Sequence record: LR745208.1
Length of the DNA stretch: 64,000 bases
Reading direction: 5' to 3' (one strand)
The first letter of the stretch is position 1; each line of letters begins with the position of its first letter. The notes under the pieces were generated by a model. That model was not told where the DNA came from, did not search any database, and worked only from the letters and a program-made list of their open reading frames with translations. The position numbers were made by a program, and so were the translations under genes. Positions 1 through 64,000 of the stretch are shown here, piece after piece.

Positions 1-1167
1 GTTGTGGAATGAGGCATCAGCATAGTAAGCGCCTACTATTGCGGCGCTCGCTGATGCGTAACCTCCAATTGCCATCTGGGTGGCATCATTGTTCTTTGTC
101 ATCAGTCCAGACACAACCATACACCCGTCCACGTACACAGCGGACCCGTTTGCTACGCCACTCTGGTACACAAACGCTACCCAATGCCAACGGTCATCGT
201 TGATATAGTAGTTGCTGGTCCGATGTGTGGTGGTTGCGTAATCGTAGAACCCAAGCACGGGGGTGGCGATGCTGTTCAACGTACAGATAAGCCATGCATT
301 GTCCTTAGCTACTAATCCCCAGAAGGTGGCTGAAGCTGTAAGAGTCTTAGGTATCTTTGTCCAGAATGCTACTGTCCCGTTCGCCGTCTGGAGAGATGCA
401 GCGTTACCAACAGTAATCTTGTCACCGATAGCATTGATCTGCACACTGTATGGGATCTGTACCTTTTGGTGTCTGGCAGAGACAGGTGTATCGAGTGACC
501 ATACTGGGGCAGTAAGAGTGATGTTCTTCGCTCCTGTGCCCGAGTCTGTGACCACGGTCATTGAATTGTTGGGGGTCCAATCGTAACTTGCCAGAATAGT
601 ACCACCAGTGGGGTAGCGGGCGGTCTGGTATTCGGAGAGGGCTTCAGCGGCGGTATACGCCTTACCTGTGGTAATTCTATCAACGACCAAACCGCCGCTG
701 AGTGGGAGTGTGACGCTATTACGCGCCGCGAAGTACATGTTATTAGTCGCGATGCCTGCGGTGCAGTTCTGATTGGACGTGTAAGTGAGCGGTGATGGGG
801 CACCGTTGATGTACAACTTCCCTTGTGATGACGAGACACTTTGATCGATGACGTGTACAAAACGCAACCAGACGCCTATAGGTAGTGGTGCTGTGTAGCC
901 AGAGCAAATCAGTCCTCCGTGAGTCGCATCTGCATGAGCGGCATACAGGGTATTTTGTGCTGCGAAAACCCCACTGCTCAATACGAAAGCGTTAGCAGCA
1001 GAATACAGCCCGCTCGTTTCGTACACGAAACCATCGCCTATACGGAGCTTTACCCACCCGCAGATCGTCACCTGCGTTGCATTCGCGAAGGGTACGGCTG
1101 TGGCCACGCCAGATGTCACACCCTTACAATCAATGGAGTGTGTGATATCTCTAAGTATCTGCCTCAT
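1..1167 (-). CDS. LamG/concanavalin-A-like domain virion protein (two LamG-like domains), truncated at the window edge
   Basis: Not in the ORF track because it runs off the edge. Manual translation from the ATG at 1167 gives MRQILRDITHSIDC...TICGWVK...GVWLRFVHVIDQ...KLYINGA...TVAFWTK...DDRWHWVAFVYQ...AVYVDG with no stop down to base 1; these are typical LamG strand patterns. Confidence 0.8.
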   Translation of the reverse strand, partial: MRQILRDITHSIDCKGVTSGVATAVPFANATQVTICGWVKLRIGDGFVYETSGLYSAANAFVLSSGVFAAQNTLYAAHADATHGGLICSGYTAPLPIGVWLRFVHVIDQSVSSSQGKLYINGAPSPLTYTSNQNCTAGIATNNMYFAARNSVTLPLSGGLVVDRITTGKAYTAAEALSEYQTARYPTGGTILASYDWTPNNSMTVVTDSGTGAKNITLTAPVWSLDTPVSARHQKVQIPYSVQINAIGDKITVGNAASLQTANGTVAFWTKIPKTLTASATFWGLVAKDNAWLICTLNSIATPVLGFYDYATTTHRTSNYYINDDRWHWVAFVYQSGVANGSAVYVDGCMVVSGLMTKNNDATQMAIGGYASASAAIVGAYYADASFHN

Positions 1168-1274
1168 AGCGTCGACCTCCATGCCAGTCCGCCGTAAAAC
1201 GGCTCAGCCGCCCCCGTGAGGCGCAGGAACGCGTCGAGGTTGTCGGCAGCGGGGGGTGCGAAAGTGAAACCCAC
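1164..1274 (-). CDS. 36-aa small protein
   Basis: GTG start overlaps the upstream TAG (TAGTG) and its TGA overlaps the LamG ATG (ATGA). Translation: MGFTFAPPAADNLDAFLRLTGAAEPFYGGLAWRSTL. Confidence 0.5.
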   Translation of the reverse strand: MGFTFAPPAADNLDAFLRLTGAAEPFYGGLAWRSTL

Positions 1275-1564
1275 TATGCCACCGTCATTCCGGCACCCAC
1301 TGCGAGATTCTGACCCAATGCGACCAGGACACGTCGCAGAGCATCCACGTCCTCCTGTGCGATGACACCGTCCGTCACTGCCTTGGTGAGATTGAACTCC
1401 CCACGTAGGCGGTCCAGCACTCGGCCATTGGCCCGCACCGCAAGCACCCTCCCCACATTGAGACTTGGACTGCCGTCAGGGTCAATGGCTACGGCGAAGT
1501 TGATGATGTGCTCTGGGTCCCCGACCACTACTGAAAGAGCACTGCTTGCGATTGGATCAGCCAT
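1274..1564 (-). CDS. hypothetical protein
   Basis: Within ORF 1274..1633; the start was moved to MADPIASS (ATG 1564), which follows a GGAGG Shine-Dalgarno (SD) sequence. Confidence 0.6.
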   Translation of the reverse strand: MADPIASSALSVVVGDPEHIINFAVAIDPDGSPSLNVGRVLAVRANGRVLDRLRGEFNLTKAVTDGVIAQEDVDALRRVLVALGQNLAVGAGMTVA

Positions 1565-1579
1565 GGACTTGCCTCCTGA

Positions 1580-1810
1580 ATTCTTCTTCTTCCCCTTATT
1601 CCAGGGGGTGTTCCCTATATGGGCATCAACCATATGCTGTCTATAGGCAGGATCTTACCATCTCTCCTTACCTAATTCCCGCAACCTCTCTTTAGCTTCC
1701 TCTGTTTGACTTAGCCCCTTGTTCCAGGCCACCTGACCCATGTGGGAGGCACTAGCCTTAGCACGAGTCTCCTCGGGCATGACCCCATACCTTTATTCCA
1801 CCCCCATTAT
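1580..1810 (-). pseudogene. remnant of NUMOD3 DNA-binding repeats from a decayed homing endonuclease
   Basis: Reads MPEETRAKASASHMGQVAWNKGLSQTEEAKERLRELGKERW*DPAYRQHMVDAHIGNTPWNKGKKK, with an in-frame TAA at 1655-1657 and no nuclease domain. Confidence 0.6.
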
Positions 1811-1833
1811 CCCAATAGGTATAGGAGGATAAC

Positions 1834-2340
1834 CTAGAGGGCCACCACAGCCCCATCAGCGGACATTGCCTGCCACTCTACGAAGAACTGGATGACACCA
1901 CTACTTGCACCGGCATCCTTCGTGAACAGAAACTCAATGTCAGTATTGATGGCTCCAGTTTTCTGGGTCATCTCAAACATCGTGGTGGGGACTTGGTTCA
2001 CAGCACCCGCTTCCGTAACCCGACCCGCGTTGGAATTGACCAGTGTCAGGGCCGCAGCCGCTAGGCCCGTCTTCTCAAGCCTAGCCCCCACTGAGGCCGA
2101 ACTGAGTGTGGTGCCCGTGTTCAACGTGATGTCCACCTGGGCAGTTTGGTCATTGAGCCGCCAATAGGCAGCCGTCCATGCCGCATTGAGAACCGTAGTC
2201 ACCACTCCATATAGCTTGAGGATACGAATGCTCCCCGTGATACGGAAGATGGGGGTCACAACGGCACCTGTGGCCGAGAAGGTCTTGGAGTTACTAGTAA
2301 TGATGGTGGCGGTGCCATTGGGCTGGAAAATGTATGACAT
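1834..2340 (-). CDS. putative virion structural protein (beta-rich)
   Basis: 168-aa Ala/Thr/Gly/Val-rich ORF with a GGAG SD, co-oriented with its neighbours. Confidence 0.65.
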   Translation of the reverse strand: MSYIFQPNGTATIITSNSKTFSATGAVVTPIFRITGSIRILKLYGVVTTVLNAAWTAAYWRLNDQTAQVDITLNTGTTLSSASVGARLEKTGLAAAALTLVNSNAGRVTEAGAVNQVPTTMFEMTQKTGAINTDIEFLFTKDAGASSGVIQFFVEWQAMSADGAVVAL

Positions 2341-2413
2341 TCAGGCTCCTGTATGAGGGAGCTGAATAGGGGAGGTAACGGATTCCGAAGAGTCGGAGGG
2401 GAGGAGACGCCAA

Positions 2414-2725
2414 CCGTTGACAACCTATACGCATTTATCCCTCTTGCGAGGTTTAGTGGGTATCGGTTGTTTTGGAGCTATGCGGGTGAGGCGCTTACGC
2501 GCCATACCCCCACAGTAAGCTCCGGGCTCATCGGTTTGAGCTCCTTCTAACAGGGATCTTGGTGATCTGAACCGCGAACGGTGCCTTCCATCCAAGATCG
2601 CTTTCACCGACTTCACTGGGGTTTTTAGGTTGATGTGTTTATCCTCAGAACGTCTGAGCACATTCAACCCCCCAACAAAATCCGCATGACTCTTCCTACC
2701 ACAGCTCTGGCAGACAAATCCGCAA
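2414..2725 (-). mobile_element. TnpB 3' remnant with omega-RNA/right end (IS607-like, internally deleted)
   Basis: Minus frame reads FVCQSCGRKSHADFVGGLNVLRRS (second CxxC plus RuvC-III HAD). It is followed by a structured tail ending TATAGGTTGTCAACGG, the same AACGG terminus as the TnpB element ending at 39855. Confidence 0.6.
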
Positions 2726-2755
2726 CATAGGAGGAATAGGGAGCTAGAGGGTGAA

Positions 2756-3283
2756 TCAGCAGTACTTCAGATGAATAACTGCGTCTCCTGCGGCACCGAC
2801 ACCGTATGTGGCCTCAGAGGTACTGATAGCAAACCCAATTCCCGAGGAAAAATACTGACCATTCATTCCGAAGAAGGAGTCATCGATGACGAGGACACCA
2901 CCCACCGGTACATAAAATGAGAAGATCGGGACCTCTGTGGTTAGGGGGATTGTAGATTTTTGGTGGATCTGGCAATATCTGACCGACCCGGAATTGTTGT
3001 GGCAGTAAACTGCCCCCACCTGACCAGCTGATGCTTTGATTACAGCGGCATTCGAAGTCCCAAAGTTGGTATACACGATCCAGCTGTAAGTGGCCGAAAC
3101 TACTGGCTTCGCCAGGACCCCAATTAAATTATTGGTCGAGTCCTCCCCTGCCAGGGCCGTTCCCATCGTCACATAAGAGTTGCCAACGGCGTCCGATGGC
3201 TGGGGGCCGCCAGTCGCCTCAGCACGTACCGGGGGAACCGCATTGTATATGGTCGTAGGTGAGGATTGGATTTGTGCGCTCAT
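2756..3283 (-). CDS. virion protein; paralog of the C-terminal domain of 4307..5452
   Basis: Shared blocks GEDxTNxL-KPVVS-KASAGQV-FFGxNGxYF-GIxFA. Confidence 0.7.
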   Translation of the reverse strand: MSAQIQSSPTTIYNAVPPVRAEATGGPQPSDAVGNSYVTMGTALAGEDSTNNLIGVLAKPVVSATYSWIVYTNFGTSNAAVIKASAGQVGAVYCHNNSGSVRYCQIHQKSTIPLTTEVPIFSFYVPVGGVLVIDDSFFGMNGQYFSSGIGFAISTSEATYGVGAAGDAVIHLKYC

Positions 3284-4314
3284 GGTTGGTCCTTAACATG
3301 GGCGGGTATAGGAGCATTAGGACCTGTGGAAGCGGGTGTGAATGGGAGGAGCCGCCAGCCCTTGTAGGACGGGCGACTGCCTTTGATAATGCGGTATAGG
3401 CCCTGTTTACTCAACCCATGCTCTTTGGCAAACGCAGCTAGACCCTCAATCCTGGTGTAAATGGTGCCATCCGGAGCTACCAATTGAAAACCATCGTAGA
3501 CATTTACAGGGGAGGACACCCCTAGAAGGTGCCAGCCTTTGTAGGAAGGGTAGCGACCCGACAGCAAAGAGGACAGCCCACTGGGGGTCAAACCGTGTGT
3601 CTTGCAAAAGGCAACCAATCCGACGATATGGGTATAGGTTTCCCCTGTCGGAGAGAGAAGAATACAGTCATAGGTTTTGGGGGTCATGATCTGCTTGGCC
3701 CTGGCCTTGCGGACCCGTTCCCTAGTTGCCATACTGGATTTGGTGCCCTTATTGTGGGCAGGCTTCCCCTTATGGGAGGCACTGATCTTTGCCCTGGTCT
3801 CGGCCGAAGCCTTCTTGCCCTTGTTGGGGCTTGGTTTGCCAACGTGAACCAGCCCACTAAGCCTTTTGGCCTCCTCCGTGTGATGTTTCCCAAACATTGG
3901 GTGATCGACCCCACGGAATCGTCCTATTCTGGCAGCACTCTGCCTGCGTCGGGTCTCCTCAGTGGACTTCCTACCCTCTGTTGATGTCGCACTGCTCTTG
4001 ATATTGAAGCACTCCTTGCCCCCATCAAAATGGGTATCCAACAGAAGTTGCTCAGCTGCCAGCCTATCCTGCCTCCCGGTGTCAACCACCTCTAGCACCT
4101 CAAACAGGAAGGAGTTAGACCCATTCAGAGTGAAGGAATGCTGTAGATGTGGATTACCATGTTTGCCCCGTTCTAGTTCCCGGATGTGGTCCTTGAACCT
4201 TTTGACAAACCGAGCAGCAGACCCATAGTATACCTTCCCATTCGTGATATTCACGATTCGGTAAGTACCTCCAGCCTTGGGCGTCCCTTTGAAATCAGCC
4301 ATCATTTCAAACAT
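3280..4314 (-). CDS. GIY-YIG homing endonuclease with NUMOD3 repeats
   Basis: GGTYRIVNITNGKVYYGSA, catalytic R (KRFKDH), E (LAAEQ) and N (CFNI); NUMOD3 motifs HPMFGKHHTEEAK and SPNKGKKASAETRAKIS; two C-terminal HTH-like repeats. Confidence 0.9.
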   Translation of the reverse strand: MFEMMADFKGTPKAGGTYRIVNITNGKVYYGSAARFVKRFKDHIRELERGKHGNPHLQHSFTLNGSNSFLFEVLEVVDTGRQDRLAAEQLLLDTHFDGGKECFNIKSSATSTEGRKSTEETRRRQSAARIGRFRGVDHPMFGKHHTEEAKRLSGLVHVGKPSPNKGKKASAETRAKISASHKGKPAHNKGTKSSMATRERVRKARAKQIMTPKTYDCILLSPTGETYTHIVGLVAFCKTHGLTPSGLSSLLSGRYPSYKGWHLLGVSSPVNVYDGFQLVAPDGTIYTRIEGLAAFAKEHGLSKQGLYRIIKGSRPSYKGWRLLPFTPASTGPNAPIPAHVKDQP

Positions 4315-5452
4315 ACGCGACGTGAGTGCAGTGATCTGTTACCGTCACCTGAGTGAAGATATTTTCCGTTGAGCTACATGCAAACGCTATCCCCGTAGGA
4401 AAATATTTGCCATTCGCCCCGAAGAACTCTGCCCCAAGAATCACCGTCGCATAAGGAGGCACTTGGATCGTGATGCCTCCTGTAGGAGCAGTCACCCCAG
4501 TTATCGGAACTGTAGCAGTGTTAAATAGCATCATGAACCGGTTGGACCCAGTCAGGTTGTGCATTGCATATGAGAACACCTGACCCGCTGATGCTTTGAC
4601 GGAAAGTGTAGAATTTTGCCCCAGGTTCTGAAACCAACTCCACGAGTGGGTAGTCGAAACCACGGGCTTTTGCATGACACTGAGAAGGTCATTGGTATCA
4701 TCCTCACCGCGAATTCTCGTAGCCAGGGTGGTATTCAGGCTACCCAGGGAGTCTGCCTGGAGGGGGCCAAACTGGGCCTCTGTACGTGGTGTGGGGGCGG
4801 CATTGTAGCCTGCCATTGGCAGTTCGTTACCGAACCCGGTAACAGTGGCACTGGGTGTGGTATAGCCACCCCGCGCTCGATCCCATGTCCCTCCCGGACC
4901 CAGGAGCTTACCCCGTGCCTTTACAACCAGGGCATTAGCTGTGTTGGACACCCCGTCCGACCCAACTGTCTCTACAGCTACATTGTTGTTTGTTGACCCA
5001 TCTGAGATCGCCGTGATGATCGACCCGTTAAGGGATGCTTGTGTGGGTCCTACAACGCCCTCTGTACGTGGTGTGGGGGCGGCATTGTACTGTGCCCGTC
5101 CTGCCTTCTCGAACCCAGACAGATAGACAATGACTTCGTCACCAGCGGCGAAGTTTGCCGACATATCTGACAGGGTCAGGACGTTGGCTGCAAATGACAC
5201 ATTGGTTGTGGGGATGGTATCCACCACTCCTGCGGAGGTTCTACGTAGGATCCGGGCTGCTGCAAACACCTTGCTAGTAAGGGCAGCGTACCAGACGGTG
5301 TCTACAGCTGCCGAAAACGTAATGGTCTTGGCGGCAGCATTGGCCGTGGCGGTGAAGTCCCCACAGGCATTCGAGTAGGTACTAGAAGTACCAGAGGCTA
5401 CTGATAGATTTGGCCAGTAGGTACCATCTGGCAACAGCATGAAATTCGGCAT
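4307..5452 (-). CDS. virion structural/fibre-like protein
   Basis: 381 aa; internal repeat YNAAPTPRTE x2; C-terminal domain paralogous to 2756..3283. Confidence 0.7.
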   Translation of the reverse strand: MPNFMLLPDGTYWPNLSVASGTSSTYSNACGDFTATANAAAKTITFSAAVDTVWYAALTSKVFAAARILRRTSAGVVDTIPTTNVSFAANVLTLSDMSANFAAGDEVIVYLSGFEKAGRAQYNAAPTPRTEGVVGPTQASLNGSIITAISDGSTNNNVAVETVGSDGVSNTANALVVKARGKLLGPGGTWDRARGGYTTPSATVTGFGNELPMAGYNAAPTPRTEAQFGPLQADSLGSLNTTLATRIRGEDDTNDLLSVMQKPVVSTTHSWSWFQNLGQNSTLSVKASAGQVFSYAMHNLTGSNRFMMLFNTATVPITGVTAPTGGITIQVPPYATVILGAEFFGANGKYFPTGIAFACSSTENIFTQVTVTDHCTHVAYV

Positions 5453-5470
5453 GATTGAAACTCTCTCCTC

Positions 5471-6631
5471 TTATTGCTGTTCGCCTTGAACTTGAAACAC
5501 ACCCAGGTCAACGTTGGCCAGGATGGATGAATTGGTGCCGATGAACTCAATCAGGGTGATGGTCAAACCATCCTTATTGAAGTCCACGAAAGTGGCACTT
5601 TCGTACAAGGTACCCACTGTGGCATTGCTCCTAGTAACTGTGCTGGCGTCTGAGAATGTGAACCGGATCCCTGGGGTCACGGTGCTAACCACTGGGGGGA
5701 GCATCCATTCTGTGGGTTGCCATTGAGTATAGGGGGCTGCGGGGGTGTAGGAGATGACCACTGTCACGCTGGTAGCCCCATAGTCCTGTGCAGCAGGGTC
5801 TGTGGACTTCCGCATTTGGGTGGGTGTGGGCTTCTCCACCCGTTTCCACACATAGGTCACTCCGGCCACGGTCTCTACACAGGTATAGGTGGCGGAGTCT
5901 GCCACCACCCAGCACTGGGAGCCTAGATTCAAAGCGGATGCAGCCGGAAGAGCTGCAAAATTGGCCACGGGAGGAAGGGGGGTAATGACCCCCGAGGCTG
6001 CCTGAAGGGCCCCTACACCGATTGTACGCATCGATGGGGTACCAACTAGGCCGTCCTTGTTAGCCACTGCCACCTGGGCATCAGTGATGGTCAACAGCGC
6101 CATCTTCGCTGCCGTTACGGCAAGTAGCCTGATAGTAGGATTTGGGTAAAACCCATCAAGGTCCCCTCCGGCTGGGCCCACTGGGGGTCCCCCTGCCTGG
6201 GTAAAGACCAGCCCTGTGATGTTCACATGAATGGGCTCGGGTACAGAGAGCTTATAGTCCAGGTTTGCATCTGTGCCCTCACTGATTGGCACCTGCATTT
6301 CGGAGGAGACCTCAAAATCCACGTCGGCATCTGAAGACCTAACAAGGACCCACGGGGACACCCCTGCCACCCCTAGACTGGAGACGACATAGACCCCATC
6401 GTCAACTGCACTGACCTGGGCGATCAACAGAAGACGGTCCCCCACAGTCAACGGAATAACTGGCGCCCAACCCGCATCAACCATGGCCTCTGTGAGGACC
6501 ACATTAGCATTGGCCGTAATGACGTTCCCCACCCTAGTTCCAGCAAGGGGGCCTTGTGCGGCTGCCCGACAGGCCAACTTGATGACTGGGATGTGAATGT
6601 CGGAGCGGACCCCGTTGATATAGACCGCCAC
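5471..6631 (-). CDS. tail-fibre-like virion protein
   Basis: LTVGDRLLL-AQ-DDGVYVV-WVLVRSSDAD resembles the head-binding-like N-terminal module of phage fibres; AGGDLDGFYPNPT motif. Confidence 0.6.
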   Translation of the reverse strand: MAVYINGVRSDIHIPVIKLACRAAAQGPLAGTRVGNVITANANVVLTEAMVDAGWAPVIPLTVGDRLLLIAQVSAVDDGVYVVSSLGVAGVSPWVLVRSSDADVDFEVSSEMQVPISEGTDANLDYKLSVPEPIHVNITGLVFTQAGGPPVGPAGGDLDGFYPNPTIRLLAVTAAKMALLTITDAQVAVANKDGLVGTPSMRTIGVGALQAASGVITPLPPVANFAALPAASALNLGSQCWVVADSATYTCVETVAGVTYVWKRVEKPTPTQMRKSTDPAAQDYGATSVTVVISYTPAAPYTQWQPTEWMLPPVVSTVTPGIRFTFSDASTVTRSNATVGTLYESATFVDFNKDGLTITLIEFIGTNSSILANVDLGVFQVQGEQQ

Positions 6632-6633
6632 CT

Positions 6634-7005
6634 TTACGACCTCCAGACCACGGCCAAGGTCAGCCCTACGGTCTCAAGGTTGGTACCCGTCACGGTCATC
6701 CGCATTTTGGTCCTGGACAGCTCGGTCACAGTAATCTCAACCGTGTCCCCTGGAATCAAGATCCCTCCAGGAAGGGCAATTGCGTTGTCCAATGGGGACC
6801 AATCCGTATTCGTAAAGCTGTCCAACCAATAGACCGACAAGTTGGTCAGGTTAGCAGCCCCGGTGTTCTTGACGATGAATGACATCTTGTCATAGGGACT
6901 AATGTCGATACCTGCGGCGGTCAGGAGCTCTGTTGCCCCTACCCCCAGGATGGTCGATGCCCCGTCTCTCAAGATCTGTAGCATTGGCTGTAATACCTCA
7001 ATCAA
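6634..7005 (-). CDS. hypothetical virion protein
   Basis: 123-aa beta-rich ORF tightly packed between co-oriented genes. Confidence 0.55.
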   Translation of the reverse strand: MIEVLQPMLQILRDGASTILGVGATELLTAAGIDISPYDKMSFIVKNTGAANLTNLSVYWLDSFTNTDWSPLDNAIALPGGILIPGDTVEITVTELSRTKMRMTVTGTNLETVGLTLAVVWRS

Positions 7006-7014
7006 GGGGGTCCC

Positions 7015-7027
7015 ATAGGCGGGCTAT
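7015..7027 (-). promoter_or_regulatory. ATAG-N5-CTAT candidate late promoter
   Basis: ATAG GCGGG CTAT, 9 nt upstream of the 7005 start. Confidence 0.5.
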
Positions 7028-7603
7028 CGATGCCTTGACCCACCACCCCCCATATTGACTATGTTGATGGTGGGTCTGATTTCCTTGACCTTACGGGCTA
7101 TTTTTATTGTCGCCCTGTCCACCATGGAGGTTCCCGTGCAAAAACCAGATAATTGAAGGGGGCCAGGAATATGAGGAATTGGGGTTGGGGGGATGGGTAA
7201 GGGGGGGGGGGGGGCCACAGACATACCTGGGAGCTCTTTCCCCAAATTAACCTTCAAAAGACGGCGGCTATATACCTGTCCCCGACCCAATACCCGCCCT
7301 GTACTGGCAACGGATCCTTGGAGGTATCGCAGCACCCACGAAAAAGCCTCAGGAGACCCTCGTCCAATTGAGATCCCCCCCAGTGACTTAATGGACCAAC
7401 TAGCCCCGGCTGCTACGCCATGTCCAGTGAGGGATCCGGCCATATGCCGAGCAACTGGAAAATCCCCTTGTGGAACCATTGAAGAACCCGTACACGTCCC
7501 GGCTATTAACTTTGGCACGGCCAGAGGCTGGGGCCGAGTATGCGGTATTCCCAAGGACATGGTCCAGGATTTTTGCTTCAAGGTAATCAGACTTTGATCC
7601 CAT
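7024..7603 (-). pseudogene. frame-disrupted fibre-like gene (N-terminus in 7400..7603, body in 7024..7581)
   Basis: MGSKSDYLEAKILDHVLGNTAYSAP is a recognisable phage fibre-type N-terminus. Protein-like AGxxxGxS repeats continue only in the other frame after about 7530. Confidence 0.55.
7201..7214 (+). repeat. G14 homopolymer inside coding sequence
   Basis: 14 consecutive G; reads as APPPPL on the minus strand. Confidence 0.95.
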
Positions 7604-7617
7604 GCTTTCCCCCGTCC

Positions 7618-7630
7618 ATAGGCAGCCTAT
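7618..7630 (-). promoter_or_regulatory. ATAG-N5-CTAT candidate late promoter
   Basis: ATAG GCAGC CTAT, upstream of the 7603 start. Confidence 0.5.
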
Positions 7631-7987
7631 TTAGACAAACCGTGCCCTTAGGAAGTCATCTGCCTCAAAAGCATGAACCTGAATGGTGTCCAACGCAAAC
7701 AGGGTATCCCCCGACAGGGGATCAATGGCCCGATACTCAGTATACAGAACCATCCCATCTAGTAGTGTGGGGTCCACAGTCCACCGATACACATATCGGC
7801 CAACTTCAACAGGTACAGCAGCGGACATTGCCAGGGCAGTCAAAATGGCCACTTTGTCACCTGTGGTGCCATCAAACCGAAACACGGAGATGTTGGGGCT
7901 GGTTGGAGCAAATGGGGCCCCAGTCCCGTCCAGGTACAGAATCTGAAAAACGAAAGGTTCGCCGATGTACGCTTCTAGAGAGGCCAT
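7631..7987 (-). CDS. small Ig-like/beta-sandwich virion protein
   Basis: 118 aa, GRYVYRWTV and alternating beta pattern. Confidence 0.55.
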   Translation of the reverse strand: MASLEAYIGEPFVFQILYLDGTGAPFAPTSPNISVFRFDGTTGDKVAILTALAMSAAVPVEVGRYVYRWTVDPTLLDGMVLYTEYRAIDPLSGDTLFALDTIQVHAFEADDFLRARFV

Positions 7988-8015
7988 CCACTAAGGGGAC
8001 TGATAGGTGGACTAA

Positions 8016-9179
8016 CTAGCGGGCCAGATGCCTCTTGGCAACAATTGATGCCAAATGTCTCATTGCTACCTTGGAGGAAGACAATTGTCCCTCAGTATAC
8101 CAATCCCGTAACCTCTCCCCCTCCTTGGGGAGGGGCCTCAATTCCCAGTGCTGCACAAGTCGGGTGTAGATCTTGATGTCCCCCCGGATCTGTTCGAGGG
8201 TACCTTCAACTGCCATGAGGGCATGCTTAAGGTGCTTATCCCAATCCTGGTCCCCCTTGTGGAGTACTTGCTTGCCCCCCCGTGTTTGAACTGTGAGGGT
8301 TTCCAGGTCATCCGCCTTGAGGCTAGCCAGCTTGGCATCGAAGTCTTTTTCGGTTGACTTGAGCCCCTTTTCCAGGTAGTTCTCAGTTCCCTGGATGGAC
8401 AACTCAAATGGTGGATACCTTGTCCCCTCACAACGACCAATGACATACCCATATCGTGGCCTCTTGTAGCCATGCAGGACGATCAGAGGAAGCTGGCTTC
8501 CCGGCTGAATCTTCACATTCTGGAAGCAAACCGAACAGGTCCCGGTGCTATCTCTGGTCCTCTGGGCAGCTGGAACATGTTCCTCCATATTCAAGTAGGC
8601 GTTGACCTTTTCCTTCCAATTGTGCTCGATAAGCCACCGGACTATTTCTGATGGGGACACATCCCTAATACGGACCGAAGTATCAGGAGAGCCCCCCTGG
8701 TCCATAGGCTTGAGCATATCATATGCCCCATCATGGGCACTTGGGAGCACGTCCCCCGAAGCCCCACCTAGGGACACTCGGATCCCAGCTACCCCCACAT
8801 ATGCCTTATACTCAATGACAAACTTGTTTTTGGAGTAGGGAGAGTCAATCCCCTGTGGAGTCCTTATCTCGGTCACATACACTACCCCAAGTTTGGGGTT
8901 GGAAGGAACTGGAGATTGATGCCTCTCCAGGTTCTTAATCACAGCATCCTTCCCAGCATCAGTCTCCGCATAGGCATGTCGGGAATCTATCCCCTGACTC
9001 TGATAGAATGCTGGGGTCGCCCCTACTGTGGGCCCTAAGGATCCCCCAATAGCATTCAACACCGCACTGATCTGTGACATGGTCAAACTCGAAGTAGCCC
9101 CCTTACGAATCTTGAGCATAACCTCCTGTAGCTTCTCAGGAGTCAACGGCTTGGCAGCAATCTTCTGGGTCATGCCCAT
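8016..9179 (-). CDS. hypothetical protein with Cys/His motif
   Basis: 387 aa; GTCSVCF...LHGY...GRCEG; ends SKVAMRHLASIVAKRHLAR. Confidence 0.7.
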   Translation of the reverse strand: MGMTQKIAAKPLTPEKLQEVMLKIRKGATSSLTMSQISAVLNAIGGSLGPTVGATPAFYQSQGIDSRHAYAETDAGKDAVIKNLERHQSPVPSNPKLGVVYVTEIRTPQGIDSPYSKNKFVIEYKAYVGVAGIRVSLGGASGDVLPSAHDGAYDMLKPMDQGGSPDTSVRIRDVSPSEIVRWLIEHNWKEKVNAYLNMEEHVPAAQRTRDSTGTCSVCFQNVKIQPGSQLPLIVLHGYKRPRYGYVIGRCEGTRYPPFELSIQGTENYLEKGLKSTEKDFDAKLASLKADDLETLTVQTRGGKQVLHKGDQDWDKHLKHALMAVEGTLEQIRGDIKIYTRLVQHWELRPLPKEGERLRDWYTEGQLSSSKVAMRHLASIVAKRHLAR

Positions 9180-9188
9180 GGGGCGTGA

Positions 9189-9201
9189 ATAGCAGGACTA
9201 T
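9189..9201 (-). promoter_or_regulatory. ATAG-N5-CTAT candidate late promoter
   Basis: ATAG CAGGA CTAT, 9 nt upstream of the 9179 start. Confidence 0.5.
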
Positions 9202-9350
9202 GTGGCCAAGAATAGACCCCGAGACAAATCAATGGAATTCCCATAGCTTAGCTACGAATTCGGTTGGGTGTCAGATCTCGATCCGGGAACGTTCCCAGGT
9301 GCCCAGCTCGGTGGCTGCCTTCAGGGCACCATGTCATCCGTCTAACCATC

Positions 9351-9728
9351 ATGGAACACGAAATGGCCTTGCTAGAAGCCGACTGGGAAGCTGAGAAGAT
9401 GGTGGCTCACATGGAAGAGGATGAGTGGCGGACCGCTGAATGCCTAGTCCTGGAAGTAGCCGAACGTCTCCAGGCCGGAGCCTTCGGTGCCCTGGTACCA
9501 CGCAGCATCGTGTGTGATATGCTGGTTGCGGCCATCCATGCCATCGATGAAGCTGGCTCCAGGAGCATCCCCAAGGAGGGCCTCCCCGACCCGGAAACCC
9601 ACCTTCTGGAGTACCTCGAAGCAAGGGCCACACACCGGAGGATGCTGGAGGTGACCGCCGTGAACCGGGCCATCCAGACCAGCCGAGTTGAGTTCAATCG
9701 AGTCTTCAAGGGGTGGTGTGATGACTAG
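9351..9728 (+). CDS. hypothetical protein
   Basis: Within ORF 9264..9728; ATG at 9351; helical and acidic; on the opposite strand to the virion block. Confidence 0.5.
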   Translation: MEHEMALLEADWEAEKMVAHMEEDEWRTAECLVLEVAERLQAGAFGALVPRSIVCDMLVAAIHAIDEAGSRSIPKEGLPDPETHLLEYLEARATHRRMLEVTAVNRAIQTSRVEFNRVFKGWCDD

Positions 9729-9927
9729 AGAGGAGCTTGTCGACCTGGGGGCTGCCAGACGCGAACGCAGTACCACCATGAAGTATGAGGCAGCCATCCG
9801 CAAGGCAGCATGTGCATGCTGTTACGTATGTGGACTCCGCATTCCACGGACCAAACCTAAGGCTGTTGTGAGGTGTACTCTCTGTGACCGGGCCTACGCG
9901 AAGCGTCAGCCCGATCCAGAGTGGTAG
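9721..9927 (+). CDS. small Zn-finger protein
   Basis: CCYVCG...CTLCD; overlaps the end of the upstream gene. Confidence 0.5.
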   Translation: MTREELVDLGAARRERSTTMKYEAAIRKAACACCYVCGLRIPRTKPKAVVRCTLCDRAYAKRQPDPEW

Positions 9928-9933
9928 GTGGGA

Positions 9934-11010
9934 TCAGTTTACGACGAGGAAGGCAACCTTGGTTGCCGCTGTGGCAACAGCGTTACCCGTGATCGTGAAG
10001 CTACCTGCACCAGGAACCACTGTCAGAATCTGGGTGAAGGTTGCGTCAACGAACTGGAGGGTGCAGATCACATGTGAAGCCGCTGTTACGAAGCTGTTTG
10101 TCACAACCACGCTTGCTGCCCCAATTGCAACCGAGCACTTGCCCGATGGCTTGTTGATCTCGATTGCTCCAGGAGCGGCCGAGCCGTCAGTGGTGTCCGC
10201 TGTAATTGCACCGTTGAAGAGAACAGTGCCATCCAGACGGGTTGTGCCAGCATCAACCCACACCGAGTAGCTGTTGGTCAGGGTTGCATTTGCCCCCGCC
10301 GCTGGTGCGGCATCCACATACAGAGTCGCTGCATTTGTTACAGTGCTCCCTGCCACGAATGCAATCGTTGGAGCCAGGATCTTCACAAAACGTTGGCTTG
10401 TGATTGCCCCAGTTGCCCACTCAACGGTACGACCAAGGTTGAACAGCACATCAGGCACCTCTGTGGTGGCTGTGTTGGTCGTGTTGGCCGCACCAACTAG
10501 GCTCAGAGCCGTTGGTACTGAACCAGCAACAACTGCTGGTGTCAGAGCCAGACCACCATCGAGACGAGTGTTGCCAGCATCAACCCACAACGCCCAGCTA
10601 TTTGTCAGGGTTGCATTTGCGCCCGCTGCTGGAGCTGCATCCACATACAGTGTTGCAGCTGTCGTAATGGTCGAAGCACCAACGAAGGCGTAGGTTGGAG
10701 CCAGGATCTTGACCGCCCGTTGCGAGGCAACAGCACCAGTGGCGAACTGAACCGTGCGATTCAGCTGGAGGTACACATCGGGGCATTCCACTGTTGCGGT
10801 GTTGGCCGTGTTGGCCGCGCCGGTCAGGTGGAAGGCAATGGGTGTCTGGGCTGCAAGGACGCCTGGGGTCCATGTCTTGTTAGCCGTGACGGTCTGGGCT
10901 GTGTTCAGGGTCATCCCGGGGATGGCACTGGTGTCCGGAGCATCAATTGCTGCTCGGGCGGAGGCGAGGGTGCTGCCGATTGCGGCAATTAGAGCGCGTG
11001 GGGTAGTCAT
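9934..11010 (-). CDS. fibre/decoration protein with a tandem 109-aa duplication
   Basis: The block AANT-PDV-RTV-ATGA-SQR-VKILAPT-AATLYVDAAPAAGANATLTNS-WVDAG-TRLDG occurs twice, with a DNA period of 327 bp. Confidence 0.8.
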   Translation of the reverse strand: MTTPRALIAAIGSTLASARAAIDAPDTSAIPGMTLNTAQTVTANKTWTPGVLAAQTPIAFHLTGAANTANTATVECPDVYLQLNRTVQFATGAVASQRAVKILAPTYAFVGASTITTAATLYVDAAPAAGANATLTNSWALWVDAGNTRLDGGLALTPAVVAGSVPTALSLVGAANTTNTATTEVPDVLFNLGRTVEWATGAITSQRFVKILAPTIAFVAGSTVTNAATLYVDAAPAAGANATLTNSYSVWVDAGTTRLDGTVLFNGAITADTTDGSAAPGAIEINKPSGKCSVAIGAASVVVTNSFVTAASHVICTLQFVDATFTQILTVVPGAGSFTITGNAVATAATKVAFLVVN

Positions 11011-11033
11011 TTTCGTGTTTCCTTTTCAGACCT

Positions 11034-11762
11034 TTAGAGGACGCTTCCCGCGTCGTCATATGCGACGAGGGCTGGGGAAACCGTCCCGAGATACGAGAAG
11101 GTTGTACCAGTGAATCCCGCGAGCTGACCCTGTGCGAGAGAGATGTAGAACGAAGAGTCCATGACAAGGATGTCTGAGTAGGCATCGAAGTCGAAGTTCG
11201 CAGTGTTCCACGCAGGGGCCGATGCCTGGGCAGTGAACACACCACCTGCCTGAACCTGAGTACCCGCTGCAACGGTATAGGTTGCACCCGAGAGGACGCG
11301 CAGAACATCCATCACTGTGCCGGTCGACAGCGAACCACCAAGGGTCGTCAGTTCCGTACCCACACCCACCGAAGCCGCAAGGCTCACATTGATGCTCGCG
11401 AGGGTCAGAGAACCCGCCGCACGCATGATCACAATCAGGGCTGCCGCTGCGGCTGTAGCCTCTGCTGGGGTGAGAGCAACGCCAGCTGCACCAAGCGCCT
11501 GGACGTTAGCCATCAGGTACGCAGCGAGACCGGACTTGGCACCCGTGAAGGTCTTCACGCCACCAACGTCTGTCAGCACTACCGCTGCGGTCACTGGGGC
11601 CGCAACGTAACGTGGACCCTGAGCCGCTGGGCCCTGGGATGGGTTGAACTGTGACCGGTTTGGCCAAAAGTCTGTGACCTGGAGGGTCGAGTTGGGGATG
11701 TCCGCACGGCGGAGGCAGATGAACGGCATTGTCGTAGCTCCTGTAGATATTCTTTGTGCCAC
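11034..11762 (-). CDS. putative virion structural protein
   Basis: 242-aa Ala/Gly/Thr-rich ORF with a GGAG SD. Confidence 0.7.
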   Translation of the reverse strand: MAQRISTGATTMPFICLRRADIPNSTLQVTDFWPNRSQFNPSQGPAAQGPRYVAAPVTAAVVLTDVGGVKTFTGAKSGLAAYLMANVQALGAAGVALTPAEATAAAAALIVIMRAAGSLTLASINVSLAASVGVGTELTTLGGSLSTGTVMDVLRVLSGATYTVAAGTQVQAGGVFTAQASAPAWNTANFDFDAYSDILVMDSSFYISLAQGQLAGFTGTTFSYLGTVSPALVAYDDAGSVL

Positions 11763-11891
11763 ACCGAAGGTGGGGCCAATTGGGCGGAATGTGCTCCGCT
11801 CTCAATTATTAGGGGAGGGGATAAACTAGCAAGCGTGGAAACCCACACAGGTCTCCTGCGTTTAGGGTCTTATATCCCCTTTTAGGTACAA

Positions 11892-12347
11892 ATGAAGCTC
11901 TCAACTTGGGCCAAACAACAAGGCATCACATACAAAACGGCCTATCGAATGTTCCGAAATGGTACCTTGCCCATACGCCATGAGCAATTCCCAACAGGAA
12001 CTATCATTGTCCACCCTGAACAACCCACCATCCAACGAGTGGTGCTCTACGGGAAGGTAGCAAATGCCAGCCAGAAGGCGGACCTGGAAAAGCAACTAGA
12101 TAGGATGAGGGCCTTTGCAGCGACGCAAGGATGGGTGGTATCCGCTGAGGTGACAGACATTGGTAGCCTTCCTGACGGGTGTGGCAGGAATGCCATCAAA
12201 CTACTGGCGGACCCCACTGTGACCCTTATCGTGGTCGAACGGCAAGACCAGCTGGCCCAATTTGGATTCGGATTCACTATGGTGTCAGCAGCCCTATTGG
12301 CTTCTGGGAGACACATCATCGTAATGAACCTATCTATCCGACCTTAG
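11892..12347 (+). CDS. IS607-family TnpA-like serine recombinase derivative, catalytic residues substituted
   Basis: N-terminal MerR-like HTH (MKLSTWAKQQGITYKTAYRMFRNGTLP) followed by a resolvase fold with YGKVA in place of YARVS and DQLAQFG in place of DRLARFG. Confidence 0.85.
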   Translation: MKLSTWAKQQGITYKTAYRMFRNGTLPIRHEQFPTGTIIVHPEQPTIQRVVLYGKVANASQKADLEKQLDRMRAFAATQGWVVSAEVTDIGSLPDGCGRNAIKLLADPTVTLIVVERQDQLAQFGFGFTMVSAALLASGRHIIVMNLSIRP

Positions 12348-13093
12348 GCCGAGTTAACAACGGCAATCCGTACGGTGAACCACGGGTTCCCGTCCGGGCA
12401 TCCAAAAAACAGCTCTGGTATACCAGAACCTGTCATTGATATATCCTTGCCAGGAAGTATTACCGTTGGAGGCATCCCTGGATGGAAGGACACAAACAGG
12501 ACCTTCCCTGGATCCAGGTTCGCGATTGACACCGTGGTGGAGTACCCTGGGACCATGAAGTTCATTGTTCCGGGCATCATCGAGTCAGGAATGGCAGCTG
12601 GCCATGCCCCAAGAGCCATATTGGGTGCCCTACCCGAAACCGTGAATGTAGGCTCTTTGGTCGTGAAGAAATCATATGGGGGCACGATCATGATGGGCCC
12701 CTCTGGTAGGTAAGTGGCAGTTGCTACGTCCCAGATCTGCATTCGTAGGAATAGGGTCTGGTCATCCGTGGGGAGGTAGGGACCTCCAGGAACTGCCGCC
12801 GCCGTTGAGAAGTCATCCGGGTCGAACACCATCCTGGTCAACCCACGACTGGTCTCCTCCACGGCTGGCATTCTGCGACTTCTAATGGAGGGGGATAGGT
12901 AGCTCATCCCAGACAGGACATCGAACATCGGCAGGGTACCTCCCCCGCCTACCCCCGCCACTGCCCCATAGGCATCCACCAGACGGGCTGCCCCGGCCAC
13001 CCGGATCTTTGGGGCAGCATCCATCGGGAACGTCATGTTGATCATGTTTGGCGAACGGTACTGAATGGATGGGATCTCTCGCTGACGTGTCAT
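12344..13093 (-). CDS. hypothetical (probably virion) protein
   Basis: 249-aa ORF preceded by the upstream motif at 13121. Confidence 0.65.
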   Translation of the reverse strand: MTRQREIPSIQYRSPNMINMTFPMDAAPKIRVAGAARLVDAYGAVAGVGGGGTLPMFDVLSGMSYLSPSIRSRRMPAVEETSRGLTRMVFDPDDFSTAAAVPGGPYLPTDDQTLFLRMQIWDVATATYLPEGPIMIVPPYDFFTTKEPTFTVSGRAPNMALGAWPAAIPDSMMPGTMNFMVPGYSTTVSIANLDPGKVLFVSFHPGMPPTVILPGKDISMTGSGIPELFFGCPDGNPWFTVRIAVVNSA

Positions 13094-13136
13094 TATGGCT
13101 GCCTCTATGGATGTCCGCTGATAGGATAGCTAGGGG

Positions 13137-13526
13137 CTATGTGGTCAGCTTAGTCTTCTCTTCGCTGATCTTGGCATCATAGGTGGTAGTTACCTTCCCC
13201 TTGGATTCGGCCAGTTTCTTGGCATCTGACCAGGAGTCCACCCTCTCACCCTCCACATTGGGGGCCAACCTCATGGCTGGATTCCGCTTCCTGTCCTCTT
13301 GCTTCTTGTCCAAGATTCGATTCTTGGCAGCCATCTGCCCATTAATCTTGATAGCCTTCCCGGGCCAATCATCCCCCTTGAGGACGAAGTTGGGAACCGA
13401 GATTTGCTTTTGAGCCGGACCCCCACAGGTCTCGCATGTCTGTGGGTCCCCACAGGAAGCGACTGACAGGGTTAGCTCGAACGTTTCTTCGCAAGCTGGA
13501 CAATTGAAGTCATACCTTGGAGCCAT
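13137..13526 (-). CDS. FmdB-family zinc-ribbon protein
   Basis: MAPRYDFNCPACEETFE...CETCGG. Confidence 0.8.
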   Translation of the reverse strand: MAPRYDFNCPACEETFELTLSVASCGDPQTCETCGGPAQKQISVPNFVLKGDDWPGKAIKINGQMAAKNRILDKKQEDRKRNPAMRLAPNVEGERVDSWSDAKKLAESKGKVTTTYDAKISEEKTKLTT

Positions 13527-13538
13527 GTCACACTATAC

Positions 13539-15104
13539 CTACTTGGAGGCAGGGATGGGTGCCCACTTCGATATCACATCCATGACGGCAACGACGTGTT
13601 TGCAGGTACGCTTCACACCCTCAGGGTCCCTGACCACGGGAACACTCGCCGTCCCCACGGGCTTCCCATAGAGGTACTCCTCTACCTTGGAGTGATGTTC
13701 TGGACCCTGCCACCGAGAGAAGTTGCAGGAGCAGGACAACTCCAGGTCCATCTTTGACAGGCTCCGGATCCCCTTGGCGGATAGGGTTCCCTTGACCCTG
13801 ACAATGTACTTCTCACCCTTGCTGCCTGGGACCTGGAACCGGAACATGAGATTGCCGGGGTCAGAACGTATCAGCTTGGGGACTTTGACCTTGGCCCGAT
13901 CAATCACCCCGGGGTCCAGACCATTGAGGATCTCCGACATCCTGGCCGCCACCCTGATAGCCGCAACCACCCTATCCGCAGAGGCTTCCTTGTTGGCAAA
14001 GTCATGTCCAGAAGGAATAACCTTGGCAGACCCCGGATTGTTGTCTACTTCTCGGATATTATCCATCTCTTCGGATGGGATACGGTCGAAGTGATCCGAG
14101 TCAGGATATTTGAGGATAGGAGAGTATGGGGAGGGAGCCCCTAGGTCCCTGACGCCATCCCCCGGGTCCATGTTGTATCCAGGAGTGAATGTCTCCCTGT
14201 AGAACGTTCCAGCCACTCTTGTAGGGTCTACCTCGTCCTCGAAGTCGGCATCAGCCCACTCAAAAAATGTGTCCAAATCCGTCTCCGAGTCAAACTCCAC
14301 ATCATTCAAAAAGGCAAAGAAGGGCACCTCGCCTAGGCCCAACCCCTCCGATTGGATCACCACATTCTGTTCTTGAACCGCCAACACAACCCCGGACCCG
14401 AAATCCGGATGCCAGAAGGGCAACTCCACAGATGCGGTCTTGTCCCGTTGCTTCTTAGCCCGGTCTGCATTGCTCCGGAACCCACCCGCTGGCAGCCGGT
14501 TGAACTTCTTGCCAATGTCCACGTTGTTCCGCATCTTGCGGACCCTCTTGAACAATGAGTTGGAACGCACCTTGTGGTAATGCTTCTTAGCCCGGGTCTT
14601 GATCTGACCCCGGTGACGGAGGTAATATTTCTGGTGGTACCGCTTTGCTTCCCCCATCTGACGTTTCTGTCTCTTGGAGTAGGTGGGAGGCCTCGTAACC
14701 TCTACAGAATTGGCCTCTCGAACCCCGGCCCCGCTACCATCCCCAGGACTACTATTGTTGTCATCCGTACGGCGAGGAGTAATATTGGTCTTGAATGGGT
14801 GTCCGTAATCCTCCCCAGGTGTACCCGGCGTTCGGACATGAACCTTCTGTCCCTCACCTGACGGGCCAGGGGTGTTATATCCCCAGTTCCCTGGAATGTC
14901 TCTCTCCAGGTTCTCTTTTGTGTCTGTTCGTTGGGGCCTGACGCGACTCCTATCAGACTTGGGGGACTCCCCAGGTGGGTGGCTGATCGAGTCCCCAGAC
15001 GGGGCCTGGATGCCTTTCCCAGGCTTCTCACTCACGAACGTGCGGACACCAGTAAGCTCCTCTACAGGGGCTCGGTAGGCTTCCTTATCGCGTTGGAGGG
15101 CCAT
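13539..15104 (-). CDS. multidomain protein with a basic Arg/Lys tract and a C-terminal SWIM zinc finger
   Basis: LSCSC...CKHVVAV (SWIM CxCx(n)CxH); central KRQKRQ...HRGQIKTRAKKHYHKVR tract. Confidence 0.65.
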   Translation of the reverse strand: MALQRDKEAYRAPVEELTGVRTFVSEKPGKGIQAPSGDSISHPPGESPKSDRSRVRPQRTDTKENLERDIPGNWGYNTPGPSGEGQKVHVRTPGTPGEDYGHPFKTNITPRRTDDNNSSPGDGSGAGVREANSVEVTRPPTYSKRQKRQMGEAKRYHQKYYLRHRGQIKTRAKKHYHKVRSNSLFKRVRKMRNNVDIGKKFNRLPAGGFRSNADRAKKQRDKTASVELPFWHPDFGSGVVLAVQEQNVVIQSEGLGLGEVPFFAFLNDVEFDSETDLDTFFEWADADFEDEVDPTRVAGTFYRETFTPGYNMDPGDGVRDLGAPSPYSPILKYPDSDHFDRIPSEEMDNIREVDNNPGSAKVIPSGHDFANKEASADRVVAAIRVAARMSEILNGLDPGVIDRAKVKVPKLIRSDPGNLMFRFQVPGSKGEKYIVRVKGTLSAKGIRSLSKMDLELSCSCNFSRWQGPEHHSKVEEYLYGKPVGTASVPVVRDPEGVKRTCKHVVAVMDVISKWAPIPASK

Positions 15105-15109
15105 GCCTG

Positions 15110-15676
15110 TTAGATCCCAACATTGGTCTGCACGTATGCGTAACCATTGGATAATGTGCTGGGGGGCAAAGCACAGATCCCAAAATACAGGAACCGCACC
15201 GTAATGGGGGTCCCGTCTGGAAACAGCCCACCCGCATTGACTGCGGGATCCGATTCATCCTGATTGGTCAAGAGACCGTTTTCCGACACATACAAGAACT
15301 GCTGTACTGAGTAGACCAGAGGCACCAATGGGCCCCCCCCATGGCGAGAGGCATAAGTGTATCGCTCATAGGAGGTGGTGGCCAGGAAGTTTCCACCAAA
15401 GTACAGGGACACTGTGCGGCTTCGCACATTTGTCTGTGTGATTGCCGTGTACTGGTCCCCAGACTCATTCGACCCGAAGGGCAGGAACCCACAGTAGGTA
15501 CCGTTGGCAAGATCCACTCCGGGCTCCCCTGTCCCGTCATCCACCCAACGCACAAAAGCTCCCCCCACCCAGCCTCTGGTCGCCAGAGTGGCTGAAATCT
15601 TGATGGGCATCGTGTCCCCCTTGTGGAACAGGACGCAATCCCGATTGTTGTACCCACTGAGGTTTGTGATACTCAT
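15110..15676 (-). CDS. putative capsid-associated protein
   Basis: 188-aa Gly-rich beta ORF with ATGA coupling to the upstream gene. Confidence 0.6.
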   Translation of the reverse strand: MSITNLSGYNNRDCVLFHKGDTMPIKISATLATRGWVGGAFVRWVDDGTGEPGVDLANGTYCGFLPFGSNESGDQYTAITQTNVRSRTVSLYFGGNFLATTSYERYTYASRHGGGPLVPLVYSVQQFLYVSENGLLTNQDESDPAVNAGGLFPDGTPITVRFLYFGICALPPSTLSNGYAYVQTNVGI

Positions 15677-16407
15677 CGAGGGGCCTTAGCCTTTGGCAAG
15701 TCATCCCGGCTCTGGGGAAGCCCCCCGTCTCCGGGTTCATGTGTCATGATGAGATGCCTATTTAGAGTGCTGAAGGTGCCCCCCCCAGGTCCAGCTTTGA
15801 TCTCTGAGGGGGTAGGCGGAGCTTTTCTGGCTTGCTGTGTAGCCTTGGGCACCGAGATGTCCGCATTCTGCATCTCTTGAACTGACTTCCCAGCCGTTCC
15901 TGGCACGTTGGAAAGAGCCTTGGTTTGGGCAAACTCCCGCGTCTCCCGCTTCTTGGGATTGTCAAAAAAGTGGCCCTCAGCACTTGTGGCCCCCGAAGCC
16001 TCCAGGACCCTATGTACGGCCTGAGCCTCAAGGAATCGCTTGGCCACCCGTGATGGCAAAGATTCCTTCGTCCTCTTGTCCGATGAATATGGATGGACTT
16101 TCATGCTCTCGTCCACAACATATCGGTCCTCAATTGGAAGTCTCCCACGCAGGAACTCTTCCCCCATCACCACAAGGGCATAGGCGGTTCGGTCCAGTGC
16201 CCGTTCTACCTCTGTGAGCCTCTCAGGAAACCCAATAATCAGGTCCCCAGCTACTTGCCACAGATGGTCCTTCTTGTCCGATGTTTCCACCAGCTCCAAG
16301 GCCCTATCCAGCATAAGCCGGAGACGATGCATATCAACACGGGCCTGGGTCACCCCCTCAGTGAGTAGGGCCCAGGATGCCTGACTGGAAGCGATCTTGT
16401 GAGACAT
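15673..16407 (-). CDS. hypothetical protein
   Basis: 244 aa; contains PSRVAKRF. Confidence 0.7.
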   Translation of the reverse strand: MSHKIASSQASWALLTEGVTQARVDMHRLRLMLDRALELVETSDKKDHLWQVAGDLIIGFPERLTEVERALDRTAYALVVMGEEFLRGRLPIEDRYVVDESMKVHPYSSDKRTKESLPSRVAKRFLEAQAVHRVLEASGATSAEGHFFDNPKKRETREFAQTKALSNVPGTAGKSVQEMQNADISVPKATQQARKAPPTPSEIKAGPGGGTFSTLNRHLIMTHEPGDGGLPQSRDDLPKAKAPR

Positions 16408-16449
16408 TCATAAGGGAGGCGGGGAAAGGCTAATTAGGGAGTGGAAATC

Positions 16450-17532
16450 TCACCGGGGAGGGAAAGCGAGAGCCTCGTCGATTCCCCTGACAACTGAGGG
16501 GACCTCGTAGCTCTTGATTAGGGCCAAAACATCTGGGCTGTTCCGATATTGGTCCACCGCAATCTTAACCCGTGACTTCCAATGGATCTTCTTGTCCCAC
16601 CGGATCCCAGGGGCAATCTCCAGGCTGTCTCCGTTGATTACCACGTCCTCCACCGAAGTTGGGGCCTTAGCCACTACCTTGACCGCTGCGGCCACTGGCT
16701 TTGCTACCTTAACGACCGGCGTGGCAACAGATGGGGTCGACGCAGCCACCTGCTTCTTGCGCTGGATAGCCAACATTTGTGCATGGGTCGCTGGGTCCAC
16801 AGCATCCAGGATCTCCTCCACCGAATCTGCCGCCGCTGCGACGATCCCCCCCTTAGATGCCAGCAGGTCAGCCTTAGGACCTGCCTGAGGACGGATAACC
16901 TTGGCTGGTGGTGCCAGATGCTCCACTACACCCGTCACGTCCTCTGTGGGCTCTCCAGCGTTCATGCTGGTTGAGCCATCCATGCTGAAACTCGTCTTGG
17001 ATGCCCTCTTGAGCTTTGCCACCGGGGTCCCCTCCGATGATGGGGTCGGGCTGGATGCAGTAACCTTTGGCTTGATCGCCTGACCAACCGTTCGGCCGTC
17101 CCCCTCGGTATCCTTGACCAGGGATGAGTTGAATGTCTTGCCCTTGAGAGTGAGCCCCTCTGAGGTTGTGGTCACTTCCGCAGCCTTCTTGACCGCCCCC
17201 GCCTTGGTGGCTGGGCCCACATAGGTCTCCTCACCCGATACAGTCGTAGGGGATTGCTTGACCTTCGTGGTATCCTGAGCTGGACGTACGGTAATCCCCG
17301 CAGAAACAGGAATGTAGTCCGACACACTGTCCCCTATGGGCACCAACCACCCAGCTTTGATGGTGGAGCGAATCTCTGGATAGGGATGCTCTTGGCCCGA
17401 GACCCGAAGGATCTGACCATCATATTGAACGACCTGCCCCTCGGGGATGTCTACCTGAAGACGCCCCAAATGGAACTTGACATTCGCCCGGAAGTCACGA
17501 AACGTCCCTGCAACTAGATTGATTTCACTCAT
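16450..17532 (-). CDS. hypothetical protein with a low-complexity Ala/Lys/Thr linker
   Basis: 360-aa ORF with a GGAG SD. Confidence 0.7.
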   Translation of the reverse strand: MSEINLVAGTFRDFRANVKFHLGRLQVDIPEGQVVQYDGQILRVSGQEHPYPEIRSTIKAGWLVPIGDSVSDYIPVSAGITVRPAQDTTKVKQSPTTVSGEETYVGPATKAGAVKKAAEVTTTSEGLTLKGKTFNSSLVKDTEGDGRTVGQAIKPKVTASSPTPSSEGTPVAKLKRASKTSFSMDGSTSMNAGEPTEDVTGVVEHLAPPAKVIRPQAGPKADLLASKGGIVAAAADSVEEILDAVDPATHAQMLAIQRKKQVAASTPSVATPVVKVAKPVAAAVKVVAKAPTSVEDVVINGDSLEIAPGIRWDKKIHWKSRVKIAVDQYRNSPDVLALIKSYEVPSVVRGIDEALAFPPR

Positions 17533-17582
17533 CGATGGTTCTCTCCTGATACGGTTGTACTGCTACCATACCAAGGAATTCA

Positions 17583-17879
17583 TCAATTGGGTTTTTCAGA
17601 ACTGGGCTTCTCGGGATCCTGAGGCCCCTCTGCCTCTTCCTCATCCGGGTCCAAAGTGGACAAGTCAATCCCATCCCCTTCGTCCACAGTCTCCACGATA
17701 TCATGGATATAGGCCATTAGGGCCAACCCTGCCCCATGCGTCACTGGCATTGGAGGGGCCGTACCGACGATAGAAATGGTCAACTGCTCCCCTACTGCCA
17801 CAATCGCCAATAGGGTCATGTCCCCGGACACCACCAGTTCCCTGATCTGGTCCAGTCGAGCAAGCATCTCATCTTTCAC
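17583..17879 (-). CDS. hypothetical protein
   Basis: 98 aa, GGAGG SD, acidic tail. Confidence 0.55.
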   Translation of the reverse strand: MKDEMLARLDQIRELVVSGDMTLLAIVAVGEQLTISIVGTAPPMPVTHGAGLALMAYIHDIVETVDEGDGIDLSTLDPDEEEAEGPQDPEKPSSEKPN

Positions 17880-17892
17880 CGGGAGACCTCCT

Positions 17893-18948
17893 TTATAGGC
17901 CTAGGGCCTCGCGGACTACCTCTGGCAACGTCTGCACGTCAAAATCAGGGTCATACGACTTCACATGATGCCACAAATCCTTGGCCTTCTTCACATCATG
18001 GTCCTCAACGATGTACTCCTGCATAAGACCCCCCACCATGTAGTCATATACTGCATTAGAGAGGTAATCCCGTGGTTCCGTGTCCATGCGGGACCAGATC
18101 CGATAAGCATCTGAAAACTTACCTCTCTTCAACAGGCTGAGCACGAGATCAAACCCAGAAGCATCCCCCTCCCTTGCTTCGTCCCCCTTCTTAGCTTCAG
18201 CCTGAAATTGAGTAATCACCTTCTGAAGCTGGGCCACCAACTTGGGAGGCATGACCATGCTGGCAAGCATCCTACGAGGGGCTGCCTCCACCACATTCTT
18301 GCCCGCCATGGTGATCTGTAGACCCGCCCCGGTGACCTTGACCAACCCCTTCTTGGCCAGCCCTTGGATCAAAGGATTCTGGGCACTATAGTCCCCAAGG
18401 TGGTTCCGCTGGAAGTATTCCTTCCGGGCCTTGGGAATCAGGCTGCTCATGATCTGAAGTGCAGTGACCTCTTGCTCCGAGTGGGCATCACCCTCACCTG
18501 CGGGGAGGAGTTTCTGGAGGTTGTCCGGGTGGGCTGCAATGGTTGCGTAAACCGAATGACCCCCCTCTGTGCCAGAGATCACAGCCCCATTAAGAGGAAT
18601 TGGGTATTCCTTTCGGTCCATGTCTACCTGATTCTGTGGAGAGAAAGGATTGGCACCACCCCAAGAGCCATACTCAACCTTGGTACGCCCCGAAGTCAGA
18701 TCCACAACCGCCGTGAACCCCCGCATCCCATCCCCACCAGCCCGCTGGACCCCATAGGTGGTCTTGCCCACAACCATGATGTCCCGCTTCCCATAACCCA
18801 CTTCCTTCAAAGCGCGGATCAATGCCTGGGGCAGGCTCCTGACCTCCATGTACTGGCCAGCAGCCTCCTTGAGGAGGGGGAGGAGATGAGGCCTAAGGCT
18901 TGGATCGGAATGGGCTAGCCGAATGAGCTTGGAACGAAGGGTCGTCAT
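17893..18948 (-). CDS. putative internal head protein carrying the MTTLRSKLIRLAH leader
   Basis: N-terminal MTTLRSKLIRLAHSDPSLRPHLLPLLKEAA is shared with three other proteins in the window. Confidence 0.7.
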   Translation of the reverse strand: MTTLRSKLIRLAHSDPSLRPHLLPLLKEAAGQYMEVRSLPQALIRALKEVGYGKRDIMVVGKTTYGVQRAGGDGMRGFTAVVDLTSGRTKVEYGSWGGANPFSPQNQVDMDRKEYPIPLNGAVISGTEGGHSVYATIAAHPDNLQKLLPAGEGDAHSEQEVTALQIMSSLIPKARKEYFQRNHLGDYSAQNPLIQGLAKKGLVKVTGAGLQITMAGKNVVEAAPRRMLASMVMPPKLVAQLQKVITQFQAEAKKGDEAREGDASGFDLVLSLLKRGKFSDAYRIWSRMDTEPRDYLSNAVYDYMVGGLMQEYIVEDHDVKKAKDLWHHVKSYDPDFDVQTLPEVVREALGL

Positions 18949-19054
18949 ACCAGGGGACCTGGATAGCCCAAATAAAACAGGGCCACAAATGTGGCCCCTG
19001 GCGACGAATCCAATTGAAATGGATGCCCTTCCCTGTTACGGGACGCGCTGCGGG

Positions 19055-19570
19055 CTACTGTGGAGAGGGGATAGGGAAATCAGGGCCCTTCCTGATCCCA
19101 ACCAATAGAGGCTCCAAATCTGGGTGGGCTTGTCTCTGACATTCCTCCGCAAGGTAGGGGTACTTCTCGGCGATTGCCTCAAATATCCTGCCCCGAATCT
19201 CACGGTTGGCTGGCATCATTGACGCCCACCTTCCCGACATTTCCATTAAGGAATCCGTCGTACTTGGTCATACGATGTCGAATGAAGTTCACCTGAATCC
19301 GTTCCAGAAAAGCAGGATCACCACTCAATTTCGCAGGTTGCCAATCATAATTGGCTCGTTCCATGGCCCGGTCTTGGTGAAAGCTATTGTAGCTCTGAAT
19401 GGCCCTCCGAAGCAATTGATCCCGAGTCACCTCCCCCACTCGGATCACAACCACTTGTCTGGCTCCCCCAAGAACTTGATTACCAAAGACTTGGTCCAGC
19501 CCCGCTCAACCAACGAGGAAAAGGTGATGTGAGGCTCTCTGGGAGGCGGGGGCTCCCTACTCTTCTTCAT
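19055..19570 (-). pseudogene. fragmented conserved phage protein (three frames)
   Basis: ERGWTKSLVIKFLGEPDK (frame 1), LLRRAIQSYN...DPAFLERIQVNFIRHRMTKYD...GKVG (frame 2) and EIRGRIFEAIAEKYPYLAEECQRQ (frame 3) look like collinear parts of one protein; breaks at about 19455 and 19210. Confidence 0.55.
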
Positions 19571-19901
19571 CCCCATCTTCCCCGTCCCCATCTTCGTCAA
19601 AACAGGTAAACTTGGACAGGATCTCATCCTGAACCAATCCTGCCAGCCCAGCAACAGGCCCGGTGACACTAATCATGTGACAATCAGCATCAACCTCAAT
19701 CCCAGGACACTCAACCGCGACTGCGGCTACCCGCCTCAACAACTTGGCCGTCCCCTCCAACATCTCCGCATGAGCCAGAAATGCCTCGGAGGGTGTTGTG
19801 GTAATGGTGAGGAAAAAGCCCAAGTCATCCCCCTGCTTGAAGTAGGGGAGCTGAAGCTCATAGGTCTCAATTGTCTTGGGTGGCTTGATCTTGGTTGTCA
19901 T
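19557..19901 (-). CDS. hypothetical protein
   Basis: 114 aa, GGAGG-like SD, acidic C-terminus. Confidence 0.6.
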   Translation of the reverse strand: MTTKIKPPKTIETYELQLPYFKQGDDLGFFLTITTTPSEAFLAHAEMLEGTAKLLRRVAAVAVECPGIEVDADCHMISVTGPVAGLAGLVQDEILSKFTCFDEDGDGEDGDEEE

Positions 19902-19926
19902 GGGGAGGTTACGCCATTTGATCGAG

Positions 19927-20528
19927 TTACCTGACCCAAACTACAAAAGGCGCCCGGACCTGTAGCATAAGGCGAACCTTGGTTCGCCCCCCCACGACTG
20001 GGGCACGAGTTAAGTATTCCCCCCTGGTAGGTACTGGAATTGTAGTCTCCCACCGTCCATCCTTGGTCCGGTACCAACCGAGTGGCCTTTCAATTGCCTC
20101 GTTCCGCCGCTCAATTGAAGTCACCACAAAGGCGCTAGCCAGAATGCCTTCCGCAGTGTGTCCTCGATGGTAACTGGTCATGCCAGGATCCGGCACATCC
20201 TGCCAAATCTGCATGTCCCCAGTGTAGTTTTTGCCCAAATAGGCACACCTCCATTCCCCATTGGGTCTACCGTCCCCGCCCCACAACAAATCACGGAGCA
20301 CCCATCTTGACCGCTTCGCTGCAACTCCTCCCGCCATTGCACAACCCGTTCCCTTCGGGCCGGAGCGAATGACCACAGGGTGAATCCATATTGTTCAATG
20401 TCCCTACGTTTCCGCTCAACTATCCCATCCAGTGTCTCACCAGCATGGGGCCCAACAGGAGACCAGAAACAGATGGCCCCCCCATTGGAAAGTGGCTTTG
20501 CAGCAGGAATCAAAAGGGAGTGGGTCAT
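19927..20528 (-). pseudogene. hypothetical gene with a single frameshift at an A5 run (20228-20232)
   Basis: Starts MTHSLL with an ATGA overlap on the 1229-aa gene. ...GGVPIWAK continues as NYTGDMQIWQD only in the -1 frame. Confidence 0.55.
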
Positions 20529-23500
20529 GAAAACAAATCCAGGACCGAAGAGTCCGGGTCCTCCTGGAGAGTTACACTCTTGGGCACATCCTTGACCTTT
20601 GGGGCCCCATTCTGGCACCCATCACAATATCGGCGGGTGTTGTTCTCGGAATCGTCCCGATAGGTACTGCCACAGCCCCTACATGCCTTGCTCCTGGCCT
20701 TGTCTCGACAGGTGGGGCACCGATTCACCATCTCCCCCTCACCCAGGACAAACCCCTCCTTACACAGAATGCAGGTTCGATTCCCCGTTGTTCGGTCCGC
20801 CCGAAAGTATGACTCATCCTTGGCCTTCCCTGACCGAAACATCTTCTCCCGCCTGCCACACTCTGGAGTACAGAACTTAGAGCAATTCTTGGAGCTGAGG
20901 TCAATGAAATCCTTCCCACAATTCCGGTAGGCACACTGCTTGGTCTTCTGTTGGATTTCCTTCACCTGCTTACATGTAGGGCACTTCGTGAACCTTCCCG
21001 GCGCCTCCGTCTCCCACGGCTTATGGCAGGTCAAGCAAACAAACGTACGCGCCTGACTAACAGGTGTGATCACCCGAACAGCATCCCTCTTCTGCTTGGC
21101 CCTCTCCGCATCCACCCGAAGCTTGCAGATCCTACAACGCCTTCCCTCACGGTCGGGACCCTCTAGAGCTAGGCCACAATCCATGCAGTGGGGTCCAGCA
21201 AGCCTGCAGGGGGCACAATATCCGCCTACCAAGTCACCAGATGGTATGGAACCCCCACACTTTTGACATCTGGATATGACCGGGACAAGTATCCCTTCAG
21301 GGACTCCCCCCTCGGATGGTACCAGCTCTGATGGTACAGGTGGGGCGGGCATGGTGTGTCCCACAGTGGGGATTCCAGTATTGACCCCGGCCCCAATGGA
21401 TACCCAACACAACACCAATTCATGATTGTCTGGTTGGGTAGGAGTTGGCATTGCATATTTAAGGATCTCTCTGGGGTTCCCCAACCCAGCTTGAGCAACC
21501 AGTCGTTTTGTGTCCTCAATGAGAGGGTACTGGACTTTCTCAATAAAGAAGTCGTCCACATTCAACACCAACCAGCCCCCCTGTTTGAGGCCATAAACTG
21601 CCTTCTGAATTACCGGACCCCAGAACCCCTTGAGCCACTTCTCATAGGTAGGGTATCGGACACTGGACTGGGTAGGCTCCGTCCCATAGACTTCCCGGCA
21701 CCAATATGGTGGGGATGTTAGGACCATATCCAAGCTCTGTGGAGTCACATCAAAATCCTCAGCGGGTAGATTGTGGAGTTCCACCTGTGCCCCAATCCCA
21801 TAGGAATTGACCCAGTCCCGTAAATGGTGAAGTCTGGTAAATGTTTCCGACTGTGGCTCACAGGCAATGTATTTGGGCATTGACTTGGACATCGTGGACC
21901 CAAGCAATCTCCCCCCATACCCTGCGCAGGGGTCCCATAAGGTTCCCCCTGGAGGGCAGAACCGATCTACTAGCACCTTTGCTGCTGAGGGACGGAAGTT
22001 ATACACCCCAGATCGCCAATAGAATCTCAGCCTTCCCCTAAGGTTAGCAGCGGTGGGCATGTCCCCCGAGGACAAAATCGAGGCTAATACCTTTCGAAGC
22101 ATACCCTCATCCTGAAACAGGTCCCAAGGACTCATTGTGGAGCCATACGACCGTGCCTTCCAAATATGAGTGGAGAATGCCTGACAGGATGCCTGCCCCA
22201 CTTGTCTTCTCTTTAGACAACCATCCTGAAGGATATGCCTCTCCTCCAAATCCCGGAGAATGTGGAGTTCCTCAGGCCTCGCAACATGATACGGGAATCC
22301 CTGTTTTCTCCAATGGGATTCCAACTCGACAAGCAGCCCTGCCTGATCCGTTTCAGATAGGGATTTCCACATCTGGCACCTATCTTTAACAGCATCCCAG
22401 AAAGATAACTTTTCCGGGGCTCCTTTATCCACTTGTGGAAGCATCCCCATGGGATGATGGTGTCCGGGGAGCTTGTGAAGCATATCCGGAGTCACAAACT
22501 CTCTCACCAACGCAAAGAACTTGTCGGCGGTTGCCGCCCGGATTGTAAGTTGTGGGCAAGAGGAGTCGATGCTACTTGGTTTCAAGTAGGTGTCCAGCCC
22601 AAACCTCTCCCCCACCCACCGCACCACATCCTCAGCTTGGTCCTTGGAGATATCCCCCAGAGCAAATGATGGGTTGTCTCCCAGGTGCCCATCGTCAAAG
22701 TACCAGTAAGCCAGAGATCTAGGTGTCAAAGACCGGATTACATGCTCAGGAAACACCTTCACCCCATCGGGGTAGAACAACTCCCGCATCTCCTTCAGCC
22801 AAACATGTTGAACCGTTAGAAACCCAAACGTAAAGGCTAGGGTACCATTGGGCATCTTCTTTTCCCCGTAGAAGAGGGGAAGGGCGTGGGGGGTCAAAAT
22901 GCTGTGGATCCTCCTAAGGTAGGTGAGCTGGTAATGAGTATGGGTGAGCCTACACTTGCCCCTCTCAGTCACATGAGCATCCCCAAGTAATGTGCCAATT
23001 AGAGTCTCCTTCTGCTCCTCGGTCCACTCCGTATGCTTCGTTGCTCGATCTGACTTCGAGATTGACCTGATTCCCCACCCCAATCTTCGATTGCGTATTG
23101 TTGGTTTCGTCACCCCATACAGTTTTGCAATGGTCCGGTCACCTGCCTGTTGGTATAAGTCTGCCAGGATTACCGGAGTCAACTCCTCTACGGGAAGGCA
23201 CCCAACGGGGGCACCCACCCGATGATGAGCAGACGGAATCCCCCACTTCTTTCGGTGGTAGGCAATTGCCACCCCACTCACCCCATAGAGTGCCCCAATC
23301 TCAATATCCGTTTTGGTGGCATACAAATCCCGGAGAGTTTCTTCAGTTAATCCTCGCCGGGCAGGTGCCCCGTGATTTGTGGGGGATACCTTTGTGACCA
23401 CCCCATACAAACGCTGTGCCTCTATTTGAGTGATAGGGCTGGCGACCACAGATGTGTCTGGCATTCTCCCCAACATACAGGAGGGTACAGCGTTTTGTAA

Positions 23501-24214
23501 TGTGCCTAGGAAATGGTTGGCTTGCTCCGGAAATTGAATGTGTGCCCCACTTGAGTTCTCCTGAAACTGTGGGTACAACCCAAGCTTATGACAAGCCTGA
23601 CTCAACACGTTCATTGTGGACTGATCGGGGCTTTTGTCAACGGAAATTCTCGGATCCCCTGTTAATGTGATGCCTCCCCTATCCAAGAACCACACGGCCA
23701 GAGACATTGGGTCCAACTCCAAGGAGGGAGGCACTACCAATACCCCCGCTGGGTAGAACTGATCGTAGTAGGGTCTCAACTGTGGGCAACCCCGTGTCGC
23801 CATCTGAAAACTACAATATAACCTGCCATTTTTCTTTGACCTGACTTCGTGAACCTCTTGCTTCACATATGGCCCCAGCATTTCCGCCTTCCACCGAATA
23901 TAACCCTCTTCGTTAATGGGATGACGCACCACCAACTTCGCCCCCCCACCCAGGGGGGTCATGTACCCATTTCCGAGCAGGCACCCGATCAATATGCCGT
24001 GTTGCTCAGGGGTTATCGGAGGCAGAACCCCCCCTGCTCGCTCTGCCCTTGTCAAAGTTGGGATTCCCCACCTCTTTCGCAGTTTCCCTACCTGGGGCTG
24101 AGTAAGCCCATACCGATTGGCAATGGCCACCTCGGAAAGACCCTGTGTCACATAGAGATCGGATAGGACATCCGCACTGAGTTGGAGAGGTTGGGGAAGT
24201 GATTCGGTAGTCAT
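20525..24214 (-). CDS. HTH x3 + LAGLIDADG x2 + amino-methyltransferase (SPPY, likely m4C) + Cys-rich Zn-finger fusion
   Basis: LIGCLLGNG/SLAVWFLDRG; LIGTLLGDA/SLAYWYFDDG; WDPCAGYGG (motif I); LTSPPYW (motif IV); more than eight CxxC pairs at the C-terminus. Confidence 0.8.
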   Translation of the reverse strand: MTTESLPQPLQLSADVLSDLYVTQGLSEVAIANRYGLTQPQVGKLRKRWGIPTLTRAERAGGVLPPITPEQHGILIGCLLGNGYMTPLGGGAKLVVRHPINEEGYIRWKAEMLGPYVKQEVHEVRSKKNGRLYCSFQMATRGCPQLRPYYDQFYPAGVLVVPPSLELDPMSLAVWFLDRGGITLTGDPRISVDKSPDQSTMNVLSQACHKLGLYPQFQENSSGAHIQFPEQANHFLGTLQNAVPSCMLGRMPDTSVVASPITQIEAQRLYGVVTKVSPTNHGAPARRGLTEETLRDLYATKTDIEIGALYGVSGVAIAYHRKKWGIPSAHHRVGAPVGCLPVEELTPVILADLYQQAGDRTIAKLYGVTKPTIRNRRLGWGIRSISKSDRATKHTEWTEEQKETLIGTLLGDAHVTERGKCRLTHTHYQLTYLRRIHSILTPHALPLFYGEKKMPNGTLAFTFGFLTVQHVWLKEMRELFYPDGVKVFPEHVIRSLTPRSLAYWYFDDGHLGDNPSFALGDISKDQAEDVVRWVGERFGLDTYLKPSSIDSSCPQLTIRAATADKFFALVREFVTPDMLHKLPGHHHPMGMLPQVDKGAPEKLSFWDAVKDRCQMWKSLSETDQAGLLVELESHWRKQGFPYHVARPEELHILRDLEERHILQDGCLKRRQVGQASCQAFSTHIWKARSYGSTMSPWDLFQDEGMLRKVLASILSSGDMPTAANLRGRLRFYWRSGVYNFRPSAAKVLVDRFCPPGGTLWDPCAGYGGRLLGSTMSKSMPKYIACEPQSETFTRLHHLRDWVNSYGIGAQVELHNLPAEDFDVTPQSLDMVLTSPPYWCREVYGTEPTQSSVRYPTYEKWLKGFWGPVIQKAVYGLKQGGWLVLNVDDFFIEKVQYPLIEDTKRLVAQAGLGNPREILKYAMPTPTQPDNHELVLCWVSIGAGVNTGIPTVGHTMPAPPVPSELVPSEGGVPEGILVPVISRCQKCGGSIPSGDLVGGYCAPCRLAGPHCMDCGLALEGPDREGRRCRICKLRVDAERAKQKRDAVRVITPVSQARTFVCLTCHKPWETEAPGRFTKCPTCKQVKEIQQKTKQCAYRNCGKDFIDLSSKNCSKFCTPECGRREKMFRSGKAKDESYFRADRTTGNRTCILCKEGFVLGEGEMVNRCPTCRDKARSKACRGCGSTYRDDSENNTRRYCDGCQNGAPKVKDVPKSVTLQEDPDSSVLDLFS

Positions 24215-24344
24215 ATATCATGTTACCCACAAACTGTGCACGACTGGCACAAATCGACAGGGAACCTACGATTTATACCCCAAGGGTGTATGACTGGATT
24301 TAGGCCCCAGCCCACCGAAGGCCAAGGAACAATAGGAAAGAGAT

Positions 24345-24412
24345 AAATGAGCGAAGGGCTCGAATCTCTTTCGAGACCCAAGCCCCTCAACTGGTTGAAA
24401 CCGTTGCAGTTT
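24345..24412 (-). terminator. hairpins downstream of the major capsid gene (probable terminator)
   Basis: GAAAC-N7-GTTTC and GGGCT...TCTC-GAAA-GAGA...AGCCC, followed by a T/C-rich run. Confidence 0.5.
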
Positions 24413-24417
24413 CTAGA

Positions 24418-25293
24418 TCAGCGAGTGATCGTGAGGCGGGTCAGACCACGGGGGTTGTAAGCTCCGATACCTAGGTTTTCAAACACCGAGAATCCGATGG
24501 TGCGTGCCTTGGGATCGTCTGCTGACAAAACTGTCAATTCCGTGCGTACGGGAATACGTCCAAACATTTCGGGCTCACAGGTACAATAGATTGTACCTGC
24601 TGGCACGAGACGTGAGGTGATGACCTGAGCGCCCCAGAGTGTCGCCTGGAGACCAGTCTTGAGCAGGGTTGCCTGAGACTCGATATCCAGAATGTCGCGG
24701 CCGAACTTACGGACGTCCGCGTAGTCACGCGCGTTCATGAACACGCGGGCAACCCGAAGGTCGTGGCGTTCAATGAGCGAGAATGCGTCGGCGAGGACCG
24801 CACCATTGACTGGTGCAACCACGGGCACGTCAGGGTTCGTCCCGCCAGGAAGCGAGTCGAAGCCGTTGACTGCAATGGCGTCCATGACTGCGAAGACGCG
24901 TTCGTCTTCTGCGGCCTGGATCATCGCGCGGGCCAGATCCTGGGCGCGCTCGATCAGATCGAAACGACGCTCCTTGATCTGGGTCAGAGGAATCTCGGGG
25001 TTCGATGCAATCTCGAACAGCGGGAAGATTACCCTGCGTGGCTTGGTGATTGCGAGAATGTTCTCACCCTCTTCACCGACCACGTATGCGGTCACATCCG
25101 GGTCCTTGTCATAGATGGGCAGTGCCCCATCTGGCAGTTGCTCCACGAGGAAGGTCTTGCGACCAACGCTCATGTAGTCACGGCGTGTGCGGAGGGGCTG
25201 CGTCATCGACGCGGCGAGCTTGTTACGGCCAGCGGCGGTCTTGATGTAGTCCGAAATGATCTTCTGCTTGAGTGCGTTGTCTACGGTTGTCAT
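24418..25293 (-). CDS. major capsid protein, HK97/encapsulin-like fold
   Basis: 291 aa with highly biased codons; E-loop-like VVGEEGE...RRVIFPLFEIASNPEIPL; spine helix DLIERAQDLARAMIQAAEDERVF; A-domain RVFMNARDY...LWGAQVITSRLVP; located downstream of the protease and scaffold. Confidence 0.85.
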   Translation of the reverse strand: MTTVDNALKQKIISDYIKTAAGRNKLAASMTQPLRTRRDYMSVGRKTFLVEQLPDGALPIYDKDPDVTAYVVGEEGENILAITKPRRVIFPLFEIASNPEIPLTQIKERRFDLIERAQDLARAMIQAAEDERVFAVMDAIAVNGFDSLPGGTNPDVPVVAPVNGAVLADAFSLIERHDLRVARVFMNARDYADVRKFGRDILDIESQATLLKTGLQATLWGAQVITSRLVPAGTIYCTCEPEMFGRIPVRTELTVLSADDPKARTIGFSVFENLGIGAYNPRGLTRLTITR

Positions 25294-25304
25294 TGGAGTT
25301 CTCC

Positions 25305-25991
25305 TCAGATCCTCTGGTCAAAGACGATTTCAGACATCGCCGAATCAGGTGCGACCTTGAGGATACCAATGGTCGTTGCCGCAACGGCACCGGCATTGAT
25401 GCTCTCTAGCGTGTTGAAACCACCGCCGACGTCGACGATGATCCAAGCTGCGCCGTTCCACACGTACGTTGGCATGAGCCAGCCGTTTTGTGATGCTGCG
25501 AGCTTCAGACCCGCGAGGTATGTGAGTGCGGTACCCGCCGCAACACCACCCGTGGTGACGAGGAGCTGGGTCTCATAGAGACGGCTGCCGTACGTGCCCA
25601 TGGCGCTGACATAGGGACCCTTGCCAGACGCCGCCGCTGGAAGGTTCTCGTAAGCATTGCCCGAGGCGTTGTTGATGAACATACCCACTGGGAGGATATG
25701 GGTCGCAGCTACTGGAGCTACGAGACCTGCCGCAAGGTGCGGTCCGCCAACGGAGTTGTTACCTGCGTCTGGGCGCGCAAACGCCACAGAGCCAGAGAGC
25801 ACACCGAGAACTTCGGTAAGTGCGCCGGGCGAGGTAGATACTGTTCCGACTGTCGATACGATTGGCGGATTGGTCTGCGTGAAAGCATCGGCCGAGAGAA
25901 CGCTGATGGTGTTACGAACACCAACATGCAGAATCCTCAGTGCCGAAGAACTCTCCGTAAAACCACCGCTCGCCTGTCCAAGCAAAGCCAT
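25305..25991 (-). CDS. capsid decoration/cement protein
   Basis: Lies immediately upstream of the MCP; Gly/Ala-rich beta protein (PVGMFINNA...GKGPYV...IGILKVAP); AGGAG SD. Confidence 0.65.
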   Translation of the reverse strand: MALLGQASGGFTESSSALRILHVGVRNTISVLSADAFTQTNPPIVSTVGTVSTSPGALTEVLGVLSGSVAFARPDAGNNSVGGPHLAAGLVAPVAATHILPVGMFINNASGNAYENLPAAASGKGPYVSAMGTYGSRLYETQLLVTTGGVAAGTALTYLAGLKLAASQNGWLMPTYVWNGAAWIIVDVGGGFNTLESINAGAVAATTIGILKVAPDSAMSEIVFDQRI

Positions 25992-26105
25992 TTGAAGGCT
26001 CCTGTCTTTGCTCCCTGTTTTCAGGGGAGGGTCTGGTCATACATCCCTGTCTCTAGTCAGCACCATGCTGAAGTCCAGACAGGAATTGGGAATCTTGGTT
26101 CCCTA
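25992..26105 (-). promoter_or_regulatory. structured leader with an alternative anti-SD pairing
   Basis: mRNA UCCUGUCU (26077-26084) can pair with AGACAGG at 26046-26052 or with AGACAGGA overlapping the SD (26000-26007); further hairpins at 26011-26029 and 26088-26103. Confidence 0.45.
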
Positions 26106-26170
26106 ACTAAGACGGTGGGTATTGGAAAGAAAACGGTGAGAAAAGAAAATGGGGTGTCGATTTGCTGGAC

Positions 26171-26575
26171 CTAGCCCTGTGCTTTGACCCACTTGTCCAA
26201 CTTAGCCAACCCATCCTGTGGGTCCTTGAACTTGGTTTTGCGCATCTTCTCGGTCTTGTGGCTTGTCACAATCTGTAGGGTCATGTCACTGAAGTGAAAT
26301 ATGAACTTTGCATGCTTGGAGTTTTCCAGGATTCCATTGGCCCATGAGTCCCTGGGCTCAAACCCCAGGACCCCAGATACAGAGGGCTGATCGCCAAGCT
26401 TGCTAACCGATGCCTTGACTACTGGTAGCTTGACTTTCGATTCAATCAGGTCCTTGAGAGTTTCTGCATCCTTCTTGATGTCATCCCCTGCTTCCTTGAG
26501 TAGTGGGAGCAACTGGGGCCGGAGAGCCGGGTTCTCATGTGCTAGGCGGATGAGTTTGGAACGCAGGGTGGTCAT
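26171..26575 (-). CDS. putative internal head protein carrying the MTTLRSKLIRLAH leader
   Basis: MTTLRSKLIRLAHENPALRPQLLPLLKEAG. Confidence 0.7.
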   Translation of the reverse strand: MTTLRSKLIRLAHENPALRPQLLPLLKEAGDDIKKDAETLKDLIESKVKLPVVKASVSKLGDQPSVSGVLGFEPRDSWANGILENSKHAKFIFHFSDMTLQIVTSHKTEKMRKTKFKDPQDGLAKLDKWVKAQG

Positions 26576-26705
26576 GTGTGAAAAGCTCCTGAGGGGGAGA
26601 GGCTATAAACCAGATAAAGCTGAAGCCACCCGTGGTTCCCCCCGGATGGCTTCGTAACCTTTCCTACTCAATGGCAGGGAGGCTAGCTACTCTACCGCGC
26701 GTTGA

Positions 26706-27974
26706 TCAGCCGAATGCCTTGGAGATGTCTGGAGCCGATTCCCAGAGCTTCGACAGGTCGCTCACTTCAGACGAGGAGGCAACCTTGGCCACTTGGCCCA
26801 GGGTCTTCACGCCATTCGATGGGCTACGGGGCTGTGGGCGAAGAGCTGATGCCTTCTTGGCTTCCTTGGGCTCCTCTTCCTTGACTTCCTCTTCCTCGTC
26901 TGCCTTCTTCTCTTCCTTCTCGGCCTTTTCAGCCTTCTCGTCATTGATCTTCTGAAGTGCTGGGGGAAGCTCGCCTGCTGCCTTGGAACCGTAGATCGCA
27001 GACATGTCATCGTCCGACATCCCGTCATCCGAGTCCATGAACCCCATTGGGTCCTCCGCGTCGTCCATCAGCACGTCATCGGCAACCACTGGAGCCTCTT
27101 CCTCAGCGAGCATCGATGCAAGCATCGCCTCTTCCTCGGGGTCTAGCTCTCCAGCAAAGTAGCCTGGATCGTTCTGACCGGCCTTCTTCTTGCCCTCTTC
27201 CTTGTCGGCCTCTGGCTCATCGCCATCGGGCTCATCCTCGCCAGCCTTCTTGCCCTCTTCCTTGTCGGCCTCTGGCTTCTCGTCCTTCTTGGCCTCTTCC
27301 TCTTCGGCCTTCTTTGCCCAGAACGCTGCCTGCTTGGCCCAATAGGCTGCCTTCTTGGCTGCCTTGTCGTCTTCCTTGGGCTCTTCAGCCTCTGGCTCCT
27401 CTTCCGACTTCTTGGCCTCCTTCTTGGGCTCCTCAGCCTTTGGCTCTTCCTTGGGCTCCTCTTCCGACTTCTTGGCTTCCTTCTTGGCATCTTCCTTGGG
27501 CTCTTCAGCCTTTGGCTCTTCCTTCTCTTCTGTCTCCGCTAGGCGACGAAGAGCTGCCTGAATCTGGCGATCCGTCAGGTTCATGAGATCAAGTGCCTGA
27601 TCCTCAAGTGCGGTTGGGCTGGCCTTCCTGCCAAGCATTGCGGACGCAATGCGAATGCACTGTGCAGCCTTTGCTTCCAGGGCTGCACGAAGCTGGCGGG
27701 ACGCCTGCTTGCCTGCCCCACCTGGGAAGTAGTGCGCGGGGTCAGTAGCTGGGTGCCCCTGGGGCTCCGAGGTACCTGGAAGGGCTGGAGCCGCCCCATT
27801 TGGGTATGGGCCTGCCTTGGGGTCTTCTGCCCAAGCCGATGTATCACCATTCTCGTAGGCATCCGCCTCGGGATCTGGATACGCAGCTGGGTGAACACTT
27901 GGCTCCTGATAGCCTGGGGTTGCTGGGGGTGCTGATGCACCGCGGGAATTCCATGTGAGTCGGCGTCGAGACAT
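26706..27974 (-). CDS. capsid scaffold protein
   Basis: Very Glu/Lys/Ala-rich, with EEPK and EPEADKEEGKK repeats; lies between the protease and the capsid genes. Confidence 0.75.
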   Translation of the reverse strand: MSRRRLTWNSRGASAPPATPGYQEPSVHPAAYPDPEADAYENGDTSAWAEDPKAGPYPNGAAPALPGTSEPQGHPATDPAHYFPGGAGKQASRQLRAALEAKAAQCIRIASAMLGRKASPTALEDQALDLMNLTDRQIQAALRRLAETEEKEEPKAEEPKEDAKKEAKKSEEEPKEEPKAEEPKKEAKKSEEEPEAEEPKEDDKAAKKAAYWAKQAAFWAKKAEEEEAKKDEKPEADKEEGKKAGEDEPDGDEPEADKEEGKKKAGQNDPGYFAGELDPEEEAMLASMLAEEEAPVVADDVLMDDAEDPMGFMDSDDGMSDDDMSAIYGSKAAGELPPALQKINDEKAEKAEKEEKKADEEEEVKEEEPKEAKKASALRPQPRSPSNGVKTLGQVAKVASSSEVSDLSKLWESAPDISKAFG

Positions 27975-27988
27975 TGCTTTTACTCCGG

Positions 27989-29413
27989 TTATTTTTCTCG
28001 GCTTGACGCCGACTTGTGAGCAGAAAGAAGGGATGCCAGACGGATTAGCGTTCTGGCTTCCGATGAGTTGGGTTTCCTACCCAACAGCTCCCCACACTTG
28101 TGGAGGAAGCCGTCAAGGCCACCTGACAAACTGGTTGCCTCAATTTGTAGTGCCACTCTATAGACAGAACGTGGAACAAAAATGCCAAGTTCGTGATTTA
28201 GGGTAGCCACCCGGTCAATAACCTCAGCGTCTTGCTTGGAGGTACTGACGATTTCCCTCAGGGCAGCCATGTACATTCTCGAACTGGCCTGCTTGACAAG
28301 GGTGTCGTTGAGGGCAGCCGAGGATTCCGGGATACTCTTGGCGGGAGGGGAAACCTTATCCCTCAACCGCTTACGAACGTTGTCTAGGATGGAATTGGTA
28401 ACCTCATCCTCCAAGTCCTGGAAGGGGGAGGCTGGTTCTTTGGGTTCGACTGGGACATCTTCTGGAGGTGCCTCCATATCCATCTCGTCGGCTACCACAA
28501 ATGATGACTTGATTGGGGTCTGGTGAGCCGCCTTCAAGTAGGCATCCGAGGGGATCTCTCTAGCAGGCAGGGAAATGACATCATGGATCCTACGGGCCGT
28601 CTTGCCCTTATCATTCTTATCCAGGGTCACGATGTTTCGAGCAACGGCTCCCTTGAAGGCTGGTACCTCTACCCAAGAGGCTTCGATGAAGGTAACACCT
28701 CCCTTGTCAAGTGAGGTATCCCCACAAAGCTCCGCTGTACGATGGCGATGTCCCTGCTCATCATAAAAAGTGTTACCTTTCATATACTTAATGCAGTCGC
28801 ACATTTCTGTCTCGTCCGCGGCCCAATGCCCGCATTTTGTGCACGAGCTTCCGTCGATGCTGCAACCCATGGATAACGTTGACATTTTCCCGGATTCAAT
28901 GTCCTTAATGAGCTCTGTATGCTTCCGATTGGTAGCCACAAGAATGTCAATGTAGATGCTTGGCCCAATGTCTCTAGCAACAGCATCTAGGATGCGCCCC
29001 TTCGAGTGTTCTTCCATTTGACAGTGCTCCAGGAAATTGTGAGCACCAATGAACGTAGGGTACGATGCCAGGAGAACTGGACGAGACCAGCTATCCAAAT
29101 TTGAGTTTATGAATTGGTCACACTCAGGTTTGATCCTGAAGGATGACGTCTTGCGGACAACCTTCTTCCCCTCAAAGGTGCCGGATCCAGTCTTCACTCC
29201 GGGGACCGGGTAAGTATCCACCGAGGATACAATTGTGCAATGTGCCAAGGCAAACTTGGAGGGATCGAAATCCTCATGCAAAATCTTGGATGCTTGGGTA
29301 ACCAAACTCCGATCAAGCCTAGACTGTCCACCGGCAATACGGATATTGTCCCAGCCCCCATCATTAAGGCGGGTAGGGGTGCCCTGAGCATAGGCGTATT
29401 TCATCATAGGCAT
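27989..29413 (-). CDS. prohead maturation protease
   Basis: NSNLDSW...FIGAHNFLEH...GRILDAV...LSMGC...FIEASWVEVPAFKGA resembles assemblin/HK97-type proteases; CTKC...CDC Zn motif; gene position upstream of the scaffold. Confidence 0.7.
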   Translation of the reverse strand: MPMMKYAYAQGTPTRLNDGGWDNIRIAGGQSRLDRSLVTQASKILHEDFDPSKFALAHCTIVSSVDTYPVPGVKTGSGTFEGKKVVRKTSSFRIKPECDQFINSNLDSWSRPVLLASYPTFIGAHNFLEHCQMEEHSKGRILDAVARDIGPSIYIDILVATNRKHTELIKDIESGKMSTLSMGCSIDGSSCTKCGHWAADETEMCDCIKYMKGNTFYDEQGHRHRTAELCGDTSLDKGGVTFIEASWVEVPAFKGAVARNIVTLDKNDKGKTARRIHDVISLPAREIPSDAYLKAAHQTPIKSSFVVADEMDMEAPPEDVPVEPKEPASPFQDLEDEVTNSILDNVRKRLRDKVSPPAKSIPESSAALNDTLVKQASSRMYMAALREIVSTSKQDAEVIDRVATLNHELGIFVPRSVYRVALQIEATSLSGGLDGFLHKCGELLGRKPNSSEARTLIRLASLLSAHKSASSREK

Positions 29414-29415
29414 GG

Positions 29416-30081
29416 CTAGTATGCCGTCTTCTTTCCATCCCGTGCCTTGATCCTGGCCTCTGCATCCTTCTTGGCGTCCCTCTCATTAGGCCAGAACTGA
29501 ATGTTCTTACCATGATGGATAAGCCTCACGGTGTTTTCCAGATCGACAATCAGGTCTATATCCTGTAGGTGAGGACCGTCATTCGGCTGTGGGTCAATCA
29601 CAGCCCACACATTGGCCATAGCCCCCGCTGCGGTCTTCAGGTCACACCGCACGGCCGTCTTGTCGGACTTACTTTCATCTGAAATGGCTTCCCTGAAGTT
29701 CTTCAGGAGCCGTGCGTGGTCCTTTTCCCAGAATGCTAGCTCACTCTTGGCGGATTCCACCTGAGGATGCTCCGACATAGGAATGTACTTCTTGACTACA
29801 GGCGAAAACACCTGGACAACATGGAGTGTGGCGCCATCAACAGACTCCTGAGGCTGGGTCCGCGGAGGGTTACTTAGAAGCAACTGGAGTTGCTTCTTCA
29901 GGCCAACATCTTTGACAATCTTCAACTCTTGGGAAGCGGTCTTCTCCAGAGCATCCGATAGGAGGTCGCACCGTTGGGCGAAGTCCATGGCGACCTTCTC
30001 AGAGATCCCAAGGGATTCGTGATTCTCCTGGAAGAGAGAGGCAATGTTATCCAAACTGGCTGTGATGGTGCGGAGGTTCAT
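29416..30081 (-). CDS. head-associated protein, paralog of 31540..32118
   Basis: Shared TAxLDNxAxLFQxxHxSLGIxxKVAMDFAxRCDLLSD. Confidence 0.7.
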   Translation of the reverse strand: MNLRTITASLDNIASLFQENHESLGISEKVAMDFAQRCDLLSDALEKTASQELKIVKDVGLKKQLQLLLSNPPRTQPQESVDGATLHVVQVFSPVVKKYIPMSEHPQVESAKSELAFWEKDHARLLKNFREAISDESKSDKTAVRCDLKTAAGAMANVWAVIDPQPNDGPHLQDIDLIVDLENTVRLIHHGKNIQFWPNERDAKKDAEARIKARDGKKTAY

Positions 30082-30104
30082 GGGGTCCTATGTTGGGACT
30101 GCCT

Positions 30105-30117
30105 ATAGGCAGGCTAG
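30105..30117 (-). promoter_or_regulatory. ATAG-N5-CTAG candidate late promoter
   Basis: Upstream of the 30081 start (head operon). Confidence 0.45.
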
Positions 30118-30947
30118 TCCCCCTCCTGAAGGGCAAACAGTGTGTCAGCTAGGTCTGGGTCGTCCGCAGCCCGGAGGAACAGGTCTAGGTACTTCTTCGT
30201 TTGATAGGCGGCTGCCTTCATTTCCTTCTCAGGGATCAGACCGAATCCCATTCGTTGGTTATAGGCACGACGAGATTCAGACATATGTCGTTTAGCCTCC
30301 TCAGAAGCTTTCATCCCACGGCGAGCCTCGGATATTTTCCTCCGATTCTCCTCTGTTCTGGGTTGCTTGTGTTTGGTAACAACTCCCTGTGCCCTACGTC
30401 CCTCAAACAAGGTTATCCTCGATCCCGATATTTTTCTCTTAGACTCCTCAGTGTGGCCCTTGCCCAGATGGGATACCCGACTTTTCTCTTTAGCCTCCTC
30501 AGTACAAGGAGGTCCTTTCCTTCCAGTAAGGGTCTTTGACACCTTTAGCCGGGTATCAAGAGGCAGGGGCTTTCCTCGTCTCAGTACTGCAAGCTTTTCC
30601 CGGGTCTCCTTTGAAACCTCACAGGAACCGTCCGGATTGACTTTTCTCAGGTTGTAGCCATGGTCCCTGTCGTGTGCTTGATACAGGTCACAGTAATGGC
30701 CCTCTCGCCTGGAAAGATCCTTACTATCGGCCACCATCTCCAGGATTTCAAACCCGAAAGCCTTTTCTCCATACCTTACCCAAGCGGATTGGAGGTGGAA
30801 ATTGTAATGATATCCACCATTTAGGCTCTCTCTGTGATGTTTCCATCGAAACGGGATGTCTTTGGATTGACCCACATAGGTCTTACCAGAATCCTTGTGG
30901 AAGATCCGATAAATTCCCTGAATTGGGTTCTTGCTACCCCTACTCAC
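30114..30947 (-). CDS. GIY-YIG homing endonuclease with NUMOD3 repeats
   Basis: QGIYRIFHKDSGKTYVGQS, RWKHH, GYN; repeated SEETREK-like motifs; GTG start at 30947 inferred. Confidence 0.85.
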   Translation of the reverse strand: MSRGSKNPIQGIYRIFHKDSGKTYVGQSKDIPFRWKHHRESLNGGYHYNFHLQSAWVRYGEKAFGFEILEMVADSKDLSRREGHYCDLYQAHDRDHGYNLRKVNPDGSCEVSKETREKLAVLRRGKPLPLDTRLKVSKTLTGRKGPPCTEEAKEKSRVSHLGKGHTEESKRKISGSRITLFEGRRAQGVVTKHKQPRTEENRRKISEARRGMKASEEAKRHMSESRRAYNQRMGFGLIPEKEMKAAAYQTKKYLDLFLRAADDPDLADTLFALQEGD

Positions 30948-30951
30948 AGGC

Positions 30952-31533
30952 TCACACCACCAAATCACAATCACGTATCAAAAAAAGACAGCTTGGGCAG
31001 ACCCATAGTTTCACGGATTTCCCCTGTTCCCTCTTATATGAGACTCTTCTTAGCAGATTTTCCTCACATCTGGGACAGCAGAAATCTCCGGTCTCAATCT
31101 CTTCCCGGGTAGGCTTGTACTGCCTGTCCTTGGATGCCCAATAGACAGCCTGCTTGATATAGGCTGAAGCCACCCTATGGGCCTTGTCCCGAATCCCGGG
31201 CCCTCCAGATACAGATACGGTTCCTGCCCCCCCTGGCACATTCGTAATGGCAATGTCTATGGCTGCCTCCTCATTCTTTTCGTGACTGATCACCAGTTCT
31301 TCTACTGGGTACCTAGCAGTCCCGTAGGGGAAAACCAAATCTACCATGCCGATGGCTGGCCAGACCGCTACAACAGTTCCCCCATTGGCGTCACTTCCTC
31401 CGATGATGGGGAATGCACAGTCACCAATGTGGAAAGCCGTAGCCCGGCCTTGATAATCAACGAAGCTCTTCTTACGAGTAGTCACTGTGGAAAACCCTTC
31501 TATGGCCCGATGGGATCCACCAAGGCCACCCAC
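30952..31533 (-). CDS. SH3-like + zinc-ribbon protein
   Basis: GTVVAVWPAIGMVDLVF; CPRC...CPSC; the true start may be about 16 codons downstream. Confidence 0.65.
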   Translation of the reverse strand: MGGLGGSHRAIEGFSTVTTRKKSFVDYQGRATAFHIGDCAFPIIGGSDANGGTVVAVWPAIGMVDLVFPYGTARYPVEELVISHEKNEEAAIDIAITNVPGGAGTVSVSGGPGIRDKAHRVASAYIKQAVYWASKDRQYKPTREEIETGDFCCPRCEENLLRRVSYKREQGKSVKLWVCPSCLFLIRDCDLVV

Positions 31534-31539
31534 CAGAGA

Positions 31540-32118
31540 CTACTTGTCTGAGAACAGGCCAAACAGCTCGGAGGCCTTCTTGGCTGCTTCGACTGACTCG
31601 TCCTCTTCGGTCTCGTCCTCATCGGCCTTCTTGGCAGCTTCCTTCTTCTCTTCTGGCTTGTCTTCCTTCTTGTCAGCCTTCTCGGCCTTCTCATCGTTGA
31701 TCTTCTGCAACGCTGGAGGAAGCTCGCCTGCTGCCTTCAGGAAGGCCTTTGCCGCCTCAACCACCGAAGCCAGCTTAGGGTCGGCAACATGACTTGTTGC
31801 ATTACCCGCGAGCTCGCCACCCTCTTGCTTGTCCGACAGTGCGTGGAAACGCTCCTGTGTGAACTCGCCTGCCATGAAGGGGTTGTTTGGGTCCGAGACG
31901 GCTGGTCCTGGGACTTCCTCACCGATCACAGATGGGTCAAAACCCGCCTTCTTGCCGATTGAGTCCGAAAGCAGGTCACACCGATAGGCGAAGTCCATCG
32001 CCACCTTGGTCGGAATACCAAGGCTCTTGTGGTGATTCTGGAACAGATCCGCAAGGTTGTCGAGGTTTGCTGTTACGCGGCGGGCACCGTTCTTGGTTGC
32101 CATTTTCTTTGTGGTCAT
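31540..32118 (-). CDS. head-associated protein with a scaffold-like acidic tail
   Basis: Paralog domain shared with 29416..30081; KAAGELPPALQKINDEKAEKA identical to a segment of the scaffold. Confidence 0.7.
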   Translation of the reverse strand: MTTKKMATKNGARRVTANLDNLADLFQNHHKSLGIPTKVAMDFAYRCDLLSDSIGKKAGFDPSVIGEEVPGPAVSDPNNPFMAGEFTQERFHALSDKQEGGELAGNATSHVADPKLASVVEAAKAFLKAAGELPPALQKINDEKAEKADKKEDKPEEKKEAAKKADEDETEEDESVEAAKKASELFGLFSDK

Positions 32119-32200
32119 TGTGAATCCTTGATTGGTCGAGATGCCAAATGGTGAGATACAACCCACCGTGTACACAATAGGTGTGGGTGGGATAGGGAAA

Positions 32201-33709
32201 CTAATCGAGGAACCGGTCCTGCCACCTGGAAGCTACCGTGGCGGGAAGTGCCTCCAGGTAGGTCGTGGCGACCTTATCCGGGTCCGGAGGTGGTTCCTTG
32301 GTCTCATTTGGGTCTATGTCGATCCGCTTCTTCCGCAAGTCATCTCGGGGGGGCTTCAGCTTTGGGCTTGGTTTGACTAACTCCCCAATGGCATCATCCT
32401 CCCGCTCTGCGGGAGTCTTGGTGGCTTGCTTGAGAGACTTGATGACTGTTCCGTCCTTTTGGTACGCCTCAGAAAGTCCAGGAACAAGATACGAGTCCCC
32501 CAACATTTTGGGGGTATGACCAACGATTTCTGAAACAGTTTCAAGGACTTCCTTAAACTCCTTCTTCAGGAGTTCCTCTCGTTCCTTCTTATCCTTTGGC
32601 AGGCTGGGCCCTTTGGACCTCTTGGCCTTGAGGGCCTTGCACATTTCGTCATTGGCCCGGTAGCCACGGATATCCTTGGCAGTCACGTCAAACTTCTTCA
32701 GGTAGGCGTTGACATCCTCTGCTGTGACTGTGGTGTCACCATCTTCCAGTAACCTGTCCCCACCCTTTTTCCCCTCCAGAAGGGGTTTCATGGCTGCCAC
32801 AATGGATGCGTCATCCACAGTTTTCTCGTGGTCTACACCTGATTTGCCGGTGTAGGTGATGGTGGCAGTATTGCCCTTGATGGAAATGTGCGATTTTTCC
32901 CATCCAGTGACGCCATAATGGCCATCTTCTGCACTACCAGAATTTCCAACACGTTCCAGCGTGTGGTCCATGAGGGCCACCGCTAGGGCGACCATCTTCT
33001 TATGGGGGTCCTTGCTCTTCATGTCCTTCTTGACACAAGACCTCAGGTCTCCGATGCCCTTCCGTAGCTTCTCTACCTGGGTGGCCTTTTCCTTGTCCCG
33101 GTTGGCCAGTTGCTTCTCACTGTAGACATAGACCGTAGCCTCATCCCCGTCTTTGGTCTTGACCTTCTTCTTCTCTTGATACTTGGCGGCCACATTCCTG
33201 GCCGAGGGAGCATCTATTGGGTGGGCTGCCACGGTAATCAGATGAGGGAAGCATGCCTTGCCCTGTGACTCCACGGCGTCTACAAACGACCTCAAGTGCT
33301 GCATCCGGTCCTCCCAGATGGAAACCCCGCGAATCGTCGGGTACTCCCTTAACAGCTCGTTAATAGCCTTGATCTTGTACTCCTCAGTAGGACCACCAGA
33401 AGACATGTAGATATGGTGGAACTTGATTCCTGCCTGAGCCAGCAGCTCCTTTATCCGAAGGGAGAACCCGGCCTTCCGTCGACCGGTAACTAACACAGAG
33501 ATCACATCCGGGTTCTCGAATGCCTCCTTGGCCTTCTCCACCACCGAGACATTCCACCAGCCCCTCCCAGGCTTATCTGGCACGAAGGGAGGGTAGAGGG
33601 ACTTGGAGCTAGTCCACCACTGGGCGGGATCTTCCCCCTGTGGTGGCTCAGGACTGAGGAACAGGGTCCCATCGAAGTCAAAGAAGGCCAGCGTTATTGG
33701 GGCTGACAT
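32201..33709 (-). CDS. HAD phosphatase (Swiss-Army-knife RNA-repair-like) fused to DNA topoisomerase IB
   Basis: FFDFDGTLF, VTGR, K, IWEDR (HAD motifs I-IV); ERVGN, TGKSG, AKDIRGY, VGHT, DSYL (TopIB R-K-R-H-Y pentad). Confidence 0.85.
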   Translation of the reverse strand: MSAPITLAFFDFDGTLFLSPEPPQGEDPAQWWTSSKSLYPPFVPDKPGRGWWNVSVVEKAKEAFENPDVISVLVTGRRKAGFSLRIKELLAQAGIKFHHIYMSSGGPTEEYKIKAINELLREYPTIRGVSIWEDRMQHLRSFVDAVESQGKACFPHLITVAAHPIDAPSARNVAAKYQEKKKVKTKDGDEATVYVYSEKQLANRDKEKATQVEKLRKGIGDLRSCVKKDMKSKDPHKKMVALAVALMDHTLERVGNSGSAEDGHYGVTGWEKSHISIKGNTATITYTGKSGVDHEKTVDDASIVAAMKPLLEGKKGGDRLLEDGDTTVTAEDVNAYLKKFDVTAKDIRGYRANDEMCKALKAKRSKGPSLPKDKKEREELLKKEFKEVLETVSEIVGHTPKMLGDSYLVPGLSEAYQKDGTVIKSLKQATKTPAEREDDAIGELVKPSPKLKPPRDDLRKKRIDIDPNETKEPPPDPDKVATTYLEALPATVASRWQDRFLD

Positions 33710-33713
33710 TGGT

Positions 33714-34118
33714 TTAGCCACCACCACAAATGTGGTATGCTCGACGGTGGTACCGCTCCGCCATGCTGGCCAGTCGTGACTCCTCTGTCATTTCGCGGAG
33801 ATCAAAACACTCCCCAGCCATGTCTTTACGGATCTCCCGCAGATCCTGTGCAATCTCCAGAGGGTCCTCTTCATCAATCCACCGGCTCTGTAAGTCCCTG
33901 ACCACATCTGCCTTGCCCTCAATGATGTCCAGCCACTTGCCCCCCGTATCCAGGGACATGGCCTCCTCGAATAAGGCTTCAATGGTAAGGAAATGCTTCC
34001 GAATGCAGTCCGAGCACCTTTTGCGCTCATTGTTGAGGTGATCCTCTAACAGGGCTGACTGCTTGCAGATTTCCCTCAGGTTATAGAGAGGATGCATAAT
34101 TGGGAGGAGATCCGGCAT
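33714..34118 (-). CDS. conserved Cys/His helical protein
   Basis: LYNLREICKQSALLEDHL...RCSDCIRKHFLTIEALFEEA. Confidence 0.7.
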   Translation of the reverse strand: MPDLLPIMHPLYNLREICKQSALLEDHLNNERKRCSDCIRKHFLTIEALFEEAMSLDTGGKWLDIIEGKADVVRDLQSRWIDEEDPLEIAQDLREIRKDMAGECFDLREMTEESRLASMAERYHRRAYHICGGG

Positions 34119-34171
34119 ACTACCAGAGGGGAGGGAATAGGACGATTAGGTCCCTGGATACCGGATCCAAC

Positions 34172-35866
34172 CTAAAATCTACCCTCTTCTTCTTTCTTGG
34201 GGGTGTACTTGACCCCAAGTGTGGTTGCAATTTTCTGGACTGCGTCGCTGTTCTCAGCCAGAGATTGGCCCAAAGCCCCGTAGAGGGCCCGAAGGATCTC
34301 ATTGAAGCTGGAGTCATTCAGGGTGAACAGATCTCGCTTGAGCTTCTCGGCTGTGGTGTGTGGGTCCAGGTTCAAAAGTTCCAGGATGACATCAATATCC
34401 AGGGAGCCCTTGTTGTACAGGTTGAACAGAGCATCGAAGGTGTCCGCATTGTCCCGAAGGGCAAGTCTGGTGAAGGACATGGTTGGGCAGATGACCACTT
34501 CATTCTCGTCATCATCCAACTCAATGAACCCCATTCGGCGACACATTGGCTCCAGGATGTTCTGTTCCACAAAATCCTGAAGCACCTCCCTCAGGAGCAT
34601 GTACCGGGTATTGATGACCTCCAAGTTAATTCGGTCACCCGAGTAGCTGGACTCCCCAGACAGGAGAGACTCCGTCACCCCCAGGCCTGCGTACATTTGC
34701 CTGTCGGTCATTTCGTATTCCGACGAGAGTTCCAGCAACCGTCCCTGGCTGCCCATCTCCTCCCAATGAACCTCAAAATTCGTGACTATAGAGTAGTCTG
34801 GATCCTGGAGGGCCAACTCGACCTGATCCCTCAGGGCGTCCACGTCTGTGGATGACCCATCCTCCACCCACACAAGGCGGATAGGGGTCATATGCCTATC
34901 GGAGATCATACTCTGACTCTGGCGTAACTTATCGCGATACACGAGCACTCGGAGGCATCTCTCCAGAATGGAGTGCCCACGGGGCTCATACTGTGACTTC
35001 TTGCGTGCCAAGTAGGACACGAAGCTACCCGCATTGGGGTCCGTGTTCAGAGGGATGTTGCTCCCACCACGAATGGCATTCACGACACCCTCTGGCATGG
35101 ACTTGACGATCCTGGCTGCCTGCTCGTCTCCCCCGTCCGCCTTCTGGACAATGTCCCGGGTCTTGCTGTCTGGAATGAGCTCTATGAGCTTTTCATCCGT
35201 AAATGGGAAGCTCTCCATGTGAATTTGCTCCGGAGGCAGAACCCGAATGGCTGTCCATCCCTTGTAATTCTTCCGGAGCCACTTTTCCATACGGGCATTG
35301 GCGTCCTCCCGACGCACACTCTGTTCTACGGGATTGCCATCCTCATCAAGCACCCTATGTAGCTCGTGTGTGACACTCTCGGGCATGTCCGGGGAGGCGT
35401 CCTCACAGAAGATGTTAACCTCTCCCAGGAGGTTGTAGTCATGGACAACCTCAATGAGACGGTGCAAAAACCCTATCTTCTTGGACCATCTAGTACAGAA
35501 GTCCAAGGACCTCTTAGCCAACTCCTGATTTTTGGCCTTAGGCATCCCGAGTCTAACCTTGGAAAGTGGCAGCTCAGTATGGAGATCAATTGCCTGTCCT
35601 ACGAAGGGGTCGGTCTCATAGAAGAATCGGAAATAATTGCGCTTTTCGTCTTGAGACTGTGGTAGCTCCAGGAAGTCAGTGGATAGCTCTGGCGAGTAGA
35701 AGTTCCCCGCCGTAGACCCGCTGGAGGAACCCGTGCTGGGGAAGGCTACCTTCGAAATCATCGCATGCTTGCGGACCTTGGAGGGCAGGCCCACCTGTAC
35801 CGAGCGAGATTTCTTGGGGGGAAGCCTCTTTACTTCCTTAGCACCCTCATTTTTTGTATCAGCCAT
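34172..35866 (-). CDS. portal protein
   Basis: 564 aa; FFYETDPFVGQAIDLHTELPLS, YNLLGE, PRGHSILERCLRVL...KLRQSQ pattern; position in the packaging module. Confidence 0.8.
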   Translation of the reverse strand: MADTKNEGAKEVKRLPPKKSRSVQVGLPSKVRKHAMISKVAFPSTGSSSGSTAGNFYSPELSTDFLELPQSQDEKRNYFRFFYETDPFVGQAIDLHTELPLSKVRLGMPKAKNQELAKRSLDFCTRWSKKIGFLHRLIEVVHDYNLLGEVNIFCEDASPDMPESVTHELHRVLDEDGNPVEQSVRREDANARMEKWLRKNYKGWTAIRVLPPEQIHMESFPFTDEKLIELIPDSKTRDIVQKADGGDEQAARIVKSMPEGVVNAIRGGSNIPLNTDPNAGSFVSYLARKKSQYEPRGHSILERCLRVLVYRDKLRQSQSMISDRHMTPIRLVWVEDGSSTDVDALRDQVELALQDPDYSIVTNFEVHWEEMGSQGRLLELSSEYEMTDRQMYAGLGVTESLLSGESSYSGDRINLEVINTRYMLLREVLQDFVEQNILEPMCRRMGFIELDDDENEVVICPTMSFTRLALRDNADTFDALFNLYNKGSLDIDVILELLNLDPHTTAEKLKRDLFTLNDSSFNEILRALYGALGQSLAENSDAVQKIATTLGVKYTPKKEEEGRF

Positions 35867-36195
35867 TAGCTGTCACCGTCATCCTCACTACTGTCTACAG
35901 AGGCAGCAATAGGCAGGTTCTGGACTGGGGGCGTTACAGCCCTTGGAGTCACAGGTGATTCCAACTCAGGCTCCCCTCCCAGGACTCTTATCCTACGTAC
36001 AGAAGAGATAGCATCCAGGATCTTCCCCAGGTCCCTACGGGTAGCCCGCGTCCGCCTCTGTTGCAGGATATCCTCCTGCCTATTTGGCTCACAAAGCTTC
36101 ACACAAGCGAGAACCAATCTCTCTGCGGCCATCATTTTCTCTGCAATCTGGCGATCAAGTGGATTGCTCGATTGGGATGCTCGAAACCTGCCCAT
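35866..36195 (-). CDS. hypothetical protein
   Basis: Within ORF 35866..36285; probable start MGRFRAS at 36195; its stop overlaps the portal ATG. Confidence 0.55.
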   Translation of the reverse strand: MGRFRASQSSNPLDRQIAEKMMAAERLVLACVKLCEPNRQEDILQQRRTRATRRDLGKILDAISSVRRIRVLGGEPELESPVTPRAVTPPVQNLPIAASVDSSEDDGDS

Positions 36196-36284
36196 AGCCC
36201 ACTCTACCGGGCATTTCCCCTGTTTGCACCATGGGATGCAACTGTGGGTTGAAATATTCTGTCTATAGCATTGCATTACATACA

Positions 36285-36440
36285 ATGCGAAAGATTCCCA
36301 CTGCCTTCACGCTCGACCAACTCCTTATTGACTGGCTCAAGGCTGAGTCAATAAGGAGGGATATCACGATGTCCAAAATTGTCCGTGAACTGCTGATCCG
36401 TGAGATGGCTGCCCAACAGCCCCCGAAGGTACCCACCTAA
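36285..36440 (+). CDS. ribbon-helix-helix (CopG-like) protein upstream of TnpB
   Basis: MRKIPTAFTLDQLLIDWLKAESIRRDITMSKIVRELL; its stop lies 1 nt before the tnpB ATG. Confidence 0.7.
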   Translation: MRKIPTAFTLDQLLIDWLKAESIRRDITMSKIVRELLIREMAAQQPPKVPT

Positions 36441-36441
36441 C

Positions 36442-37683
36442 ATGGTATTGCGAGCCTATAAGGTGGAATTGGACCCCAACGACCGGCAACGGACGGACTT
36501 CCTCCGTCACTCCGGGGCCGTTCGGTTCATCTACAATTGGGGCCTCGCCACAATCAAACAGGACTACGAAACCAAGAAGGCCCAGACCCCTCCGGGTGAG
36601 AAGGTCAAAAATACCATATGTCCCCTGGACCTGAGTGCCAAGTTGCCTACCATGAAGGCCGGAGGCTTCCCTTGGTTGAAAAATGTTACAGCCCAATCCC
36701 TTCAACAGGCACTCCATCACTTAGATGCCGCCTACCAGGGGTTCTTCCGTCGAGTGAAGGCAGGTAAGACCCCAGGCTACCCACACTTCAAGAAACGGGG
36801 GGTGTCACGCAATTCTTTTCAGTTCCCACAAAATGTGGTGGTGACCAATACCCATGTCAAGCTCCCAAAGATCGGTCAAGTGCGGTTGGCCCGGCACGGC
36901 TATATCCCCACAGACCTAACCCCCAAGACCACCACAATCAGTGAACGAGCGGGTAGGTGGTTCGTGACAGTCCTGATGGAGGTTGGGGAACTCCCGAAGG
37001 TGGTTCCGACTGGTGGGGTGTTGGGGATCGATTTGGGGATCAAGACGTTAGTGGTCCTGTCGGAAGGGACCGTTTACGAGAACCCCAAGCACCTTGAACG
37101 AACCCAACGAAAACTAACACATTTACAACGGAAACTGGCCCGCCAGCAGAAAGGTTCCAACAGAAGGGCAAGGACCAAGGCAAGAATTGCCAAGGTCCAC
37201 GCCAGGATTGCAAATCAACGGGCAGACAGCATCCACAAGATGACCAGTGAGATCGTGAAAACCAAACGACCCACTGCGATTGTCATTGAGGACCTGAATG
37301 TCTCTGGAATGACCAAGAACCACAGTCTAGCTAGGTCGGTATCGTCAGCTTCTTTTGGGGAAATCCGACGACAACTCACCTACAAGACTGAGTGGTATGG
37401 GGTCCAGTTGGTGGTGGCAGACAGGTTCTTCCCATCCAGTAAGACCTGCTCTAAGTGTGGTGCAGTGAAGGACAAATTGTCCCTGGGGGATAGGACCTTC
37501 GTATGCGAGTCCTGTGGGCACACCCAAGATAGAGACTTGAATGCGTCCATGAACCTTCGTTCGTGGGGTGTAGCTTTTCTGGCCGGGGGAACCCCGGCAA
37601 CTGCTCGTGGAGGGGATGTAAGACCTGAAGCAATTCAGGCAAACTCCGTTGAAACGAGAACTGACCTGAGGATTGCCTCGTGA
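36442..37683 (+). CDS. tnpB: RNA-guided endonuclease TnpB (IS200/IS605 family)
   Basis: HTH AYKVELDPN; RuvC GIDLG, IEDL, DRDLNA; CSKC...CESC; all catalytic residues present. Confidence 0.95.
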   Translation: MVLRAYKVELDPNDRQRTDFLRHSGAVRFIYNWGLATIKQDYETKKAQTPPGEKVKNTICPLDLSAKLPTMKAGGFPWLKNVTAQSLQQALHHLDAAYQGFFRRVKAGKTPGYPHFKKRGVSRNSFQFPQNVVVTNTHVKLPKIGQVRLARHGYIPTDLTPKTTTISERAGRWFVTVLMEVGELPKVVPTGGVLGIDLGIKTLVVLSEGTVYENPKHLERTQRKLTHLQRKLARQQKGSNRRARTKARIAKVHARIANQRADSIHKMTSEIVKTKRPTAIVIEDLNVSGMTKNHSLARSVSSASFGEIRRQLTYKTEWYGVQLVVADRFFPSSKTCSKCGAVKDKLSLGDRTFVCESCGHTQDRDLNASMNLRSWGVAFLAGGTPATARGGDVRPEAIQANSVETRTDLRIAS

Positions 37684-37693
37684 GTGTCAGGGT

Positions 37694-37960
37694 TCACCGC
37701 CAATCTGATGCCTTAGGCAAGTAGCCCTTCTTGAAGGCCACCTTAATGACATTCTTCAGGATCCCAATATCCGTAGATGACCCCAGAAACAGCCTCTCCC
37801 AAGACCCCCCAGCCTTCAGGAACACCTGACAAATGCGAGCATACGACTCAGGGGTGTGCTCAATCTTAGACCCATAGGTAGATGTCAACAACTTCTTGAG
37901 GAAGCGGTAATCAGCCCGACTGGGCTTCAGTGGATCCAATTTGGCGGCCTTGAGTGTCAA
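37694..37960 (-). CDS. hypothetical protein
   Basis: 88 aa, coupled to the terminase stop; its TGA lies inside the TTCAC end of the TnpB element. Confidence 0.6.
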   Translation of the reverse strand: MTLKAAKLDPLKPSRADYRFLKKLLTSTYGSKIEHTPESYARICQVFLKAGGSWERLFLGSSTDIGILKNVIKVAFKKGYLPKASDWR

Positions 37961-39849
37961 TGGAATCGCCTACCTCCCGCTACCCTGCTTCTACCCCCGC
38001 CCCCAGACCGGCCCCTAGGGACCTGTCTGGATTCGTGGGACCCGCTCTGTAGTAACTTCTGCCGTGCTGTCACCCTGGTGTAACCGGGGAGGGCCCCTGC
38101 CCCCAGCGTTCTCTGGGTGGCAATGTATCCCATCTTGGACAGTCTATTGGATGCCAACCAAACCATTCGGATCAGGGCATCAGACATATCGTCATGTTTT
38201 CCCTCAATATTGGGGGCCTCTACGGTCGTGATAAACTTGGAATGGTACTCTGCCTGAAGCTCCAGAAGTTCCAAAATGTATGGGCAGTGCTCAGCCCCCG
38301 CCGCAATAGGGTAGTCATACAGGACTACCCGCTTGTCCCACATCATGTCCTTGAAGTTATGGAACATCTGAGAGACCAAGTTCTTGGGCATAGCTGTGGC
38401 CTTCATCTGCGCCAACCCACGTTTCTTGAGGGCTTGCTCGAAGGGTATGCCCGCCCACTGGTCAAACATGCCTTCCTGAAGGGCAAATCTCTTCGATAGA
38501 TCTAGAACCCAGTCCGCCACGTCATCGAACTCTAGGCGTTCCTTATCAACATACTTCCCCTCGCCAGCCTTCATCTGGTCTATTAGATCCACAATGACAC
38601 GATTCTCCTCATTCAGGTGTCCTATGGCGATGGCAGTGCCGTCTCCTACCAGACCCAAGTCGAGCCCAAGGAAGTAGGTCCTTCTAGGTATCCCGCGTTG
38701 CTGAGGCTGAATCGCCTTATCAATGCAAGACTCCAGATCTTCTCGACGCTCAATCCAGCCCCGAGTACGATCTGAGAACTCACCTCCGTATTCAGTGAAG
38801 AAGACGGCCTGATCCTTAAGATAATGCTTCTCAAGCTCTTGTGCAGGAATTGTGGGGTTGACCTCCCATGTGGGGGCCTGAATACAGAGCATGTTCTTAG
38901 CAACGGAGTTGCCCCCCATGCCCATCTGGAACATTTTGTAGAAAAGCCCTTGCTTACCGAGTGGGGAGCTAATCAGCACAATTCTCCCCTCCACATCACC
39001 AATGGGGATCTTTTTGTCCATTGGATCTTTTGGAGAGTAGGCCGACGTCGAGGGGGTCACTGCCTTATAGACGCTGTCTGCGGACGACTGCCCCTTATCC
39101 GTGAAGTGGGCCACCTCGTCCAAAATGACCACAATGTTACCCGGACCTCGGAGCCCCTTTGCAATACAGGACCGAAATGTCACCTTGAGGGTGGCCTTAG
39201 CGGTTGGGTCATTCGCATAAGCCCCGTAACGTTCGATGTCCTTGGGGGTCTGGAATCTGGCATAGGATTGTGTGTTGTTGGCCGTGTATGGCGCAAAAAA
39301 GGAGCATGCCCTAAAATGGCCTGACACCTCTTGATAGAGTAGCCCAGCCTGATCTTTGTCCGTTGCAATGGCAATCAGTTGAATGTTGTTCGAGGCTGGC
39401 AAGCCATAGAATCCCTGAGGGTCCCCCTTACTGATAAGCTTGTATGTCTCATAGGACGTGATGCATGCGGCCAGGAGACTTTTTCCCGACCTTCGTCCAA
39501 CGCTAAGGATCATCTCCCGACGCTCTTGGCCGGGCACTACCTCCTTGATATTGGACCGACCTTCCGAGAAGAGGTATTCCAGATAGCTCTTCTCGGTCAT
39601 TTGCCGGGGGTTTTGACGTCTCCAATCCGTGACCGTAAACTCCTCTGTGTCATCCAGTGGAATTCCATAGTGGGCCTTGAGGATGATCTTCTGCACTGGA
39701 AAAAGGGCCATGTTGATACCCCACGGGGCCTCAACAAACTCAATGATGTTGGCAACCGGCTTGACCACATTTGTAGCCACTGCCCTAGCACCAGAGAGGG
39801 CTATGTCTCCTAGTCCGGGGCCACCAGAGTTTGTCCCTTTCGTTGCCAC
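37957..39849 (-). CDS. terL: terminase large subunit
   Basis: Walker A GRRSGKS, Walker B VILDE, ISSP coupling motif, nuclease GLDLG...D and HDDMSDA; GTG start at 39849 inferred. Confidence 0.92.
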   Translation of the reverse strand: MATKGTNSGGPGLGDIALSGARAVATNVVKPVANIIEFVEAPWGINMALFPVQKIILKAHYGIPLDDTEEFTVTDWRRQNPRQMTEKSYLEYLFSEGRSNIKEVVPGQERREMILSVGRRSGKSLLAACITSYETYKLISKGDPQGFYGLPASNNIQLIAIATDKDQAGLLYQEVSGHFRACSFFAPYTANNTQSYARFQTPKDIERYGAYANDPTAKATLKVTFRSCIAKGLRGPGNIVVILDEVAHFTDKGQSSADSVYKAVTPSTSAYSPKDPMDKKIPIGDVEGRIVLISSPLGKQGLFYKMFQMGMGGNSVAKNMLCIQAPTWEVNPTIPAQELEKHYLKDQAVFFTEYGGEFSDRTRGWIERREDLESCIDKAIQPQQRGIPRRTYFLGLDLGLVGDGTAIAIGHLNEENRVIVDLIDQMKAGEGKYVDKERLEFDDVADWVLDLSKRFALQEGMFDQWAGIPFEQALKKRGLAQMKATAMPKNLVSQMFHNFKDMMWDKRVVLYDYPIAAGAEHCPYILELLELQAEYHSKFITTVEAPNIEGKHDDMSDALIRMVWLASNRLSKMGYIATQRTLGAGALPGYTRVTARQKLLQSGSHESRQVPRGRSGGGGRSRVAGGRRFH

Positions 39850-39850
39850 G

Positions 39851-41152
39851 CTATCCGTTATCCAAAACTGACCCATCTATCCCCGATTGGGAGTCAATGG
39901 TGTTTGGTGCTTGCCCAACCAGAAGTTTCGTTGTGTCATTCAGACCACAACCAGAGCTTCCAGGACAGCAAGCTGACACCGCGTAACTCGCGGCCAGTTT
40001 CTTTAGGTTAATCGCCGCGTTCAGGTCTCTATCGATTGTGAGCCCACACTCGGAGCACCTGAACGTTCGATCCGATAAGGTCAAATCATCCTTGACTGCC
40101 CCACACTTGGAGCAGGTCTTACTCGACGGGAAGAACCGATCTGCCCTAATGAGTTGTCCGCCCGACCTGCCTACCTTGTAGGTCAGCTGTCGGTGAAACT
40201 CTCCCAACCCAGCGTCAGCCATTGCTTTGCTTAGCTTCCGGTTCTTCATCATTCCTGAGATATTGAGGGACTCAATCACAATGGTTGACGCCTGCTTGGT
40301 TATCGCAGAGGTAGCCTTGTGGATCGTGTCCTTCCTGATATTGCTGACTCGATAATGCTGCCTTGCTAACTTGACAGCCGCCTTCTTCCTGTTGTTGGAC
40401 CCTTTTCTCTTACGGGACACTGACTTGTTGAGTTGACGGAGCTTCTTCTCAGTCGCCCTAAGAGCCTTTGGGTTCTCAAATACCTCCCCGTCACTCGTCA
40501 CCGCTAGGTGGGAGATACCCACGTCCACCCCAATGACATGATGGGGAAGTGGCTTGAGAGCTGGTTGGTCCATCTCGACCTGAACTGAAACAAACCACCT
40601 ACCCGCCTTCTCGGAGACCGTGGCCTTGAGGATCCTGACGCCACTGGTTGGAAGATAGTTGGACTCCTTCAGTCGAATGGTTCCTAAGTTGGGGAGTTGT
40701 ATCGATGTTTCCTGGACACTAATGGTTCCAGTCAGGGTGAAGCTCCCGATTCCCCTCTTGCGGGACTTGAACTTGGGGAATCCTTTCTTCTTAGCCCCCT
40801 CTCGGCATCGTTGGAAGAAGTTGGACATAGCCTTGTCGAGATTTCGTAGGGCCTCTTGAGGGGCACATTTGGATACCTCATACAGCCAAGGAACCCCGCC
40901 TTCCTCAACAGGCAACTTCTTGAGTTCATTCAACTCTCGGTGAAGGTCAATGGCTGATAATCTCTTCCCAGTGTTCCAGTAGAACTCCGTCTTCCGGGCC
41001 AGTCCCCAATTGTAAGCCCACCTACCGGCCCCAGTTGATTGGACAAGGAGACTCCGCTCCTTGTCATTAGGGTTCAGCTCGGTTTTGAACGACCGAACTA
41101 CCTTCCCAGGGGGACTCTGGTACTTGACTTTCTTTTTCTTCCCAGACGTCAT
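39851..41152 (-). CDS. tnpB: RNA-guided endonuclease TnpB (IS607-type)
   Basis: SFKTELNPN; GVDVG, IESL, DRDLNA; CSKC...CSEC; intact. Confidence 0.95.
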   Translation of the reverse strand: MTSGKKKKVKYQSPPGKVVRSFKTELNPNDKERSLLVQSTGAGRWAYNWGLARKTEFYWNTGKRLSAIDLHRELNELKKLPVEEGGVPWLYEVSKCAPQEALRNLDKAMSNFFQRCREGAKKKGFPKFKSRKRGIGSFTLTGTISVQETSIQLPNLGTIRLKESNYLPTSGVRILKATVSEKAGRWFVSVQVEMDQPALKPLPHHVIGVDVGISHLAVTSDGEVFENPKALRATEKKLRQLNKSVSRKRKGSNNRKKAAVKLARQHYRVSNIRKDTIHKATSAITKQASTIVIESLNISGMMKNRKLSKAMADAGLGEFHRQLTYKVGRSGGQLIRADRFFPSSKTCSKCGAVKDDLTLSDRTFRCSECGLTIDRDLNAAINLKKLAASYAVSACCPGSSGCGLNDTTKLLVGQAPNTIDSQSGIDGSVLDNG

Positions 41153-41205
41153 TCGAAATGGCCTTTCAGATCCATTTCCGCTAGGTTTTGGCAGCTCATC
41201 CCTGT
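39855..41205 (-). mobile_element. solo IS607-like TnpB element between the candidate terS and terL
   Basis: Right end GGGTCAGTTTTGGATAACGG; flanked by GGATAGC at 39850-39856 and 41206-41212. Confidence 0.7.
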
Positions 41206-41206
41206 G

Positions 41207-41998
41207 CTATCCCTTCTTCATCCTAGACTTGGCTTCGTTCTTCCACTCATCCTTGAGTAGCTTGGCAAACTCTGAGAACGTCCCATCTATCTGTTCCTGA
41301 CGTACCCCAGCGGCCTCCATGGCTCTGGCAAAGGTCTCTGAGATGAACTGGAATAGCACCCCAAAAGCCACTCCCTCAATATCAATGATTTGGCTGTCCA
41401 ACTGTTCCCGACGTTTGATCCAAGTATCCCCTAGGGACTTCAGGGCACCCACCCGACGCATAGACAGATGAGAACTCTCCCGACCATCCCGTTCAGCTTC
41501 CATCCGCTCGAATCTCAGGGAAGCAGCCTCCTCAGCAATGGCTAGCACCACCTGATTAAGCACATCTGAGGACTCTGGGTTAATCCTAACTGCTTGGGCA
41601 ATTGGGTCATTCCTGCCCATAGCAGTCTTAAGCTTTAGCAGGTCCCCAACGATTGGGGTCCTGGCGGGTTTCACATCGTCCATGGTCAACTCAGAGTCTG
41701 GGTCCTCCTCCCCATCCTCGGTGGATACCATTTTGGGCTGGGCTCTGGGAGACCCTGCCTTTGGCGGCCTTCCCCCTACCCCCTTGGCAAACACAGGCAT
41801 TTTTGTTGACTCACTGAGGGACAGGGTATCTGTAGACAGAACATCATCCAAATCCCGCCAACGCGTGATCCCCTTCTGGTCCACCACCCTGATCCTACGG
41901 GACCCCTCAGGGACCACATATCCGGCCAGCTTCCTGACCGCATCAGCTGTGGAAAGTACTAGCTCTTTGGAAACATCCTCACTAAAATCGTCCGGCAT
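41207..41998 (-). CDS. candidate terminase small subunit
   Basis: Helical protein that would directly abut terL once the TnpB element is removed; positional call only. Confidence 0.5.
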   Translation of the reverse strand: MPDDFSEDVSKELVLSTADAVRKLAGYVVPEGSRRIRVVDQKGITRWRDLDDVLSTDTLSLSESTKMPVFAKGVGGRPPKAGSPRAQPKMVSTEDGEEDPDSELTMDDVKPARTPIVGDLLKLKTAMGRNDPIAQAVRINPESSDVLNQVVLAIAEEAASLRFERMEAERDGRESSHLSMRRVGALKSLGDTWIKRREQLDSQIIDIEGVAFGVLFQFISETFARAMEAAGVRQEQIDGTFSEFAKLLKDEWKNEAKSRMKKG

Positions 41999-42026
41999 AA
42001 CTACACTGTACCAATTAGCCCAACTC

Positions 42027-42650
42027 TTACGGCAGGATTGTTGGGGGTGCCTGAGTCTTCACGGCCTTGAAGATGAAAAAAGTCTGACGCTGATTTGCGG
42101 TCCCTGTGAGAACCACACCCCCCGGCCCCAGCACCCGAAACATGGTCCCCCCCAGCAGCACAGCCATGTCGTTGCTGGCCTTCACTGGAATAGTTTCATC
42201 TGGCCTAGAAGAGTTAATGTATACAGTATCAGCTATGGCAACTGCGGATACCCGATCCAGAGTATTCAGATATGTCGCCAGCTCGGTGGCGACAGTTCCC
42301 ACTGGACCCCCTCCCGAGCCTATACCCACACCAAAGCTCTCCGAAGCAACGGGGTATTGGGTGAAACACTGGACCTCTTCCTTGAAATAGAAAGGCCCAG
42401 GTGGGGTCACCGCAGGGTCCCAATACAAGGCACTGAGTACCTGGATGGCCACCGTATAGTGTGTTGCATCCACCACTGGCTGTGCCTGGATGGGTCCCCC
42501 AATACGGGCCGTACCATTGGGTAGGACCACCTGCTGAAGCTCGAATCCCGTCCGAAGCTTCACAGGATTCCCGCCAATGACACTGGGGTCCCCTGAGGCA
42601 GCAAGGTTAGCAACCAGAATCTTGAACTTCGGGGGTGTGGAGATGGGCAT
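42027..42650 (-). CDS. putative virion structural protein
   Basis: 207-aa beta-rich ORF in the late block. Confidence 0.6.
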   Translation of the reverse strand: MPISTPPKFKILVANLAASGDPSVIGGNPVKLRTGFELQQVVLPNGTARIGGPIQAQPVVDATHYTVAIQVLSALYWDPAVTPPGPFYFKEEVQCFTQYPVASESFGVGIGSGGGPVGTVATELATYLNTLDRVSAVAIADTVYINSSRPDETIPVKASNDMAVLLGGTMFRVLGPGGVVLTGTANQRQTFFIFKAVKTQAPPTILP

Positions 42651-42654
42651 GGGA

Positions 42655-44499
42655 CTAGTCCTCGTCGTCTGGGATGGTCATGCCGTCGTCGAACAGAATC
42701 CCAGCCAAATGGTCATTGGGCAGGCTGTCATAGTCGAAGGTGTCCAAGTTGTCGTTCTGAAGGTCGAAGTCATCCTCATACCCGCGTGCAAACATGGCCG
42801 CTGTACGCTCTGAGTCGTCCGCATTGGCCAGTCGGATGGCTTCCTTCTGGTAGGCCCCTGGGTTTTCAGCAGGGGTCTCACTGACAAGAGTCTTTGCATA
42901 CTTCTGGCACTTACCGGACACATTGCACGAGCAGCTCTCGCACCGGGCCATCTTGAGTAGTGACTTGAGTTGATTTGCCCGATGAATCAAGGCCCCTTTT
43001 TCACATCCAGCCGTCCCTGTTGTCGAGGCATAGACACTGGCATCCACATAGAGATGGCCTGCAAGGCCCTCATGCTTCTTGCGTATCTGGACCAGTTGGC
43101 CAGATGCCGCTTCGAGCTCGGACTTAGCAAACCTGGACCGGAGCATCACGTCCAGGTCATCCCCCGCCACACCCTCATTCATCTGTATGGAGGCGTACTT
43201 GACTACCTGCTGGGATGCCCGATCGAGAACCTCTACCTGAGCAGCTGCTTTCGTGGCGGTTACCCGTGCCTTGAACACAGGTCCGGTGTAATCTTTGGCA
43301 GCCACATACTGTGGGATCTCAATGTGGTTCACAATGCGATCATGGGCTAGATGGACCATCTCCTTAGGTGGTATTCCGCTGGACAAAAGCTTGTCAGCAT
43401 CCTCAGAGGATAGTTTGCCTGCCTTCACAAGGGAGGCAACCACACCCCTGGCCTTATCCACTGAGGCCTGACGGAGAAGGTCCTCCTGTGTCTTTGCCCA
43501 GCTGGCATCCTTGGTGGCCTGTGGTAGTGGGCTCTTAACCCCAACCCCTGGGCCCTCATAAGTGGACTTCCTGGTACTAGGGACATCGGACAATAGAGCT
43601 GCCAAAAGGGCTTTCTTAGGATCCCCCGAAGCCAGCCTACGCCCGGAGACTTCCAGCCGTGGGCGATACAACTCCAGGGCAGTCCCCCATGGAATCTCAG
43701 TGACCACCTGTTTGCCAAGGAAGTTATCATAGGCAGCCAGTTTTGACCCGGGCTTGGTGAGCCAGTAAGCCGCGGAGGCACACTTCTTCTTGATGATCGA
43801 ATCCCACTTGCCTGTGAGAAGGCCAGGAAAAGCCGAGTCCCGCAAGTAAAGCTGCCCGACAATCCCGTGCTCCGCACGGACAGAGTGGATAGCCGAGGCA
43901 AACTTCAGCCCCTGTGGGCTATCGAAATCCTGGCTTCGCAGATGGGTTGACACGTCCTGAACAATATTGTCAAGGGACTCCCCAAAAGCCGACCGGCGCA
44001 TTGCCGAAGCAATCAACCCCAAAAATTGGTCCCCAGGCAAGTGGGCGGTTTCCGACTTTGGCTGAGGTGGAACTACCACATTGGGGACCAAGTTCACCCC
44101 ATCCGTTCGACGACTAATCCCCCACGCCTCAGGAAGACCCTTGATTACCGAGTCCTTAGGGGAAACAGGAAGGCGGTCTGGATCCTGCTCCGCCGTTTCC
44201 AGCCAGGATAGATCCGTCAGGTATGCCGCTTCCCTCACCATGGAAGAGATGTCCCCAAGATTGTACTCCTCACTGTCATTCAACGTCACATCCCCTGCAA
44301 ACTTATTAGGGCCTTCCGTAAGGACCCCCTCTGGTAGGTGGGACAGCCCACTCTGGGACCTGGGCAAATCTGGGTCTGGATCCTTCCTATTGGTAAGGAC
44401 ACCCTCCCCATATTCCTCTGAGAAGTCAAACCCGTCCAACATGTAGTTGCTGCCCAGCATTGGCTCATAGCCGCCATCTGGCATTTTTGAACTGGTCAT
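42655..44499 (-). CDS. large hypothetical (head-associated) protein with a C-terminal Cys cluster
   Basis: 614 aa; CESCSCNVSGKCQKY; acidic ends. Confidence 0.7.
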   Translation of the reverse strand: MTSSKMPDGGYEPMLGSNYMLDGFDFSEEYGEGVLTNRKDPDPDLPRSQSGLSHLPEGVLTEGPNKFAGDVTLNDSEEYNLGDISSMVREAAYLTDLSWLETAEQDPDRLPVSPKDSVIKGLPEAWGISRRTDGVNLVPNVVVPPQPKSETAHLPGDQFLGLIASAMRRSAFGESLDNIVQDVSTHLRSQDFDSPQGLKFASAIHSVRAEHGIVGQLYLRDSAFPGLLTGKWDSIIKKKCASAAYWLTKPGSKLAAYDNFLGKQVVTEIPWGTALELYRPRLEVSGRRLASGDPKKALLAALLSDVPSTRKSTYEGPGVGVKSPLPQATKDASWAKTQEDLLRQASVDKARGVVASLVKAGKLSSEDADKLLSSGIPPKEMVHLAHDRIVNHIEIPQYVAAKDYTGPVFKARVTATKAAAQVEVLDRASQQVVKYASIQMNEGVAGDDLDVMLRSRFAKSELEAASGQLVQIRKKHEGLAGHLYVDASVYASTTGTAGCEKGALIHRANQLKSLLKMARCESCSCNVSGKCQKYAKTLVSETPAENPGAYQKEAIRLANADDSERTAAMFARGYEDDFDLQNDNLDTFDYDSLPNDHLAGILFDDGMTIPDDED

Positions 44500-45143
44500 T
44501 TTGACTCCTGACGATAGTGGTTCAATAGGCTAATCATAGCCATTTTCACGGATCGGATGGAATTCTCGTTATCTTCGTCCATCTCGTCTTCCTGCTCCTC
44601 GGCCCACCCTTCCGGGTCTTCCTTGATTGCCAAGGCGTCATCCACGATCTGTTCCACTTCTTGCTTCTCCTCTGGGGTTTCCTGACGCGAAACGGCTGCC
44701 CAATGGGGTGCTCGAATCTCATCATATAGGGTGTCGCTGAGGGCTGAAAGGGCCTCAATAAGGTTCATGTAGGCACGGCGCATTTCTGCGATCTTTTGGA
44801 TGTACCCCTTCCCCCCAAGTGCCCCGTCAGGAGAGATCTCCGCGGACTTGAGTTTTGTGAACACCGCATAAGCTGCCATTGAGTGGCCGAGGGCGGCGTT
44901 GGTGGACCTCAGCACCTTTGCCAAAGGCTTGGTATTCCTGGGATCAAAAGCGAAGTCTGGGGTGAGTTTCCGCTCCTGTGGGCCAGAGTCATTCCAGGCC
45001 CATTGGCTGGCGTCATTGGACTTGTCCTTAATGAACCGAACTTCACCGGCTGTCAGCATTCGACCCGCTACCCGGGATGGTGACGCCTCCGTGATCTGAG
45101 CAAACACAACCTGGGCAATAGCCTTGGGATCTGGGGGGGTCAT
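44496..45143 (-). CDS. hypothetical protein
   Basis: ATG at 45143 inferred; SPSRVAGRM; acidic C-terminus. Confidence 0.65.
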   Translation of the reverse strand: MTPPDPKAIAQVVFAQITEASPSRVAGRMLTAGEVRFIKDKSNDASQWAWNDSGPQERKLTPDFAFDPRNTKPLAKVLRSTNAALGHSMAAYAVFTKLKSAEISPDGALGGKGYIQKIAEMRRAYMNLIEALSALSDTLYDEIRAPHWAAVSRQETPEEKQEVEQIVDDALAIKEDPEGWAEEQEDEMDEDNENSIRSVKMAMISLLNHYRQESK

Positions 45144-45147
45144 CTCG

Positions 45148-45672
45148 TTATACCTTGAGGGGGCTGCCAGTGTCATTGAAGAGTCTCTCGATCACGAAGT
45201 CCCCGTCCACTTTCCGTAGCGACCACAAATCTTTGGTAGCCTTATGGACCAGCTCGTCCTCGCTCCCGCACCTCAAAAAGTCATCCAAATCCCCAAGGGA
45301 TGATACAACCCTACGGTAACTGGAGGATCTACGGGTTGATGTGGGGGCGGGAGTCAGGTGTTCCCGCCGGGTACCCGTAAGGCGCCCATTGTCCCACTTA
45401 ACAAAAACCACACCCTCATGGGTCGTGGTATCCCCCATTGCCGTTCGGACCATCACCACTGTGCCTATCACCCCACGCTCGGGAGGATCAGGATAAGCAA
45501 GCAAAGAAGACAGTTTTCCATCGAAGGTCACCCGGATACCCGAGGGCACAACGTCTGGAAGTAGTTGATTTCCCAGGACAACTTGTCGAACAGATGTGTT
45601 CTTGCTATGAGACAAGTACTCATCCAGGGAGTTCGTGGTATAGAATCCGTCGGTTTCCCAAAATTCAGCCAT
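45148..45672 (-). CDS. SH3-like hypothetical protein
   Basis: GTVVMV...VFVKWDNG; C-terminal LVHKATKDLWSL...IERLF. Confidence 0.65.
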   Translation of the reverse strand: MAEFWETDGFYTTNSLDEYLSHSKNTSVRQVVLGNQLLPDVVPSGIRVTFDGKLSSLLAYPDPPERGVIGTVVMVRTAMGDTTTHEGVVFVKWDNGRLTGTRREHLTPAPTSTRRSSSYRRVVSSLGDLDDFLRCGSEDELVHKATKDLWSLRKVDGDFVIERLFNDTGSPLKV

Positions 45673-45716
45673 GGTGCCTGATAGGGCAGGCTAATAGGGT
45701 TTCAATTCAGGCTGGG

Positions 45717-46901
45717 CTAGGATGTGACGGTCCAGGACACGGTTGTGGTCTCAGGGGCTGAGAACTCCACCGTGAATCCCGTAGCCAACTTATTGGACAC
45801 CTTGGACGTGGTATAGACCAGGGTTTCCAGGGATACAGCATAGTTAGCATTTGGTCTTGGTGCCCCAAACACCACAGCTTCAGATGCGGAACCCACGAAC
45901 CCCACGGTCCCAACAGTCTGTTCCTCCGAGAGGGTTCCTGCCCCGGCCAGGGTGCCCCGAGAAGACGTCTTGAAGGTCGCTGTGGTAGTTCCGTTGAGGG
46001 TAACATTCCCCACGGCGGAACCAACCACTGTAAGGGTCCTGTTCCCATTCATGGTAAGGGTGCCCACCGCACTGCACCCCTTGATTGACAAGGAACCTGC
46101 CCCAGATAGGGTTGACAAAGTATTCCCGGCCGAGTCACAGCCAACAATAGAGTAGGCGGATCCTGAGACCGATGGGATAGTGCCAGCCGAGCTGTAGTCC
46201 ATCTGGACCAGAGGCATCCCGCCCCCCCTCACTGACACACTGGCACACTGAGCCACCCGTAGGGAAGCGGTGGCTGGTACCCCATCCGACCTACAATCCT
46301 GGAGAATTATGGTGTTGACCGCATTGGCATAGACAGTATAGCCCCCCACCCCTGTAGGACGGATGTCACATGCATCGAGGATGATGCCATCTGTGCCTAC
46401 GGTGGACCCGGCCCCACCCACCAGCGAGACACAGGCCAAACTGTCTTCCGTCTGAACGATGACCATCCCCTTCAGGGTAAGGGATGTGGGAAATGACGCC
46501 ACAGCATCCTGCACGACAATGGTTGCCGCAGCGGCACTGTTCTGTAGCACCACACGACCAAGTCCCAGGATGGTAATACCAGCCTTCTCAATTGTGACGT
46601 TTTCCGTGTATACCCCCGGAAACATTAGGATAACATAGGGATTGGTCAAACTTGAGGACACAGGGACGGCATCCACTGCACTTTGCAGTGTTGTATACTT
46701 CGCCCCTGTCCCGGCCCTACCCACCACCAGGACACCAGTCACCGTTCCCAGACCGGCCAACTCCGAGAGCAACAGCCCACCCGGCACCAGCACATCCTTA
46801 AAACGCATTGCTCCTGTAGAGGACAAGCGATCAATAGTCAGGGTCTGACCCGATCCGGGCTCAATCTGGAGAATGTCGGTTTTGAAGGAAGCCTGAGTCA
46901 T
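45717..46901 (-). CDS. pectin-lyase-like beta-helix tailspike/fibre
   Basis: AKYTTLQSAVDA...VILMFPGVYTENVTI followed by beta-helix-like repeats and a short C-terminal lectin-like domain. Confidence 0.7.
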   Translation of the reverse strand: MTQASFKTDILQIEPGSGQTLTIDRLSSTGAMRFKDVLVPGGLLLSELAGLGTVTGVLVVGRAGTGAKYTTLQSAVDAVPVSSSLTNPYVILMFPGVYTENVTIEKAGITILGLGRVVLQNSAAAATIVVQDAVASFPTSLTLKGMVIVQTEDSLACVSLVGGAGSTVGTDGIILDACDIRPTGVGGYTVYANAVNTIILQDCRSDGVPATASLRVAQCASVSVRGGGMPLVQMDYSSAGTIPSVSGSAYSIVGCDSAGNTLSTLSGAGSLSIKGCSAVGTLTMNGNRTLTVVGSAVGNVTLNGTTTATFKTSSRGTLAGAGTLSEEQTVGTVGFVGSASEAVVFGAPRPNANYAVSLETLVYTTSKVSNKLATGFTVEFSAPETTTVSWTVTS

Positions 46902-46910
46902 TTCGACCTC

Positions 46911-47339
46911 TTACGCGAACACGTCATACCCAATGGTGCCCGTATATGTGATGCCCACATCCACAGTAAACCCCGAGATTGTTTTGGAAATCACCCGCAC
47001 GGGAACGAAGTCCACCGTTGAGAACACCACCCTATAGGTGGTTCCTGCAAATGGGGTGACGAAAGTCACTGGCTTCGATGCCTCCGCCACGAAAGAAAGT
47101 TGCCCATTCACAGCACTGGTTTGAGCCACGAGATTCTCCACTTGATCGATTGCGGTCTGGATGTCATCGGTGACCGACTGGGGTACAGATGTCTGGGAAT
47201 CAATAATCCTGCCCTGAGGAGACTGAATATTCTTGACCGAGAGTCCCCCGGTTTGGTCCATTGAAACCGTGAAATAGTAATAGGTTCCAGAGGATCCAGA
47301 CCGATAGGTGAAGTCAGAGAGGGTTCGTTGAAGGGCCAT
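46911..47339 (-). CDS. small fibre-associated protein
   Basis: C-terminus VTFVTPFAGTTYRVVFS...KTISGFTV resembles the end of 45717..46901. Confidence 0.6.
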   Translation of the reverse strand: MALQRTLSDFTYRSGSSGTYYYFTVSMDQTGGLSVKNIQSPQGRIIDSQTSVPQSVTDDIQTAIDQVENLVAQTSAVNGQLSFVAEASKPVTFVTPFAGTTYRVVFSTVDFVPVRVISKTISGFTVDVGITYTGTIGYDVFA

Positions 47340-47343
47340 TGGT

Positions 47344-47655
47344 TCACCAGATAAAGTCGGTCTCTAGACCCGTTGACTCAACCCACTTGGCAAACTTTCG
47401 CAGCCCCTCAGCATCCGAAGACCACACCTCAATGGAATCCCCATGCTCCTGCACCCCGAGGTCTGCAATGTGAGTGGTGGTTGCGATCTTTGCCGTACCA
47501 TCCCTCCAGGACCGGATCAAGGAAGCAAACTTCCGGCAATCCATGGATGTGGTGAACCCCATGAGAGAAAATCGGTACTCCCCTTTAGACATGTCCACCA
47601 GCCAACGTCCAGCGACGGACTTGGCCATGACGATCCTAATATTAGATGCTTCCAA
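47344..47655 (-). CDS. hypothetical protein
   Basis: 103 aa; perfect ATAG-N5-CTAT motif upstream. Confidence 0.6.
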   Translation of the reverse strand: MEASNIRIVMAKSVAGRWLVDMSKGEYRFSLMGFTTSMDCRKFASLIRSWRDGTAKIATTTHIADLGVQEHGDSIEVWSSDAEGLRKFAKWVESTGLETDFIW

Positions 47656-47685
47656 GATATTGAGTTCCTTATCACTCCCGGGATG

Positions 47686-47698
47686 ATAGGCTAGCTAT
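47686..47698 (-). promoter_or_regulatory. ATAG-N5-CTAT candidate late promoter
   Basis: ATAG GCTAG CTAT at the start of the virion gene block. Confidence 0.5.
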
Positions 47699-48272
47699 CT
47701 AAGACAAAACCAGATCGTACCTTGGGGAAGGGTCGCTGGACTTCCCTAAGGAGGTTCAGGTTCAAGGATACAAAACTGAAGATCTCCCCATAGAACTGCA
47801 TGGAGGCACTACGATTCATCTTCGCAATGGACCGGACGAACCGGTGACGCACCAGCCCCTGAGATACACCCAACCGCTTAGCGGACTCCGATTGGCAAGT
47901 CGTTTCATACATGTAGACCATGATATCAATATCCAACGGGTCCGTGAAGAACTCCCTCAGGTCCTGACGCAGAACCATCAGGTCCAGCTTAGGAACCTCC
48001 AAAAGGTACTTGACTCGCTGGATGGCCCTTTGGAGACGGTAACATACTGTGGGCTGGGACACCCCAAATATAGCTGCAATATCCGTTTGTTTGATGTGTT
48101 GGAAGAAATATAGGTCAACGAAATCAGCTTCAATGGGCGGGATGCGTTCGAGAATTTCTCGAACCTTTTCCATCAAAACCAGATCCTCTTCGTCTGGATC
48201 TGTAAAAATCGTCCCAAAAGACGAGATCAGGTCATCCGACGAGACCTTTGCAAGCCAGTTCAAATCGTTCAT
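47691..48272 (-). CDS. double sigma-70 region-4-like HTH protein
   Basis: KQTDIAAIFGVSQPTVCYRL and CQSESAKRLGVSQGLVRHRF; ATGA-coupled to the NusG-like gene. Confidence 0.7.
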   Translation of the reverse strand: MNDLNWLAKVSSDDLISSFGTIFTDPDEEDLVLMEKVREILERIPPIEADFVDLYFFQHIKQTDIAAIFGVSQPTVCYRLQRAIQRVKYLLEVPKLDLMVLRQDLREFFTDPLDIDIMVYMYETTCQSESAKRLGVSQGLVRHRFVRSIAKMNRSASMQFYGEIFSFVSLNLNLLREVQRPFPKVRSGFVLDS

Positions 48273-48892
48273 TGCCGCCCCCATGGAACCGTCTCGTCAA
48301 TATCGTCAATGGAAACCTCATCAATGGCAGACATGTTGTCCCCATATGTATGATGGTCTCCGTCCACCTCCACCAATGAGCGAGGGACAATCGTGATCGT
48401 GTCTATGGACCGAAGGGCAATTCGAATGGCCACCCGGTCATCAAACACATCAACTACACGTCCCTCCATGTGGGAGTAGTTCCCACCTATGATCCTGACC
48501 AAGGACCCTATCTCGATGTCCGAGCACAGGATTTCCTGAAGCTTGCGGCGCATCTCAGTGATCTTGGTGTCAGGGATGGTTTGAAGAACTCGAAGCCCGC
48601 GTGGACCGGAGATAGAAAATACCTTAGCCACCAGGGAATGCCGCTCCAACGCAAAATATCGCGTCTCGGGAAGCCCACTGGCTACAAAAGCATATCCCTC
48701 AATGAGTCTTACGGAAACAGTACGGCCACCTTTTGTGTAGGTGGCATAGGGAATGAAAACAGGAAACCCATCCTCCACCCCCAAGTCACGTCGTAGCCCT
48801 TGAGACAGTTTGCCGTCAATCGCCTTCAGCTCCCCCATCCGGGAAAGCTCCAGGGTCACCCAGGTTATCTGATCCCTCGTGTCCAATGTCAA
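48269..48892 (-). CDS. NusG/RfaH-like transcription elongation factor
   Basis: NGN-like LIEGYAFV; KOW GSLVRIIGGNYSHMEGRVVDV. Confidence 0.8.
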   Translation of the reverse strand: MTLDTRDQITWVTLELSRMGELKAIDGKLSQGLRRDLGVEDGFPVFIPYATYTKGGRTVSVRLIEGYAFVASGLPETRYFALERHSLVAKVFSISGPRGLRVLQTIPDTKITEMRRKLQEILCSDIEIGSLVRIIGGNYSHMEGRVVDVFDDRVAIRIALRSIDTITIVPRSLVEVDGDHHTYGDNMSAIDEVSIDDIDETVPWGRQ

Positions 48893-50702
48893 CGACCTTT
48901 GAGGCTTGTAGCTCCGATACGCGAAGCTTGACGAGACTGAAAAGCTCTAAAGGTTTAAGTCCGACTGGTTTCAAGCCACTTCCCAGTTGGGAAGAATGAA
49001 CTACGGGTGAGGGAAGATCAGCCTTGATTGCTCTTGGGTGAACAAACACGCCATCGATGAGTTGTGGTTTCCCATCCTGCACTTTGACATTACCATCGAT
49101 ATTGGACTTTGTGGTAGCAATTCTGGGAATATCGATAGGACGTTGAACCCCCCTATGAAGTTGGGCCAAATCGCACAATAGCATTGATGCTGTCGGCCTC
49201 CCCGGTCTGGACGCCAACTTGTCAGCATAATCCAGCAGCTCATCCCCCAGAGCCCGTCCCTCCTCTACCAGCCGCTGATTGATATAGGATGGGATAGGCA
49301 GAGGACCCAACGTGGACCGGTACACCAGCAATGACAGGTCCACCAACTTCTCGTACACCGTAATGGGGGACATGGCCTTCAGGACTGTTTCAGCCTTGGC
49401 CACCGCTGAAGGCAAATCCCGCTTGACATCCAATAGGAGTGCCAGCAACTCATTCATGAAATCAAGGTGCAAGTACTGGGATACATTGGGAATGTTCACA
49501 GCCCCCAACATAGAGACACCTTCCACAGCCTTCAGGCTGTCTCGGATATGGCACTCCGTGATCTCCCCAATGAGCCTAAGGGCCTCCATGTCATACTCGA
49601 TTGCCTCACTCTGGCAGATCTGGGCAAGTCTCTCGGCCACCTGTTCCGGGACTACTGGCTTAACAATGAATGCCGGAGCACACCGGCTCAGGATAGTATT
49701 TCGCATCTTCTCGGGCTCAGTGGTGCAGAAGATGCAGACCAAGAGCTTGTCCTGAGTGCCGGGATAATTGTCCTCCAGGGGCTTCAGGAGAGCATCCAGG
49801 GCGTCCGCAGAGAGACGGTGACAGTTCGATACCAGGATAGACCCTGGGGCCCCATCCGATGTCACGAAAAAATTGTGGGTACCTCCCACGGTCACATCAT
49901 AGACCATAGTGGGAATAGACTCCACTCTCAGGACCAGCCGGGCATCCCCCTTTCCCACATGTGTTGCAAGGTAGGTGTAGGCTGGGAGTCCATGGGGGTC
50001 TGGTGGATGCCCACGGAATCCTCCTAGCGAGGGGTCCGGCTCCACAAGCGTGTCATCCGCCACAAGGTCGCCCGCTTCCACCCAACCCCTGTTACTGGTG
50101 TAGAACCGGTGATTTGATGTGACGGTAAGGGTCACTCCAGTACTGAAAGTCAATGTAAGAGTGTCTCGCACCCCCTGAGAAAACCATCCTTCTAGGGGTG
50201 CCCATACGGTCCTATCCGTCGCCAGATCCTGGGAAAGCACATACCCCTGGTACCTGGATTCAACAAGGGTCCGAATGGACACCGGCCCCTCCGTGGTGAC
50301 AAGCTGGGCATCCTCAGTGAAGCACTCGTCAAAAAGGTATAGCTTCCGCTTCCCCGAGAAGGTGCTATACTGGATCTCCTCCACGATCTTACGGATGCTG
50401 TCTTTTCCGCTGTTAGTGGCCGCATCAATCTCGAAGAAGTCAGTCGAGGAGCCATTCTCTAGGAGTGACTTGCAGGAGGCACACTGGTCACAGGGGGCAC
50501 CATCAACGGGCTGGCCACACAGAAGTGCCCTGGCCAGGATCCTTCCGAGGGTCGTTTTACCCGACCCAAATGGGCCCGACAACAGGTAGGATTGATGGAA
50601 CCCGGCCCCAGACTTCACGTATTGCTGGAGGATCTGGATGGTGCTCTTCTGTCCCAGCACATCAGCATAGGTCCTGGGGCGAAATTTCGTGTCTAAAGAC
50701 AT
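48816..50702 (-). CDS. dnaX: DNA polymerase III gamma/tau-like clamp loader with a mini-intein
   Basis: KFRPRTYADVLGQ, GPFGSGKTT, C4 Zn module, EIDAA, LFDE-[intein]-CHRLS, TILSRC. Confidence 0.9.
   Translation of the reverse strand: MSLDTKFRPRTYADVLGQKSTIQILQQYVKSGAGFHQSYLLSGPFGSGKTTLGRILARALLCGQPVDGAPCDQCASCKSLLENGSSTDFFEIDAATNSGKDSIRKIVEEIQYSTFSGKRKLYLFDECFTEDAQLVTTEGPVSIRTLVESRYQGYVLSQDLATDRTVWAPLEGWFSQGVRDTLTLTFSTGVTLTVTSNHRFYTSNRGWVEAGDLVADDTLVEPDPSLGGFRGHPPDPHGLPAYTYLATHVGKGDARLVLRVESIPTMVYDVTVGGTHNFFVTSDGAPGSILVSNCHRLSADALDALLKPLEDNYPGTQDKLLVCIFCTTEPEKMRNTILSRCAPAFIVKPVVPEQVAERLAQICQSEAIEYDMEALRLIGEITECHIRDSLKAVEGVSMLGAVNIPNVSQYLHLDFMNELLALLLDVKRDLPSAVAKAETVLKAMSPITVYEKLVDLSLLVYRSTLGPLPIPSYINQRLVEEGRALGDELLDYADKLASRPGRPTASMLLCDLAQLHRGVQRPIDIPRIATTKSNIDGNVKVQDGKPQLIDGVFVHPRAIKADLPSPVVHSSQLGSGLKPVGLKPLELFSLVKLRVSELQASKVVDIGHEGSDNLGDPGAFPDGGAEGD
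49824..50324 (-). mobile_element. mini-intein (167 aa) in Walker B of DnaX
   Basis: Begins CFTEDA; block B VTSNHRF; ends VYDVTV...HNF...LVSN followed by Cys+1; no endonuclease domain. Confidence 0.9.
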
Positions 50703-50732
50703 GTGGGTATTACTCTTTTGAGTGCCAATAGA

Positions 50733-51110
50733 TCAAGTGACATACTGGTCCCCCTGGAGTCTCCAGGTTCCAAATTCCCCAGGACCAATGGTGTAGTAGA
50801 CTCTCGTGACCCCTTTCTTAATCAGGGCCTGAGTGCAATTAGGGCATGGCCGGGCCATTCGCCAACCCCCGTCCGCCCCTACCCGTACCACGAACACAGT
50901 CTTTCCATGCCCCAGCTTCCGGAGCATGCGAATCTCTGCATGAGTTTCTGGGGAAGGCTGTGTGGTATAGGAATTGTGTCCATGGACCAGGACACCATCA
51001 TGCCGAATACCTGTACAGGCCAGGAAGTAGTTGTACTTAGGGGTGGAATGGCCGTTTTTCCTGCCTAGAGCAATCTTGGCAGTAGACGTGAGAATGGCGT
51101 GGGGATTCAT
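50733..51110 (-). CDS. zinc-dependent nucleotide/nucleic-acid deaminase
   Basis: HAE...ARPCPNC. Confidence 0.85.
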   Translation of the reverse strand: MNPHAILTSTAKIALGRKNGHSTPKYNYFLACTGIRHDGVLVHGHNSYTTQPSPETHAEIRMLRKLGHGKTVFVVRVGADGGWRMARPCPNCTQALIKKGVTRVYYTIGPGEFGTWRLQGDQYVT

Positions 51111-51152
51111 GTCAATCCACGTGAGAACTAGGCACAACCACTAGTTCTTAGG

Positions 51153-51656
51153 CTAGTAGGAGAGGGGAAGAGGCAGAAAACTGGGATCCTCCCGTACTTC
51201 CTGGATCATCAGACCCCAGTCGGTATTGTGTCCTGCGGCCAGCCCATAGACGAATCCAGGGCGTTCCTCTGACACAATTCTGGTCAATGTGCGGATCACA
51301 TTGACTGTGGTTTCCCACTCACTGGAACCCTCTTGACATTGAGACTGGAAGAGACGGGCTTCGGCTGTACGGAGTTTGATCTCCATAAACAGACCCCTCT
51401 CTGTATACTCCTCCAACTGGTCCACCTGAGCAACTCGATCCCTCAGTGCCCCGATTGCCTGTTGCAGGCCTGCCATGTCCCCACGAAAGTCATACCCCTC
51501 AGGGTAAGTCTGAAGAACAGACTGACTTCTATGCCCCTGCCGATCATGACCCATTGTTGTCAGCAAGGAATCAATTCGAGAGAGAAGGGTCTCCACGTCG
51601 TGGCGAATTGCCAGCAACGTGGGGACTGTGCCACTACGAGACTTGTTGGAAGCCAT
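51153..51656 (-). CDS. hypothetical coiled-coil protein
   Basis: 167-aa ORF. Confidence 0.55.
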   Translation of the reverse strand: MASNKSRSGTVPTLLAIRHDVETLLSRIDSLLTTMGHDRQGHRSQSVLQTYPEGYDFRGDMAGLQQAIGALRDRVAQVDQLEEYTERGLFMEIKLRTAEARLFQSQCQEGSSEWETTVNVIRTLTRIVSEERPGFVYGLAAGHNTDWGLMIQEVREDPSFLPLPLSY

Positions 51657-51694
51657 ATGGTATTATTCAACCCACCCCACATGGGGTCGTTGGC

Positions 51695-51919
51695 TTATCG
51701 ATTTGTAGTCGTGAGGGAAGCCACAATCTCCTGACAAAGAGACGGAATCAGCCTCGACAGATCGGCCGTGAAGCCAGCTGTGAGACGACGAATCATCTCA
51801 TCATTGGCCCTGGCACTCTCGGTGCCCCCTCGGCGGGCCAGATTCTGCAATCGAGCGGTTGACATCTTGCGGTAGTTCTGAGTCGAATTTCGTGCTGCCA
51901 TTTGGTGATTTGTCCTCAT
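51695..51919 (-). CDS. hypothetical protein
   Basis: 74-aa ORF. Confidence 0.45.
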   Translation of the reverse strand: MRTNHQMAARNSTQNYRKMSTARLQNLARRGGTESARANDEMIRRLTAGFTADLSRLIPSLCQEIVASLTTTNR

Positions 51920-51999
51920 CTTGGGTTCTGTTTGGTAGAACCGGTATGAGGACCTTACACACCCAACTCCAGAAGGCAGACTGAAATCGTTCAGGTTGG

Positions 52000-52284
52000 C
52001 TACTTAGATTCTGGAGGGGTCAAGTTACCATCAACTTTGATCTTCTCGGCGGCCACAAACTCAAACTCAAGAGGCTCGCACCAAGACTCAAACATGGCGA
52101 TATACATGGGACTTATCCAAATGATGAACTCCAACGGCTGGCTCCCCTGAGAGCCGCGTTTGGAGCTAGATACCTTGGCACCAACTCGTGTAATGGCCCG
52201 AACGAAACGGACCATATCAGGTACGGTTGGGAGGATGAGGACCCTAAATGCGGTCATCCCGGCAGTAGAAATTACCTTGGCCAT
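52000..52284 (-). CDS. hypothetical protein
   Basis: 94-aa ORF. Confidence 0.5.
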   Translation of the reverse strand: MAKVISTAGMTAFRVLILPTVPDMVRFVRAITRVGAKVSSSKRGSQGSQPLEFIIWISPMYIAMFESWCEPLEFEFVAAEKIKVDGNLTPPESK

Positions 52285-52320
52285 GGTCTACAGGTGGGTC
52301 CCGATAGGAACTCAACCAAC

Positions 52321-52689
52321 CTAGGCCAAACCAATTGTTGGAGCCCGCCAGACCCGATACTCCAGGACGTGAGATAGGATGACCTGCTTCAAGTAGGAGC
52401 ACCCCTCTGCAAACCCTTCGGACTGCCCAAGCATGGCCTGCTGGACCACAGGATCCTTTATGGTATCCACAGTATCCAGCAGTTCCTTGGAAATCCTGGA
52501 AAATGTGGCATCCAGATCCATCAGGGGGACCCCCCTCCCAATATTCAACATCACGTCAAGGAGGGCTTGTGCCCTAGCCCCATAACGTGAGTTGTGTGGG
52601 CTCAGGTTGGACATCTCCAGGGCCATCTGGTATTCCAATTCGAGCGCAGCAAGGGCGGCAACTGTCATGTGGTTAGAAGGGGTCATCAT
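52321..52689 (-). CDS. hypothetical protein
   Basis: 122-aa helical ORF. Confidence 0.55.
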   Translation of the reverse strand: MMTPSNHMTVAALAALELEYQMALEMSNLSPHNSRYGARAQALLDVMLNIGRGVPLMDLDATFSRISKELLDTVDTIKDPVVQQAMLGQSEGFAEGCSYLKQVILSHVLEYRVWRAPTIGLA

Positions 52690-52694
52690 TTCAA

Positions 52695-53507
52695 TTACTC
52701 CACCAATGTCCTGACTCTGGCATACAAATCAGCGGGCAACCTCGTCCGCAGGGCCTCTTGGATACCCTTGGGGCTGTGCCGCGCTGAGAAATGGGTGAAT
52801 AGCAACTCCTTGTTCTGAAACAAGTGTGCCCGCTCCACTACGTCATCCAGGTGCATATGACCCCTGGACCGAGCTTCCTTAGCGTTCAGGGTATCATCCA
52901 CGAAGGAGACCTCCATGACCAGCAAATCAGCGGTATACAGTTCCGGGTTTCGATCCAAACCCTCCACTGTGGTGTCTCCCGTGAAAGCCACTCGAAGCAC
53001 CTCCACCTCCTCGGAGACCCCAACCCCACGCTTGCGTAGGGCAATGATCTCCTCGTTGGTATGGCCCTGAAACTCCAACTTGAGCTTCGTTCTCTTGTGG
53101 TAGACCTTGTAACCATAACATGGCACCCGGTGTACCATCTCAATTGGCACTGCAACCAACCCTCCCTTGAGTGGGTACCTCTCCCCAACCGTGCAAGGAA
53201 TCACGTTGGCTCGCATGGCCCCCCGGTCCAACTTCCCCATGGCGTCCAACATTCCCAACACATCCTGCCAGATCACAACAGGCACGAAGTATGTTGGGGC
53301 TGGCAACCCCCGCCCAGCCCGCCGAGCCGCATGGTAGGCCAGCGCACCGATGTGGTCCATATGGCCATGGGTTATCAGAATTGTGGGGATATGAACCGCA
53401 AATTCAGGGCATCTTCCAATGTCGAAGGCGAAATCGGGAAACGCGATGCAGGTCTCCACCCCCGCCACCGATACCGCTGTCACAGGAAATGTCAGATCTA
53501 GTTTCAT
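52695..53507 (-). CDS. RNase Z-like metallo-beta-lactamase
   Basis: SVAGVET...DIG, THGHMDH, HRVPCYGY, AFTGDT, ME, HFSARH; ATGA-coupled start at 53507. Confidence 0.85.
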   Translation of the reverse strand: MKLDLTFPVTAVSVAGVETCIAFPDFAFDIGRCPEFAVHIPTILITHGHMDHIGALAYHAARRAGRGLPAPTYFVPVVIWQDVLGMLDAMGKLDRGAMRANVIPCTVGERYPLKGGLVAVPIEMVHRVPCYGYKVYHKRTKLKLEFQGHTNEEIIALRKRGVGVSEEVEVLRVAFTGDTTVEGLDRNPELYTADLLVMEVSFVDDTLNAKEARSRGHMHLDDVVERAHLFQNKELLFTHFSARHSPKGIQEALRTRLPADLYARVRTLVE

Positions 53508-54256
53508 CGTTGTGGACCCAGCATCAAGGCATGGAAGTGTTCCCGGCCACACTTGACCTCGAAGGTCACATCATTCGGGTGGAGTCGGTAGATTCGGTAT
53601 CTGGCCACCGGCAGTCCCAAGGATTCCTCCAGCCACGCCTTGGTGCGAGCAACAGCACCCCGCCTGCTGGGGACGATGTCCCCATTGGGGGCTGGCACGG
53701 TGACCCGGGCTGCAATTGTGATCCCAGCCAGATAGGTCGTTCCCGGCATGGGGGACTCCGGGTCCATCTGAACCACATCCCCCACATAAACCTTACAGCC
53801 TCGGAGGGTGCCACCATTTACCTGTAGTGGTTCATATACATGACCCGACGTGTAGTCAGGGTTGTCTCCCGCCAGAGTTTCGAGGTAGGCAGTCACCAGC
53901 CCCTTACGCCCTCGCACGGTACCGATCAGGGCATCCACCACATCCTCCGTGGTGATTGCTGCCCCCGTCCGCTCATCTCGAACCCCATCCGCTGCCAGTT
54001 GGTCAACAAGGCTCCCAGTGAACTCCCTGTTCTTCATGTTTTCTTCGAGGATACACAACGAACGCCTCACCGCATTTCGATAGCTGATTCCCGCGAGGAC
54101 TAGGGCATCCACCTGATGGTTTCCACGGCGAACACCTCGCTGTACCTCCCCCGCCAGGGTGTGTAATAGGCGAACAAAACGAGGTGACTTCCCCATAGAA
54201 TCCACCAGATCCACGAGATGTGTGGCCAGCTTGGTCGAATAGGCGTTGGTCAACAT
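53504..54256 (-). CDS. hypothetical protein
   Basis: Within ORF 53504..54421; start MLTNAY at 54256 after an AGAGGA SD. Confidence 0.6.
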   Translation of the reverse strand: MLTNAYSTKLATHLVDLVDSMGKSPRFVRLLHTLAGEVQRGVRRGNHQVDALVLAGISYRNAVRRSLCILEENMKNREFTGSLVDQLAADGVRDERTGAAITTEDVVDALIGTVRGRKGLVTAYLETLAGDNPDYTSGHVYEPLQVNGGTLRGCKVYVGDVVQMDPESPMPGTTYLAGITIAARVTVPAPNGDIVPSRRGAVARTKAWLEESLGLPVARYRIYRLHPNDVTFEVKCGREHFHALMLGPQR

Positions 54257-54335
54257 GGTGTTCCTCTCTACACCCATCGGCATGAGAAACAACAATTTTA
54301 CCAAAATCGTCCGAGTGGGACAAAATGCCCCGTGG

Positions 54336-54602
54336 CTAGGCTGGCTCCCGAACTCTGTCCTGGATTGCCGCTCGGATTGCATGTAGTCCCCAAAACACCG
54401 CCATCCCAGCCCACAGAGCACAGATTCTCTTGTCTGTCGACACCACAGCGAGCATCATGGCAACCATCGTCACTATGGTGTCCCCGAGAAACCTCCAGGA
54501 CATGGCAATATTTCGGACGGCATGTATTGCTTGGCTGACCCCGGCATCTTTGTTGGGGTCTCGGATGGCATATACTTTTTGGGTGGGGGTAGGTTGTATC
54601 AC
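54336..54602 (-). CDS. small two-TM membrane protein
   Basis: Two hydrophobic segments. Confidence 0.55.
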   Translation of the reverse strand: MIQPTPTQKVYAIRDPNKDAGVSQAIHAVRNIAMSWRFLGDTIVTMVAMMLAVVSTDKRICALWAGMAVFWGLHAIRAAIQDRVREPA

Positions 54603-54666
54603 ACCTAGGATGACCTAGAGGCGGGTAAGCGGGAAACGAGTAGCCCAATGAGGGGCATTGGGGGGA

Positions 54667-55155
54667 TTATTCAGACTGGGTACCTATTGCGGCCTCAACA
54701 TCTAGGCCAACACTTTCACTTGGCTTACCATCCTCCGACTCCTCGGGGGTGGGGCGCCAATTCCCGTGCCGCTTGAGTTCCCCCCAGTAGAAGGAAACCT
54801 CAGGGGAAGCAAGGCTGCACTTGACATCACCGTCATCTGTCTCCGTGACATTGCAGGCACAGAGGAGGTGGTCAACCAGTGCCGACCGTTGGTCATTCGA
54901 TAGGGTCAGCCACTCGTCATTGGCGATCTCAAGGACGTACTTGTACTCACTCTTCCCGAGAATCTTGAACAGTGGACCAGCCTTGCGGGTCTTCCCCAGT
55001 ACCTTCTGGCCACCTGACTTGCTGGCCTTCCCCCGGAAGATCACCGCAATCTCCTTGTCCACCAGAGCAAGGTTTGGGTGGTTGTTCGAGATATGGAACT
55101 GAACCAGCTCCATTACCTCACTGCCAGCTTCCCAGATATCACTTCCCTTTGCCAC
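54667..55155 (-). CDS. phage metallopeptidase-like protein (degenerate HExxH)
   Basis: GKTRKA...YVLEIANDEW...SALVDHLLCAC. Confidence 0.55.
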   Translation of the reverse strand: MAKGSDIWEAGSEVMELVQFHISNNHPNLALVDKEIAVIFRGKASKSGGQKVLGKTRKAGPLFKILGKSEYKYVLEIANDEWLTLSNDQRSALVDHLLCACNVTETDDGDVKCSLASPEVSFYWGELKRHGNWRPTPEESEDGKPSESVGLDVEAAIGTQSE

Positions 55156-55406
55156 TAGACACCTTCCTTCTTGATGATGCCCATTTCCAGGGCCTGCTTG
55201 AGTATGTTGTAGGTCTCGATCTCCCGCTCCGTTCGGCTCTTTCGACCCAGAGCCCGTCGATACTTCTTGGGCACCAATCTCCGGATCAGTGCCCTAAACT
55301 CTGCTCGTCGGACCTGACGAGACTTCCTAGTCGCTGGGACCACGACCGGATCAACTTCTGTCTGTTCCACCATTTGTGTCTCTCGTTTCGTTTCAAGCAC
55401 TCCCAA
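55155..55406 (-). CDS. small basic protein
   Basis: Arg/Lys-rich, 83 aa. Confidence 0.5.
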   Translation of the reverse strand: MGVLETKRETQMVEQTEVDPVVVPATRKSRQVRRAEFRALIRRLVPKKYRRALGRKSRTEREIETYNILKQALEMGIIKKEGV

Positions 55407-55420
55407 TTGGGAGGAAATAG

Positions 55421-56161
55421 TTACCTGTTGAACACTTCTCTTACTCTCTTCAGGCCCCCCTTGTCCCAGACAACTCCGGGGTCCTTACCTGAATACCGAA
55501 AATCCAGAGCCTTGACCCCCACCCGTTGAAGCAACCCAATAGCCCCCAGACGTGGTTTACCAGTCTGCTCATCCACCCATCCATGGATAGCCTTACGTCC
55601 CGTAGCGTCGTTGTCATAGACCATGTACACCCGGTTCGTACAGAATCGAGCCAGGAACCCAATTGTAGGTTTATCCAACCCCGCTCGGATCGTAGCTATT
55701 ACTGCATCCCCCTTTGGGATCACCCAATGCAAAGCACACAAATCGAACAGACCCTCCACAATCCAGATGGACCCACCTGCCCACATCTTCTCGGCCGCCT
55801 GCGGGGCATTGATCATCACGGCATTCCATCGAGACTCGGGAACCAAAAACTCCGTGATCCTCTTCTCAAACCTGGACCGGAACTCCACCCCAAGCAGTCT
55901 ACCAGAAGGGGCAATCAAAGGAATGGCCACCATCCTATCCAATCTATCTCCATGGGACCCATACCGTTTTGTGAACTGCTCACTTGGGCATGCAGTAGAA
56001 GCTGGGACCCATTCCTTGATCCCTAGCTGACCAATCAGTGTCGTGCTGGCCCCCCTCCCCAGAAGGTGCCCCTCACACTCCTCCGAGAGCCCCAGGGTAC
56101 TCAGGTGCTCCCCCAACCACATTGCAATGGCCGAACTCATACTGTCGTAGGTTGCCCCCAA
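55421..56161 (-). CDS. DnaG-like primase TOPRIM domain protein (no Zn-binding domain)
   Basis: IWIVEGLFD, VYDNDATG. Confidence 0.8.
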   Translation of the reverse strand: MGATYDSMSSAIAMWLGEHLSTLGLSEECEGHLLGRGASTTLIGQLGIKEWVPASTACPSEQFTKRYGSHGDRLDRMVAIPLIAPSGRLLGVEFRSRFEKRITEFLVPESRWNAVMINAPQAAEKMWAGGSIWIVEGLFDLCALHWVIPKGDAVIATIRAGLDKPTIGFLARFCTNRVYMVYDNDATGRKAIHGWVDEQTGKPRLGAIGLLQRVGVKALDFRYSGKDPGVVWDKGGLKRVREVFNR

Positions 56162-56679
56162 CTCCCTAGTATTGCCAGCCCCCGCACGTCATGTATCACA
56201 AAAGCATAAGACTCCCCAAAAACCCTCACAATGCCAAATGGGGGGTCCTGTGGGACCAAAATACCAGCATAAGAGGGAACCCATTTGGCTCTTACCAGAG
56301 TTACCCCATCGGGCAACTCAATTAGGTTCCCACCAGTCAGGCCCACCACCAACTCTAAATCTCCTGCCACCCCCCTAATTACCCTCAAATAATGAAGAGC
56401 ATCCAGAAGCCCTCCCTGGTCAAACAAAAAGCCATTCCCCAATCCTTCCCGACCTGCAATCTTCTGAACAATGGCTGGGAACAAATCCTCAAACCGAGCC
56501 CCATCCTGACGGACGGCTGCTCGAACAAAGGGTTCCTGTGTTCCCATGGCCTTCTCAACCCACAGGAGACTTTTAGTTGCAGTCACTAGGTATGGGTTGG
56601 ATGTTGAAGACACAGGTGTCTCAATATATAGAGGGGTGCCCTTGACCCCAGGCATCTGAACAACAGGAAGGAAGGACAT
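56137..56679 (-). CDS. hypothetical protein
   Basis: 180-aa ORF. Confidence 0.55.
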   Translation of the reverse strand: MSFLPVVQMPGVKGTPLYIETPVSSTSNPYLVTATKSLLWVEKAMGTQEPFVRAAVRQDGARFEDLFPAIVQKIAGREGLGNGFLFDQGGLLDALHYLRVIRGVAGDLELVVGLTGGNLIELPDGVTLVRAKWVPSYAGILVPQDPPFGIVRVFGESYAFVIHDVRGLAILGSWGQPTTV

Positions 56680-56682
56680 GGC

Positions 56683-57189
56683 TTACAGTGTGATGTGCCA
56701 CGAAGTCGTGTGGACATACACAGGATGTGGATTGGTGTAGGGCAACAAGCCCGGGATTGTGTATGAAACGGTCAGGAAGCCCGGGTCTACCATGGTGGTG
56801 GGCTCGGACTCCTCCAGATCTTCCAGGTGACTCTCTCCCAGCACCCACATGAGAGCTGAGATATCGGGATACCTGATTGCAATCTCCGCAATGGTAGAGG
56901 TAATAAGGAACCTCTTGAAGTCCTCTTTCACACCCTCTCGGGTATTACCACAATCGAAGTCTGGGCACCCAGCCGCCTTGACCAGACCCCCATGTGCCTC
57001 ATCACAAGTCACAAATGAGCCATCCCCCGCTGCCAATCGACAGAACCTAATATCCCCATTCGGGGTATTGAGGATCGCATTGTTGACACAGCACTCGGGT
57101 CTCTGGGAGAGTGAGTCCCTCAGGGCCTTCTTCAGGTGCCTGAACTGCACCTGCTTCAGCTTATGTCGCACTTGCCCTTCGGTTCTCAC
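56683..57189 (-). CDS. hypothetical Cys-containing protein
   Basis: 168 aa, GTGA-coupled to the upstream gene. Confidence 0.6.
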   Translation of the reverse strand: MRTEGQVRHKLKQVQFRHLKKALRDSLSQRPECCVNNAILNTPNGDIRFCRLAAGDGSFVTCDEAHGGLVKAAGCPDFDCGNTREGVKEDFKRFLITSTIAEIAIRYPDISALMWVLGESHLEDLEESEPTTMVDPGFLTVSYTIPGLLPYTNPHPVYVHTTSWHITL

Positions 57190-58106
57190 AGGTGCTCCTC
57201 GACAATCCTTACCACGACCTTAGGGTCCAACTTGGAGCCAGTGAGCCTAGGGCTTCCCCCAATAGTGTTGCTCCCACCCCACTGATCTACAGTACCCCCC
57301 TCGGCGTCATTCAACGCCACAAGGATGCGGGTCATGTTGAATGGGACAAAAGGGGACATCCTCCCTATTGAGTATGTCCAGGCCCCATCCTGCCTGGGCC
57401 TGACCGCCACGAATGCTTTACAGCCATGAGCAAACAAGGCTGTTCTGGCATGTGTTCCCGTCTCCTGAACCATCATCCAGCCCTTGCCTGAATGAAGGAT
57501 GTCATACCTCAGGTCCAGGTCCACAGAGCCCCCACTACCCGTCACATGACGCAGAATCCGATGTTCCACATCCGTGATGACCCCCACGTAGGCGGACGTC
57601 TCCCGTCGGTCCAGCTGTCCGGAGAGACGAAACCTCCGGTATGGCTCGAACACCCAGGCCAGCTCCCGTAGCACGGGAAGATCCGCCGGGTAGGGATATG
57701 CACCAGCGGTGGTGTCCAGGGCGTCCTCCATGGAGACCAGCCGATTCAGGATGGGGTTCATCACGGCCCCCGCAAGGCTAGCATGGTTCAGCAGAAACCA
57801 GGAAGTACAGACATCCTCATCACAATCATTCACCCAGACATGAGCATGAGGGCCATGCTCATTCCGGAACGTGTCGAACAAACCTTGCCGAATGGCCATT
57901 AGAACCTGACCACAGGTCGCCCGTGTGGACAGCCGATCTACCTCCGTGTGGTGGTCAAAATTGGCATAGGGACCGACCCCTGAGAACCTGGGGCCTACCC
58001 CGAGGTAGCCATCCAGACAAATGGAGTACGGAGGCTTCTGCTCACAGAAGCCTGCCCAGGTTGTTGCATGGTCACCCAGATCGACGTGTAGTGAAATATT
58101 CTTCAC
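57186..58106 (-). CDS. DHH-like phosphoesterase-type protein
   Basis: CLDG, NFDHH, NDCDED motifs; C-terminal WGGS...GGSPR. Confidence 0.5.
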   Translation of the reverse strand: MKNISLHVDLGDHATTWAGFCEQKPPYSICLDGYLGVGPRFSGVGPYANFDHHTEVDRLSTRATCGQVLMAIRQGLFDTFRNEHGPHAHVWVNDCDEDVCTSWFLLNHASLAGAVMNPILNRLVSMEDALDTTAGAYPYPADLPVLRELAWVFEPYRRFRLSGQLDRRETSAYVGVITDVEHRILRHVTGSGGSVDLDLRYDILHSGKGWMMVQETGTHARTALFAHGCKAFVAVRPRQDGAWTYSIGRMSPFVPFNMTRILVALNDAEGGTVDQWGGSNTIGGSPRLTGSKLDPKVVVRIVEEHL

Positions 58107-58113
58107 TACTGGG

Positions 58114-59250
58114 TTACACCTTTTGTGGTGGACACAGTGTCTTCTTGATCCGACCCATGACTGTCTCCACTTCGGAAACCCTCAGGTGGTAATCCTGGGC
58201 CATCTGAGCCTTGGTTTTCCCAGCCAGTAGGCCCTCAAAGATCTCTACTCCACGACTTGGCCCCCGCTTCCGCAGGACTTCCCGAAAATGGTCTACGTCA
58301 GACCTTCTCACCAGGACATCCTCGGCGGTGATATCTGAAGGGCTAGAGAAGTCAACCACACCAAAACCCTTCCCTCCCAAAGTACCAGAAACATGCTCCC
58401 TCACAGGTTCCTCTGCATGGATAGGGATCCAGGAATCTCCCAGCTCCAGCTCCCGGTGGGTCTTGGCTCCGGTGAGGGTACGCATGGCAGCATCCGTACC
58501 CCAACCACGAATTTCCGTGCAAGCCCTCTGGTAAGACCAAATCTTGAGGACTGATGCTTGCACATCGTTCCCCTGCCGCAGGTGTTCCCCCAGGGTATCC
58601 TTGGCAATCCACCCGGCCATGATGGCTTGGATATGATCCTCAATATTGTCCCGAGTTCGGGAATTGCTCATTTTCTTGCCTAGGTGCTGAGTCAGGGTTG
58701 GATATACCCATGCCCAGTTTTCCCTAATCCAAGCTCCGGTCAGGTTCTCTCCTCGCCGAAGCGATGGCAGAGGCTTCCGAAACTTCACCTTTTGGGAAGG
58801 GTACCAAATAGAGGCATGAGCAAGCGGGTTGATGGCCCTTGTCCCCCCCAGCAACTCCAGGGTGGTCTCCCCCTGAAGAGCTAGAAGTGCCCTTGCCAAT
58901 GGGTTGATGGCGTCCACTCCACCGAGCAGGTCCAGTAGTACCTCCTGGGTCGGATCCAATACCACTGATACTTCCAGGGTGTGTCCTATCACCTGCTGAA
59001 CTGGTGGAGGCACATCCAATACCGAAGGCTGGGAAACCCCCCAACCAGTGACAATTCTGGCAAGTGGATTTGTAGCCTCAGGTCCACCAAGCAGAGTCAT
59101 GGCTCCCTCCATCTGGAGAGCCAGAACCTCTCGCATGAGGGGGTTGATCGCATCTACCCCACCCAGCAAATCCAGGGTGATGTAGGAAGCATCAAGAGCA
59201 ACAAGTTCAACTGGCCGAACATCCCCGGCGAGGTTAGTTGAGGAAATCAC
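58114..59250 (-). CDS. protein with N-terminal LLGGxxAxNPL repeats and a C-terminal sigma-like HTH
   Basis: Four repeats; KTKAQMAQDYHLRVSEVETVMGRIKK. Confidence 0.6.
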   Translation of the reverse strand: MISSTNLAGDVRPVELVALDASYITLDLLGGVDAINPLMREVLALQMEGAMTLLGGPEATNPLARIVTGWGVSQPSVLDVPPPVQQVIGHTLEVSVVLDPTQEVLLDLLGGVDAINPLARALLALQGETTLELLGGTRAINPLAHASIWYPSQKVKFRKPLPSLRRGENLTGAWIRENWAWVYPTLTQHLGKKMSNSRTRDNIEDHIQAIMAGWIAKDTLGEHLRQGNDVQASVLKIWSYQRACTEIRGWGTDAAMRTLTGAKTHRELELGDSWIPIHAEEPVREHVSGTLGGKGFGVVDFSSPSDITAEDVLVRRSDVDHFREVLRKRGPSRGVEIFEGLLAGKTKAQMAQDYHLRVSEVETVMGRIKKTLCPPQKV

Positions 59251-59501
59251 TTGGCTTTTCTCCTGTCCCTGGGGTCTCAGACCCTTGGGTTTTTTCTATT
59301 CCAGAGACACCATACCGACGAAGTTGGCAAGAGACAAGAAAAATCGTAACCAGTGGGATATCCGATGTTTTCTTCCGTGGCCATGGCCAAATAGGATGCC
59401 CCAAGAAGTTTCTAGAAGTCCCCTACACCATCTCCGGGCGGTTAGGATGTGAAATCAACTGGTGGACGATATTCCGGCTCTAGGCACACCCCGTTAGACC
59501 C

Positions 59502-61268
59502 ATGACTCAACACACCGCCCGCCAAGTCGTAGCATCTCTCCCAACCGGGATCAACCTCCAACACCTTGACGTGATGGCCCGCGCCCAATTCATGGAAGGT
59601 CTGCTGGGGGCTCCTCCCTTCTCGATCTCCGGAAAAGCTCACAGTAATGCCCAGTTGCGACAAGTAATTGGGAAGATGATGCTACGAATTGATCCAGAGA
59701 CGGATGCTACCACCAGCCCATGGGTTTCCATGGAGAGCCTGGGGCTGTATCGGACCGCCTGGGTCGCCGCCTCCAAGGCTGTAGCCAAGATGGGTCTCGA
59801 AGCGGAGGATGTTCTCCTGGCAGACATGGTCAAGGGAATTGGTCTTGCCAAAAATGGAAGCAAAACTGCGGATCTCACTCTCCAGAATGAGGTAGGTGAA
59901 GCTCTTGCTGAGACCAGTCACATTGGTAGCATCTTCTATGAAGTAGGCAAGCTCCTTCGGGCCAAGAAGAAGATGGTTCTATCGGGTGAAGTTGCCCTTG
60001 CTGAGATCCTCAACAAAATTGGCATGGCCGCTCGTCGTGAAGCAATGGACATTGGCCGCACCCTCATGCGCCGTCGCGTAATGGAGATGGAAAACATTGA
60101 GGAAATAGGTAAAGAAACCCTTGGGGATGCCGATGACATCAACGCCCCCGAGTGGGAGCAGATCATCTCTCAGGTCATGGGTAACCCGGCACACCCGGCG
60201 GCCCAAGAGTTTCTCTCTTGGTTGGTTGAACAAGCCAAGCGGATGTCTAGCCCTGTAGTGGTGGAATACTTTGAGTCTCTAGCTAGAGGGGAAGACCTTG
60301 GCTGGGGAATGGACTCGGTGATTGCTGCCCGTGTAGGAGTGAATCAGACCCACCTTTCCAATGGGCGCAAGAAGTTCATTGGGGAGATATCCAAAATCCT
60401 AACCACCCAAGGTGATGATCGGTTCCCGGAGGTTGTCAATATGATGTCGGACGCATCCTTCCTTTCTGACTTGTACCGTGGCAAAATTCATGGCCGCATG
60501 GCTCGACTCAAGAAAGCTGCTGCTGAGAAGTCCCTGCGAGGTAGGGTCATCCGTCTTGCCCATGAGAACCCAGCCCTTCGACCCCACCTCCTCCCTCTCC
60601 TCAAGCAAGCGGGGGATGTAATCCCCTTCCCAGGAACCTGGAGGGGCACTCCTGGAAGCAACCCAAACTTGGTGGAGCTACCCCGTAGCCCAATGTCTAT
60701 TGGGGAGACACTTGAAAACACCAAGGTTCGCGCACAGATGTTTGCCAATACTCTTCGGGTCACGGACCTGACCGATGCAGGTAAGCGTGGCAAAAGGGTT
60801 TCCCAATTCGCCCTCTATGACCTGGACCGAGCCAAGGTCAATCAGGAAACTGCCAGCATCTTCCAGAACCTAGTGGAAGCGACCGTTGGTGGCCATGCCA
60901 CATTCAGCACCCTCCTGCAAATGGCCAAGACTGTAGCGAACGAACAAGATGCCCTGGCCCCCAAGCTAGAGGTTTCTGCCCTTCGTGGTGTCGATGTGGC
61001 ACCAGCAGGAGTCAAGGCACTTAGAATTCAAGGGCAGTTTGTCTCAATCCGAGCAGAGCATGATGACTTCTCGGTAGAAGACACCCACGACCAGAACAAC
61101 CTGTCCACCTGCATACCAGCCATCAAAGGTGGCAAGAAGGACATCCCAGTCTTCTATCGCTGGGTCCAAGACAACCAGAGCCAGATCAAGTCCATGACCT
61201 TCCAAGAAGTCGTGGGAGCCATGCGAGGTCTTGGAATCAAATATCACCAGTACTGTGCAATGGACTGA
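59502..61268 (+). CDS. HTH/sigma-like N-terminal region fused to an internal leader motif and a C-terminal domain
   Basis: DSVIAARVGVNQTHLSNGRKK; SLRGRVIRLAHENPALRPHLLPLLKQAG at 60531-60614. Confidence 0.7.
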   Translation: MTQHTARQVVASLPTGINLQHLDVMARAQFMEGLLGAPPFSISGKAHSNAQLRQVIGKMMLRIDPETDATTSPWVSMESLGLYRTAWVAASKAVAKMGLEAEDVLLADMVKGIGLAKNGSKTADLTLQNEVGEALAETSHIGSIFYEVGKLLRAKKKMVLSGEVALAEILNKIGMAARREAMDIGRTLMRRRVMEMENIEEIGKETLGDADDINAPEWEQIISQVMGNPAHPAAQEFLSWLVEQAKRMSSPVVVEYFESLARGEDLGWGMDSVIAARVGVNQTHLSNGRKKFIGEISKILTTQGDDRFPEVVNMMSDASFLSDLYRGKIHGRMARLKKAAAEKSLRGRVIRLAHENPALRPHLLPLLKQAGDVIPFPGTWRGTPGSNPNLVELPRSPMSIGETLENTKVRAQMFANTLRVTDLTDAGKRGKRVSQFALYDLDRAKVNQETASIFQNLVEATVGGHATFSTLLQMAKTVANEQDALAPKLEVSALRGVDVAPAGVKALRIQGQFVSIRAEHDDFSVEDTHDQNNLSTCIPAIKGGKKDIPVFYRWVQDNQSQIKSMTFQEVVGAMRGLGIKYHQYCAMD

Positions 61269-61278
61269 TGAGATACCA

Positions 61279-61653
61279 ATGACAACTCTGCGGTCCAAAC
61301 TCATCCATCTAGCCCAAGAGAACCCGGCTCTCCGGCCCCAGTTGCTCCCCCTGCTCAAGGAGGCGGCACCCACTAAGGGGGTGGATGTGGCCAAGGCCAT
61401 TGAGCTTGGGGCCCTAGCAGAGAGCTATCTTAATGCCCTCCAGGCAGCACAGAAGAAGCTGAGTGTGGGACGTGACTTCTACCGTGCCTTGGAGGCATTC
61501 AAGCTCCCAGGGATGCAATCCTCTAGTAGCCCATTCTACAGCGTGGCCCTGGTCAAGGATGGTAAGCCAGAAGATGTTGGGGATGTAGATGGGTCACTGG
61601 TTAAGATGATTCACACGCTCGAACTGGCTGTGAAAGAGCTCCAGAAGGTCTGA
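61279..61653 (+). CDS. putative internal head protein carrying the MTTLRSKLIHLAQ leader
   Basis: MTTLRSKLIHLAQENPALRPQLLPLLKEAA. Confidence 0.7.
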   Translation: MTTLRSKLIHLAQENPALRPQLLPLLKEAAPTKGVDVAKAIELGALAESYLNALQAAQKKLSVGRDFYRALEAFKLPGMQSSSSPFYSVALVKDGKPEDVGDVDGSLVKMIHTLELAVKELQKV

Positions 61654-61680
61654 ACCTCCCCCTGCCTTGTAAAGTGTCCC

Positions 61681-62490
61681 ATGACCTACATCAGGTGCAT
61701 GGACGCCCTAGACTTCATCCAGTCCCTCCCCAACAACTCAGTCGACCTGCTCCTCACAGACCCTCCCTTCTATGGAATTGTTGGGGATGCTTGGGACAAC
61801 CAGTGGACGGATGAGAAGCAGTTTGCCAGATGGCTGTCCGACATCCTTCTAGCAGGCTTGCCCAAGCTCTCCACCACAGGATCCCTTGTGTTCTTTGGGG
61901 GGTTAGGTAAGCACAAGTCCCACCCCCTGTTCAGGATCATCACAGCACTGGAAGACGGTGGGTTCACGTACAGAAATTGGATAACTTGGCGGAAACGAAG
62001 AGCATTCGGCAAGAGCCATGATTATCTCTTTCTTAGGGAAGAAATTCTTTGGCTCTCCAAGTCCGCCGAACGTACCCAAGTCACATTTCACAAACCGTAC
62101 CTGGACACCAAGAGGGGCTATGCTGGATTTGACGCCAAGTACCCAGCACACAGCGAGTTCAAGCGTGTAGGGAACGTCTTCCTCGACATCGAGGATCTTG
62201 AGTATGAAACGGTGATAGAAGACATCACTGAGCTGTTCCGTCCACAGAGGTCATGCCAAAAACCCTCCAAGCTCATGGAGAGGCTTGTTGCCACCCACTC
62301 CAACAAGGGGGACATGATCGTAGATCCCTTCTCTGGCTTCGGTTCTACAGGCATTGCAGCCGTGAAGTTGGGTCGGAGGTTCCTGGGGTCGGAAGCCATT
62401 GAGGCAGATGCCCAGAGGGCTAACCAGCGAGTCATAGATGCCCTTCCTGTCGAAGAAGAGGGAACTGTCCTTGACCTACTAGAGGGATGA
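61681..62490 (+). CDS. DNA amino-methyltransferase, beta class (N6-A/N4-C)
   Basis: LLTDPPF (motif IV) precedes VDPFSGFGST (motif I); CQKP. Confidence 0.9.
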   Translation: MTYIRCMDALDFIQSLPNNSVDLLLTDPPFYGIVGDAWDNQWTDEKQFARWLSDILLAGLPKLSTTGSLVFFGGLGKHKSHPLFRIITALEDGGFTYRNWITWRKRRAFGKSHDYLFLREEILWLSKSAERTQVTFHKPYLDTKRGYAGFDAKYPAHSEFKRVGNVFLDIEDLEYETVIEDITELFRPQRSCQKPSKLMERLVATHSNKGDMIVDPFSGFGSTGIAAVKLGRRFLGSEAIEADAQRANQRVIDALPVEEEGTVLDLLEG

Positions 62491-62588
62491 ATCTGCCTGC
62501 CTCTACAGGGCCTTCTCTGAAGGTGTTCTGTGGGCCGATAGCATAAATTCCAGAAAGACGAGCTTTTCCCTATCGCTCAAGTAGAGAT

Positions 62589-62966
62589 ATGGGCAACCTC
62601 GGGGAGCCAATTACACCTACAAGTACGCCAACTTCTGGTACACAACCCCAACCATATCAGGGTGATATGGATTTCCTGGAAGATTGCTGCCAATGGTTGA
62701 ATGTTGTGGATGGGATCCTAACCGCACAGGCTTTAACCAAAAGCCCCCATGTCCTTGAGATCAATCTGTTCATGAGTCGGCTTTGGACCGCTTCCCCGGC
62801 CCTCTATGGGGTTGCCAAGTTTTGGATTTTCTGGCTTGGTCTCCGAATCCTCCATCGATCCACCTGTAAAGAGCCAGCTAAAGTACGTCGCCATATACTA
62901 CTTGCCATAGGTGTGACCTTCATGACCATCAACATATGGCATGCCTACATCTACCGACTCATGTAG
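62589..62966 (+). CDS. DUF5658-like membrane protein
   Basis: LNVVDGILT...EINLFM...hydrophobic helices; the start may be 62667. Confidence 0.6.
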   Translation: MGNLGEPITPTSTPTSGTQPQPYQGDMDFLEDCCQWLNVVDGILTAQALTKSPHVLEINLFMSRLWTASPALYGVAKFWIFWLGLRILHRSTCKEPAKVRRHILLAIGVTFMTINIWHAYIYRLM

Positions 62967-63231
62967 GAAGGGAATCGACTGGCTCAGGTCGAATTTCAGG
63001 TCAGGCTACCCAGTTCCGTTGGTATGGGTTCCTAGGTGCAATTTGTGTCTGAGTGACTTCCCTACCAGTCTTGTGAGCCTCTTCGGTATCCCCGAAGTTT
63101 CCACAGGGGATCTGGTGCATGGAAACCTATGGTTTCAACCCATAGTCTCCCAGTGGGGTCATCGTAGTAATACGAGTGGAACAGGAGCCAAACTCCAACA
63201 AGCCGCCACATCAGAGCAGAGTTGGTACAGT

Positions 63232-63368
63232 CTGATCTCTCCAAGGGGAGAGTGGATTGAAACAAGTCTGTCACTGTCAAAGGGAACAAGAAACACAGCC
63301 CGGCGATCCTACCCGGTAGGATCAACCAGTAAGTCAGTGACTCTCCCCATGGGAGAGTGGATTGAAAC
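63232..63368 (+). CRISPR. two type I-C-like repeats separated by 73 nt (mini-array or repeat mimics)
   Basis: 63232-63263 CTGATCTCTCCAAGGGGAGAGTGGATTGAAAC and 63337-63368 GTGACTCTCCCCATGGGAGAGTGGATTGAAAC; identical 3' 18 nt, CTCTCC/GGAGAG stem; no cas genes in the window. Confidence 0.7.
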
Positions 63369-63677
63369 ATCTGAGGACCCATTCCACATCGTTGAGACTC
63401 CAGAGATGTATGTCTATGGAGTAGATGTAGGTAATGTCTACTGTAAGGATCCTTCTGGATCCGTAGTATTAAGTCCTGGGTTCAATAGTGGTAGAAATAC
63501 ATCTGATACCTCAGAACGACCCTTTTAGGGAGGGTCACCACCCAAGGGAATGAGGGACAAACTCACCCCTAGTAGATCCGTCTACTGAAGTAAATCACTA
63601 ACGAAATAGAGTAGTTAGTGAGAACAAGACAGAAGAAAACGTCAAGGTGAAGACCTTAGACGTAAGGGGGATCTCTT

Positions 63678-63705
63678 GTCCATTGCCGCCTACGGCAACT
63701 GAAAC
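63678..63705 (+). CRISPR. solitary type I-F-like repeat unit
   Basis: GTCCATTGCCGCCTACGGCAACTGAAAC, 28 nt, TTGCCG/CGGCAA stem; resembles the I-F consensus GTTCACTGCCGTATAGGCAGCTAAGAAA. Confidence 0.5.
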
Positions 63706-63782
63706 TCCTATTGAGACCTCAATACACATGGATGCAGTAGCCTACCAGTTGTCTAGTTTCAGTTCTCATCTCAAGTACAGCC

Positions 63783-63818
63783 AATTGGGGTCTTGGAGAA
63801 TTTTCCAAGACCCCAATT
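63783..63818. repeat. perfect 15-bp inverted repeat
   Basis: AATTGGGGTCTTGGA-GAATTT-TCCAAGACCCCAATT. Confidence 0.9.
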
Positions 63819-64000
63819 CTTTGAGGAACCTACTAAATGGCTAGCTCCTACCAAGGTCAGTCGAGGATCAACTTCAAGAGACTGGTCACTGACTGTTGGG
63901 GACTCCTGAAGGGAAGTTCATATATGGTCTTCCCAGGAACCAAGAAGTCTCATCCCTCACAGGTGGTACTAGTACAGCCCACCAATATGACACCGGGATG

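Follow-up and report, generated by a model that had tools for sequence, protein, structure and literature searches.

Type I-C CRISPR repeat-like units dispersed over the genome of a 485-kb uncultured phage as candidate RNA decoys

The two units in the focus of this study lie in tandem in a 64,000-nt stretch of DNA (the window; positions 372001-436000 of LR745208.1), which is part of the unannotated genome of an "uncultured phage" of 485,034 bp. Both are derivatives of bacterial type I-C CRISPR repeats and belong to a family with no fewer than six I-C-like units that are spread, mostly as solitary copies, over the 485-kb genome. As the best explanation we propose, with about an even chance of being right, that the units are repeat mimics of the Racr or solitary-repeat kind which would serve as RNA decoys against the CRISPR defence of the host, and that the pair is a dedicated non-coding locus. 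This reading fits best because the units are dispersed, mostly solitary and sense-oriented, and because only the determinants of Cas5c recognition are conserved among them. The decoy trick itself is already known from phages; the main new result is that the pair belongs to a dispersed family, and the multi-copy, operon-embedded layout in a huge phage is unusual.

Unit 1 (63232..63263, plus strand; CTGATCTCTCCAAGGGGAGAGTGGATTGAAAC) and unit 2 (63337..63368, plus strand; GTGACTCTCCCCATGGGAGAGTGGATTGAAAC) are each 32 nt long. In unit 1 a 5' overhang (63232-63236) is followed by a hairpin (63237-63252; CTCTCC, loop AAGG, GGAGAG) and an 11-nt tail, TGGATTGAAAC (63253-63263). Unit 2 forms its hairpin at 63341-63357 (CTCTCCC, loop CAT, GGGAGAG) and carries the same tail at 63358-63368. 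The calculated fold had -8.9 kcal/mol for unit 1 and -13.4 kcal/mol for unit 2 (z -3.06), and each hairpin stops exactly where the 11-nt tail begins. The units have the 3' end GGGAGAGTGGATTGAAAC in common; their 3' identity extends over 19 nt (GGGAGAGTGGATTGAAACA) and is 22/24 over 24 nt, and the positions that differ (8 of 32) are located in the 5' parts. A sequence-only reading of the window had described two such units with a common 3' end, a CTCTCC/GGAGAG stem and diverged 5' halves, and all of these features were found in place. Repeats of the I-C class are ~32-33 nt long, with a short 5' overhang, a stem of 6-8 bp, a loop of 3-5 nt and a single-stranded 3' tail of 11 nt (PMC8524198), and in the published I-C repeat a 7-bp stem with a pentaloop is flanked by a 2-nt overhang and by a 3' overhang of 11 nt (PMC8524198). 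With stems of 6 and 7 bp and loops of 4 and 3 nt, units 1 and 2 fit this class by structure. From PMC8524198 and 10.1101/2024.12.27.630466, Cas5c cut sites are predicted at 63252/63253 in unit 1 and at 63357/63358 in unit 2. A third copy, inverted and degenerate, at 63116-63142 (minus strand) was left uncounted, its alignment score not being exceptional genome-wide.

The last 18 nt of the units are the 3' end of 33-nt repeats in arrays of Anaerolineales/Chloroflexi MAGs, in which the spacers measure 32-37 nt. An exact 18-mer scan of IMG/VR detected one real array (contig L011; 33-nt repeats GTCTCTCCCTGCATAGGGAGAGTGGATTGAAAC, spacers ~34 nt) and single copies in three further viral contigs. When 185,579 species genomes were scanned, Anaerolineales/Chloroflexi MAGs and some small contigs from Methylomonas bins proved to have arrays with the same 18-nt end, and a metagenome scan yielded four more arrays with the same repeat end. 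On the MAG contig JACPVF010000013.1 the array comes directly after WYL-cas3, cas5d, csd1 (cas8c), cas7, cas4, cas1 and cas2, and the Cas5 beside this array is named "type I-C" by NCBI. The I-C repeat architecture that had been read from the letters was thus confirmed by comparison with known repeats and, as described below, by a covariance model. We concluded that the similarity of the pair is not due to chance, because the window should by chance hold the 18-mer, with at most 3 mismatches allowed, 0.15 times, because the exact 11-nt tail is enriched (5 occurrences in the 485-kb genome versus 0.1 in shuffles) and because real CRISPR arrays end in the same 18-mer. For recognition by Cas5c, the base of the stem, the UGG that follows the cut (U22-G23-G24) and the 3' overhang are reported to matter, and the loop and the 5' overhang are not (PMC8524198). 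Units 1 and 2 retain the stem base, this UGG and the tail of 11 nt, and they vary in the loop and the 5' overhang. Conservation and variation between the two phage units correspond exactly to the reported Cas5c requirements.

The covariance model was derived from five host repeats plus an unrelated viral unit, leaving out the phage's own units, and the remaining phage genome was retrieved in pieces and scanned together with the window. Six units were detected in the phage at E < 0.05, and no match was obtained in the control, ~43 kb of array-free host DNA. Unit 2 (window 63339-63368, plus strand) reached 38.2 bits (E 3.3e-9) and unit 1 (window 63235-63263, plus strand) 32.8 bits (E 2e-7). The units beyond the pair are U5 (genome 481,748-481,777, minus strand; E 1.8e-6), U4 (genome 117,116-117,143, minus strand; E 1.8e-4), U3 (genome 123,083-123,108, plus strand; E 0.009) and U6 (window 48968-48996, minus strand; 16.9 bits, E 0.046). 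U7 (genome 482,014-482,034, minus strand; E 0.78) is a weaker, seventh candidate. At four of the five exact tails in the genome a hairpin with 5 bp or more stops where the tail starts, versus none in shuffles.

Every unit has a short hairpin that adjoins the tail UGGAUUGAAAC (UGGCUUGAAAC in U6) with its base (C-G, U-A), and the parts that vary across units are the 5' overhang, the loop and the pairs further up the stem. In U6 the hairpin (CTTCCC, loop AACT, GGGAAG) is followed by the tail TGGCTTGAAAC, which has one mismatch. The four units U3-U6 show compensatory stem changes, and three of them have the exact 11-nt tail. The stems in the family are CTCTCC/GGAGAG, CTCTCCC/GGGAGAG, CTTCC/GGAAG, CTCCC/GGGAG and CTTCCC/GGGAAG; counted from the base next to the tail, pairs 1 and 2 are invariant, and pairs 3 and 4 alternate between C-G and U-A on both sides.

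The pair, U3 and U5 are situated in non-coding or intergenic DNA, and U4 and U6 within ORFs. U3 occupies a 34-nt gap, with its last base directly before the ATG of a gene for a TPR protein, and U5 ends 4 nt upstream of the ATG of a SET-domain gene. U7 sits 35 nt upstream of a 61-aa orphan ORF. Small orphan ORFs flank U5 and U7. U6 is in sense orientation within the 3' end of a clamp-loader ORF that contains an intein (48816-50702), and U4 is antisense, inside a 1323-aa methyltransferase-like ORF. Taken over the genome, five of the six model-supported units, plus U7, run in the same direction as the local genes. U3, U4 and U6 are solitary, and in the vicinity of U5 there are weaker repeat-like copies. 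Among the neighbours of the units no known anti-CRISPR protein family was recognised.

The pair is contained in a non-coding stretch that reaches from 62967 to the window end at 64000 and continues for 206 nt beyond it (~1.24 kb in all; plus strand), with a lower G+C of 0.495; over this whole length a codon-usage signal is absent in all frames of both strands. The flanking genes from 59502 onward are all on the plus strand, and therefore the two units run in the sense direction of local transcription. A promoter within ~250 bp upstream and acr genes close by are among the marks of Racr units. A scan for sigma-70-like promoters and for terminators detected none in 62400-64000; the sigma-70 type may not be that of the host or the phage, and read-through from the upstream plus-strand genes is a possible source of transcription. 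No tRNA was found in the window, and no Rfam family was matched in 60000-64000. Searching the window and the rest of the phage by tblastn with seven I-C Cas proteins of a Chloroflexi locus (Cas2, Cas1, Cas4, Cas7, Cas8c, Cas5d and Cas3) gave no match at E < 0.1, and a k-mer scan of the whole 485-kb genome revealed no CRISPR-like array. The absence of cas genes noted earlier for the window was thereby upheld for I-C homologues and, for these, extended to the genome. Past the window end lie genes for a clamp-loader subunit, a methyltransferase and a ribonucleotide reductase; hence the pair does not mark where a regular array ends, a case that had been named as one that would speak against the earlier claim. 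The same sequence is present in IMG/VR as IMGVR_UViG_3300025030_000038, and the phage was found again, nearly unaltered, in more than 20 groundwater assemblies. When the neighbouring proteins of the pair were searched in IMG/VR, matches came only from the same phage, and no relatives of the locus were obtained.

The units are separated by an interval of 73 nt (63264..63336, plus strand), composed of 41 nt (63264-63304), a palindromic hairpin and 13 nt. The near-perfect palindrome, GATCCTACC-C-GGTAGGATC (63305..63323, plus strand), which the sequence-only reading had placed about 40 nt after the first repeat, starts 41 nt after unit 1. As RNA it folds into an 8-bp hairpin with a 3-nt loop (-11.9 kcal/mol, z -2.84) and has no T-run behind it. 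A long imperfect hairpin follows 36 nt after unit 2 (63404..63504, plus strand), with outer arms at 63404-63416 and 63492-63504 and the tip GGATCC-TTCT-GGATCC at 63449-63464; an RNA starting at unit 2 may have this hairpin as its 3' structure. The fold of 63396-63512 had -34.4 kcal/mol (z -2.05), and for 63253-63540 the z was -3.07, with none of 200 shuffles equally stable. Neither the 73-nt interval nor the stretch after unit 2 had a match in the phage's own genome, the candidate host loci, the GenBank phages or IMG/VR seed scans in which every sixth base was left free, and the spacer target that had been looked for was thus not obtained. Since the pair belongs to a dispersed, mostly solitary family of at least six units, we regard a spacer as a less likely identity of the interval than a linker or a segment that resembles a guide and is followed by a 3' hairpin. 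The earlier description of a cas-less pair with an oversized spacer consequently holds for the cas-less I-C pair and not for a self-contained mini-array with one spacer. In the same way the proposal of a decoy, or RNA anti-CRISPR, made from an abnormally long crRNA keeps its decoy part as the best-fitting reading and loses the oversized spacer.

Solitary units of the same family were also seen in intergenic DNA of other viral contigs (L010, L012 and L013). The unit in L010 is located just downstream of a tRNA-Met gene, and L013 has three units, two of which are 52 nt apart and have wholly different stems. In another viral contig of 141 kb (L051), two I-C-like units each precede a short stretch and then a hairpin that has a T-run; the stretch after its first unit has 19/24 nt in common with the interval in the window (shuffle p ~0.005). 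With regard to the host, the repeat family is a sequence-based hint and points to Chloroflexi/Anaerolineales. The 613 spacers (385 + 228) from arrays of this repeat family gave best matches of 15-16 nt to the phage, which is the chance level. The phage's class II ribonucleotide reductase is closest (~60% identity) to proteins of Myxococcota and Bdellovibrionota, and not of Chloroflexi.

We consider it quite unlikely that the units are inert remnants of host array DNA or the internal repeat of a protein encoded by a 195-aa ORF that spans the pair (62941..63528, plus strand). This ORF is annotated by gene callers as a gene in public assemblies, and the 105-nt spacing of the units is divisible by three; the period corresponds to 35 codons, and therefore both units read GEWIETS in the frame of the ORF. 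With a codon-usage model trained on 118 long ORFs of the phage genome, the ORF scored -0.03 per codon, compared with 0.246 +/- 0.088 for the long ORFs of the genome. It has no Pfam or PHROG family, and among 5.8 billion proteins the matches were the ORF itself and one 99% variant. Across the ORF region more than 20 phage assemblies are identical bar one single-residue variant, and variation there is therefore uninformative. The 5' arm of the hairpin is offset by one base between units 1 and 2, so the hairpin is carried by different codons in the two units. Given the absent codon signal, family and homologue, the ORF was judged spurious and ruled out as a gene or protein repeat, and the coding reading is largely refuted. 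The six dispersed copies keep the stem base and 10-11 of the 11 tail bases together with compensatory stem changes, which is not expected from neutral decay or from peptide selection. The order of repeat, unique sequence and repeat is also that of a two-repeat mini-CRISPR array, whose interval would be a true targeting spacer with which the host Cascade would be directed at a rival phage or plasmid or at the host, and huge phages are known to bear compact cas-less arrays resembling host arrays (PMC7162821). Against this, the 73 nt are about twice the 32-37 nt found in arrays of this repeat and include a stable hairpin, the interval is unmatched in all the phage and host sequences searched, and most of the remaining family members stand alone, which makes such an array very improbable.

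The main rival of the decoy reading, which fits the local layout and which we hold at a fairly low probability, is guide RNAs of the Cracr type. With such RNAs, host effectors come to repress the promoters of cas or toxin genes (10.1101/2024.10.29.618823). Here unit 1 with 41 nt and the palindromic hairpin, and unit 2 with 35 nt and the long hairpin, would each be crRNA-like and would, via partial PAM-proximal pairing, direct the host I-C Cascade to repress a host promoter (of cas genes, a CRISPR-guarding toxin or another defence). The succession of repeat-like hairpin, 11-nt handle, guide-like stretch and 3' hairpin is that of I-C crRNA-like RNAs (10.1101/2024.12.27.630466) and resembles viral Cracr arrays, for which nine two-spacer I-C arrays have been reported (10.1101/2024.10.29.618823). 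The hairpins begin 41 and 36 nt after the tails, near the 32-37-nt spacers of the host arrays, and L051 has two similar modules of unit, stretch and hairpin, the first of them with the stretch that resembles the interval. However, in ~140 kb of candidate host I-C loci, including the region upstream of cas3 and the cas3-cas5 gap, no TTC/TTA PAM with a seed match was found for either stretch, a weak test as these loci may not be those of the host. A host-encoded crRNA-like gene was not seen in these loci either, viral Cracr spacers in the reports are mostly below and not above the canonical length, and the other four units have no guide-like layout, two of them running directly into phage coding sequence. 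The position of these two units bears on yet another reading, which we hold at low probability: the phage could exploit the host Cas5c to cut or mask its own messages (for the TPR protein, the SET-domain protein and small orphan ORFs) and so possess a sensor or switch for an active I-C system, instead of or besides a decoy, by which the stability or translation of downstream genes would be altered only in such hosts. The prevailing sense orientation (five of the six model-supported units plus U7) and the placement of U3, U5 and U7 shortly before start codons agree with it, and the 3' stem arms (GGAAG, GGGAG, GGAGAG) resemble ribosome-binding sites that the hairpin could mask. On the other hand, the distance from the purine arm to the start codon is 11, 15 and 46 nt and thus not uniform, the pair in the window precedes no gene, intergenic placement is equally expected of plain decoys, and no precedent was found in the cited literature.

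In the decoy reading the units would be transcribed together with phage genes, and the host Cas5c would take each unit for a repeat and cut it at the 3' base of the hairpin. Cas5c would then be retained on the 11-nt handle and could nucleate Cas7 and Cas8c on phage RNA that has no guiding function, whereby Cas proteins would be diverted from real crRNAs, as described for Racr RNAs. From the tandem pair a product of ~105 nt is expected, made of the 11-nt handle, 73 nt with the internal hairpin and a 21-nt 3' hairpin. It would be about twice the canonical guide length, and each molecule would therefore take up more Cas7 or form an aberrant assembly. In the case of RacrIF1, additional Cas7f is bound in a complex that is aberrant, and inhibition is dose dependent (PMC10651486). 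More generally, viral solitary repeat units act as RNA anti-CRISPRs, with RacrIC1 as a validated I-C example (PMC10651486). Also in favour of decoys are the identity with host repeat ends, the model matches, the enriched tail, the covarying stems, the negative searches for I-C cas homologues and arrays in the phage, the non-coding setting of the pair and the solitary units of other viral contigs.

Several observations count against decoys. A sigma-70-like promoter or a terminator in 62400-64000 and a neighbouring acr of a known family were not found, none of the 613 spacers matches and the ribonucleotide reductase is not Chloroflexi-like. Two units are in coding sequence, one of these in antisense, and the two that abut start codons hint at a role in the phage's own gene expression. 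The pair is also neither a canonical locus nor solitary: it has two repeats only with a period of 105 nt, versus at least three regularly spaced repeats with spacers of ~32-37 nt, and its units, 73 nt apart, are inside the 100-bp limit of SRUFinder. By the rules of that program two units less than 100 bp apart are an array or mini-array and not solitary units (PMC10651486), and this classification of the pair weighs against the decoy reading too.

Solitary-repeat RNA anti-CRISPRs are a recent discovery and have been shown in a handful of model systems. If the decoy reading is true, they would be extended to an uncultured 485-kb groundwater phage, to an I-C repeat family so far known mainly from Chloroflexi MAGs and to a multi-copy dispersed layout. 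Published finders would partly miss this layout, because they reject the pair as an array, because part of the units is intragenic and because three repeats are required by array finders. The units right before start codons also raise the question whether repeat mimicry feeds into the phage's own gene expression.

Compared with the canonical I-C repeat of the Chloroflexi/Anaerolineales arrays (JACPVF010000013.1), the phage units have the same last 18 nt, the stem sequence CTCTCC(C)/(G)GGAGAG and the 11-nt tail. They differ in the 5' overhang and the loop, have a stem of 6-7 bp instead of 8 bp, and stand without an array and without adjoining cas genes. The compact cas-less arrays of huge phages (PMC7162821) occur in the same kind of genome, and their repeats likewise resemble the arrays of candidate hosts, with no I-C cas homologue on the phage in our case. 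Here, in contrast, there are two repeats only, the spacing is irregular, no spacer target was found and further copies are solitary and dispersed; unlike those arrays (PMC7162821), the locus would escape finders that require three repeats. Cracr arrays and the I-C crRNA-like RNAs, which derive from solitary repeat units, likewise have a degenerate repeat, a unique stretch and then a 3' hairpin or second repeat, and likewise two units per transcription unit and the I-C 11-nt handle. The hallmark of Cracr RNAs is a match of at least 9 PAM-proximal bases to a host cas or toxin promoter, and no such match was present in the candidate host loci; the unique stretches of 41 and 35 nt are not shortened, unlike Cracr spacers.

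The closest counterparts are the Racr RNAs, especially RacrIC1 from a Bifidobacterium pseudocatenulatum prophage (PMC10651486). Unlike RacrIC1, the units described here are present in at least 6 copies in one genome, two of them in tandem 73 nt apart. They also have no recognisable acr neighbour and no promoter that was found, and several copies are operon-embedded directly before start codons. In common with RacrIC1 (PMC10651486), they are viral, no cas genes were found in the virus (searched for here with I-C proteins), and they mimic the host repeat in sequence and hairpin, are non-coding or intergenic and appear to be aimed at type I-C. By analogy with the Racr RNAs (PMC10651486), the phage units would be expected to compete for the host's Cas proteins.

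Beyond the pair of type I-C repeat-like units in the window (unit 1 at 63232-63263 and unit 2 at 63337-63368), more units of this type were found in the phage genome, each composed of a hairpin followed by TGGATTGAAAC or TGGCTTGAAAC. In genome coordinates these are U3 at 123,083-123,108 on the plus strand and, on the minus strand, U4 at 117,116-117,143, U5 at 481,748-481,777 and the weaker candidate U7 at 482,014-482,034. U6 lies on the minus strand at window 48968-48996. Two of the units outside the pair have start codons immediately 3' of them.

Degenerate copies were also detected. On the minus strand, 90 nt upstream of unit 1, CCCCACTGGGAGACTATGGGTTGAAAC (window 63116-63142) is a possible degenerate inverted third copy, the tail of which is sequestered in a GAAACC/GGTTTC hairpin; its alignment score was unexceptional when compared with the whole genome. 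GGGAAGAATTTGTAAC (L001 45794-45810, genome approx. 481,794-481,810, minus strand) is another degenerate copy and shares bases with the stop codon of a 61-aa ORF. After this copy comes CCGGTATGGTAC, reminiscent of the CGGTATAGTAC found after U7, and this resemblance suggests that a unit was duplicated locally together with its flank.

The non-coding stretch holding the pair is flanked by two N6_N4 DNA methylase genes on the plus strand (window 61681-62490 and L001 821-2056, where L001 begins at the window end), and U4 is contained in antisense in a DUF6094 methyltransferase-like ORF of 1323 aa (L004 14972-18943, plus strand, elsewhere in the phage genome). Thus several self-methylation genes, of anti-restriction type, are located close to the units. 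The clamp-loader gene at window 48816-50702 (DNA_pol3_delta2, minus strand) is split by an intein-like domain with matches to Intein_splicing and PT-HINT. The same non-coding stretch as the pair holds a palindrome with a perfect centre and 18-nt arms, AATTGGGGTCTTGGAGAA and TTTTCCAAGACCCCAATT (window 63783-63818), with CTTTG immediately after it. This palindrome could act as a weak terminator or could be bound by some factor. The array scan additionally flagged three copies of the 12-mer TCTTCCTTGGGC, spaced 40-120 nt apart (window 27370-27492); the copies fall within a coding region (26706-27974, minus strand) and are probably a protein repeat.

In the Chloroflexi type I-C loci that have this repeat family, Cas3 (L037 6687-9887, L039 6766-9981 and L041 1525-4740) carries WYL and WCX domains at its N-terminus, and upstream there is an ORF of 68 aa that faintly matches MarR. 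The class II ribonucleotide reductase of the phage (L001 3098-6013, plus strand) is about 60% identical to its closest named relatives, which come from Polyangiales/Myxococcota and Bdellovibrionota and not from Chloroflexi; this conflicts with the host hint of the repeat family. The 18-nt repeat end of the phage units also ends the longer repeats (72-74-nt period) of low-G+C arrays (33-38%) in two metagenome contigs (L048, Ga0209550_10203999, and L049, Ga0214921_10100816); the tail and GGGAGAG are therefore present in unrelated lineages.

Similar units occur in other viral contigs. The 147-kb contig L013 (IMGVR_UViG_3300037149_000105) holds three I-C-like units inside 1.5 kb (250-330 and 1626-1654), the first two of which are 52 nt apart, with the same tail in both and stem sequences unrelated to each other. 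L051 (IMGVR_UViG_3300032070_000613) holds two (5058-5230), each followed by approx. 25 nt and then a hairpin with a T-run. The two post-unit stretches of L051 are similar to each other, and the first has CAAAG.GAAC.A.AAAC..CAGCC in common with the 73-nt interval of the window's pair (19/24, shuffle p of about 0.005); a similar stretch, ACCAAAGGTGCAGCC, comes after the L013 unit at 1644. The layout of the L051 units is similar to that of a Cracr array.
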